A stretch of 59,792 nucleotides of DNA from Parasitella parasitica NRRL 2501 (Eukaryota > Fungi > Mucoromycota): contig MU619238.1 in the NCBI GenBank assembly GCA_025201805.1, positions 452,644 through 512,435 of the forward strand, given 5' to 3'. Position numbers and translations under genes: made by a program. Positions 1-59,792 of the stretch are shown piece by piece (position 1 is the first letter of the stretch; every line of letters starts with the position of its first letter). The notes below the pieces were generated by a model that had not been told where the DNA came from, did not search any database, and saw only the letters and a list, made by a program, of their open reading frames with translations.

Positions 1-149
1 TTTCCTCTTGAATAAGTTCAATTAATTGCCTGCGGGATATGAAATCAGAGGTTTCCTTTTGGTCTCCTCAGGTTTCCCGACCCACATATAAATTTCAATA
101 AATATGAATGTGTGTCTAGATGCGAACTTTTTTTTTTCTTGCTTCATTG

Positions 150-1219
150 TTAATACCTAGAGTGTCTATCAGAAGGACGAAACGTAGATGATGTTGAAGC
201 AGAAGCAGCAGACATAGAAGAAGGTCTACCTGCAAGCTGTGATCGTGATGATACATACAGGGAGGAGTTGTTGTTGATGTTGCTGCTGCTGTTGCTGTTG
301 CTATTGAGTGCACGACGAGACTATAAACAAGATGTTAAGATTTCACACACACACACACACACTAAAATAGACCTCAACTTACCATATTTAACGAGGAAAC
401 AGATGAAGAAGATGCATTTTGAATTTGAGATTGTTGTACGGATGTATGGGGATTTGAGTAGGATGAGCGAGCATTGCTGTAGGGATAATTTCGATTATCG
501 TTGCCATAGAAACGAGTCGGAGACCTGCGTTCGTGATAGTAATTGCTATACCGAGATATCGGTCTACTGAATTCAGTGTGGCTAATACTACGAGGTCTTA
601 CAATAGGCCTTGCCTTGAGGCTATTGTCTCTGTCTCGACTTTGGGATCTTGATCTTTCCACGGTGGGTTTTGCACTTGATTGCTCCAAAACGGGCTTTTC
701 ATTGTTCACAGTAACAGTAGCAGAAGTTCCAAAATCAGCAGCAGCGATGGTTTGCTGCTGTGGTTGTGGTTGTGGAGCGGGTGATGCTGGAGCAGGCTGT
801 GATAATAGATTCTTCATGGTTTGGAATAGACTGTGCTTTTCTTCTTTCAACTTTTTAATCTTTTCACGGATAGCATCAGAAGATTCAAGCGCCATTGTTG
901 ATGAAGATGAGGAGGAAGACGAGGATTTTGATAAAGACATGACAGGGGATGGAGGGGAATCTGGAATCGTGCTATTGGAAGCAGCCGTTTCAAAGGTATC
1001 GTTTTGTTCATCATCAAAGGTACAGGATTCAATAGGAGGGGAAGGCAAGCCATTATCTAGATGAAGGTATTGAATTTCATGCTTGGATGCGATACTGGAA
1101 GGAGGGGACAAAGGTTGCTTGTTGTGCTCGTTTCGTTGCTTGATGCGTTGCACTATACTAGTACGAATAGCATTCATATTCATGGGAGGTTGGAATTCAT
1201 AACGATTACTTGTTGCCAT
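150..1219 (-). CDS. Hypothetical Ser/Pro-rich protein with a short coiled coil, 2 exons
   Basis: 281-aa ORF 374..1219. GTAAG donor at 382 and AG acceptor at 322-321; exon 2 reads SRRALNSNS...DRHSRY to TAA at 152-150. Coiled-coil-like segment DAIREKIKKLKEEKHSLFQTMKNLL. Confidence 0.65.
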
Positions 1220-4086
1220 CTTGAGTTTTGATTGTTGTTTTGGAATAAGGGAAAAGAGAGTGAAAATGAAAAAAAAGGGATTTTTCTTCCTTTTTATTCA
1301 AAGAAAAACGAAAAAAGAGAAAGAGCATACAACCAAGAAAGAGCATGGCAGATTTTGCTTGGGGAAAGCATGCGTCACCTTGAGTGAGCAGGTTACATTT
1401 TTACGGAGGGTCAATTGTACAACAACAAAATATTTCAGATTGTATCCACATCTACACATGGCGATTTCGCCCATCTCATCTCTTTTTTGTCTGTTTGCAA
1501 ACGCATGAACCGAATCTGTTGCGTATATCAAATGAGTTGTAAACGGATGTAGAAGGGAGGATTTGAACGACACCCTGTCAGGAAATTTCTCCAAACATAA
1601 AGTCTCAGCATATCTTGTTCTCTCTCTCTATCTCACACGACATTAATACATATTCTAGCTTGATCTTGCATATTCTTTTTTTTCGATTGAGAGGGGGCGA
1701 AGGAAAAGAGCAGGAGGAGAGAGAGGGAAAAAGGAAATAACGACTATACTATATAAATTATATTGTAAAAATGAAACGATCTGTATCACCCTATGATATT
1801 TGTCTGTCTGCAACCAACTCCTCTCTGTATTCTTTTGGCACAATATTATTTCTCATTTTAAACAAACTGCATATCTGATATGTAATGCTTGGATAATTAG
1901 TGTGTGAATATGTGCGTATAGGACAAGATATCATCACATGGAGGCACTCCTCTCCTAAATTTTTGATTTCATTTTGATTCCCTGCTTTGATTCTTTCATG
2001 ATATCCTGAGCTTCCTTACTATGGCGAGCGTTTTGTCAGTGATAAAATCTCGTTATCGAATAAGTCAGGTGAACTTTGTTTAAGTTCAATGAAATTTAAT
2101 CAATAACAACCCTGCGCTAGAGAAGGTAAACTTTCAGAGGTCTTTCAAAATTATATATCTCACCAGTGTTGATGAGAGCATCATAGAGTCCAAACAGGAG
2201 ATGAAACGATATGCTAAATATCTAAATATCTTCAACAGATGCTCCCAACATCTTCAAGACATCCGTCGTGCAATTTAATCAATAAACAGACATCAGGGAG
2301 CGTCTCGTGTACAGAAAAGCTTTATCATCGGATACACATTCACCATACATCCTAGATTATATGTGAAAAGTAAGATCACCAACATAACATGCCACTGTTG
2401 TTTACACAGCTTTTTCATTTTTTTTTTTTTTTTTTTTTTTTTNNNNNNNNNNNNNNNNAAAAATTTCGATTGACCGCGAAACTTTTCACTCATGAAAATA
2501 AAAAAGAGTGATCAGTATTATAAAGCCAAGCTTAACCTTTCTTGTTTCGTTCAGGAAAAGATATACCGATTATTCAGCAAACTTGCAATATTCGAAACTT
2601 TTTTAATATGAAGTAAGGAAACACCAGGTTGGTTGCTTTTGGTCTTTTTTTATAGACAAATTTTGGAGTCAAAAAAAAAAATTTTTTTTCCTTGAATCGG
2701 TCTGTTCTACATTGACTGTTTCATGGAGACAGCAGTTTCTTTTGCGGCTTTGAAGTCTGGATTTGGTCATGGTAATTGCTAAAGAAGACTAGTTTTCTTT
2801 TAGTTCATAAATAACGGCATACTATTTCTTTATACTGTATTGTTGTGTGGTGGCGCATACCAGGTCGTCTCTTTGCCTCCCCCACATAATATAGTCAAAC
2901 GATCAGAACACCCCCCCCATATAAATAGTATATATTTTATCATCGTTAAACAAATAAAACAACAGTCTTTATTCCCATAACCATTAGTTTTGGTAGCTTT
3001 GGTTATATCTCTGTTGTGTGTTGTGTATTCGTATTGAGTAATCGCTTAGTTTTAAATCCTATATCAGGTAAATATCGGTCCACGCAACAGTATCTGATAT
3101 TTCTATCAAAATGTATTTTAAACATTTATATGTCTCAGTAGCTCAAAAAAAAAAAAGAAAAAAAAATTACAAAAGGTCTAAAACGGAGCGCACAGAATAC
3201 TTGAAGATTTACTGAAAAGACAAAAATACTGTTAAAAGCAAATCAATTCCTAAAAAGTCGCATTTTGAGCAAGGAAGGCATATCCTAAAAAAGATGATAT
3301 TTGGGCCTATGCGGACTTTTAATTGTTTCATTCAAAACTTTTTCATTCTGAATACTTTTGACATCCCAAATTTGTTTTTTGATATTTCCATCATTAAAAA
3401 TTGATTTTTTTCTTTTGAGTCTTTAAGCTTTCCAGTGCGATATTCAATTATCTATCTTTTGAATTTAGTTTCATCTCAATCGGATGTCATTGTATCAAGT
3501 AATTTGCAAAAAACCTAGATATGGTTTTTGTCACAAAAGTTTATTTTTAGAATAAGCAATAGCCTTTCTAAACATTTGCTTATGAGAGGCATTGCTTCTA
3601 GGGTCATTCTGTATTATAGGTTGACCAGTAAATTTTGTCGATTTGGGGACGAAAATCGACATCGTTTGGTTTCAGTGATTTTTTATGAGGGATTCCTCAT
3701 GAAAAAAAGCAGAAAATTAGTGATTTTTTCATGATTCTGAAAATAGCTAAAATTGATGTAGAATTATGTGTTGAGGTTCTAGCAGTCGATTGAAGTTGGT
3801 TTGAGCGAATTCTGAGCAATATATGTTGAGAAAACGCGTATAAACGTTTAAGCTGGACAACGGTTACACCAGCCAATACTGAGCATTTGTTGTACAATGA
3901 AAACAACCCTACCCAATAACCGCCAAGTTGCCACGACGAACTGCATGACAACTAAATAGCTATACTTTACACTCGTTTGAAAACAGAATAATGAAATGAC
4001 TAACTATGGGCATATTGAAACAACGTTTTGTTTATTCGTATCTATACTATATTTACATATTAAATTACATACTATACTGGGTTTAC

Positions 4087-6181
4087 TTAATGATTTTTCT
4101 TGTTGGGATGACAGTTGGGGTCCGCTAAATCATAATATGATGAAGGTGGAGGATATGGACCTTTGAATATGATTTTAATTACATTTCGAATGATGCCAAC
4201 AGCTTTTTTCACTCGTTTGCGACTTTTCCCTTCTTTTTTGTTCTTCTTTTCAGGTAATGTCTTGAATGAAGCTGTTGTTGCTGTTGCTGTTGCTGACGCC
4301 GATGCGGATGCGGACGCTGACATTGGCGCTGAGGCGGTGGCTGTTGCTATTGCGGATGCTGTTGCTATTGCAGAAGCTATTGTGGATGTTTTGGCTGCTA
4401 ATTTTGACTGTTCTTGATGCTCACAGCCATTGACTACTTGATCAGGCCACTTGACATACGACTTCATCCAGGGATGAAACATGACGAGATCATACGAAGC
4501 TCTGGAGTGTTCTGGCGAAAGCATTCTTTGTAGTAAATCACGAGCATCTAAAAAAAAAAAAAAAAAAGAAAGGGACTAAATGAGTAATTGAACGCTGCAT
4601 CGTATTGCAAACACAACATACCAGATGACAACGTCTTTGGCAGAATGAAATCAGATGTGAACATTTTTCGAAACAAATCTCGGTGAGACAGGCCGCAAGC
4701 AGTCGAGCCACGTTCTCCGTTGTTGGCAAAAAATGGAAATTTGCCTACCAACATACGGTATAATGAAATGCCCAATGCCCAAATATCGCTTGGCTCGTAA
4801 TTAAAGGAAGAGCGAACCGATAATTCTGGTGCAATGTATTGTAGCGATCTGCAGATGGTAACATGATTAATTTCTTCTATAATACTAGATTATATACACA
4901 TGTGTTAGTGATAACCTACCCTCCAAATTCCAGGTAATCTTCTCTCCCTCCATCTTTTAAAACAAAAGAAATGCCTTGGACATTATCTTTTTCATCGAAT
5001 ATAAGGAACATATCTTTCGGGCAGTCAGGACGACCGGGTGTGTACTGTTCATAAGCCTGTGCTACCAGCCTGCAGAATTGCAACTTGCATTCTTCTTCAT
5101 TGCCTACCAGACCTGAATCAAAATCAGGTTCAGCTGTGGGCTGGCATTTGGCAGGCCATTCAAAAATGGGTGCATAGAGGTCTTCCTCATCGTCATCGTC
5201 TTCAACCAGGATCATCTTTGGTGTCTGGTCGATGACGTTGGAAACGGATAAACTGTCTGTGTCTCCATCTTCGTTTGTGGTAATGCTGTCTTCGTACTTT
5301 GCATCGATTGGTATACTGGGTAATGGTTTAAATTTGCGAGGCGATACTGGAGGTGGTAATGACCATGATGAGCGTGCGGTATCATAGCCATCAAGGCTTA
5401 TGGTATCGTCATTGATAAATATGTTGTTGATGTTTCTGTTACTGATTGACATGAGAGTGGATGATGACCTGTTTCTTGGAATCGAATCTCCTTTAATAGA
5501 TATGGTTGAACGATTGTAGGTGTTAGTTGCTGTGGATGTACAAGATGCTTCTAATGACTCTTGGATTGTGTATAATTCTCTACCAGCAGTAACAATAGCA
5601 GAAGAAGATGTATTGCGGTGCAAAAAGCGATTTATATTTGATTGACATTCCTAAACGTATTAATATTAGATTTTTGAACAATAAAATAAACATGCTGCAT
5701 AGATTCCTTATTTAATCGTATCCAATATATTTTTAATGTATTCTACACCTCCCTTCCAACGTCTCTCTCCTTCAACCAATTTTTGATTTCATTGTGCCAA
5801 TTATGCGCTACAACCAATCATCTGAAGAGTTTAAATGAACTACAAACAGACCCCCCTTCCCCACCATTCTCACCAAATTCGTACCTTGAAAATCGGAGCC
5901 AACTCGGAAGTAGACCTGTCTACCTCCGAAAATTTAATGGATGTTGAACCGGGATTAGTGAGAGTAGAAGCAAAGTTGTTGTTGTCTTTTTGGGATGAGA
6001 TCAGAAAAGGTAGAGGTGGTTCGTTTGGCGATAATGTTCTCCAGTCCTGTGCTTTTTTCTCGATTGCTTTTTTATTGATTGAGGCTGGCGATTTCTTTTT
6101 AAAAAATGTTAATTTTTGCCACCAACTCTTTTCGGTTTTCAAATTCGATCTTGGTTTTGTCAACTTTTCGATTATTGGCAT
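4087..6181 (-). CDS. Protein kinase-like protein (CAMK-type C-lobe), probable pseudokinase; multi-exon
   Basis: Spliced exons give GSLQYIAPEL (subdomain VIII), SDIWALGISLYRMLVGKFPF (IX) and MLSPEHSRASYDLVMFHPW (XI). The upstream exon 6181-5885 joins in phase 0 to 5650; this join is less certain. Confidence 0.7.
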
Positions 6182-9100
6182 TTCTCTGTCTCTCTCTCTC
6201 TTTTCTTTTTCTAGAATACCAAAAAAAAGTCTTGATATTACTGATTCATACAAATTTTAAGGCTGGTAGAACACGGAGATGTACACTAGCTGTAGTAATT
6301 AAATCGATTGTATTCTACAAGTTGCGAAATCAAAAAACAAGAGAAAAAGATGAGAAAAAAAAAAGAACAAAATGTAAACAACTATATATATAGACTGCAA
6401 AGGTACATAATATATTATGTTCAAGGGTAGGAGGTTTAATTAAACTACAACAACATTTATGTATACCTTATCAAAATGCGAGACAAATTGACAAATGTGG
6501 AAACTAGCTCTTTCATTCTTTCGTGGTAAAACCAGCGAAACGACGATCTGTGCAGGCACTTTTCTCCCGCTGATCCGGATTTTTCTAATAGATTCAATAT
6601 TTATGCTCATTAATTAGACTTGAGATCAGTAATTGTCCAGCGCCCCTGTGGTTGAACCAGGAAAAAAGCATTGCCACTGATGCACCCGTAGGCGGCTTTC
6701 TCCTATATATATATACATATATATATACATGTGTATAATACAAGAAAATACCCCAAGATACTCCTCTTGCGACTATTTGAAGTATTCTGCCTATTGTTTT
6801 CCAACATCCCTGAAACATTTGCTCCATGTAAAAATGATCAGCAAAATATTACACAGAAATGTTTATACGTGAAGAAAAGTTCTGGAATGCTGGACAGTGG
6901 GCCTTCAAACATTATATTTTTCGATTGTATTTACTCATGTATGTATGCACTTGCAAAAAGGGAGATAGTTTGTCTTGAAAAAGGGGTTTCTTTTTTTAAT
7001 CTTCATTGTTGTGTAGAATATATAATATGTGAATGCAATTTTGCTGAGGATTAATAGAAGATTTGAGTGCTCGGCAGATTATTGCGTGTCTGAAGCAGGC
7101 ATATTTACCTCATTTCCAATTATATGGCCTGACTTTTCAACATTTACTCTTGACATCAGCAGGTATCAGCTCATCATTGTTATCAAAACAAATCTTTTCG
7201 CATATCCTTGCACATCTTGAACTATAATCATTTGAGTAGTACATAGCCTGTCTCACTAACTAGCAAGTTTCCGTTAGTCTTTGCTTGTTGTCTACTCTCA
7301 ATATTTTTTTGATACAAGTTTGGGATAATAAAGTTGAAAATTCTCTGTGAGGTATGGGTCAGTAGTGCAGTATGTGATAGTCGTTAAATCAAATTGGGAA
7401 CTGGCGTTTGCTTATCTCATGTTTGTTTGGCAAGGCTTAATTCAGCATGAAATTGCCACTTCTCTTACTCATCGCTCACCTAATAGTCCTCCTTTGTCAT
7501 CAAACAAGTGACAATAGTTGGTGAGTATTACAAGCAAACGGCTTCTCCTGAACGATGTCAAATTAACAATTGATTTTTGCTATTATACACTATCTCCTAC
7601 AAAAGTGTACTAATGTTACCGAGTCGTGGCCTTTACGTTTACGTTTAAATGAGTTGTTTAAAAATATTCCTACATTTGCTTTTTACAATAAATGGCATCG
7701 GGTTTCCTTTTGATGAAAGCGAAAACGCATAGATGTCAAACAGATATGTCTTTTTTCCTCAAACAAAAAAAAAACAAAAAAAAAGGTAAAATAAAGGCTA
7801 AGATGCTCATCGAAAAAGACTTGATGGAAACAACAGATCATCGAAAGTTAGAAAGAAATAATATCCAGAACAAGGCTAGCCCCAACTTTTGCAAAAAGAA
7901 AAAACGAGAAAGCTGTAGGAGAAGGTTTTACGGGGGCCACTTTCATTTTACTCGATGAAACATTTCAAAGTAGCTTTTGCAGTAAGTGTGGCATTACTGC
8001 TAACGTAGTAGAGATTTCTGCTAATCACAGCGAGGTGAAAGCTATTTGCGCTTGGTGAATCATGTAAAATCACCTTCAACCAGTCTCAGAAAACAGAGGG
8101 GACGATGACAAGTAAGAAGAACAGAAGAACAATGGTGACGAACAAGGGTAAGGAAATAATAAAAAAGGCATGCCCTACCTATTAGCCGGAAACATGTGAT
8201 AACTATCAAGTAGAGCTGTCAAACAATGATATCCAAAATTGAAGCATGGTCATGACATGTGCATTGATACTAATAGACTTGCGCTCGTAAGCCAGTCAAT
8301 TTTGTGTGAACGGTCTTTGGGAGAAAAGTATAGAGCCTACGCTTAAGCACTGCAAAGATTAATTCAGTATTGGAATATCGATTTAAAAACAACATATTTT
8401 GAGGGGCATGTTGTGATCTCTAAAAAAAAACAAAACAAAACAAAAAAAGATCAACTTATTTCGGTTAACCTAGTTATGGGTATTCCAAAAGCTCCTTTGT
8501 TCATCGGATGTCTCAAACAATATGACAGTTTATCGTGAAATCAAAGCCAGGGTGTGATAGCTGCTCATTAATCTGTTCATTTTGTATAATAGACTTCGAT
8601 CAACTTTGAAACACCCCTATGCATGGAAAGAGGAGAATCGCAGACTTTAAAGAATAACAAAGAGACATAGCATTGAAACTGTTTATATTAAACAACACCT
8701 ATAAACTCACCAATATGAATTTGCAAAAAAAAAAAAAAAAAAAAGGGATGTCTTGAGGTCGTTATCAGGATTAATCTTCACAGGAAGCAGGAGTTTCGTC
8801 AACCCACTTGAAGTCTATTATTTATTTGAATGAGTGAAGTTTACAATCTTTTCTTGGCGTTTCAAGTAACCTGCAATACTTGACCTGGCCGTTCTTCTGC
8901 ATATGTAGATCTGAAATATGTTTCCATTCAAGGCTTAACTAGTTGACATTTGTATCGAAATGTGGTTCCTGATTATCATGCCAGTGACAATAGGCTTTTG
9001 TCGAGTATCATTGCTTGTCTGACTCACATGGGAGATATATGTACTCGGCTTGCCAGATTTCATCCATAATATGAATGATTTCGTATGAGAAATGAATAGT

Positions 9101-9924
9101 GCCTGATTTCTTTCACATAATGAGCGCCACATGCCAAATCCATAGTTTTTCTCGATTGGCCTTATTTGCGAGAGCGGAAATAGACAATGGTGTGGTTTGC
9201 TATTAAACAATTAGCGAGAAAGGACGTTGGAAAGTAATATCGTATTGACAGTATTAACTCATTCAAACTCACTTTTCACTCAGGATAAGGAAGCCATGCA
9301 TACTGGCCGTTATGAATTGGATACAATTGTGTAATCATTTATCAGGCCAAGGGCTATTCCATTCAAGTATCTTGATGGCATTTATTACTTTGTTGCCCTT
9401 CATTTAGTAGGACTGAAAACTCCTCAGTAGTATTCCACTTCACTGCATGAATACGTCCAATGAAAGAACCAGATACTATCTCATAAATGTGGTACTATAT
9501 ATGGCGTTACTTTATCGATATCAAAGCATTGAAAATACATTTCTCAACCTCCCAATACTTTTTGGAGCCATCTGTATTGCATCTTACTGTTGGGGCAAAA
9601 ATATGTATTAAAAGCAAAAAAAAAACAAAAAAAGGGTCCTGGTCTATTCCCTATTGCTTTCGTTTAAACAATGCACACAACGAAATCGAAAATAAGATGA
9701 AATTATACGGAATCAAATTAACCAAAACGAGCTCGAAAGAAATCAAAAAAAGATGTGGCTAAAGTATTCTTCCCATTTGCCCTTTATCCACGTGAGAATT
9801 TGATGAATAAGTTTTGCGAATGATTTTTCACACCAAAATTGCGGGATTATTATTACTTTTGTAATGTATAAAATCATTGATGGATACGTATACGATGGAC
9901 ATCTTTCTTTTTAGCCTGGTCAAC

Positions 9925-11195
9925 ATGTATCTTGAACCAACATCTACCCATATTATTCCAGTACATCCCTCTTCTACAGAAGGTTGGAAAACACAAAAGT
10001 TATCAGCTGATAAGCATGAATTTCCTGGAAAGAACAGCAATAGAAAAGTAGCTTACTTGTGGTCTCATTCTAACGGCTTCCATAAAGAGTCGTTCCATCC
10101 ACTTATGAGAAGATTCAAAGATCACCTTCGCAGCCTAAGAGAGTATGACCAAACAGACATCACATTTATCTCCTGGGATGCCCGTAACCATGGCGACTCT
10201 GCTCGTTTGAATGAGAATGATTTATATGACTCATGTAAGAAAACCTTGTATCAAGTTGGTAGCTTTGCTTACGCATTGGAATATAGATCGATGGTCTGAT
10301 AATGCAATGGATACAAAGCAAATAATTGATGAATTCCAATTGAGTACAGGATACGATCAGTTTATTGGTATTGGCCATAGCTTCGGTGCTACATCTATGT
10401 ATGATATTATGACAGGTCTAGTTGCATAGTCTGACATATTTTTCTGCATATAGGATCTTGTGCGAATATTACTATCCAGGAACATTCAATGGTTTGTGTG
10501 TCATTGAGCCTGTGTTGTCTTCTGTCATGTACGATGGTGAAATCAAGGAGCAATTCCCAATTTTAGCATCTAGAAAGAGACGTGATGAATGGTCTAGTTT
10601 TGAAGATTGTCACAAGTCATTAGCATCAAGGGGATTTTTCAAGTTGCTGCACCCAGAAGTGCTAGACCTTTACGTGGTATGTATCAGGCATAAATTGATG
10701 GCAGGTTATGAATGCTAAATAATTTGTCACTACTAGAAATATGGGATGTACAAGACTGAAAAGGGCACAGTGAAGCTCAAATGTCCCAGAGAGCAAGAAT
10801 ACGTAAAGCAGAATTGATCATTTTACATCCCAACGGCGTGGATACTAACGTTCATTCTATGTAGCTTGTGTTTAAATTCTCCCAGTACGATACCTTTGTC
10901 GCCATGAGATCACTCCAAAACCTCAACATTCCTATTCACTTTGTTTATGCCCTGGACTCCACATTGTAAGTGTAGATCGTTAGAACAGCGTAAATTTACT
11001 CAACTCTTGAAAAACAGCGTTGCCCCTGAGGATGCTGTTTCAGTGACCGATATCAATAGAGAAAGGATTACCTTGGACTTTGTACCAGGAACTCATATGG
11101 TCCCTAACGAAACTCCTGATATTATCGTTCCTCATATCATGAAATTGACGGATAGAGTCAACAAGGAAGGAAGCAATACCAAGGCCAAGCTGTAA
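9925..11195 (+). CDS. Alpha/beta hydrolase (Lpx1-like), probably peroxisomal; multi-exon
   Basis: Motifs HSNGFHKE, WDARNHGDS and nucleophile elbow GIGHSFG; late His in GTHMVP; C-terminal AKL (PTS1). Start codon is approximate. Confidence 0.85.
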
Positions 11196-11220
11196 TAAGC
11201 ATTCAAATAAATGTATTTTA

Positions 11221-12515
11221 TTACGATAATTCTTGGATCTTGATCTTTTCAGCATCCTGCATTTGCTGTTGACGCTTTTTGATCGCATCTTGAGCTGCTT
11301 GAAAATCTCGCAAAAACTCTTGTTTTTCGATTTCAACTCGATCAGCTTCGTTTTGTATTGCCAACTGAATGACTCCGAGTCTATCTTTCTCCAAATACCC
11401 TGCTGCAGCTAGATAAAAGTGCAATTTGCGTGATGCAAGCAGGAAAGTTTTTCTTTTTTTCTTGTGTGCGTTGGTGATTTGATCAATGGTCTGCCAAAAG
11501 TCGTGCATGGCTCGAACGCAAACATTCAATAGGTCGCTCATATCCTGCAAAAGTAGTAATTTCAAACCGTATCTTTTTTGGTTGTCGAATGCTCGTTTTG
11601 CCATGATTGTGGTATTTTCTCGGTCAATGATACGTTCCGTCAAATCCCCCACCACATCCCCCACATTTTTAAAAGGGCAATCGGCAGCCTTGGAAAACAA
11701 CACATTCGCTGATAACTCTTGACACACATTTTCAGTGACCCCCGGGTCTTCTAGCATCTCCCCTAAGGTATGACGCATTAAATAGCTGTAGGTTGCTAGC
11801 AAATGAAGTAGGTTCCACACAATATGAGGGCTGGTTCGGGTAGTAGGCTGTGTTATTTTCGTGAAATCAGGCACTGTTTTCGGTAAATCAGGCATTCTAT
11901 CAGCTTGCGCCATTTCATCACTGCTCTCTTGTACCAGTGGCACATGATGCTTCCACCATGGTTGATAATTCGGTAGTTCCAGCTTCTCCCACTTTCCAGT
12001 TTTCTCCAAATGTTTCAATGCTTGTTCGAACTCGATTCTCTCTTTATCGGATAGCAGGCTCCAAATTAAATCAGGGTCTGTGTTCTCAATATCGATATTA
12101 GCAAAGCGATTCACTAATTCATTTTCATCATCATCATCACTCTCCAAAAGATCGGTGGGATCGTTTTCCTCCTCTAACCGCTTCAGCATCTCCAACATTT
12201 TGTGTTTGCTGTCTTTATCCAGCTCTCGATTCTGGATCTCGGCTGTTACGCTATCTTTGTAGAAAGATTCGGTGCAGTCTGCATGCTGAAGGTCCTTGTA
12301 GCAGGCTAGTGAACAGTACCGTAGATTGCAACGAGGACAGACATAGTTTGAGAATTGTTTTTGGCAGCTATTTAAAAGAGTTAGTGTGCAAATATCTGGA
12401 AGGGCATTTTTTTTTTCTTTTTTTTTTTTTGTATTTTTTACATTTCGCATAACGTTTGGTTTACAGATTCAAGTGCTTGATTATTATCGTTTTCAGTTGT
12501 TTTGATAGAAGACAT
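11221..12515 (-). CDS. Zinc finger HIT domain protein (ZNHIT2-like), 2 exons
   Basis: C..C...YVCPRCNLRYCSLACYKDLQHADCTESFY zf-HIT signature; short first exon MSSIKTT...TLCE. Confidence 0.85.
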
Positions 12516-12716
12516 GGTATATTGGAAAAGTTGCGATCGTCCTAAAAGCGAAAAAATCGTTTTGAGGCTTTTATACTGTGTCATCAGCGCGCTTGGGCAC
12601 CGTAGCCCCAAGAAAGAATGATTGGCTTTGAGGCAAGTAGCCAAACCTTGAAAATGTTTGAAAAAAATTTTTTTTCAAGAGGCACCTTGTATTCCTCTTT
12701 CTGCACTACACAAACC

Positions 12717-14295
12717 ATGGGTAACACTTGGTCAAGATCTGCGACACAGCAACCAGAAACCAAGAGTCAGGCCGTTGCTAGCACAGCAGCTGAAAAACAA
12801 GCGACCAGTGCCCAAGTTGGTGTCAAGCGCCTTGCAAATGAAAAAGACGTGAGTGATCCAGCTGCTAAAAAGTCCAAGAAAAGGGACGGTTGGGACAACA
12901 GAAAGCCAAAGAACAACAAGAACGAGACAAAAAAGCAAAAGACTCTTCAGGCACGACCAGAGCATTTGGGCCCTAGAGAACCTCGCATCCCTAAAAAGAA
13001 GGTTGCGCTCTTGGTTGGATTTAATGGAACCGGTTACCAAGGCATGCAGCTGTACGTTATATACTGTAAAAAAAAAAAAAAAAAAATCCTGATTTGTAAA
13101 TGTAGAAACCCAGGCTGTCTGTCTATTGAGAGTGTCATCTTTGAAGCCATGGTCAAAGCCAACGCTATTTCCAAAGACAATGCCGATGATCCCAAGAAAT
13201 CTGCTTGGATGCGTGCTGCTCGAACTGATAAAGGCGTCCATGCTGCAGGCAACTTGATTTCACTCAAGATGCAGATTCCTGAAGACTACGATGTTGTTGA
13301 GCGTATCAACAGCTTCTTGCCCCCTCAGATCCGTGTATGGGGCTACGTGCCTTGCATTCGATCGTTCCACGCTAAAAACCTGTGCGATTCTCGGATATAC
13401 GAGTATCTGCTTCCAACCTGCGCCTTTATGGCTCCAGAGAGCAAGATTTTGACAGACACACCCACGTTCGAGGACGACCTGGTCATTTCCAACAACAATG
13501 TCGTTGACCCCGTTGTGAAATATGCTACTCGCAGCACTCCCGAATTGAAGCAGCAGAGACACGATTATAGAGCAACGCAACAGCAGTTGGATATTTTTAC
13601 GGCAGCCATGAAATCATTCGAGGGCACGCACAACTTTCACAACTACACCAACCGTAAATCGTTCAAGGATAGGAGCTCTTATCGTTATATAATAAGCATC
13701 AATGTTTCCAAACCATTGTACATTGACGGCTCAGAATGGGTCAGCATCAAGCTGCATGGTCAGTCGTTCGTCTTGCATCAAATCCGTAAAATGATCTGTA
13801 AGTGATTGTGTAAAACGACCTTGTCTGCAGTACTGAATGTGAAATATACATGTAGCAATGGGCATGCTCATCACACGCAGCAACACACCCATATCACTCA
13901 TTCCAAAGACGTTTGAAGAGAACTGTATCAACGTCCCAAAGGCACCAGCATTAGGCCTTTTACTCGAGCGCCCCATCTTCCAAGTGTATAATGACAAGAT
14001 GAGAGGAAAGTCGAATCAAGTGGAAAGGGACATTGTTGATTTTGATCTATTCAAGGATGAAATCGACGCATTCAAAAACGACTGGATCTACAAAAAGATT
14101 TTTGAGGCCGAGAACCAAGAAGATGTATTTGATGGCTATTTGACGTCTTTGGACGCCCATCTCGGCAACGATTACGAATACCTGAACCCCGAAGGAGTGA
14201 TCCCAGAAAGCTGCTTGGTTTCCACAAAGTACAACAGACCCACCAAACAAGAGCTTGAAGACGAGGAACAGGAACAAGAACAGGATGATGAATAA
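12717..14295 (+). CDS. PUS1: tRNA pseudouridine synthase 1 (TruA family), 3 exons
   Basis: Motifs GFNGTGYQGMQ, catalytic ARTDKGVHA, GTHNFHNYT, GQSFVLHQIRKM and PKAPALGLLL. Confidence 0.93.
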
Positions 14296-14463
14296 GTTAC
14301 ACAGACTCCTTCAAGGTTTCTCCCCCACAATTAGAGCATGACTAAACGAAAATACCACGCTTTGATTCTCTTTTTTTTTTGTTTTTTTAAATAGGGCATT
14401 TTTTGTTTTTTTTGCTTTTCTTTGCTTTTCTCTCTTTCTGACAATTCACTAATAAAATAAACA

Positions 14464-15531
14464 ATGGCTTCTACTGCAAACGACCGTGCTCAACAAATCT
14501 TTGGCCACTTGACCAAAGCTACCCCCTCTCTTCAAGGTAAAGTTTGTATTGTGACAGGCGCTGGCTCTATTGTTGGTATCGGGTATGTAAAAATGATGAT
14601 ATATGGCACAAACAGGCACCGTAAAATTTTTAATATCAAGTCTTTACATTTGCTAGTCGTGCCACTGCCATCGATCTTGCCAAGCGTGGCCCCAAAGCCA
14701 TCTACGTTACTGATTTGACATTGAACAACTTGGAGGAATTGGCTCAAGAAATCAGAAGCACCTACATGGTTGATTGCTTTGCTCGTGCTGTTGACGCTGC
14801 TTCCCAGTCGGCTGTCGAGGGCGTTATTGACGAAGCCGTCGCCAAGTATGGTCGCTTGGATGTCTTTTTTGCAAATGCTGGTATTGCCACCGCTGATCGT
14901 TTGCAAGAAGAGGATGCCGAGTCTTTTATGAACATGATGCGCATCAACGCCTTGAGCGCTTTCTTGGCCTGTAAGCATGCTGGTGCTGCCATGTTGAAGC
15001 TCGGCGGCGGAAAAGAATACACTGGCGGCTCAATTATTTGCACTGCCTCTGTTGCTGGTATCAGATCCGGTGCTGGCTCACCTGAATACTCTGCATCCAA
15101 AGCTGCGTAAGTTGTGGTAGTTGCATAGATGTCGACTCTGACTAAACAAAATGCTTAATTACACAGTGTCATCAACTTGTGTCAAACAAGTGCTTACCAA
15201 TACGGTGGAACTAACGTTCGTGTCAATGCCATCTGTCCTGTATGTATTTTCTTTGCGCAGAATAATAGCAGTGTTGGCTGACTTTATTGCATTATAGGGT
15301 TTGATTGAAACGGGCATGACCAAAGGCACATTTGATTACGCTCGCCAAAAGGGGTCAGGCCACAAGATTGGTCAATTAAATCCTACCAAGCGTTATGGCA
15401 TTGCTGCTGAAATTGCCCATGTTGTTGCCTTTATTGCTTCTGATGAGGCGTCATATCTCAACGGCCAAGCTATCGCTGTTGATGGTGGCCTCTCAGCCAG
15501 CCATCCTATTGTTCCTGGAAGATTCCATTAA
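14464..15531 (+). CDS. Classical short-chain dehydrogenase/reductase, 4 exons
   Basis: Motifs VTGAGSIVGIG, FANAG, catalytic YSASK, RVNAICPG and YLNGQAIAVDGG. Confidence 0.92.
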
Positions 15532-15584
15532 ATTACATGATTAAATCGTTTATTAGTTGTTTGTATATCAATAAAAAAAAATTA

Positions 15585-17212
15585 TCACAAATCAAACTGT
15601 GTGGTATCCAAAAAGTGTTGAATAGTAGCAATGCCACTGTCTGTAGCAAATCTCTTTTGTCTGCAGACGATACTCCCATGGGCGTTGAATGCTCTAATGT
15701 AGAGCCAGACCCTTTCCCAGTCTAATAACCGCAAGTTTTTGTGAATCCGCTGCGTTGTGTCTATAAAGGGCAATGGCTTGGACGCTTCATCCAACAGTTT
15801 TGAGGGCTCCACATTGTAATAATAAGTATTATCATTGAATAGTTTTGAAGTGGATTGCTTGTCAGGCGGTGAATCTTGCTCACCTGGTAAATTGACAGCA
15901 TCCAAAGCTCCTGTCAGTAATTTGCCATTCACGTATCGATCTGCTTCACTGGACAGACGTCCCAGTGTTTCCTCTGATGTGCTGTCATTGTTGATAACAA
16001 GCCGTCTCTTTTTACTCAGTATTTGCGATGTACGATGTCGGCTTGCAAGACCTTGAACTCCGATGAATGATAGTGCAATTAGATACAGTATGGGGCCAAG
16101 GATAGGCAGTAAGCAGTAAAATGTATATTTGAGAATGAGAGGTTTGAGCTGTTTCTTTTTGTTTTTGCCTTTGCCTTTTTGTGTGTCGGGCAATCGCTTT
16201 TCAAAAGATGTGATAATGGAACTGTAAGTTTCGTCCAATGTACTATACAAATTGATAACACATGTCACAAAATCATGTATACATTTGCGTTTTTATAACA
16301 CTTACAAATCCAATTTCCCTTTGCTGTCAAAGAAGTAATCCCTGGTTTCCAACCCTGCTGTCCAGTATGCCACGGTTCTATCATTCGCAATGTTCGCATA
16401 TGTGCGCCTAGTCTTGAACTTGGAGAGATATTTGAAAAAGACTTGCTCTAACAGAAAAAAAAAAAAAAAAAAAAATATCACTACATGCAATTGTGTTATC
16501 TCTCGTTGTTTTCCACATTACCTGGATCAGATAAAACCTCGAGTAAAGTTTTACCCCGAGCTTTATCGTATTCGTCAATTAATTGAAGCTGTTCTCCTGA
16601 TCTGGAGACGAGCCTGCCGCTGACGAAATTAAACATGATTGAAAATGCATTTGAAGATGGCAATCGAACGCCCATATGCGGCGTTGCAAATGTAACAAAA
16701 TACTAGTAGAGCGAAAATCAATATGTTGTTGCAGATCTGGCGCTTCAAATATTACACTACCGAAGGTTCAATTGTATTGAAGAAACCTTTCTGCCCCAAA
16801 ACTCCAATTGCATATCGAACAATCAACCCGCCCAAAGAATATCCTACCAAACTGATCTTCTTGACTAGTTTCCCGTTTTTACCGAGTCGTATGACCGTTG
16901 ATTCAATCTGCAGTAAGGATTTAGTTGTGCTGGAGTAAAATACGCTTTGGATCTCTCTTACGTCCTGGGCCAATCTTTCACCGCAAATATCCACTCCATC
17001 GTACGAATACTTCGCCTCATTGACGCTTGAATTAAGCTGGGTACCCTTCAATTAGGTTTCTGATTAAGAAATCATTGAATTTTTCAACTTACGATATGAA
17101 TCCTGTCATTGTATTTTTCTCTCAGTCGATTTTTAATGTACTCCATATGACCTTTAACACCCCACAAGCCATGAGATAACACCACTAATGCGATGTCTTT
17201 AGGATCCGTCAT
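15585..17212 (-). CDS. DUF676 putative serine esterase/lipase (Rog1/Lpl1-like), multi-exon
   Basis: Motifs LVVLSHGLWG, DGVDICGERLA, GYSLGG nucleophile, FATPHMG, YANIANDRTV and C-terminal NAHGSIV. Confidence 0.88.
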
Positions 17213-18797
17213 TCTTGTGATTTTTGCGAAAGAAAAAAAAAAGGGAATATTAATTGGTCAAGAGAAATTTGATTTTTAAAAAAGATTTCGCGATGCGGAT
17301 AAACTAGTAAGACCGAGCACTGTTTGATAAGTTCCATTATGTATCTAAAAACGCATTACAGATGGCGATACTACCATCTCTGGCCATAGAAATTGAAAGA
17401 TTAGATTCTTTGGCATATTTTTCAAAAACTAACAATGCTTTTTTCGCTTCTGATCAAAGGTGCAATTAACATTTCGATGCAAGTTATCCCATTTTTGGTC
17501 AGTTAGATTACGTAACTGCTCCGAATGGAGTAATACAGTTTGATGTGTATTATACGGTCAAGTTATTGTGTCTCTTTAAATTATTCACCAAGTTTATGTG
17601 TCTTGTTCCGGATCGTTTAAAGCAAATGAAATGCCCTAGATACTTTTACGGCAAANNNNNNNNNNAAAAAAAAAAAAAAATGCAATCTTGTACCTGGTAT
17701 ACATTTTTTTAAATCAGAGATCCATCTGATCGAAAGCACAATATTTGTTTAAAAACATAAATTTCGCATAAACTCTTGTAATAATTGAGGGAGCTCATTC
17801 TAGTTTCATCGATTTGAAGTAGCTGGGATGTCATTAGGGGAGGTTCAGAGTATTTGTGTCACTACGCGTTGTATGCACACTTTACCACGATAAACATCGA
17901 ACAAAATATGGGCAGAAAGGATCGAATAAAATAGTTGAAAATACAAATTGTGTCATAGTAGTAGTCGCCTTTTTTAGTTGAGTAGCCGTGAGCATGGTTG
18001 CACAAGTCTCAAAAGTTAGATTCATGCCAAGCATAGAATCGGTGAAGCATAAATATTCCCGTATTTTTACGCGAGTGCAAGTGAAAGTAAACATTTAACA
18101 CGGGGCAGATTCTCTTTTCATGGCCTGGATCCTTTCTTTTTTTCTTACAGTTAAGAAACTAGTAAGAATCGCGCCGTTCACAGACAAACAGGGATGTTAT
18201 TTACAACCGTGTAATGCAATAACACAAACACTATAGTGTGCATTTCATCAACAAACCTCTGTGACGCGATGGCTTCTCTGATTGGCAGTTACACAACTGT
18301 TAAGGCTTCTCGAATCCTTAAATGAGCATTAAGGCGAGACGAAATGTAAATGCAAGACTACATAGTGTTAGGTTCTACGCATTTTTTTTTGGGGGTTCTC
18401 ATGTTAATAAAACTGGTGAATGGTTTCACATATGAAGATACGCCTCATTATATCCACAAAACAACACACTACAAAAAGTGATATAAAAAAAACGGGGTCA
18501 TAATGATGTAATAGGCAACACTTCCTAGCATAATAATGCAAAAGATGAATAGTGTTCCAGAGCTAGACACGATGGACGTGTACAGCGTAAATTTGATTGT
18601 TATTTAGTAAAAGTACAGCGAGCAGTTATGCACTAAAGTATACGTTACAAACGTCATGATGAAGTATTTATATCTACCAATAAACCTAATTCATGCCGGC
18701 TTGCACAGCATAATATAGACACGGCTTTGCTAGCGTTTTTGGCAGCTAATACTACTAACTCAAAATTGACTATGCATTTTGGGGGGTGGAGTGGAAG

Positions 18798-18808
18798 CTA
18801 TATAAAGG
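18798..18808 (+). promoter_or_regulatory. Candidate TATA box of the C2-domain gene
   Basis: CTATATAAAGG about 70 nt upstream of ATG 18872. Confidence 0.4.
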
Positions 18809-18871
18809 GCACGAATTTTGCCTGTCATTTCCCATTTTCATCGTCAATCTCTTTATTGATTTATAATACAA

Positions 18872-19267
18872 ATGTTCTCATCTGCCCCCGCTGGTACCCT
18901 CACTGTTAACCTTATCGAAGCTAGGAAGCTCCATCACGAAGACCTTGGCGGCAAGAATGACCCTTATGTTGAACTCTGGTTGGATGAAGATTACAAGCAA
19001 AAATCTAAAACCGTAAAGAATAACGACAACCCTGTTTGGAACGAACCATTCCTTTTCCAAATTGAGAAGGGTTCTTCCAAGCACAAACTGCACTTTAAAG
19101 TTTACGATGAGGATAAGTTAGGCGAAGACAAAATTGGTGATGGTAGTTTGGACATCTCGGAAGTCTTCAAGGGCAAGAGACTGGATACTTGGGCAAAGCT
19201 TCCTGCCAAGATGGGTTTAACTAGCCATGGCGAGCTCCACTTTGACATTTCCTTTGTCCCCAACTAA
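18872..19267 (+). CDS. Small single C2-domain protein (Ca2+/phospholipid binding)
   Basis: GTLTVNLIEARKL, NDPYV, NPVWNEPF and VYDED...DKIG, with the acidic Ca-binding loops retained; intronless, 131 aa. Confidence 0.93.
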   Translation: MFSSAPAGTLTVNLIEARKLHHEDLGGKNDPYVELWLDEDYKQKSKTVKNNDNPVWNEPFLFQIEKGSSKHKLHFKVYDEDKLGEDKIGDGSLDISEVFKGKRLDTWAKLPAKMGLTSHGELHFDISFVPN

Positions 19268-19402
19268 GTCTCTGCCTCTGTAAATCCTTGCATGTAATAG
19301 TTATACCGAAGTTTTATTGCAATAAACTACTATCAAATGAATAAATATATACTAGTTCTTTTATATCAGTGAAATGTCGCGATTATTTTTTTGCTGTTGT
19401 TG

Positions 19403-20810
19403 TCAGGATGTCGCTAGTAATGCGGTTTTGGGAGAATCCTGGTTTTTGTTACAAGGGATAGCAATGGCCGAGCCGTCCGAAATACATCTGTATTGTTGGT
19501 CGCGCCACGAAATCTTGGTGCCTGCCATAGCATATAGATAGAGTGGCAGAGCTAGTATTTCTCTTGATAGCCAAGCGCGTAGGAAATGCAGAAACGGCAA
19601 AGGCTTTTGAGCATTGAGCGTGTGTAACGAACTCACGCCCACTAGAGTACGGTATAGTGTGAAATCATTGATGAACCACCAAGTCCAATGGATAGCAAAA
19701 AATAGTGGCATTGGTATATTGAACACGGAACAAAAGCCAAGTGCGCCCATGATGCCGCACACAATGGATTCTGTGATAGGCTCAACCAAGGTAGCAGCAG
19801 TTACAATGTATTTCCTTAGGCGTACCCATCTAGCACGGCGTGCGCAGTAGCCTCCAACAGTTATAGGGCCCAGCGCTTGACAGGCCACGTCTGCACTCAT
19901 GCGATGTCTAAGGCCCTGATGCCACAACGCCTCCGCAATGATGTTGTCCTCGGCCATATATTTGCCGAATTTCTCCAATCCACCTACGCGATCCAAGTCG
20001 GACCGACGGTAGAGGTTGGATTTGCCCATGACACATGAGGCTATTCCAACACCATTGATGGCCAAGTACATTTTGGCGTGGTTCGTGTCGAGGAAGACTT
20101 GCTCAATCTCGGCAGCATAATTTGCCGGTTGAACGGCTATGGGTAAATGATGCACCAATCCAATGCCAGGTAACGATAATTGATCGACAGACCTTCCTAA
20201 TGTATCTCTATCGACATGCACATTACTGTCCAAGACCCAGATGATGTCGTATTTTGCAGTTTTATACGATTCTATCATATTGTTAATCTTGGGGTTGATG
20301 CCAACCTGATGATCGCCTGTTTAGAGAGGGTTGGTATCATGATATGAAGCTCTTCTGCGGCCTTGCGCGCAACACATACCAACAATCAGTCGGCTATCCA
20401 CATGATTGTATTTATCTCGCAGCTTCTTGACAATTCCGATGGCAGGGTCCTTGGGCGATGCCACAGAGAATATGATTTCGAATTTAGCATAGTTTTGTAT
20501 GAACGAGGATGTCAGATTTGCCTCCAATTCCAAATCAACGCCTTTCAAAGGTCGAATGATTGAAACCCCTTCAGCTTCTGATGTCGATGATTTGGATGAT
20601 TTTGGTTTTGGCTGGTGTTTATATCTGGATTGTCTATGATGGAGATGTGTGTGTGTGTGTTGAGGTACACAAGCAAACGCGCAGTGAAGGACAATGAACT
20701 TACCCTATGTACTGACCAAAGAGACTCAGGCCAAACATGAAAACATACCAAGCTACAAGCACATAGCTTCCAATCGTCCAAAAAGCCTCACTCGATGTAT
20801 CAGAGCCCAT
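19403..20810 (-). CDS. Ceramide glucosyltransferase (glucosylceramide synthase, GT21)
   Basis: N-terminal TM segment, GVSIIRPLKGVD, GINPKINNM, WVLDSN, MAEDN and RRARW (D,D,D,R/QxxRW). Confidence 0.93.
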
Positions 20811-20873
20811 TATAATTTGTTGTCAGAAAGTGAATTGGCACGGAAACAAAAAGGGGGCGATTCAAACAAAGCG

Positions 20874-20944
<71 letters not shown>
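20874..20944. repeat. ~71-nt poly(A) tract
   Basis: Uninterrupted A run between two divergent genes. Confidence 0.9.
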
Positions 20945-20946
<2 letters not shown>

Positions 20947-21019
20947 CTCATCACCACCCTCATTTATATTTTGATTGTCAGTGTGATTTGAGGCTTTTCA
21001 CACTCTCTTCTTTGTAATC

Positions 21020-21724
21020 ATGTCTTTTACAAACTTGACCACCAACGACACATTTGAATTGAAGGTAGGTGAGCCTACATATATCGGAAGACACAAATTT
21101 GGAATCGAGTCGAAATACATCAGCGAAAGACAACGTAATGAAAAGAATAAAAAAAAACCCCCTCTTTTGTGCTGATGCAAACACACTCAGCTCATCTCAT
21201 TGTTTAGTCAAAGTTGTGCTGGAAGAGGATAATCGATGCTTCATAAAGAATGTAAGCACACCAGGACGGCTTCAAGTACACCCACCAACTAACCCCGTAC
21301 ATTAGCTCTCGAATAAAAAGGTCAAGCTGAATCAAGCCCTGATAACAATCAGCACGGAACATCAGCTGCAGAATGGGGATGAAATTGATTTGCTGCTAGA
21401 CGGATACAAGGTAAGTAGTGCAGACGATGGCGCAACTCGACATCTCACGAGTGTTGTGTCCGACCTCCCCGCATATAGCAAGGAGCGCACTTGAAATTCA
21501 GATTCAATTTACCAGAGCTCGACGAAAAGCTGATTCGCAATGTTGTTGTGCTGGAAAAGCACAAAGAACCCGACGGTGGGGACCATGGCAACCGCAGCAG
21601 CAGCAGCAGCGATTACAGCAGTAATGAAAACGATCACAGTAATGAGGATGGCCAAGACGACATGACTTGTTTAAGCGACATTTCGCAGGAATCAAGTTTA
21701 TTAGGAGATCGGGATTATTTTTAA
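21020..21724 (+). CDS. Small FHA-domain protein (aprataxin/PNKP-type FHA) with acidic/Ser tail, 4 exons
   Basis: Manual splicing gives MSFTNLTTNDTFELKVGEPTYIGRHKFGIESKYISERQ / VKVVLEEDNRCFIKN / LSNKKVKLNQ...LQNGDEIDL / QGAHLKFRFN..., showing the FHA GR and S-x-x-Q/H motifs and an LxxGDxI end. Confidence 0.65.
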
Positions 21725-21728
21725 AAAA

Positions 21729-22787
21729 CTAGGCAGATACAAAATCATTGACATCCTTGAGCCAGTTTACATACTCTTTTTGCTCTTTATAGTCTACATA
21801 GTCTGGTAAAAATGTAGCCAGAGCTGTGTCAATACCACGCTCTTCTAAATACCGAGTAAACGTGATTTGAATCTGCTCGTCTAATTCATCGTAAACTGGC
21901 CCCATATAAAGATCCTGCCTCTGCTCTCCAATATCAACAGACGTCGTGTCTTGCAGCATTTGTCCTTGTTTGAAATACCTAACTGCATCAATGTGCAAAT
22001 ATCCATCTTGAGCAACTGTATTCAATACCAAGCTGCCTTTATCTGGTTTCTCAATAACGACTGTTGCGCGTACAGGGAACGAAACATTGTCTGATTCCTG
22101 ACCTTGGATACCTGCAATTTCTTCCTCTGGTTTTTCTCCCTCTTTCTCGTTTGCAGCATCAGCGACATCCTTTGGGGCAACATGCGCATCATCCTGCACT
22201 TCTTCCTCTGTAAATTCTTCGACCGTGTTGTTGATATCAGCAATCGAAAAGATGACTTTGATCCTATGGCCAAATGACTGCATGAGACTATTTCATCTTT
22301 CGTTGGTGCAATGATAATACGTACTTTTCGTTGCCAAATGTACGAGTTAAAGTCACCTTGTCGTGGCCCAACTTGTCTTCAATCTGAACCAATCGACTGT
22401 AAGCAATGCTGTCTGTAAAGCACGTTCAAAGAACACTCACTTGAAACAAGTTGGTATCCAAGAACTCGCTGATGAACGCTGGCACTTTGCTCTCGGCCTT
22501 TTCAAACTGCAATTCTTCATCCAGCAAATGAACAAGGTCAGGGTCAACTAGAAGTATGAGCATTAGTTTTTATGTCTATCAGTACAATGCACCAGTGTAC
22601 CGTCACCACTGCTGAAGCGAGGTGTGCCAGCTGTAAAGAACCTTTGACTTGCCATGACAGGCGTAGGTTGCAAGAAGGTCTTTTTTATGACAGGTCGGAT
22701 AAACGCTTTCTTATAAGCGACACGAGCAAGAGGCTGGAGTCTTGCTGTGTAAAGTAAGGGAAGCAGAGACTTGAAGCTAGTAGACAT
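21729..22787 (-). CDS. MAM33: Mitochondrial acidic matrix protein Mam33/C1QBP family
   Basis: Basic presequence, LTRTFGNE and YMGPVYDELDEQIQ...YLEERGID...DYKEQKEYVNWL. Confidence 0.92.
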
Positions 22788-23235
22788 GATAAACAAATTA
22801 AAGATCTTTTTGCTCTTGGATAGTTTGCTTTAATACTCGGGGATTTTGACGTCCTTCCACCCTTCCAAACCTGTGGCTTGTGGTCTGTTTGAGTCTCGAA
22901 GGTGAATGATTACCTGCTGGAGTTCAGGCCTTTTGCTGCAACCTGAACAGGGTCAAACAATTCTAATGATGATGAAATGTTCCATTTACACAAATTAGTT
23001 TTAGCTTCTTGGTTTCTTTAGTATAGACATTCGACACAAATAAACACCAGTGTTCTTTTATTGAATTTCACATGAAAAAGTTTCATCTTTTCATTGCATT
23101 TGTATTTACAGGTTTGGTTTACGCCTCATTGGTTTTTTTTTTTTTTTTTTTATAATGTAGTAATTAATAATGCACACAAAAAGAAATCAAGTTGGATGGG
23201 GTATACATAGTTTAAAAGAGCTGGATTCAGGGCAA

Positions 23236-24640
23236 TCATTGGCTTCGTAACCCACCGCCTCCAAATGCCGATTCTTCGCCCGAGTAGCTTATTTCAGAGG
23301 GATCTCTGGCAGCAGCAGCAGCAGCAGCAGTATCCTTTTTAGCACTACCGCTACTGTTGCGGTAGACTCCAGTCAAATCTGTGTGCGTTAGATGTCTAGC
23401 TGTTCTTGTCTTGATCCCTGGCGGTGAGGTAGTCAGATTTAGCAAAGCCCTAGGTATAGGCAACAGCCCTGTCATTCTTTTTGCTGCCCAAAAGCATACA
23501 TTCATTGGCAAGAACATGAGTGTCACCAGCAGACGTTGTGCTGATTTGCGCTGATCTTGCTCAATACTGTAGCAAATGAACTGGTCGAAATCCAGGACTT
23601 TTTGGTCAATCACTGTGAATCTTTCTTCAGACCACGAGCGAAGCGATGTCTCTTTCTGTTCAAATCTCTTCATTGCTTTGGTCAATTGCTGGATACTTGG
23701 GGTAATACCTTGAGCAACCTATTTTGTCGTCAATAATCGCTACCACAACATAAAAAAAAGGGGGGAGGCGGGAGAGGTTTTATAAAAAAACACACAACAT
23801 ACTTGTCCGAGGTCTCGTTTGGTAGCAAAGGCTTTTCGTAACCCATCCATTTCATCTTCCATCAGTTCAATCTTTTTGTGAAGCACTTCAATCTCTGTTT
23901 CATCGACTTGCATTTCACTCTGCAGGAATAATGTTCTTTCCCGTAAAAGGGCCATAACATGTACCAGCGGCTTTAATGTCGCAGCTAACACAAATACAGT
24001 AACATTAAATGTGCTCATGTATTTGTCATAGTTGCTCAAAAAGTACCGGCTGTATTGAAGGGTATAGCCGGCAATTGCAGGTGACATGATGACCCAAGCT
24101 AAACCTATCAACTCATGTCTCCTCAACTCTTCTTCGACAGATGCTTTGCGCTTCATGGCAAATTCCTTTCGTTTAGCATCCACGAATGGTGGCTGTTGCT
24201 GGTGATGAGCAGCATACTGATGAATCATTCGTCTAGATCTGGCACTTTCATAATACGACCAAGGCACTGTGTAAATGTTAGTTGCAATCTACTTGACATC
24301 TTTTACACACAATCTTACCCGTGATCCATTTGTATACATAATACAGGATCAAAAGTATCATGATAAAGTCGCTCCATACCTCAGCGCTCCCTGCAACGAA
24401 GGCACCCAAGGTGGGAATGATTGCTAATATAATAGGCCACGAAATGGAGGAAGAAAACTCGTCTTTCTTATTGTTATGGTCTGCATTAGCTGATGTTGCA
24501 CGATTATTGTAGCTGCTACGAGTGCTATTATGACGAGGAGCTGGTGAAGGTGTCCTAGGCTGTTGCTGTGATTGTGCTGGAAAAGAACGTGGTTTGTATC
24601 CACGCAGGAACCCTTCATCTTGTTCTGTATCGGCTGGCAT
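23236..24640 (-). CDS. Conserved hypothetical membrane protein with coiled coil, 3 exons
   Basis: TM segments (ISWPIILAIIPTLGAF; LILYYVYKWITVPWSYYESAR) and coiled coil LHKKIELMEDEMDGLRK; canonical introns near 24269-24319 and 23718-23802. Confidence 0.75.
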
Positions 24641-25862
24641 ATTGGTTTTTATCCAAAGAAAAAGGGGGGATAAAACGCGAATGAGATATATTTCTCTCTT
24701 TTTATACTGAATCTCCCTTTGTGCTAAAATCACCTTGCACAACAAACATCAGAAGACTTGTAAACAAGCATGCTGTGAATTCTCAAAAATCGATATATTA
24801 AAAAACAAAAAAATTAAGCTTAAAACAAATCTATATCCGCATTATCAGCTTCTTCTTCGCATCTAGATAGTTCAACGATATGTTGATGTAAATGAGAAGC
24901 CGTGTCTAATATGAAGGCAGGGCATCCAGTGTTTTGCATAATTAACAATACATATCGCATATAATAAGCGCATTTCTGTGGACTCGGCAAAGGCAGGCTC
25001 ATGAAATCGTTTTCAAATTTAGAGTTTTATTGATGTTTGTTTTACCGCAACAGCAATTAGATCAGGTTACTCATTGAATCTTTTGTTTCTGTATAATATG
25101 CCGTGTGTCTTTTTCAGATTACATAGTTAGACACTTTTCTTTTTCACAATTGAAAAGCTTCCTATTTTATTACAGTGCTCTAATGTGATATCCCTGAATT
25201 GGTACTAAACTGCTTGCTAATAAATTTGAGTTTGGGTGTCAAAATCATCGCCTTTATTTATCCCCACCTTTTTAACAGCATCAAATGCGATTCATGTCAT
25301 CAGTAGACAGCCTTTTACCCTTTGAGAAGCCGCGATGCATTAAAACCAGAAAAAATGTGTATGCTTATTTCTACATATAGGCAGTGATCCTTAACGTTGC
25401 TTTATGGCTCATTACAGTGGCTTCTCTACTATTGTCGCATATGTCCAAGACCTTTCTTGGCCAATCAAGTTGTTTCGAGGTCTGTATGTCTGTGTTAGCA
25501 CACTTCTGGTAATATTTACCATACTCCATCATATATACTTGGATCTTTTCATATGCATGTCACTGCATATCAACAACTATAGTATACACCCTGCTATCAG
25601 GTTTAATCTTAATGAATTATTCTTCTTAACACTGTTTTAACCACCCCCACTTTCTCTCAGCCAGTCAATGCGATAATCCTCCACGGCAACCAATACTTGA
25701 CATAAAAACATAGAACTTTTATTTATTTTGTATTGCATATATATAAATATTAGAAGCATAAGAGACAATTCTTGATTTGCATAATATAAAGATAAATTGT
25801 TGTAAGCATAGGCAAGAACATAAAAATGAAAGGAGGTTAATAGGATACGGTATCAAATTCGA

Positions 25863-27494
25863 TTAAAAACCTGGAATACGAGTATCTATAATAATCAAGC
25901 TATCACAGTGTTTATATTGCAAAGAAACAACAGGTCTTTCTCCTAATGTAGGCGGGTCTGTCAAAGTTTCTTCTAAATATCCCTTATCCACTTTATACCA
26001 TCTTGTGCCATTTTCGGTTGTCATTTTGTAATAATGTCGGTCAATGAAACTAGGTGTGTTCACTATGATGGAAACAAAGCTATGGTCAGGACAGTCAATC
26101 TCCAAGGTTATATCACCTTCATCAGTTTGAATATCCTCTTCGTCATATTCGCCTTCATCAAGTACATCAACATGTGTGATTGTCAGCTTGGATAATTTAG
26201 GGCATGTTTTCGAAACGAAACGCATAACTTCTCTATTTTCATTGCTAATGCGAACGTTTTCCAATGTCAGACTTTTCAAATTTGTTGTAAAATCATCCAC
26301 AATATCAGACGCAAGCATAATTCTCCATTTAGATAGGCTGATTGATTCCAGATGCCTGAAAATTTGCAAAAACTTGTTGATAGGGAAGTCGTCTTCGTTT
26401 TGAAGACCTAGATGCTTTAGGTTTGGGAAGCCTTGCAACAAAGTGAAAAGCTCCATTTGTTTGCCATTTGCGTTATCCAAAGGCTCCCAGCACCTGATCG
26501 TCACTATCTCCACAAATTCTCTTTGCTTGGATCCAAGTACATGTGTGATTCCATTGGAAACGTCGACGGTGGTTATCGTCAACGTTTTTAATTCAATTCC
26601 ATTTTCATCCATGGCCTCCAAAACTGCTGCCGTAATTGGGTGAGTGCTGACATTGTAAGTCTCGAGATCAGGGCTTGCAGAAATAAAATTCACCAAGCAA
26701 GCGTCAGCTTCATCCCAGTCTGGTTCTTGAATATGAATGTCTATTTCCAAGGCTTCTAGATGCTCGTATTTGTAAGCTAGATATGCTAAAAGCTCTTGAT
26801 TGCGTCCGCCTATGTAATTTTCGATGACAAGCTCTTTCAATTGAATTTTACCCCCTGAAGCTGAATCCCTTTCCCACCTTGACACGCGGAAATTGCGTAA
26901 ATTAAGAACCTCCAGCTGTTGTGCGTTACATTGTAACTGATCCAAAGCTAGCAGCGTTATTTCGAAATGTTTCAGCCGAAGTATCTTTAATTTGGGTGCC
27001 TTCGACAGTTGACAGATGAGTGAATCGCAGTTGTCACAAATTTCAACATCCAACTCGATCAGATTGCAAAATCCGTCTTGTTCTAATATTCCTGCAGATA
27101 TGAAGGAGGGGGAGTGTTCTTTGAACCTAGTGATGTTTTTCCAGTGTTGAGCGGCTTGTTCGTTGACAGCTACTTCTTCAAAAGAATCTTCACTGATCCA
27201 ACCGATTTCTCGCAGGTTAACAAATTGTTTAGGCAAAGCCAGCACAACACTTGGTTCAATAAACATGAAACGCAATTGAAGGTTACGCACTTGGCGTTGG
27301 TATTCTTTGTAATTTTCAAAGTATTCTTTAAAATCGTAGAAGCTTCTGTCACCTCTCAATACCAAATTTTTGTAAAGATCACTGTTCATGACCAAGTGTT
27401 TCAAGCGTTTACAAGTGGCCGCAAGATTTAGTTTCTCGGAGATTGCCAGGTAAGAGATGATCCGAAGAAGCGATTCTTTAGGAAGTTGATCCAT
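25863..27494 (-). CDS. F-box/LRR (RNI-like) protein, intronless
   Basis: N-terminal MDQLPKESLLRIISYLAISEKLNLAATCKRL F-box, followed by LxxLxL repeats. Confidence 0.85.
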   Translation of the reverse strand: MDQLPKESLLRIISYLAISEKLNLAATCKRLKHLVMNSDLYKNLVLRGDRSFYDFKEYFENYKEYQRQVRNLQLRFMFIEPSVVLALPKQFVNLREIGWISEDSFEEVAVNEQAAQHWKNITRFKEHSPSFISAGILEQDGFCNLIELDVEICDNCDSLICQLSKAPKLKILRLKHFEITLLALDQLQCNAQQLEVLNLRNFRVSRWERDSASGGKIQLKELVIENYIGGRNQELLAYLAYKYEHLEALEIDIHIQEPDWDEADACLVNFISASPDLETYNVSTHPITAAVLEAMDENGIELKTLTITTVDVSNGITHVLGSKQREFVEIVTIRCWEPLDNANGKQMELFTLLQGFPNLKHLGLQNEDDFPINKFLQIFRHLESISLSKWRIMLASDIVDDFTTNLKSLTLENVRISNENREVMRFVSKTCPKLSKLTITHVDVLDEGEYDEEDIQTDEGDITLEIDCPDHSFVSIIVNTPSFIDRHYYKMTTENGTRWYKVDKGYLEETLTDPPTLGERPVVSLQYKHCDSLIIIDTRIPGF

Positions 27495-27959
27495 GTTGTT
27501 ATTGCTTATTGAAGTGAAAGAGATGCAATTTAGAAAGTCGAGGTGCTGAATAACAGTTTTTATGGAAAATTTACATTACATAGGTCATCAGCTATGGGTT
27601 AAAAATGGTGTGTCTAATTGAATGCTACGCCAAAGCAAAAAATGAACTAAAAGCTCGTTCTCAAACGAAAAATTTAGCAATGACGGAAAAGTTCTGCGCG
27701 AAAAATCACAATATCTATATGATCAGCAGATCCAATATTAGCTTTATTATGAGGATGTGTCCCATTATCAAGCTGACGATCTTTTCTTCATAGCCTAAAA
27801 CGGCGCTAAATATATAAATATAACATACAATGCATTATTACTGTCGAAAAAAACTGGCAAACGATTTCAAAAAGGACACTCACTTATTGTTCGAATTATC
27901 ATTGCTCAGTCCAGCCAAATCAATTTGATTTTGGTAGACGAGAGAAAGCCTCTCTTGAG

Positions 27960-29700
27960 TATTTGAAAATGTCTCTTCCCCTCCTTGTAATCTGTGTTGA
28001 TAATAACCCTCTTGTGATGGAATTGCAGTGGTCTTGGTATGTCGTACCCTGGTCCCATGTCACAATTTTATGCATGAATGGCAAAATCTTGGCTGATACG
28101 TTGTCGCATCTTTTCTGGCCATACAATACGCTGGTGGAGAGTGGTGACGAACGTTTAAGAGTGGCTAAACAGGATATTGTTGAGCAAAAAGAACAGTGGG
28201 AAAAGAAAGAGCAAAGAACAAGTTGGCAAGGATTTATTTAGAAAAAAGAAGGGATCAAAGGGGAAAGAAAAGCTTAATGAGAAAGATATACACAAAAGTA
28301 AACAAGTTTCTATGTAATCATCCCGCAGAAAACTTCTTATCTGTTTAATGGTTCTAAACTGAAGGCTTATGTAAACAAACTCAAAGGCAAGAATGAAGAC
28401 TTGTGCTTTTGTGTTAGCCTTCTTGATGTTTATGAAGCGCCAGCTAGTAAAGAAGAAAAGCAGAAAGCACTAGAAAAGTCTCACTTGCTTGGCCATTATG
28501 GTATACATGCGATGGAACAAGTTATCCATCAGGATTTGAATATGCATTGGAAGGGTTTGCGAGACGATATCACTAAATATATCGCTAATTGCCACAAATG
28601 CAGAAAGTTAAACCTAGGTAGGCATGTTTACCACCCACCAAAGCAAAAAAACGCCTGCAGGAGTTATGGATCATGTTGTATTTGATCTGGGTAGTTTCGA
28701 TTGCACTACTCCAAGAGGAAATAACTTTATTTTGGTGATGCTTGATCTGTTCTCAAGGTTTGTTGTATTGCGTGCTATTCCTGACAAGTCTGCTACGACT
28801 GTTGCAAAGGAATTAGTATCGATCTTTTTGTGCCTAGGCTATCCCAGGGTCGTAGGGCACGATCGAGGCGCAGAATTCCATAACAAACTGTTGGCAAAGA
28901 TTCTCCAGCATGCAGGTGTAGAGAACCGAACAAGTTTACCTTCCACACCACAAGGAAATTCGTGCTGTGAAGTAGCGGTAAAAAGAGCAAAGACAATTAT
29001 CATGAAGATATTGGAAGGTCGTAGTGAAGACTGGGATTTGTACATAGATGGCACAGCTTTGAGCTTAAATCTACACAGATCTAGACTGCATGGCATGGCA
29101 CCGTTTGTAGTCATGTCCAATAGACTACCCAGCGGATTTGAAGATTACAGTGGTGATAAGCCTGTACTTCATGAGAGAGAAATCGATGTTGAAGCTTTGC
29201 AAAAGAAGTTGGATCAAATCGATAGAATCATTGTCTCTGCGATCAGAGAACAGATAGGAAAGATGCAAAATAAGGATAGCGAGCACTTTAGAAAAAGCCT
29301 TAGAATTCTAGAGAGTGGCCCTTTTCTATTGGATCTATAGCGACGATCAAGAATATAGAGAACAAGAAGCGGGAGATTGATCCCAACTATGAGGGACCCT
29401 TCTATGTGCATGGCGTCACAAAAAAATAGATCCTATATTCTCACTGATAGAACCAATTTGTTTTTGGCACGAGAAGTACCCACATTGCAAATCAAGTTGA
29501 TTAGCACCAGTAATGGTAAAGAAGACGGTAATTCAGATGTGTATGTGATACAAGCAATCATCAATCATAGAGGTAGTCCTCCCAACTATGAATACTTGGT
29601 GTGATGAAAAGATTTCAACGAAGATTGGAATTCTTGGGAGTTTGCATCAATGTTTGATGACCCTGATATTATTAAGCAGTATTGGGTTAATGAAAAGGGA
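27960..29700 (+). mobile_element. Degenerate Ty3/Gypsy (chromovirus-type) pol remnant: RNase H end, integrase, chromodomain
   Basis: ILADTLSHL (RNase H end), HHCC SHLLGHYG...CHKC, integrase core VFDL...DLFSRF...HDRGAEF...CCE, chromodomain IQAIINHRG...YEYLV*...NSWE...IIKQYW. Frameshifts and stops present; no LTRs seen. Confidence 0.9.
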
Positions 29701-30793
29701 AAAAAAGGCCCTAACTCAATCCATACAAGAAAGATTGCTTCACAAGGAACCAAGCGTAAACAAGCGAAATCAATAGCACAAAATGAGTTGTGAATGTTTG
29801 GTACGGTTATATCTCTTCTAGATAGCCATTAACTTTCCCACTGGGTTCTTAGGATGTCAAGAGGTTTTTAATAGTTATCTTTGAAAAACACTGCTCATAG
29901 AAGCAAAATTAAGCACCCAAGTGCAATGCTCTTGGACAAATCCATGGTTTATTCCAATATACCAGCCGCAGACAAGGAAAGTATTTTTCACTACATTGCA
30001 TTGATTTGACTGTATTTAATGTATATCTTGGACAGAACGTTCAGAAGAGCAGCGACATTTCATAATAGATGAGATGGTAAATGATTGGCTTTAAGAAATA
30101 CTGTGCTTCTCTTAACTACATGAAAACATATGCCACAGGTAAAAGAGCATCTCGCTAAGTAAAATCAATGTATACCCTATGTTGGTGCTAACAAGAAAAG
30201 TAGCTGTGTTACACTCAAGATGTGTCCCTTGTGGTCCCTCATTGTCTTTAAATGCGGTATTGCGGAAAATTCCACCATAATACAGCAATTTCAGCAGCAT
30301 AGCCAGCTTTAAGGGGCTACTACAGCATTTAAGTTAAGGATAGTTATCATTTTCTATAAAACAAGGTATCTCGAGACCATTTGCTCTTCTATTTAAAAGA
30401 TTGCTCACGATTTTGCACTGTAGATGTTAAAGTTATATTATAAAATGTGAGACTTGTTTTAAAGTAGAAGAGTAACTTTCTCCAATATTGCTGTATCTCT
30501 TGCGGTATCCAGTGATCCTACATTTCAAAAGCTGTAACAGTTGCTGTTAAACACGTTATATAAACGTCAATTGACGTCTCTGTCAACTCGCTATCGACAT
30601 GTTTTTTTTCTATTACACGTTGTACCTAGAAAACACTCAAGCTATAGTGGCTTGGTTGCCTAAAGAAGTTCATGACTCATTTCTTTCAATTTTTTTTAAT
30701 ATAAATGTAAGCACCACAACCGTATTTCCCTCTGTCTCTACTATACTTTTTTCTTTTTTTTTTTCCATTATACAGGCTTATTCTTCATTAAAT

Positions 30794-33039
30794 ATGAGTT
30801 TGACAGTTGACGCCAAGAACATTACTGTTGGCATTTTAGCTATTATTGCCAGCCATCCGGAACTGAAGAAATCTGTCAATGTCCAAGTTGGCTCTGCGTT
30901 CTCCTTCAAAGACAACAACGTCGAATTAAGCACCGTCCCCAATACTGTTCGTTATCTAATTCGTGCCCACAACCTTTTAGACGAAGGCAATGCTGATAAT
31001 CAAGCCGCTGCTCACATGTTGGATCTGGCCCTCGTTTCCAATGTCGCTGCATTGAAGGCTCGCATTGCTTCAAAAACGACCACCTTCTTGACTGGCGATG
31101 CACCTACCATTGCTGATTTTGGCGCTTGGTGCGTTTTGAGATCCGAAGGTCAAACTGATTACGTAAAGGCTGTTGAAGCTACCGCTCCTGCCCAAGAAGC
31201 CATCAAATGGGAAGCTGAATTAGCTGCCAATGCCCCCAAGGAGTCCCTTACCATTCCCGATGTGCCTGGAACTGGCTCCGATCCTTCAACCAATCCTATG
31301 GATATCTTTAGAAACTTGATCACCGTTCAAATTGCTGCTCTCGGTAATCTCGATCCTGTTGAGGTCTATAAAGCTATCGATAATCCTCGTTCTCTCGAGA
31401 ATGGCGATCTGGCCATCGCTTTGCCTCGTCTTCGCCCAAAGGGCAACCCTGTTGCCGTTGCCAAGGAATGGGCTGCTTCCTTTGTGACTAATGAATATAT
31501 TACTGAAGTTTCTGCCACTGGACCTTTCTTGAACTTCCGCATTAACAAGACTGCCTTGATCAAGTCGACCTTGAGCCAGGTTTCGTGCAAGAACGAAAAA
31601 TACGGCCATAACACTGCTGGTGAAGGAAAGACCGTTATTGTTGAATTCTCGTCTCCCAACATTGCCAAGCCTTTCCACGCTGGCCATCTGCGCTCCACCA
31701 TCATTGGTGCCTTTATTCGCAACATTTATGAAGCGAATGGCTGGAAGACTATTTCCATGAACTATTTGGGCGATTGGGGCAAGCAATATGGTAAACATAG
31801 TGAATTCAGTGAGTGATGTACAATGCTAATTCGATGGAACTAGGTCTCCTGGCTGTTGGTTTTGCCAAGTACGGTTCAGAAGAAGAGCTCAATAATGATC
31901 CTATCAAACATCTATACAACGTCTATGTCAGTATCAACAAGGATGCTGAAGAGGATGCAACTATTCACGATCAAGCCCGTTCTTATTTCAGAAAGATGGA
32001 GGATGGCGACGAAAACGCCCTTGCTTTATGGCGCCGTTTCAGAGATTTGTCCATTTTTAAATACAAGCAAATTTACGGTCGTCTCAACATCCACTTCGAT
32101 GTGTATTCGGGTGAGTCTCAAGTTGGAGAGCACATGACTAGGGCAATGAAATTGCTAGATGATTGCCAGTTGTTGGAAAAGTCTGAGGGAGCTTTGATTA
32201 TTGATATGGAAAAGTACAAGCTTGGCAAAACTGTTGTTCAAAAGAAGGATGGCACTACGCTTTACTTGACCCGTGATATTGGTGCTGCCATGAAGCGTTA
32301 CGAAGAGTTCAAGTTTGACAAGATGATTTACGTCGTTGCATCTCAACAGAATCTTCATTTGCAGCAGCTTTTCAAGACATTAGAAATGCTGAACCTGGAA
32401 TTTGCCGACAAGTTAGAACATGTAAACTTTGGCATGGTTCTGGGCATGTCTACTCGTAAGGGCACAGTTGTCTTTTTGGAGGATATTCTTGAAGAGGCCA
32501 AGAATACTATGCACGAGGTTATGAAAAAGAACGAGAAAAAATATGCTGAAATTGCCGACCCTGAGCAAGTTGCTGATGAAATTGGTATCTCTGCTGTCAA
32601 AATTCAAGACAACTCTGCCCGCCGTATCAAAGATTACAAGTTTGATATGGATCGCATGTGCTCCTTTGAAGGGGATACTGGGCCTTACATTCAGTATGCC
32701 CATGCTCGCCTTGCTTCCATTGAACGTAAGAGTGGTCTTGAGGTTAATCATGAGGCCGATTTGAGCTTGTTGACCGAGCCTGAAGCAATCGACGTTATTC
32801 GTACCGTTGCTCAATACCCTGATCTTGTCAAGACTTTGCTTAACGGTTACGAACCTTGCAATGTTGTTACCTATGCATTCAAGTTGTCTCATGATATCTC
32901 TGCTTGCTTTGAAAATCTGTGGGTCAGAGGTGCTGACCCTGCTGTTGCTGAGGCTCGTTTGCTCATGTACTGGGCTGCTCGTACTACTCTTGGTAACGCC
33001 ATGCGTATGTTGGGTTTGAGACCTTTGACCCGAATGTAA
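30794..33039 (+). CDS. Arginyl-tRNA synthetase with N-terminal GST-C-like extension, 2 exons
   Basis: EFSSPNIAKPFHAGHLRSTIIG (HIGH), NYLGDWGKQ, MSTRKG (KMSKS), GDTGPYIQYAHAR and a DALR anticodon-binding domain. Confidence 0.96.
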
Positions 33040-33244
33040 ATTCACTTTTTGCTTTTATTACATAATCGTTTTCATGTATTTTCTTTATTTCTATCCCGCA
33101 CATAACAATTGTCTTTATTAATTCTTCTTTGCGTTAAGCATGTTGTACAATAAAAAAAAAGAAAAAAAAAAAGAAAAGAGAGCATACATGTATTGTACTA
33201 CTTGTCATATGACAGAATTAAAGGAAATGCAGTGTTTGACGCAT

Positions 33245-35273
33245 CTAATCCACTTTAATACTAGCAAATATCTTTCTTAAAAAGTAAAGACATGATAAAT
33301 AACCAATGGAACCTGTTAAATGTCTCAGTATTATAATCTTAATGGACAGATGGTGGGTTTCTTCTTACCTGTCATAATAGACAATAACACACTAATCATA
33401 GACGAATAGCCAAAGTAGAGTACCGTGCTTGAAAATGTGTTGATATTTAGCTTTGTAAAGTAGTATAAGAAAGAGTAAATGTAAACATAGAAACCAGTAG
33501 CACCAGCAGTCAGAAATGATCGCCACGACCAGTGGTAGTCTTCACTGCATAAATGAAAATAGCACATCAAAACAGCAACCTGAGAACATGTCATGATCAA
33601 AACTCCAAACACCAAAAACAAGAAGCCAATACCATAGTAAATACGATGGAACCAAATCGAATTCATAACAAAGTACAGCTCAATAAAGATAGCACCGAAC
33701 GGCAAGATACCGCCCATCAAAATTGAGGGCAACGGTTGCATATACAGTGGTTGATCTGGGATTTGACGCGGAATTTGATTCACATGCACAGGGTTCTCAA
33801 TACGAGGTTGACGAAGGCCATAGTATGAGCCAGCAATGCTCAATGGAAAACTGATAATGAGCCAAAGACCAACCATAGCCATCATAGTACCGAAAGGAAC
33901 AGCACCGGCAGAATGATTGTACACCAAAAAAAAGTTGAGGCCCACTAAACCACCTAATAATGTACCGGGTAACAATGTAGCAGTTAATATTATGTTGAGC
34001 TTCCAGCTTTCACCGCCATTCATCTTGTAAATACGAGCAGAAGAGTAGCCAGATGTGCAGCTAAATACCATGAAAAACAACAGCATTACGGTGGACAAGG
34101 AGCCACGATTAGAGGGACTCAAGAAACCAAGAATAGCAAAGACTAAAGTTAAACCGGTCATTACCATCAACTGGATACCACTACCGGCTAACACAGACAA
34201 TAGCATGGGACGACTAGGAGGTCTAAAGACGTCTCCGTGCACTAATTTCCATCCATAATCGTCTTGAACAGATTCTTGATCAACAGCATTGTAGCGGCTA
34301 ATATCTTTATGTAATGCGCGTAGCAAGATCGTTGAAATCATACCTGTCAAGAATAGGACGATGATAATGGAGTTGATCAACGAGAACCAATGAATGGAAG
34401 GGTCCAAAACGTGCAAATAGCCATCCCATCTTGTAGCCCAAACAGTGTCAGAAGGCTATTTGTTTATATTTGATTAGTATACGTAGAGTGCTAAAAGATG
34501 TCCCTTATACTTGCAATCCATTTCACAGAATAAGTAAAAGTAATATTCGTTCGACCACCTGCATCCAAATGAAGACCGTCTCGACCAGAGCAGCTGCCAT
34601 CTTCGGCATATCTACTCGAGGGAACAACGGATACGCCAACAACACGAAATAAGCCTCTGGATGTAACATGGTAGTGAATAGTGAAATCAAAGTGGTTGTT
34701 TATGTATGGCACATTATTGATCACAGAACCCATTTTGAATCCAATAGTATAGTATTTTTCGTTCGTGCTCAGATCAATCTCCTCAGTGGCAGCAGGCAAT
34801 CCATCTACAGCCCAGTTGTGTGCGTAGCCTTGAATAATACGCTTGTTAATGAAGTCAACATCATTATCAGGAATGCTGCCCGTGGAGCACAGTTTTTTGC
34901 AGGTCTCGTCTACTTGCATTTTCAGCTATTTATAAAGTTTGCTTATTTTTATGAGCACACATTTGAAACAAGGAATGTCTATTTTTACCTCAAACGGAGA
35001 GTTGAAAATTCTATCGCCAAACAAGACAGAGCCGATACTTTCAGGTTGTTTTTGAGTACCATTTTTAGGTGTGCAAAAATGAAACTGTGGATTATAGTAA
35101 TCTATTGAAACAATAGATTCGACTTCCTGATTGCCAGTAGGTGTCAGAGAATTTACATTTAAGGCTACCAATTCTCCAGCTTTATAATCATGTGGAGCAA
35201 CTCCCGGTAAATAAAAAGCCTGCGTAAAGGAGGCAGCTATCAATGATAACAGAGCAACTGCTTTAAGTCTCAT
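33245..35273 (-). CDS. Transmembrane 9 superfamily / Emp70 protein, 4 exons
   Basis: Signal peptide plus FYLPGVAP, IHWFSLINS, GWKLVHGDVFRPP, GILPFGAIFIEL and C-terminal KVD (KxD/E). Confidence 0.95.
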
Positions 35274-35274
35274 G

Positions 35275-35277
<3 letters not shown>

Positions 35278-35323
<46 letters not shown>
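35278..35323. repeat. Poly(A)/poly(T) tract directly upstream of the Emp70 ATG
   Basis: About 46 A on the + strand, ending 4 nt from the start codon. Confidence 0.85.
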
Positions 35324-35324
<1 letters not shown>

Positions 35325-36778
35325 AAGAGCCAAAAATTATCTTGATTAAAACATGTGCAAGGTACAGAACTATCGAATCGGAGCACGCGGCCTAAACTTT
35401 TGGAAAGGTGGCCCAAAAAAGACACTGCGTTAGGATTCAGGAAAATATTATTAGAAAGAAACAAAACATAGATGGGATATTTTACTAAAGTAAGGTCATT
35501 GTAATAAAAATAGAATGTATTGGTACTACTATTTACCTTTATCTTAAAGTTATCCCCTTACTCACAGCTGTGTGATGAACTGACATCTGGTGAATGCGAG
35601 GGAAGCTTAAAATGCCATCAAAATACTTTCAAGACTAGATCCTGCAACAGCTTATCAAAGGTTTCTTATCAGGTACCCCACGTTCATCTGAAATTAAATT
35701 TGATAAGAGCATATTAGGATTTTGGAAAATTATCTGTTGTCAATTATCTTCAAAACAAATCGGTAATAATCGAACCATTTGCATCATTTACTCAAGAAAG
35801 AATGGCATAAATCTTGTGAGCTACCATGGACTAACTATTATTTGATGTAATTGGAGAAGCTCGCATTTTTTAGTAAACTGGTTCTTCGCACAAGTGAAAA
35901 AATTATCCATTCCAATGAATTGTACAAACAATTCTTTCGAAAGAACAACCTTGAAAACAAAAAAGAAAAGGTGTTGAAAGATAAGTTTCTGATAAAAAAG
36001 GCGTGTATATTGTAGCTATCATTAGAGTATTGTCCATAGTAATATAGTAGTTGGGTTTTTAGGCACAAACACATTGAAAAGAAGTAGTCTTTCAATCTCG
36101 TTTCTAGACACTCGCTTAGCAACGCCACTACAATTTAATAAGGAATGTATGGGCATCTAAAAGGGCAAGACTATTAGTCTGGGCTTTTTTGGATAAAAGG
36201 TTAATATTGTAATATAAGAAGAGCAATGCGATAAGAGAACAATGATCAAGTATATGCCAAATGTTGTTATTACAGGGATTCTGATCTATATTCAAATTTA
36301 AATAAAGCAGTTATTACCACACTTTTTAGGAATTTTACATACAGTAATGAGTTTGTACGGCGAAATACACAAGTAAAATGAATCGCTTGGAATGTTTTTA
36401 TTGTTACTAAATGAGCCTAATTTTACTACTATCTTACGGCATTATTTTTGTATCCAGGTCAAGTCTCACTAACCAACGGTAATAAAGCTAAAAACAGCAA
36501 AGTTAGACTCCCATTTATAAAAAAAACCAATTAGTTGGAATGTCACTATAAAAGTTTACATAAAACAATATGGATGACATAGTGGCAAGTTTTGTCCATT
36601 AGATAAACTATAATATACTTTTGAATCTCTTTGGAAGGTGTGTCATGGGAAAAATACATTCACTCACAAAACCATTATGATTTTTGTCTTGAAGTTGCTG
36701 ATAATAAAGATTCTTTAAATAACCTCAAATTAGAGTATATGAAAAATGTAGATATGTTTATTTGAAGATGCTTAAAAT

Positions 36779-37072
36779 TTAGTATCTGGTGTTGCCACTC
36801 TTGCATTTAAATGACTTCTTTACAGCGATAGGTGATACTTCCAACAAGTTTCTCAGCAAAGCTTACTTCAATTTTTTGTTCCACTCCTCGATCAATGCTT
36901 CTTCTAGTTCCTTCGTTTTTGATAGTCTATGTCTTCCACCCTCAAGCTTCTTCTCAAGGTATGACCACATATGTTTAATAGGATTCAAATTTAGACTTTG
37001 AGCGGGCCAAAAGTCAAATGAATGGACATCTTTCCAAGCTGTTGTAACCTTGCTCGTACGTGTTGGATACAA
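36779..37072 (-). mobile_element. Tc1/mariner (DDE_3) transposase C-terminal remnant
   Basis: WPAQSLNLNPIKHMW resembles the WPxxSPDLNPIE motif, followed by ELEEALIEEWN and a frameshifted terminal ...SGNTRY*. Confidence 0.82.
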
Positions 37073-38953
37073 AAAAAGATAAAACTAAAGGTTAACGAGA
37101 TACGAAAGCTTTAAGATACTTTTTTTAGGACCGAAACTGCTTCTGCTGTTTATACCTTAACAACTACATAAATTTATGGTGACTTATTTAGATTACTAAT
37201 TGACAAGGTCAATTTTCCAGTAACAATCTACTTGACAGGATACGATATATAGTTATACAAAAAGGGCTGTGCGTCTTTGATCTGACAGTGCCTTAACCTT
37301 TATCCTGGTGCTCAGATCTGTATTACTACAGGAATAACCTTCTTGATTTGATACAGAGACTTTATTCTCTAGTTTACACAAGAATATCACATCACATCAC
37401 ATCATTGAACAACCTTCAATCTTCAATCTTCAAATTGAAGTATATTGTCATGATCTCCTATCTATAATTATAGCAGATTATTATTACTTATAATGGCACT
37501 GTCTGGATGTCGTTCAACTGCAGGTATGATATCCCTTACAAGAAGAAAGTTGATTATCTAAAACAAATTTCATCAATAATTGGTCACTTATGTGTCGATA
37601 CCACATCATGAAATGAAATTCAAATACAAATGAGTGTTATACACAAATACGTCTGTAATAAAGTGCAGCAAAAGTTAATTGGCAGATTTATTTTACATTC
37701 ATTTTTGATATATAATAACAATAATAGTTTTATTTTCGCACACGGTATTTTTTTTTATAGCTACAGCCTGTTACCGAAAATCATAAATGTCAAAGGCTGA
37801 AACGTCCATACTAGTTAAAAAATCTTATGTTTCAAATTTTACATGCTTAAAGCCGACGAGTTTGATTTGGAAAAGGATATCAAAAATGATGTTGATCGAT
37901 ATTACTGTAAATAAATAAGAAAAGCAGCAGACATCTGTTAATAAAGATAGTAAAATGTCCGTAGACAATCTGTTAGATGTTGTGGTACATATACTGTATC
38001 CATTCGTGGTAAATACCTTTAATAACTCTCTATTTAATCCTGCATATTTACTCTATTAAATATGGAATTTAAACAGTTTTCTTTAATGAAAAAACTTTCC
38101 TACAAGAGCTAATGATTCACTGATGATAAATGCTTATTTTTTTTCCTAACCAAATGAAGCTTCACTTGCCTAGTTGTCTGTTATGAAATCAGATAGCTTT
38201 GTCTAACTATTCACAGATTCTGTAAATGCTGCAAATAGACCATCAGTAGTTGCCCGTTAGTCTAGTAGACTTAATTTAAAGGAGCTTCTTGGTGGAAACA
38301 GGAGTAGGTATATGAGATAGTTAATAAGTAATACTTTGAATTTTTTTTTTCTTCGAGAGAAATCTGCTGATGTGGTATTTGCATCCAGAATTTTTGTTCT
38401 TGAGACTATGAATTGCATGAGAAATTGACATGTCGAACAAACAAACTGTTTCAATCTAGAGGCAAAAGAAAAACACAATATGTAAACAGCACATGACAAA
38501 GATACAGTGCCATTCCTCCAACTCGATTACGCCTGTTTTGATTTCTCTCCAATATTTCACTGTGTAAAAAAAAACAGACACAAATGCTAATTGACTTTAT
38601 TTAATACAGCCACTCTATTCATTCCTTTTTACATAATCTTTCAAGTCTCTACCACAACGAAGAACTGTAAATTCACAAAGCAAGAGTCGTTTACTAGCTG
38701 AATCATGTGGCCAAGATCAAGTGACAGAAGAAGCGTCATGTGATGAGGGTAATCTTGATACTTGCTTCTCTTTTGCAGCATATAGGTTCGTTGACCCCCT
38801 TTTTTCTGATGCTCAAAAATTTTTTGGAGCTCACTTCATCAACACACAAAATAAAATAAAAAATAAAAAAGGGGTTTCCCTTGATTGCTTCTATTCCAAC
38901 TGATAACAGAAAATAGAGCCAGAAGTACGCTTTAGAGAATCATTTCCAACAAA

Positions 38954-39818
38954 ATGAATAATATCAACCCGCAAGAAATGTATCTAGAGTCGCCCACAAG
39001 CAAGCCAAACAGTCGCTCATCGTCAGTTCTGATAATGGATACAAACGAGGATACGACAACCGTAGAAAGCAAGAGAAGAAGATTGATTTCATCGTCATCT
39101 TCATCCTCGTCCTCGTCATCTTCTTTGAACGAACAACAGACAAGTGTAAGTTTATTATTAGTGTTTTAAGCAAGTTTTAAGCCTTTAAAGATCATTATCT
39201 AATTGTAGAGAAATCAGCAACTGACAGCCAATTTGACAGCGGCAACTTCATCTTTAACAGATCAACAGCAGCCTCTGTCTATGAATAATTTACATATTGG
39301 TGAAAAGTCAAGACAAGAACTTTTTTTTGAGCAAATGCGACTACGTGAAGAGAACAAAAAAAGAAGGAAGCAAGAAAGCACTACACAGCAAATGAGATTT
39401 GCCCAATATTTTCAGTTTAAACCATCTCCACCTCAAGAGAGTAAGCAACCTTCGCTATTTTCGCTATCTTCGTCTTCTCGAGTGGAAAATAAAGCATCTG
39501 CTCACCTCAAACTGGATAAACCGCGCCCAGTTTCAAATGCTAATACTCATTACGTTGCTCCTCCAAATGAATTACCTCTAGAAGAATCCGCTAGCACCGA
39601 TACATCTCCACAGCAACAAGCATCGGATAAAGCACAGCAGCAGCAATATGTATCCTTTCATGCACAACGACCTCCAATGAATATAATGCATAAGCCTCCG
39701 ATGTTACCTGCACCATCATCAGAATACAATAACCATCCTCCCATGGTCCCTCATCCAAGACCTGCCATGCAACCACTACATCCACCACTACATCTACCAC
39801 TGCATCCACCACCACAGC

Positions 39819-39858
<40 letters not shown>

Positions 39859-42800
39859 GCAGCAACCCCTCTCTACATCGATGAAAGAGACAATAGTCAT
39901 TGATGATGATGAGGTTGTAGATAAAGAACAGGCCAATCAAAATATTTGTATAGGCATGATCATTACAGACATTGTTGTGGAAAAACCACCTCTTATTTTA
40001 CCAAAAGATGACAATTATGAGATTGTTAGCTTGGAATCAGAAGGGAAATTAAACACGGAAAACTACTGTAAGATAAACCTCTGTAAGCAGGCCTTGCTTT
40101 CTTTTATTTTTACTGACAAAACAATATAGCTTTCAAAGTTACCTCCCGTAGTGTTCCATCCAAATTCGTAAGTGGCGTTTGGAGTAGTGTTTGCAGTTCA
40201 TTAATTTGTATTTGTAGTATGGCTGGGTTCCTTTCATAGATACAAAAGTACTGGGGCCATTGGTAGATCATCGCTTGATTTGGTGGGACGCTATCATTCC
40301 ACGTGGAAAAGCCAACAATGCGCGCACACCACTTTACATCATCCTCTATTGTCGACCTGATTTGTACGGCACCATCAGCAAATACTTTGAATCGCAGAAA
40401 ATGTACTTGAAGACACCGCCTTTTTACAACCCGGCCTGCAGATACAGCAACCCTCATGCACATTTGCTCGAGGCCCAACAACAGTATCTGCAACAACAGC
40501 AATCATTCGTCAACACTGCTACTGCGTTTAATTACAACGGTTACACTGGTTATCGCGGATACAACCCGAGTAGGCCATCGGAGCAGGAATTGACGCGGCA
40601 AAGCCAGAAAGACATTGAGTCGCTGTTGAGCAGTATACCCAGCGACGTGCCTATTGTAAACAGACTAAAGCGAAAGAAAAAGAATATTAAAAAAAAGATG
40701 TATCGAAAAAATCGAGCCAACATTGACAGTGATAATGAGGTGTTTCAAAAACCGCTTGTTTCGATCATATCTGATAGTTCAGAAGAAGAGAAGGAGGAGG
40801 AGGAAGGCGATGATGATGATGATGGCTATGTGATCGAAGGTCTTTCTATCAATTTGATGGATCATCAGATCAAGGGTGTTAGCTGGATGATTGATAGAGA
40901 AAAGAACAAAAGCAGCAATGGCGGCATTCTTGCAGACGATATGGGATTGGGCAAAACCATTCAAACGATTGGGCTGATTCTGTCGAGTATGGGCATCGAT
41001 GACAATGAACAAAAGGAACAAGAAGAGGAAGAAACACAGGAAAGGGAAGACGCCCGCGACAAACAAGAGCATCAAATGACACTGATTGTTACACCACTGG
41101 CTTTGATTCATCAATGGGTGGATGAAATAAAGAACAAGACAGAGTATGGCAAAGTACGGGTACTGAAACACCATGGACCAAATAGAACTAAAAACCCTGA
41201 AATATTCAAGAGATACGACGTTGTAGTTACCACATACCAAGTTGTCTCTTCTGATTCCCCCGGTGACAAGAAAAAGAAACCCTCTCGTAAGAAAAACGCA
41301 ACATTAGATGACTTTATTGTACAAGACGACGACGACAATGATTCTGATTATCACGGCATGAACATCCCGTCTAGATGGCAACCGTTAAAGAAAGGATATG
41401 GCCCGTTGTTTCAAGTGAAATGGCATCGCGTCGTCCTGGATGAAGCTCAGCAAATTAAGAATAGGCAGACAAAATCTTCGACTTCTTGCTCTGAGCTCGA
41501 TTCTATCAAGCGTTGGTGCTTGACTGGCACACCTATTCAAAACAATGTTGATGAGCTCTACAGTTTACTCAGATTTCTCAAGATCCAGCCCCTCTCTGAT
41601 TACCCAACATTCAAGAAAAACATCTCTATACCCATTCAGAATGGCCAGGGCAGTATTGCGATGGAAAGACTCAAAGCTGTCCTCAGAGCCGTCATGCTGC
41701 GAAGAACTAAAGACGTCTTACAAAGCAATCAAACAAGTCCAGTCTCTTCCAATGCATCATCCCCAAAACCTATTGCAAATAACAACCCCGAAGAATACGA
41801 ACCATTATCAAAGAAACTATCACTGCAATTGCCCACCAGAGAAAAACAAGACATCATGTTACAGTTCAGTGATCACGAGAAATCTTTATATGAGCTGCTA
41901 AGAACGAGAACCCGGGCAAGCATTCAAGCCATGGGCGGTCAGAGCGGTGGATATATGAACATGCTGTGCCTATTGCTACGTTTGAGACAAGGTAAATAGA
42001 ACAACAAGATCTACAGAGGCACAGAGAACACTGACATCCAACTCAATTTTAAGCGTGTGATCACCCTCAGCTGATTTTAAACGCAATTGATAGCGATAAA
42101 GATGTACTGGATATTGTAACAGATGCAAGCAATAGTAAAGAATCATCATTTGATAGTCATAAAAGCTCTTGTGAATTATGCGGAAAGTAAGTACCTTTTC
42201 TACATGGAAGCTTCTTTTTAATAAAATAAATAATTTCCCCACAGATTCAACACACTTTCATCAGAAGATCACTCATCACCGTTTTGTCAGGATTGCAAAA
42301 CAACTGTCATGTCAGCTGCGCCAAACGGCCTGTTCAAAACAAGCACCAAGATTCGAAAGATGATTGACATTTTACAGCAAACTCGAGACAACAATCCGGG
42401 CGAAAAGACCATTATATTTAGCCAGTTCACGTCCATGTTGAACCTTATGGAGCAGCCCCTCAAAAAACATGGGTTCAAGTTCTGTCGATACGATGGAACA
42501 ATGTCAAGCATGTTAAGAGAGAAATCACTAGAAAGGCTTAAATATGATAGGTATTGCACGGTCATGCTCATATCACTCAAATGCGGTTCATTGGGCCTAA
42601 ATCTAACATCAGCAAACCGTGTGATATTGATGGACATCTGGTGGAATCCTGCATTAGAAGAACAGGCTATTGACAGAGTGCATCGTATTGGACAAAGATT
42701 ACCCGTTCATGTTACTCGATTATTAATTGACAATTCCGTTGAACTAAAGATCATGGCACTGCAAGAAAAGAAGGTAACTACAGATTTGTTTGTATCGTCT

Positions 42801-42928
42801 GTGATCAGTTGTAATATTTGCTTATTTGTTTATTATAGGCGCTATTGACAAAAGGTGCATTAGACCATGGTTTAGTCAAGAATACTAAATTGACAGCAAG
42901 TGAAATCCGATCATTATTTGATCTCTAG
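38954..42928 (+). CDS. SNF2-family Rad5/Rad16/Uls1-like DNA-dependent ATPase, multi-exon
   Basis: GGILADDMGLGKT, VVLDEAQ, WCLTGTPIQN, IFSQF, SLKCGSLGLNL and WWNPALEEQAIDRVHRIGQ; Cys pairs CELC and CQDC between the ATPase lobes. Confidence 0.93.
39816..39866 (+). repeat. (CAA)n microsatellite encoding polyQ (about 17 Q)
   Basis: CAG(CAA)n CAG CAG CAA in the N-terminal exon of the SNF2 gene. Confidence 0.9.
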
Positions 42929-43670
42929 ATTTTTTTTTCTTTCTTTTTTTGATGCTAACAATAACCATGGTAACGACCGAAACGACGATCCCAAATTAAC
43001 AAATGAATCCACGATCTTTCCTAATATTCCATGCTTAAAAAGGTCTGCTGTCTGTAAATGTTTTCTGAATAGAATATATCTTGTTACACGAACAGAGCAT
43101 GATATCAGAAATAAAACAGGCAAAGAGATAGTGAGCTCCAGAGAGATTAAAGAAAGCTTGAAAAATTGAGGGGGTTTAACCCTTTTTGTGCACTTTATTA
43201 TTGTATATTCCATCATCAAAAGAGAACATTCCTATCGAATAACACGTTGAATGTGATGTGACCATGATTCTATTGTTTCCAAATATATCTTGTCATTCCA
43301 CTTGCATAATTGCTTAGCATCCCCCAAATATATACGCCAAGTGTGTAAACGATTGATAATAAGAGGCATCGTGGGCGGCTGCTCAAAAATTGCTACTGCT
43401 CGTTAAAAAGGCAGTTGTTTCTTTATTTGTAAAAATTCTATGGATTCTTTACAAGTCTATTTTGTCAAGTTTCATCATATGCTGCTTGTATTTTTTTTGT
43501 GTTAGTTGTATCCTCTTTTTGCTTTCACCGGATATTGAAAACAAAATAGAATCAATTCCTGGAATTCGTTGCAAAGTTGAAATAGATCTGCAAATGAACA
43601 GTATTTAAGAGATTCACTTTTCGTATTAAATTTCCTTTTTTTTTTTTTTTTTTTCACAACAATATACAAA

Positions 43671-46600
43671 ATGTCCACTGCTACAAAAATAAATGATGAT
43701 GACTCTATAATTGTCAAGAATGACTCAATACAAGTTGACATGAGAGAGAGTTTGACTACACCACATTCAGATTCAACAAATCCTTTTGCCTTTACGCCAG
43801 ATCAATTATCTGCATTACAAGATCCAAAAAATATAGAATTACTGCACATTTACGGTGGTTTAGATGGCGTAGCAAGAGGTTTGCATGCAGATGTACATCA
43901 TGGCTTGATACCAAACACAACGGCAGACAAGCACATCACATTAAATGATATCACACTAGACGCTTGCAAGTTGACAACTGCTACATCTGCCACAGACCTC
44001 CCCGATGACCAACAACAAGCACAAGGGAAGGAACCCAAACTCAAGAAATCAGCTACGTCTCACTCAATTATACCAAGCGAATTTGCTCAAAGGTATTCGG
44101 TTTTTGGCAAAAACGCACTACCTGCAGTAAAGGGAAAAAGCATTTTTCAATTAATGTGGATGGCGTTCAATGATAAAACCTTGATTCTTCTGGCTGTTGC
44201 TGCTGTTGTATCATTAGGTGTTGGCTTGTACGAAGATATCGCTGTGCCGGAGTACGATGCTAATGGGGACAAGATTGCTGGTGTAAAGTGGGTAGAGGGT
44301 GTTGCTATCATTGTTGCCATCTTGATTGTTGTTTTGGTGGGAAGCATCAATGACTTTCAAAAAGAGAAGCAGTTTCGCAAGTTGAACGCAAAGAAAGACG
44401 ATCGGGTAGTAAAGGTTTGTGTTCATGTTAGAGGGATCGCTGAGGGGGAGGGGGGATTTTCTTGTGATTTACTAACCATTCTGCGTCTACAGGCTACCCG
44501 CGATGGCCAAACAGTCCAGATCTCAGTCTACGATATCCAAGTCGGCGATGTTCTTTTTTTAGAGCCTGGTGATATCGTCGCTGCTGATGGCATCTTTATT
44601 GAAGGACATAATGTTCGCTGTGATGAATCAGCTGCTACTGGCGAATCTGATGCTGTGCGTAAGCAAATATTTCAAGCCTGCTGGAAGTTGCACATCGAAG
44701 ACCAACAAGAGCAAAAATCAACCTCATCTCCTGGATCTGATCTTCTTGCTGTGCCCAATAATGCTCAGCCTGGATCCTCCATTTCATCCAAGACGATTCA
44801 CCAACAGCACCACAAATCTCTACCCGATCCATTTATCATTTCTGGTTCCAAAGTTTTGGAAGGTGTTTGCACGTATCTCGTTACTGGTGTCGGCGTGAAT
44901 TCCTACTATGGCCGTACTATGATGGCTCTTCGTACAGACAATGAAACTACCCCTTTGCAGGAGAAATTAAACGGTTTAGCCGCTATGATTGCTAAACTGG
45001 GCTCTGCTGCTGGTCTGCTTATGTTGATTGTCTTGTTTATTCGTTATTTTGTCAATTGGAAATACGATGGTATCCCAACTGTTCCTACTGAAATCGTTCA
45101 ACAAGTGATGGGTATCTTGATTGTCGTTGTTACTATCGTTGTTGTTGCTGTGCCTGAAGGTTTGCCACTCGCTGTAACTCTTGGTAAGTTTTCATATCGT
45201 CGTAAAATCAGCTGATAAATTAACCACAATTGTGCGCAGCTCTGGCTTATGCTACTCAACGCATGCTTAAAGATAACAACTTGGTCCGTGTCCTGGCTGC
45301 TTGTGAGACCATGGGAAATGCTACCACTGTTTGCTCTGATAAGACTGGCACATTGACCCAAAACAAAATGACCATTGTTGCCGGCACATTGGGTTCATCC
45401 TTCCGATTTATACAAGACCCTCCTGCTAATCGAGTAGATCTAAGCGATATTGCTACTATTGCTGAAAAAGTGCCTGCTCCAATTATTCGTTTGATCAGTC
45501 AAGGTGTCTCTGTTAATTCCACTGCTTTTGAATCCACAGCTGAAAACGGCGAAAAGCAATTTGTTGGAAACAAGACTGAAACTGCCCTGCTACAGTTTGC
45601 CAGGAATATTGGATCAGAAAACTTTGAGACCTTACGAACGGCCTGGCCTGTCGAGCAAGTACTCCCCTTCAGCAGCGAGCGAAAAGCCATGGCTACCATC
45701 ATCCGTATTCCTCATCCAACCAAACAAGGCGAGTTTATTTGGCGTGCGCATGTCAAAGGTGCCTCTGAAATCTTGGTCGATAACTGTAATCAAATCTTGA
45801 CGCTGAATGCTGCCAAATACAAAAATCCTCAGCATGATTATGATGTCAAGGCCCGGCCCTTGACAGGCGAGGACCGTAACCGTATGGGCCGTATCATCCA
45901 AAGCTATGCTACCCGTAGTCTTCGTACCATTGGTATCGGGTATCGCGATTTTGAATCGTGGCCACCTGCTCACGGCCATGCCAGCAAAGTGGGCGCTGAA
46001 GTAGAAGTTCCTTATGAAGACATCATTCAGGATCAAGGTTTAACTCTAATTGGTATAGTTGGTATCGAAGATCCACTTCGTCCTGGTGTCAAGGAAGCTG
46101 TCAAGGCTTGTCAGCGTGCTGGTGTCTTTATCCGCATGGTCACTGGCGATAATGTGGTTACTGCCAAATCAATTGCAAAGCAATGTGGTATCTACACTCC
46201 TGGTGGTATTGTTATGGAAGGGCCTGTGTTCCGCAATATGTCTCCTAGCGAAATGGATGCCATCTTACCTCGTTTGCAAGTCTTGGCTAGATCTAGCCCT
46301 GAAGATAAGCAGATTTTGGTGGGTCGTTTGCGTGAATTGGGTGATATTGTTGCTGTAACTGGCGATGGCACCAACGATGGCCCTGCTCTAAAGCTGGCTG
46401 ATGTCGGTTTCTCGATGGGTATTGCCGGCACTGAAGTTGCCAAAGAAGCCTCTAGCATCATTTTGATGGATGACAACTTTTCTAGCATCGTAAAAGCCAT
46501 CATGTGGGGCCGTTGTGTTAACGATTCCGTTAAAAAGTTCCTCGAATTCCAGATCACTGTCAATATCACTGCCGTCATCTTGACTTTCATTTCTGCTGTT

Positions 46601-47482
46601 GTCAGCCATGAGCAAAAGTCTGTCTTGACAGCCGTGCAGCTGCTATGGGTCAATTTGATTATGGATACATTTGCTGCCCTTGCCTTGGCTACGGATCCCC
46701 CTACCGAAGAATTGCTAGAACGCGGTCCCGAATCTCGCTCTTCTCCCTTGATTACTTTCAAGATGTGGAAAATGATTATAGGTCAAGCAATCTTCCAAAT
46801 CGTGGTTACCGTGGTTTTGCTATACAGCGATATCCTTCATTACCAGCCTGACGACCCCATCTTACAAACCATCGTCTTCAATACCTTTGTTTTCTGTCAA
46901 ATCTTTAACGAAATCAATTGCCGTCGTATTGATTCAAAATTGAATGTATTTCACAACATCTTTGCCAACAAGTTCTTTTTGGGCATTTTCTTTTTATGCA
47001 TTGCTCTCCAAGCTATCATTGTTAACTTTGGCGGAACGGCTTTCCAGGTAACTCGAGTGGATGGTGTTGCATGGGCTATTTCTATATGCGTCGGTCTTTT
47101 ATCTTTACCTATTGGTGTTCTCGTTCGTTTAATCCCTGATGAATTCTTTGCATTTGTGTTTGTCTTTAACCCTGCTGCTCGTCAAAGATACTTGGGTGGC
47201 ACTAATGACAGTGCATCTCCTAGTGTTTATGTTGCTGGCAATGAGCGAATTGCGTGGAACAACAACGATGGCAGTGACACTTATAACAGCCCATCCTTAT
47301 CCAACACAGGCAAATCAAAACAAGGAAAGCAAGAAGTCGATCAAATCGAAGACGTTGCTCCTGCTTATACTCCACCTATAAATGAGAAGGTCACCAACGG
47401 CTCCCAGGAATCGTTTGAAGATCAAAATCAAGACACTGTTCTATCCTCAGGCTCTTTAGATTTATCTCAACGAAACAATTAG
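43671..47482 (+). CDS. PMC1: P2B (PMCA/Pmc1-type) Ca2+-transporting ATPase, 3 exons
   Basis: TGES, PEGLPLAVT, phosphorylation motif DKTGT, KGASE, MVTGD, GDGTNDGPAL and QLLWVNLIMDT. Confidence 0.96.
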
Positions 47483-47540
47483 AGCATCTCCAACGAAGAT
47501 GCTAAACAAAAAGCCATTTAAAGCACAACCCGGAAATGTT

Positions 47541-48510
47541 NNNNNNNNNNNNNNNNNNNNNNNNNNNNNNNNNNNNNNNNNNNNNNNNNNNNNNNNNNNN
47601 NNNNNNNNNNNNNNNNNNNNNNNNNNNNNNNNNNNNNNNNNNNNNNNNNNNNNNNNNNNNNNNNNNNNNNNNNNNNNNNNNNNNNNNNNNNNNNNNNNNN
47701 NNNNNNNNNNNNNNNNNNNNNNNNNNNNNNNNNNNNNNNNNNNNNNNNNNNNNNNNNNNNNNNNNNNNNNNNNNNNNNNNNNNNNNNNNNNNNNNNNNNN
47801 NNNNNNNNNNNNNNNNNNNNNNNNNNNNNNNNNNNNNNNNNNNNNNNNNNNNNNNNNNNNNNNNNNNNNNNNNNNNNNNNNNNNNNNNNNNNNNNNNNNN
47901 NNNNNNNNNNNNNNNNNNNNNNNNNNNNNNNNNNNNNNNNNNNNNNNNNNNNNNNNNNNNNNNNNNNNNNNNNNNNNNNNNNNNNNNNNNNNNNNNNNNN
48001 NNNNNNNNNNNNNNNNNNNNNNNNNNNNNNNNNNNNNNNNNNNNNNNNNNNNNNNNNNNNNNNNNNNNNNNNNNNNNNNNNNNNNNNNNNNNNNNNNNNN
48101 NNNNNNNNNNNNNNNNNNNNNNNNNNNNNNNNNNNNNNNNNNNNNNNNNNNNNNNNNNNNNNNNNNNNNNNNNNNNNNNNNNNNNNNNNNNNNNNNNNNN
48201 NNNNNNNNNNNNNNNNNNNNNNNNNNNNNNNNNNNNNNNNNNNNNNNNNNNNNNNNNNNNNNNNNNNNNNNNNNNNNNNNNNNNNNNNNNNNNNNNNNNN
48301 NNNNNNNNNNNNNNNNNNNNNNNNNNNNNNNNNNNNNNNNNNNNNNNNNNNNNNNNNNNNNNNNNNNNNNNNNNNNNNNNNNNNNNNNNNNNNNNNNNNN
48401 NNNNNNNNNNNNNNNNNNNNNNNNNNNNNNNNNNNNNNNNNNNNNNNNNNNNNNNNNNNNNNNNNNNNNNNNNNNNNNNNNNNNNNNNNNNNNNNNNNNN
48501 NNNNNNNNNN
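47541..48510. other. Assembly gap (970 N); smaller gaps at 2443-2458 and 17656-17665
   Basis: N runs in the sequence. Confidence 1.
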
Positions 48511-49303
48511 AAAACCACATGCACAAATACAACATTCATGAAATCAATTGACAACTTGGTGGAGTACGCTACCAAAATTACCAATATAGGCTCATTGTTT
48601 GCAAACTTTATCATTCTGAAATGTGCAGATGCCAATGAAGATACGCCAATCATTAGTCAAGATTTTGTTTATGCTATATTTTCTACCTTAGCAGGTAATG
48701 GGAGTAGGGCTCCTGAGTTCATCCGTCAATATTTTGAAGAGTTCAAAAATGCGTGCGAGATTGACGAGCAAATTTTAAAATCATTGAAGTCTATTGGTTA
48801 TGCGACTATTCTTTCCATTTCTGCCAAGCAGTATGAAACCCTTATCCGAAATCATGTTTGTGAAGACAGCAACGAGAAACAACAATTCTTACTCCCACCC
48901 TCCACCACTGGATGGATCAGTTAAGGCAAATAAAACCATCATTGCCTATAGAGATGGAAGATTTTCACCTACCATGAGAAGCAAAAGATCTGGACCTACA
49001 AAGACTATCATAAAAGCTCTTCAAAAATGTAAAGAAAATCGTGGTGTTACAGCCCAAATGGTAGACGAATACCTCACCAGTCAAGTCTGCAACAACTGCA
49101 AAAAGAGAAATGTTGAATACGTTGTGCAACGATCAGCAAAGCGAAGAGTACATTCTGTATTACGGTGTCAAGAAACCGCTTGTAATATTTTTTGGAATCG
49201 CGATATAATGGCTGCAAAAAACATCCTCAACATATTTTTATATGCAGCAAGAAACAATGACGCTCGTCTTTCACCATTCCAGCGTTCTGAATCAAAAGAA
49301 TAA
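48511..49303 (+). pseudogene. Fanzor1 (TnpB-like RuvC nuclease), internally deleted and frameshifted
   Basis: The C-terminal frame has IIAY(R)DGRF, SGPTK, VDEYLTSQVCNNC and RCQETAC-IFWNRDIMAAKNI. The preceding frame has a helical N-terminal region (GSLFANFIIL...PIISQDF...YETLIRNH). RuvC-I and the WED region are missing at the junction near 48865. Confidence 0.85.
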
Positions 49304-49480
49304 TTGCAAGCATTGTGTGTCATTGATATTACTCTTTGATACGCCATAGGTATTCGGTTTATCCTATACACCATTAAAGGTGAGTAAAATTGTCCAAAAA
49401 AAAAAGAAAGTATCACCCTCTCACCAATTTTCTTTTAAAATTAGCTCCTCCGTTGGAGATGCTTTACCCTTGCTTAATGT
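49304..49480 (+). ncRNA. Putative Fanzor omegaRNA scaffold plus flank-derived guide
   Basis: Located between the Fanzor stop and the right end. Nested stems 49329-49340 / 49373-49387 and ATAGG 49346-49350 / CCTAT 49363-49367. Boundaries are inferred. Confidence 0.5.
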
Positions 49481-50068
49481 AAATAATGCCAACTTTTTTC
49501 TATTAAAAAATATATCATAAGACACAATGAAAAGCCATATTGATTAGATGCTTAACAAAGCATAATGTGCCCTTGCTCATTATGGTTCTTTTTGTACATT
49601 AGTTTCATTGTGACAAAATGCCGCCATTTGTCGTTTATAACAATGCATACAAGCATAACGTATCCCATTGAGATTCCCCAAGAGAGCCACAACTAGTGTC
49701 CATAACTAGATAATGGCGCCATCGTACTGTTTAGGTTCTTTTTTTGTACCGTAAAACATCATAGTACTGCAGGTATCAATCGCAATGTGGAACAGAGGAA
49801 GGTTAGCTTGTTTACATTTAAGATTAAAAAAGACATTTACTTCAAAATGGAGCTTTCGCCAAAGACTTTCGATTGAAGCAAAAGTCAAAAATTAATTGAT
49901 TTCCACAAAAAAGACTACAAGAAAATGAGTCCATTAACCTCATTCTCTTGAGGGTGTGATGATGGCATGTGCTCTTTGTTGCATATGCTAATGACTACTG
50001 GTCCTATATAAAAAGCTGCTCTTTACCGCTATAGTTTTATAGAATAAATTTATTACAATATACAAAAT

Positions 50069-51526
50069 ATGGATAGTCTTCCATCTGAACTTCTGCTTAA
50101 AATTTTCTCTTATTTGACATTTACTGAGAAACTGAACTGTGCAAGTACTCACAAAGCATGGAAATCCTTGATCCTAAGAGATTGTCTTTATGAAGACTTT
50201 AAAATCGACGGTAGGCTTGAACGTTTGAACAACCATTTCAAAGTGTATGAGACTCAGCAAAGACAGGTGCGTCGTCTGAAGTCAACGTCTATTGAAGCTA
50301 TTGACGTGTTGGCTATACCAGCACAGTTTCCCAATCTCGCAGAATTTAGCTGGGGTATGGCCGAAAGTTATAATGAAGCTTATGATGATGAAGCTGATGA
50401 TGGTGAAGCTGATAAATATGAAGGAGTTGTCAATGAGCAAAATGCGCAGCACTGGAGAAATATCACTAGATTTCAAGAGCATGATCACTGTCCTCTGTCC
50501 GCAGCATTGTTAAAAAATGGTGGACTGTGTAACTTGATTGAGTTGGATATCACATTTTTACGTAGTCGTGAGCAACAGATAATGGACCTGAACTTGTGCA
50601 AGCCAATAATCCAGCAACTTTCGAAAGCTCCTAATCTGAAGATACTCAAATTCAAGAACAGTCCAATGACATTGATTGATTTGAATCAACTACATCTCAA
50701 CGCACAGCAATTAGAGATACTTTGTTTAAATAATATCTCCTTTTGCACTAATGAACATGTTGCCACAACAAAGACTGATGGATTGACGGAGCTTCATATT
50801 TCTAACTATATTCGCAACGACAAGTTTCTGGCGCATGTAGCTGGGAAGTATCCAGATTTGAAAACATTGAAAATCCATGGCAAGAAGAATGATGATGAAA
50901 TTTACGATGAGCAAAATGGTGAAGATTCATTGGTTAAATTTGCTTATAGCCCTCATCTTGAGACTTATGATGTCGACATACACCCAATTACACCGAAAAT
51001 TATGAGAGCACTGGATGCAAACGGAACCAAATTAAAAACGATTAGGATAAAAATGCCTTTTGAAAATCCTCAAGCTCATATGAAGGATTTATTTTCATCC
51101 AACCAAAAAGACTCTGTGGAAACATTGAAGATAGACTTTACATGTGGACCTGATGTTAAAGAAATCAACGTAGTGGAATTTCTCAAATACTTGGAAGATT
51201 TCTCAAGACTCAAGGCTTTAGAAATGGATGGCGTGCACGATGTAAATCAACCCAACCTTAGCTTCCCTTTTTATAAATGTTTGAAGAAGCTCCCACATTT
51301 GGAAACAATCAAGCTGCAATTCTTGACAATAGAGCATGAGCCTTCAGTCTCTCTAATGAAATTTGTGGCGGGTCAAAAGGTCAAGTCAAAGTTGAAAAAA
51401 CTGATTTTGAATGACTGTGGTTACAAAAGCAAAGAAAAACTCTTATCGTTCCTCTCAGAAACATGCCCTAAACTATTCATGCAAAATATAATAATCAATC
51501 GTTATGGCGGAATCTGGCTAGATTGA
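50069..51526 (+). CDS. F-box/LRR (RNI-like) protein, intronless; paralog of 25863..27494
   Basis: MDSLPSELLLKIFSYLTFTEKLNCASTHKAW F-box followed by LRR-like repeats; TATATAAAA near 50005. Confidence 0.85.
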   Translation: MDSLPSELLLKIFSYLTFTEKLNCASTHKAWKSLILRDCLYEDFKIDGRLERLNNHFKVYETQQRQVRRLKSTSIEAIDVLAIPAQFPNLAEFSWGMAESYNEAYDDEADDGEADKYEGVVNEQNAQHWRNITRFQEHDHCPLSAALLKNGGLCNLIELDITFLRSREQQIMDLNLCKPIIQQLSKAPNLKILKFKNSPMTLIDLNQLHLNAQQLEILCLNNISFCTNEHVATTKTDGLTELHISNYIRNDKFLAHVAGKYPDLKTLKIHGKKNDDEIYDEQNGEDSLVKFAYSPHLETYDVDIHPITPKIMRALDANGTKLKTIRIKMPFENPQAHMKDLFSSNQKDSVETLKIDFTCGPDVKEINVVEFLKYLEDFSRLKALEMDGVHDVNQPNLSFPFYKCLKKLPHLETIKLQFLTIEHEPSVSLMKFVAGQKVKSKLKKLILNDCGYKSKEKLLSFLSETCPKLFMQNIIINRYGGIWLD

Positions 51527-52244
51527 TAGAAGAGAAAGGCAGTAATGTCAAATGTTCTGAGGCGACTCTGTTAACTTTAAGAATCCGTCTCGTATCATCA
51601 TCGTGCTACTACTACCCCAAATCTTAAATAAATTACTGTACCTCCCCACTCTACCCAATTCCTCTTTCCTTTAAAACCATATACGAACTTAGTACCAATA
51701 GCAGTTCTGGTAATATCAATAGTTTAACAATGAATAAAAGCTGATCCCTTCTAAACAGCCTTTATTTTCGGATCTAACGTAGTCAAATCTAATCATGCAA
51801 ACTGCCGACTGTGAATTAAATCCGAAATTGAGATTTTTGATGAGCTTCACGATCAAGATTTATATCTGTTCTTGAAATATGTTTTAATGTTATGCTGAAG
51901 CAAAATTAAAAACAAAGTGAAAGTTACTCAAATTTTTATTACTGTTTTTGACCCTATTTAAATTTGGTCTATTTAACGCAAGTTCTTCTTGGCGAACGAG
52001 TCTCAAAACTTCTAACTGCCTCCATGATTTTCCGAAGGGAGTTGTCATGTACATACGCATTTTCGCTCTAAGTACTTTAATACACATAGATGACAATTGT
52101 CTGCTACACCGTTTTTAGCATTAAAGACTGACGTAGTACATGTCAGCGTGATTCGCACTGCTAAAATGCATTATTTAGCTAATTTTTTTTTTGTTCCTCT
52201 TTATTCCTTTCTATATTTTGCAAGATAAACAAAGCAAAGGTAAA

Positions 52245-53021
52245 ATGTCCAACGTACCTGATTACTATTCCATTCTTAAAATACCTTGCGATGCATCGCA
52301 TGATGATATTCGTGAAGGTAAGTTTACGATGATTTAATGCCAAGCACTTTAAGCAAACGAATTTCATTCTAGCTTACAAGAAACAAGCTCTTTTAAGCCA
52401 TCCTGATCGCTTGCCCAAAACCGCTACGCATGCAGAGCGAGAAGAGGCTACCAGAGAATTCCAACTAATCGCTGATGCTTATTATATCCTGGGTGATCGT
52501 TCAAGAAAGAAATCCTATGACAAGTCTCGAGCTGAAAACCATGGCCGTTTTGCTTCATTTGCATCAGCAATGCCGAACACTTCTACAACACAGGCAAATC
52601 AAATTTTTGGAAACATTTTTGAGGAACTGCTAAAGCCTGAAGGTACGTGTTTATAACTTTTCAAACTGAGAGAAAAGGAGGGATTCTCAAGTATGCGTAT
52701 ATAGTTGAGCATCCTTCGCACGTTTGGAGAGTATTTGGAGCCTGCTCAGGTGCAGTTTTAGGTTTCATCATTGGTAATGTGCCTGGAGCAGCAGTCGTAA
52801 GTATATTTGGGACATTTCATGAGGTCGTACCGAGTCTAATGCAGCATTTCTTATGTGTATAGGGTGCGCTAGCTGGAAAAACATTAGGCCAAGTAAGAGA
52901 CCACAAAGGTGTTTCTGTTTACACAGCTTTCCAAAAATTGAATATGGATCAAAGACGAGATATTTTAACTGGTTTATTGGCAAAATTTGTTACGGCAGGT
53001 GCATCAGGCATGATGAAATAA
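52245..53021 (+). CDS. DnaJ-domain protein with Gly-rich hydrophobic C-terminal segment, 4 exons
   Basis: DYYSILKI...AYKKQALLSHPDR...FQLIADAYYILGD (HPD motif) and GAVLGFIIGNVPGA. Confidence 0.9.
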
Positions 53022-53034
53022 AATACCCCTCTTT

Positions 53035-53785
<751 letters not shown>

Positions 53786-54496
53786 TATATTGGATTGGTA
53801 TACAGCGTGGTAAAAAAAAAAGTAAAAAGTGGCCTCTGAACTATTAATGCCTAAATACTCAATACACGATCAATTTTAAAGTTTGTAGCCATGCGTGATA
53901 TGCGTGTGTGCATATGAAACACCATCATCGCTTAACCCTATAGATTCAACTCATCCAGAATGTGGATAGAGTAAGCTAGATTTACACCTGTATTCAGCGT
54001 AAACATATACTGCCAAATTTTCATCATTATAGCAATGCTCAGCTTATAATAGAGTATTCAGTCAAATGCACGCCATACATTTGTGGAACAATAAAGTATT
54101 GTACCCTATATGCTCTTCTTCAAACTATACGATACACACCACGGCCAGTTCTGTATCGATACATGGTACACTTACAGATGGATATCGACCCCTTTTATTT
54201 CAAAGCTATATCCGGCATTTGATTCACAAAAGGTAAAACTAGTCAATCTAGACTCAATGAGAAAGGGTAATACAGCAATGGCTGGTGAAGATCACTCTCT
54301 CCAGGTATGAAAATAGCCCACAATGCATTCGGATAAATAAGGGCCTGATCTCAACTAACCCCTCAATTACCATCATATGAAACCCCCGCTAAACTGCTGC
54401 AAATTTTTTTCTACACATAGTTGTTGATAGAAAAGAATCACTGTGCAAATAAAGCCTACTATTGCTTTTTCCTCTTGCTTATTTTTTAAATCGTCA

Positions 54497-55084
54497 ATGG
54501 CATCGTTTGATACTACTCGGCTGTATCTAAATACAAAAAAACCAAAATATGGACAACCAGTCGTCATATATCGAGTGCCAGTACCGCTAGTCAGTGAAAG
54601 CTTCTACTTTAACCAAGAATCAATTCAGGTCAATGTATATTATAAATACCACAGTACAACAATCAATAAAGAATCTGACATTGCGTCTATTCACCTCACC
54701 AACAAGCGACTCGTACTAGTGTCGCAGTCAACAAGTATAGCGCCTGCAGACACCAGTCATTTTGATACATGCGAGATGCAATTGTCTGATTTTCAATCAC
54801 TCAAGTCCTGCGATACAAAAACGCATAAAAGAAGAATACGTTTTGATATTGAAACTATTCGAAATGAAACTATTAGATTGGACATTAAATTTAAGAACAA
54901 AAAGGACGCTAATAGACGAGAGTCCTTGAAAGAGTATATTAAAATGGCTACTTCGGCAATCACAGCTGGTCATCTACATTATTATCCACAACAGCAAATA
55001 TCACAGCCCCAGCAAGATAATCTACCATCTTATTTCGAAGCGACTCATGGTAATACACTTGCTGCTCCTCCTGCGTATAGCTAA
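54497..55084 (+). CDS. WBP2/GRAM-PH-like protein with PY motifs
   Basis: IHLTNKRLVLV GRAM-like strand; C-terminal LPSY and PPAY WW-binding motifs. Confidence 0.6.
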   Translation: MASFDTTRLYLNTKKPKYGQPVVIYRVPVPLVSESFYFNQESIQVNVYYKYHSTTINKESDIASIHLTNKRLVLVSQSTSIAPADTSHFDTCEMQLSDFQSLKSCDTKTHKRRIRFDIETIRNETIRLDIKFKNKKDANRRESLKEYIKMATSAITAGHLHYYPQQQISQPQQDNLPSYFEATHGNTLAAPPAYS

Positions 55085-55141
55085 AAATAAAATAAAATTG
55101 TATATTATTTATGATTTTATTAATAGTGAGATAATATTTAC

Positions 55142-58100
55142 CTAGTAGATATCCTCAGTTTTACGTCTATTTTTAACCACTTTTTTTGTGGCCCTGTTAC
55201 CGCTCAATGCCGGGTCAACGTGGTTCTGGTATACCTTGTACATTTGTGCTTTCAAGAAGGGTGCATTGCAAAACTTGGTATCTTCTTTTGTACTTGTTTG
55301 GGCTATTATATCGGCGATAGTTTCTTGTCTTACGTGCATACCATCAGTTTCTACGGATTTACCCAGTAAACATTCGTGTTGTTCGTTTTTTGTGCTTGAT
55401 AATATGTCGATTGTGTCCCATACTGTACAACTTATACCCTCGGATATCTTTTCTTCATGCGAAGGAGTCAAACATGTCATGTTGGGTTCTTTACGAAGAA
55501 CATGGTCGATATCTACAGCCGAAAAGAAGGCCACACTCTATAAATATATGTGGAAGTATTTTAGTTGCGGTAGAGCAATATGCAAGAAATCCAACTTTTA
55601 CCTGAGGTAAATCATGAATTCCCAACTTATAACTAAACAAAGCTCTTGTCCACACATTTGCTACTTGCAGTGCAAACGCCGTTCGATGCTGATCTTCCTC
55701 AGATGCCAGATAACGAACCTCATCATGCACAGAAAGCAAAAACCTTGCTTTGATCTGATACCTCTCGATTAAATGCGCCATTGACACGATCAGCAAATGA
55801 AGATAATCTACGCCTGAACTCTGGACTACCCAATTGATGCGAGATGTCAAAAATTGTGTTCCTGTATACTTTGGCTTGAGTGCATTCGTGATTGAACATC
55901 CTAGAACAGGCGTCTTGGGTTCTTTTGAGAGAGCAATATCTTCTAGTGCATTAAACATATAACTTTCGGACCCACCGTGCCAAAAAGGTTTTTTGAAGGG
56001 ATTCCGGGCTGAATGCTCCTTTTCGCCTTTTGTGCTGGAGTATAGCTCTGCTGCGCGGATCTTGGCTGCTTCCAAACTCATGCCCTGATTGTATTGCATC
56101 AGTAAACTAGTTGCATATTTTATTCCAGCGCCGTAAATTCTTGCATAATTGAAAATTTTGGCTTTGTCTCTGCTAATACCTAAAATTTGCGCAGTTTTTG
56201 AATGAAGATCAGTACCTTCAGATTTAGTGCCTTGTAATGTCATCCATCCCAAAGCAGTGGCACCATGAAATCCAAATTGCGCATCGCCAATCACACTTGA
56301 TATCCAAAGTTCTTCCGAGTCCACATCAGCACCTACAATCTTATAACCTTCAGGTGCTTGAACCATCGATTTCAATTCAGAGCCAATGCGATTTAATTTA
56401 GCATTGCTTGCAGTCAACCAAGTTCTCTCCACTGCACGTCGAGTCACTGTTCCCATAGCAACCATCTGAGGTAAAATGATGCCATATTTCCCTTTGTCTT
56501 TTGGCGGAAGATGCATTTTGACTGTAGAGTTGGAGTCCCATACTACAAACTGATTTAAAATTCTCTCTCTAGAACTGATCCAATATGCTGATTTTGCGTT
56601 CAATTCTAATGCTTCTCGAGCTGCTTCATATTCAGATGTAAGAGTCTTATCTTCGAACGCACCTATGTAGCCCTTGGAAAGAGGATTTCCACAGTTGGCA
56701 GATTCTCCATCTTTATGAGGGACCTTCAAATAACAATAGTCCTTATCCTGCAGAACGGATTGTTTGATCTGAGTCTCATTCGCTTCCAATGCAGGTACTT
56801 TGTAACACCAGCCAGAAGCAGCGAGATAATGTAATGGATAATTATTCCACTTTAAACGTAGTAACAGAGGTGCGATTCTTGAGCGTGTGGTAATCTTGAG
56901 TTTCTGTGCTTTGGAATCATAAGCATCTTTGTACCACTTTGGCTGACCTTTTAGCTTTCGCTGCCGAGGGTTGACAAGCCAATCCAACTGACTCAACCAA
57001 GGATCATTTTCTCGTTCTTCAGACTGGTCCACAAGTGCTCTGGCCTTCTCGGCCAAATCACGCAGCTTAACGTCCAGCATGTCATCCAATTCCTTGTGTT
57101 TACCCGCAGATTTGGCTAGATAATCCTCCCATTTCTCTGTCACAGTTAAAAATGAACTTCCCATGTTGAGCATGCCCGTGAACGAAACTGGATGAGGGCA
57201 ATTTTTGCGAAAACGAGGAAACACAACTTTATAAATGTCATGCGTCAACTTGACATCTTGGGCACAGTAATTCATCAAGTCGTTAAAGTTGTTTTTGACA
57301 TCACTCAAGTCCCCCACTTCGAAATATGATCGTTGAGATTTATCCATTTCCACTTGACAGTAAAACTTTGCAACGTCCTTCAAACTGTTTAATGAACTCA
57401 CGTCGAAAAATTTGGTCTGGTCCAATCTGTCTGCAGTCGATACACCGTCCAATCTATCTTGGTCTCGTCGCTTAACTTCCATGTTCCAAGCTGGGCGTTG
57501 ATGCGAGCAGAGGCCAGCAACGGCTATATGTAAGCTCATGGTATCTACGTATCGAATGCTAGACTCCTGACGGCTGTATTCCTCGGCAATACGAGCACGA
57601 TCATACCCTACATTGTGTCCCACGACAATACGCTCCTTGTTGTTACTTCCAAAAGGTATTAATTGCTCTTTGTCTTTTGCTTCTCCCAAGAGATAAGGTG
57701 AAGTCCATGAATACCATGCCTCCTCTGATGCCACTACAGCAATGGTAGGGTAATTTCCTTCTGACATTAGAACTTCGACATCGAACACCAAAGCCGATTC
57801 CAATGGATGATCTACAGCATGCGATTTTCCGTCTTTGTATCTGGTCCATCCAGACACCTTCTTCCACTCTTTTGGCATGTCAGGTAAGTTAATTCTGGTC
57901 AATTGCTCGCACTGATCCAAATACGACGACGCTTGTTCTAACCCAATACGAATAAAATGCTCTTCTAGGTTGGCACCCAATAACTTGGGTAATTGGACGT
58001 CGATAGGTGAATTGATTTCATTCTTTTTCCCCCAAATATTTTGCAGTGTCAAATGTTCTTGAGCATAAGCTTCTTTAATTTTGGCTTCCTCACTCTTTTT

Positions 58101-58348
58101 ACCAGATGTCGAAATATAAGGTTGAAACAATTGCGACTGTAAATTGGGTGACAATAGCTGGACATGGGCAGGGTTTATTTTCACTTGTTTTATTTAAAAT
58201 TTTTGTTAGATATTACATGCATGTATTTAGTTGATGCAGAGAGTTCCTTACCTTGACTGTTACTATGCACACGGTTTGATGTTTGCAGATACCTCTTTAC
58301 AACACAGCGTTTTACAAGATTTTGAATTATGAATCTTTGTGGTATCAT
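55142..58348 (-). CDS. MIP1: Mitochondrial DNA polymerase gamma, 3 exons
   Basis: Exonuclease motifs FDVE, GHNVGYDRAR and YCAQDV; polymerase motifs VGADVDSEELW, KIFNYARIYGAG and HDEVRY; AFFSAVDIDHVLRKE; basic presequence exon. Confidence 0.96.
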
Positions 58349-58789
58349 TCAGAATCAAAAAGAAGTTTATAGTGTATATTTACAGGAACAAGGAAACAAA
58401 AGAGAAACAATGCTAATAAATAGTTTATGTATGTACAATGAAATTTTAAAAAAGAGGTGTCAAATTTGCAGGTCTCTCCCTGTTGAAATATCTTGAAAAG
58501 CAGCAGAAGGCCTGCCATTGCAGTCACGAAGGAATAAGATCCAAATTATAAACTGTTTGAATGCTCCACCCTTGATAGTCCAACACTGATCATTTCGTGT
58601 AGAGAAATCGGTTTTTTGCTTTTAGATTCTTCTGGTTTCTATCACTCCACCAAGGAGTCGTTTACTTTTGAAAGCTAAAACTGGGCTATGGATGACAAGA
58701 ACATTTTCCCAAATTTGGAAAGATACCGTATACAGTTAGCGCAACACTAAATGGCGGGGTTTAAAATTCTCATTAGACAGATTTTTTTT

Positions 58790-59060
58790 TTCCAACGGGC
58801 GGTTTTTGTTTTTCCAAAGGGCGGTTACAATTTTCTCAAAAGACGGTTACTGTTTTCTCAAAAGGCGGTCTCTTCGATTCTCAGTAAATATTTTTTACAG
58901 TTGTCTGTGACATTTTATTAGATAGGATTGCCTTTTAAGCAATCTTCAAATATGTTTTTAGAGTGTGCCAATTGAATTGAGAAAGAGTGTATTACTGGCT
59001 GTAAGAGCCCCATAAATAATTTACTTTAGGCTTTTTTTTTTCTCAAAAGGCGGATTTTTC
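58790..59060 (+). repeat. Degenerate ~22-bp repeat cluster (TTCYCAAARGGCGGTT-like)
   Basis: Four near-tandem copies at 58790-58872 and a fifth at about 59040-59056. Confidence 0.6.
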
Positions 59061-59135
59061 TTTTTTAGACAAACTGCCAAACTCGAGACAAAATGGCACA
59101 ACTTCCCAATTAAATTAGTTAGAATAGCATATTTA

Positions 59136-59792
59136 CAGCACTAAGCGTCCACCTCCCGTCCACTTTTTTTTTTTAGCAAGCGTCCACCTCCCGTCCACTT
59201 TTTTTTTTAGCAAGCGTCCACCTCCCGTCCACTTGAATGTCAAACCTAGAAATACAGATTACACATTCGCAAGCAGCTTGTATATTCTATGGCGATCCAT
59301 TAACTTCTGAAAATCAAATGTTAAATGAAGCAAAAATTGCCGCAATCCTGGATGTTGAACTTTGCTACATTGATACACCGTCAGAACCATATCTTCTCGC
59401 AAGTAAAAGAATCGATTTTTTTCCATTTAAGTACAAACGGTACCGTCATGCAGAATTAAGCTCACAATCTGAATTATTTGAAGAAACAATTGAAGAAGTA
59501 GATAATGAAACAAAAGATAACGTAGTCCGTAAGTGTTACTCCTATTTTCTTACTTGCTTATTAGATTCAATGACGAACCCTAACTTACTGAGGGAAGGAG
59601 TTTAACCGACTGCTACATTCTGCTCAATGCAACTACCAATTTTGTAATAAAATTTATTAAAATCTTTTTTCAGCCACGAAGATGTTTGAACGAAAAGATC
59701 ACATGGTTGGTGGACGGGAAGTGGACGCTTGCTCTAAATAAAAAGAAAAGTGGACGGGAGGTGGACGCTTGCTCTAAATAAAAAGAAAAGTG
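59136..59792 (+). mobile_element. Small non-autonomous DNA transposon-like element with inverted arrays of subterminal repeats; right end lies beyond the window
   Basis: AAGCGTCCACCTCCCGTCCACTT occurs three times (59143, 59178, 59212), with reverse-complement copies at 59710-59733, 59748-59773 and a third starting near 59788. Confidence 0.8.
59237..59605 (+). CDS. Short ORF inside the inverted-repeat element, possibly a truncated element-encoded protein
   Basis: 122-aa ORF starting 3 nt after the last left repeat; probable intron (GTAAGT near 59529 to TAG near 59563); no DDE motif seen. Confidence 0.45.
   Translation: MSNLEIQITHSQAACIFYGDPLTSENQMLNEAKIAAILDVELCYIDTPSEPYLLASKRIDFFPFKYKRYRHAELSSQSELFEETIEEVDNETKDNVVRKCYSYFLTCLLDSMTNPNLLREGV

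What the first reader, a model, noticed from the sequence alone, without database searches (positions are those of the whole stretch)
47479..49466. Fanzor (eukaryotic RNA-guided TnpB-like nuclease) carried by a PIF/Harbinger-type TIR transposon
Seen: 23-bp inverted termini (20/23 match, outer 13 perfect, GAGCATCTCCAAC type), TTA on both flanks, and an enclosed ORF ending AYRDG...VDEYLTSQVCNNC...CQETAC..WNRDIMAAKNI. Established: this C-terminal layout (shifted RuvC-II Glu, zinc finger, RuvC-III NRD) typifies Fanzor1; Fanzors are cargo of several eukaryotic DNA transposon superfamilies; TWA duplications with GAGCA-like ends typify PIF/Harbinger. Inference: this is a member of a fungal Harbinger-Fanzor OMEGA family whose intact copies may exist elsewhere in the genome and may be uncharacterised.
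Basis: partly seen in the sequence, partly recalled or inferred. Interest (0 to 1): 0.92.

Follow-up and report, generated by a model that had tools for sequence, protein, structure and literature searches.

The report
Dead Fanzor in swapped Pong ends
This is a broken copy of a fungal jumping gene that once carried an RNA-guided DNA cutter (Fanzor1); the family recently changed the transposon ends it travels in, and its transcript splices out part of the right end in a way that could assemble the guide RNA.

Summary
Real, but this copy is dead. In Parasitella parasitica, 47482-49463 is one of about 40 copies of a non-autonomous PIF/Harbinger (Pong-type) element: 24-bp TIRs, 3-bp TWA duplications, transposase and Myb-like remnants with the same ends elsewhere. 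Both junctions exist in independent DNA runs, sister copies fit the gap length, and the empty site aligns to an orthologue: the insertion hit the stop codon of a Ca2+-ATPase and restored it (TAA to TAG). The 169-aa ORF is a chimera across a 1.42-kb deletion that removes RuvC-I. The family is a hybrid: 92-99% identical Fanzor cassettes in Cokeromyces and an unnamed fungus end differently (Tc1-type in Cokeromyces), and only the last ~38 bp here are Pong-derived, so the cassette moved between species and vehicles. A probable RNA run shows a 65-nt GT-AG intron (49380-49444) spliced from the omegaRNA region. In six Tc1-ended relatives, splicing would pair the exon end with the transposon terminus in a short stem; the Pong palindrome keeps that register. 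That the spliced RNA is the working guide is inferred (about 50%). The scan noted this family and the splicing before on other DNA.

The parts
47479..47481 (+). left target-site duplication TTA, overlapping the stop codon of the PMCA-type Ca2+-ATPase gene; the element's first G completes TAG (47480-47482)
   Evidence: orthologues end in SQRNN-stop; orthologue DNA reads AAT TAA
47482..47505 (+). left TIR (24 bp, internally palindromic, Pong/PIF-Harbinger type)
47506..47540 (+). left subterminal sequence shared with the ~600-bp MITE family and with transposase-bearing copies
47541..48510 (.). assembly gap; in sister copies this stretch holds the Fanzor 5' region and N-terminus (about 980-990 nt in the two closest in length)
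48511..48864 (+). Fanzor1 N-terminal (WED/REC-region) fragment
   Evidence: 32% identity, E=4e-17 to an 863-aa Rhizomucor Fanzor
48859..48864 (+). deletion junction (TGTGAA microhomology); ~1.42 kb lost, including RuvC-I D(P)G and two 56-nt introns; shared with three sister copies
48860..49303 (+). Fanzor1 C-terminal fragment: rearranged RuvC-II Glu (49067-49069), zinc finger, RuvC-III Asp (49202-49204), stop 49301-49303
49316..49343 (+). omegaRNA stem-loop 1 (7-bp stem, conserved 14-nt loop)
   Evidence: 93.7% of cells paired, 3 of 7 pairs with compensatory change across 9 loci
49344..49379 (+). extra hairpin and linker ending at the splice donor (TACAG in the family, TAAAG here)
49380..49444 (+). 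65-nt GT-AG intron; contains the Fanzor-cassette/Pong junction near 49436; its acceptor AG lies inside the right TIR
   Evidence: (joint only in the probable RNA run X7)
49441..49463 (-). right TIR, terminal base lost; forms a hairpin on the + strand RNA
49464..49466 (+). right target-site duplication TTA; the flank beyond it would be the guide
   Evidence: guide position inferred from known Fanzor1 loci
49479..49560 (+). 82-nt GT-AG intron in the unique right flank, spliced at low depth: transcripts run out of this copy's right end
   Evidence: depth 5, X7 only

Best explanation
A dead, internally deleted copy of a non-autonomous hybrid transposon in Parasitella parasitica. Shown: Pong-type ends and TWA duplications; a Fanzor1 cassette whose consensus keeps the D-E-D triad; near-identical cassettes in other fungi with different ends; a spliced intron in the right end. 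Inferred history: a Fanzor1 cassette, from a Tc1/mariner-ended element, crossed between Mucorales, recombined into a resident Pong element at a 5-bp microhomology inside its 3' intron, and was spread by Pong transposase plus Myb-like ORF1 in trans; transposase and Fanzor then decayed (copies 2.4% median from consensus). Inferred mechanism of the founder: the Fanzor transcript runs through the right end, the intron is spliced, and the RNA folds as SL1 - linker - terminal stem - TSD - flank-derived guide; the nuclease cuts the precisely excised donor site (TAM including TWA) and repair from the sister chromatid restores the element. This copy cannot make nuclease but can still be a 'ghost' omegaRNA source. 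Confidence 0.9 for the anatomy, 0.8 for the swap and transfer, 0.5 for the spliced RNA being the functional guide.
For: Family and TSDs. Pong genes with the same ends: PF04827 in L029/L056, convergent Myb-like ORF1 at C98, C87, C49, C32. Deletion and decay. Fanzor1: (GtFz1 1e-9, SpuFz1 2.7e-9). Swap: Cokeromyces copy 92% identical continues past 49436 into a second intron and ends ...CTG|TA; run X8 shows the same continuation and lacks the Harbinger ends; Rhizopus, Thamnidium, Mucor, Phycomyces relatives end in Tc1-type termini; junction microhomology. Transfer: X8 is 98.6-99% identical to the family consensus while host genes do not lay at 88%; Cokeromyces PMCA orthologue is 71% identical as protein. 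Splicing. Terminal stem in all six Tc1-ended loci after in-script splicing, scaffold 50-53 nt in five, matching the SL1 (7 bp) plus short SL2 layout of solved Fanzor1 omegaRNAs (PMC11423790).
Against: No record spans the gap. X7 is only guessed to be RNA and is held as contigs; spliced contig depth is 60 against about 190 unspliced. No small-RNA or RNP data. CAG|GT is also the ordinary donor consensus, so part of the terminal pairing could be incidental. The PpFz1 omegaRNA contains an AG|GTAAG motif and works unspliced in yeast (PMC11423790 Table S3). No intact transposase was found. Organism C is unnamed, and only its inner 33 nt beyond the junction were seen.
Confidence: 0.8

Rival explanations
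1. The functional omegaRNA is the unspliced RNA: the intron is looped out as a long SL2 (or pairs with the SL1 loop as a pseudoknot), and splicing is incidental or a way to inactivate the guide, as in bacterial IStrons.
For: Unspliced 3' region folds better than shuffles (z=-3.1). The SL1 loop can pair with intron bases 4-14 at 9-11 of 11 positions in Parasitella, Rhizopus and Thamnidium (p 0.002-0.045 each against 646 other GTRAG starts; 76.8% of cells paired). PpFz1 keeps AG|GTAAG in its working omegaRNA. Most X7 contig depth is unspliced.
Against: The pairing register was chosen after seeing the data and is weak in three loci (6-7 of 11). Intron length varies 34-255 nt while the last AG stays 11-12 nt from the terminus in all six Tc1-ended loci. 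Fanzor1 omegaRNAs are reported to lack a 3' pseudoknot (PMC13565253).
Confidence: 0.3
2. The Fanzor was a passive passenger after capture: the Pong-ended family spread only because its ends are good transposase substrates, and no functional guide was ever made from the new end.
For: Most copies have lost large parts of the gene; Fanzor-free MITEs of 586-637 bp with the same ends also spread; no intact ORF.
Against: Nearly all deleted copies keep the omegaRNA end, donor and acceptor (AG in 14 of 15); the new acceptor is used and re-creates a terminal stem in the same register. The 3' bias could also come from closeness to the TIR.
Confidence: 0.35
3. An old, autonomous Harbinger-Fanzor lineage with intact copies hidden in assembly gaps.
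For: Two transposase-bearing copies (L029, L056) carry the Fanzor tail and right end; copies on C45 and C64 have 2.7-3.2-kb gaps.
Against: Only ~38 bp of the right end are Pong-derived; all relatives read in other genera lack these ends; all transposase remnants are broken or split into short frames.
Confidence: 0.07
4. Assembly artefact: two unrelated element ends joined by scaffolding across the gap.
For: 970 unread bases; no contig spans them.
Against: Matching TTA on both sides, flanks colinear with the orthologous empty site, sister-copy spacing within 8-20 nt.
Confidence: 0.03

Closest known systems
Fanzor1 (SpuFz1, GtFz1, PpFz1; PMC10432273, PMC11423790)
   Same: DPG RuvC-I in the consensus, Glu shifted next to the zinc finger, RuvC-III NRD, ~860 aa founder, conserved structured RNA between stop codon and right end with a 7-bp SL1; deleted 'ghost' copies that keep the RNA end
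   Different: Different protein family from PpFz1 by eye (different assembly, no similarity in the omegaRNA letters; not run, as the sequence has no reference here); a spliceosomal intron lies inside the omegaRNA region; no activity shown
PIF/Harbinger, Pong-type (Ping/Pong/mPing; PMC2836001, PMC4561436)
   Same: short TIRs, 3-bp TAA/TTA duplication, DDE transposase (PF04827) plus Myb-like ORF1 in related copies, Tourist-like MITEs
   Different: this family is non-autonomous and carries a Fanzor; only ~175-365 bp on the left and ~38 bp on the right are Pong-derived
MCi-5 of Mucor circinelloides (PMC3627910)
   Same: Mucorales Fanzor1 linked to a Harbinger transposase
   Different: MCi-5 has no TIRs and a 6-bp duplication; here the ends and duplication are canonical Harbinger
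IStrons (10.1101/2023.11.20.567912, PMC13565253)
   Same: one transposon transcript can be spliced or serve as omegaRNA
   Different: [quoted passage not shown]

Membership tests
Fanzor1 | RuvC-I D(P)G motif | tested here: not met
   Deleted in this copy. Present as WAVDPG in the consensus and in six sisters: met for the family, not for the copy.
Fanzor1 | RuvC-II Glu relocated just upstream of the zinc finger | tested here: met
   VDEYLTSQVC, 49067; aligned to GtFz1 and SpuFz1; criterion from PMC10530073, PMC13565253
Fanzor1 | zinc finger and RuvC-III Asp | tested here: met
   PF07282 38.5 bits, over cut-off
Fanzor1 | long N-terminal extension, closer to Fanzor1 than to Fanzor2/TnpB | tested here: met
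   profile hits only GtFz1 and SpuFz1 in PDB; N-terminal fragment matches an 863-aa relative; AlphaFold model failed (pLDDT 34)
Fanzor1 | conserved structured omegaRNA between gene and right end | tested here: met
   SL1 with covariation in 9 loci of 6 genera plus one metagenome contig; no Rfam match
Fanzor1 | RNA-guided, TAM-dependent DNA cleavage | not testable with these tools
   needs RNP assay; this copy cannot be active
PIF/Harbinger (Pong-type) | short TIRs with 3-bp TWA duplication | tested here: met
   this copy TTA/TTA; 12 of 18 sisters exact, 4 more TAA/TTA mixes
PIF/Harbinger (Pong-type) | DDE transposase of the PIF/Pong class bounded by the same ends | tested here: met
   PF04827 over cut-off inside L029 (both TIRs) and L056 (right end), broken; absent from the readable part of this copy and from the longest Fanzor copy
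PIF/Harbinger (Pong-type) | second gene with Myb/SANT-like domain | tested here: inconclusive
   convergent ORF in L056 and at C87, C49, C32; no Pfam hit; Atlas neighbours at 0.90-0.94 are NAM-associated/Myb-SANT-like plant proteins
PIF/Harbinger (Pong-type) | precise excision / empty site | tested here: inconclusive
   pre-insertion state seen in the orthologous locus of GCA_000938895.1; no excision joint in two DNA runs

The most novel reading that the evidence does not exclude
These Mucorales Fanzor1 elements build their omegaRNA with the spliceosome: an intron separates the conserved scaffold from the transposon terminus, and splicing closes the terminal stem against whatever end the cassette sits in. 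The intron is then a free recombination zone, which lets the nuclease swap vehicles (Tc1/mariner to Pong) without losing its guide.
Probability: 0.45. Interest if true: 0.82.

Novelty: new variant of a known kind. Interest (0 to 1): 0.56.

Why it matters
How Fanzor1 moves among unrelated transposon superfamilies while its guide must abut the transposon end is an open question. Here a swap is caught at 92-99% identity, with the breakpoint mapped inside a spliced intron and the new end supplying the acceptor in the same pairing register. It gives a direct test (spliced versus unspliced omegaRNA; TAM before and after the swap from TA to TWA sites) and warns that Fanzor RNAs predicted from DNA or expressed in yeast may be mis-defined. 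It is also a transposon transfer involving a fusion mycoparasite. The copy in this window is itself an ordinary dead element.

Tried and rejected
Transposase inside the Fanzor copies: none; Tc1 transposase pieces in L039, L048, L051 are nested or neighbouring insertions. PF13359 hits lie away from the TIRs. Truncation of the Ca2+-ATPase: rejected, orthologues end at the same residue. Identity with PpFz1: no PDB hit to it; direct comparison left out because the paper's sequence has no reference here. Metagenome scan gave only 27-30% relatives. AlphaFold on a 12-row alignment failed, so no fold search. Rfam: nothing. Loop-intron pseudoknot: suggestive only. Literature searches found no spliced Fanzor omegaRNA and no TIR-bounded Harbinger-Fanzor description. 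Spliced models were joined only inside scripts for folding; the joined search step was left out and pieces were searched by reference.

Full report
Observation. The inverted termini, the TTA on both sides and the Fanzor-like C-terminus are in the sequence. The TIR is 24 bp, begins GAGCATC and is itself a palindrome with a 9-bp stem; the right TIR of this copy has lost its last base. The C-terminal piece matches PF07282 (E=1.3e-9) and GtFz1 (E=3.6e-5); a profile of relatives hits GtFz1 and SpuFz1 at about 1e-9. The genome is Parasitella parasitica: named proteins sit on contigs of the same lengths as G000 contigs.

The gap. No record spans 47541-48510. Three lines support continuity. In two DNA runs the unique left-flank contig runs 45 nt into the element and the unique right-flank contig starts 30 nt inside it. 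Three sisters share this copy's deletion; two of them place the first post-gap base 1037 and 1049 nt from the left end, against 1029 here, the third 1243. Removing the element and one TTA gives a sequence that aligns with the orthologous locus in GCA_000938895.1. The target was the TTAA at the stop codon of a PMCA-type Ca2+-ATPase; the element's first G turns TAA into TAG, so the protein still ends SQRNN as in Mucor orthologues.

The family. The right part has 46 matches in the genome; the TIR 13-mer has 46 hits and the reversed control none. Twelve of 18 two-ended copies have exact TAA or TTA duplications. The longest copy is 3655 bp and encodes only a frameshifted Fanzor. Against it, the window copy lacks about 1.42 kb at a TGTGAA microhomology (48859-48864), which removes RuvC-I and shifts the frame; the 169-aa ORF is a chimera. 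The consensus keeps D(P)G, E and D, has two 56-nt coding introns and would give about 860 aa, with two breaks left at thinly covered positions. Copies are 2.4% (median) from consensus. No intact gene was seen; two heavily gapped copies cannot be judged.

The vehicle. The same ends bound a broken PF04827 transposase (L029), and L056 has transposase, a convergent Myb/NAM-like ORF and the same right end. The two-gene layout recurs at C87, C49 and C32, and 586-637-bp MITEs share the ends. Two genes, short TIRs and a 3-bp TAA/TTA duplication define PIF/Harbinger (PMC2836001). The Fanzor copies were therefore moved in trans by a Pong-type pair that now looks decayed.

The swap and the transfer. Relatives at about 50-55% protein identity in Rhizopus microsporus, Thamnidium elegans, Mucor saturninus and Phycomyces end in Tc1/mariner-type termini (CTG|TA), not Harbinger ends. 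A Cokeromyces recurvatus copy is 92% identical in DNA, follows the window up to 49436, then continues through a second intron to a Tc1-type terminus. Run X8 (organism C, unnamed) holds a 3956-nt contig at about four times single-copy depth that includes the deleted part, is 98.6-99% identical to the consensus over the 930 nt compared, shows the same continuation at 49436 and lacks the Harbinger ends, while host genes do not lay at 88%. A 73% identical metagenome contig shares that continuation, so it is ancestral. The Pong end joins at a TTTTG microhomology and supplies only the last ~38 bp. The Cokeromyces ATPase orthologue is 71% identical as protein, so vertical descent cannot explain the cassette identity. 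The Cokeromyces-type terminus also bounds other Fanzor families in this genome. Direction of transfer is not resolved.

The RNA. After the stop codon a 7-bp stem with a conserved 14-nt loop covaries across nine loci (93.7% of cells paired, three pairs with compensatory changes), as SL1 does in solved Fanzor1 RNAs (PMC11423790). It is followed by TACAG(T) and GTRAG in every locus. In run X7, which behaves as RNA (depth 276 on the ATPase, 2-5 between genes), a GT-AG joint removes 49380-49444; DNA runs lack it. A second GT-AG joint in the unique right flank shows that transcripts leave this copy's right end. In all six Tc1-ended loci the last AG is 11-12 nt from the terminus although the intervening length runs from 34 to 255 nt, and folding the spliced form pairs the exon end with terminus plus TA in a short stem, giving 50-53-nt scaffolds in five. 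In the Pong form the palindrome supplies the acceptor, and the exon's AG pairs with the terminal CT in the same register. I first met the splicing and swap ideas in an earlier scan note (s1-706797) and tested them here; the terminal-stem register is my own observation.

How it most likely works. Shown: ends, duplications, decay, swap breakpoint, cross-species identity, the splice joint (with the caveat that X7 is contigs and its RNA status is a guess). From established knowledge: Pong excision is precise (PMC4561436) and OMEGA nucleases can cut empty donor sites to restore the element (PMC13565253). Inferred: the founder used a spliced omegaRNA with a flank guide to cut precisely excised sites (about 50%). 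The main rivals are an unspliced functional RNA (PpFz1 keeps AG|GTAAG unspliced; a possible loop-intron pairing) and a passive passenger.

Novelty. Fanzor1 in P. parasitica is known, and Harbinger is already listed as a host on the strength of MCi-5, which lacks TIRs (PMC3627910). A canonical Pong-ended family with a mapped, recent swap inside a spliced omegaRNA intron was not found in the papers searched. The scan itself noted this family and the splicing on other DNA of this genome. Class: new variant of a known kind; this copy is dead. Spliced sequences were joined only in local scripts; the joined search step was left out, as was a direct comparison with PpFz1, which has no reference here.

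Noticed in passing
window 47479-47482: The insertion leaves the Ca2+-ATPase protein unchanged but displaces its 3' UTR by about 2 kb.
   Followed up: yes
window 49479-49560: A GT-AG intron in the unique right flank starts 12 nt after the TSD, inside what would be the guide of this copy.
   Followed up: partly
window 50069-51526: Single-ORF F-box/LRR-like gene (485 aa) that is absent from the orthologous stretch of GCA_000938895.1, where the ATPase is followed by the DnaJ gene.
   Followed up: no
L056:4463-4553 (G000:C98): The only place in this genome that keeps the ancestral second intron of the Fanzor end; it sits between the Pong ORF1 and a Fanzor tail, in rearranged order: a possible intermediate of the capture.
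   Followed up: partly
L061, L071, L074, L075 (3' ends): Two tandem introns joined by AG|GT with no exon between them, a possible recursive splice site.
   Followed up: partly
G000, e.g. C39:33219-37625, C64:46540-50374, C68:140969-144715: About 70 TA|CAGT(C/T)GACGAAAC termini, many in 3-4.5-kb pairs that enclose other Fanzor-like matches: further Fanzor families in Tc1-type ends.
   Followed up: no
L022, L024, L026, L036: Copies with TAA on one side and TTA on the other, suggesting recombination or gene conversion between copies, or mis-assembly.
   Followed up: no
window 48861-49407 and 49104-49207: Other deletion forms of the family seen as joints in public runs (the first only in X7, at high depth).
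   Followed up: no
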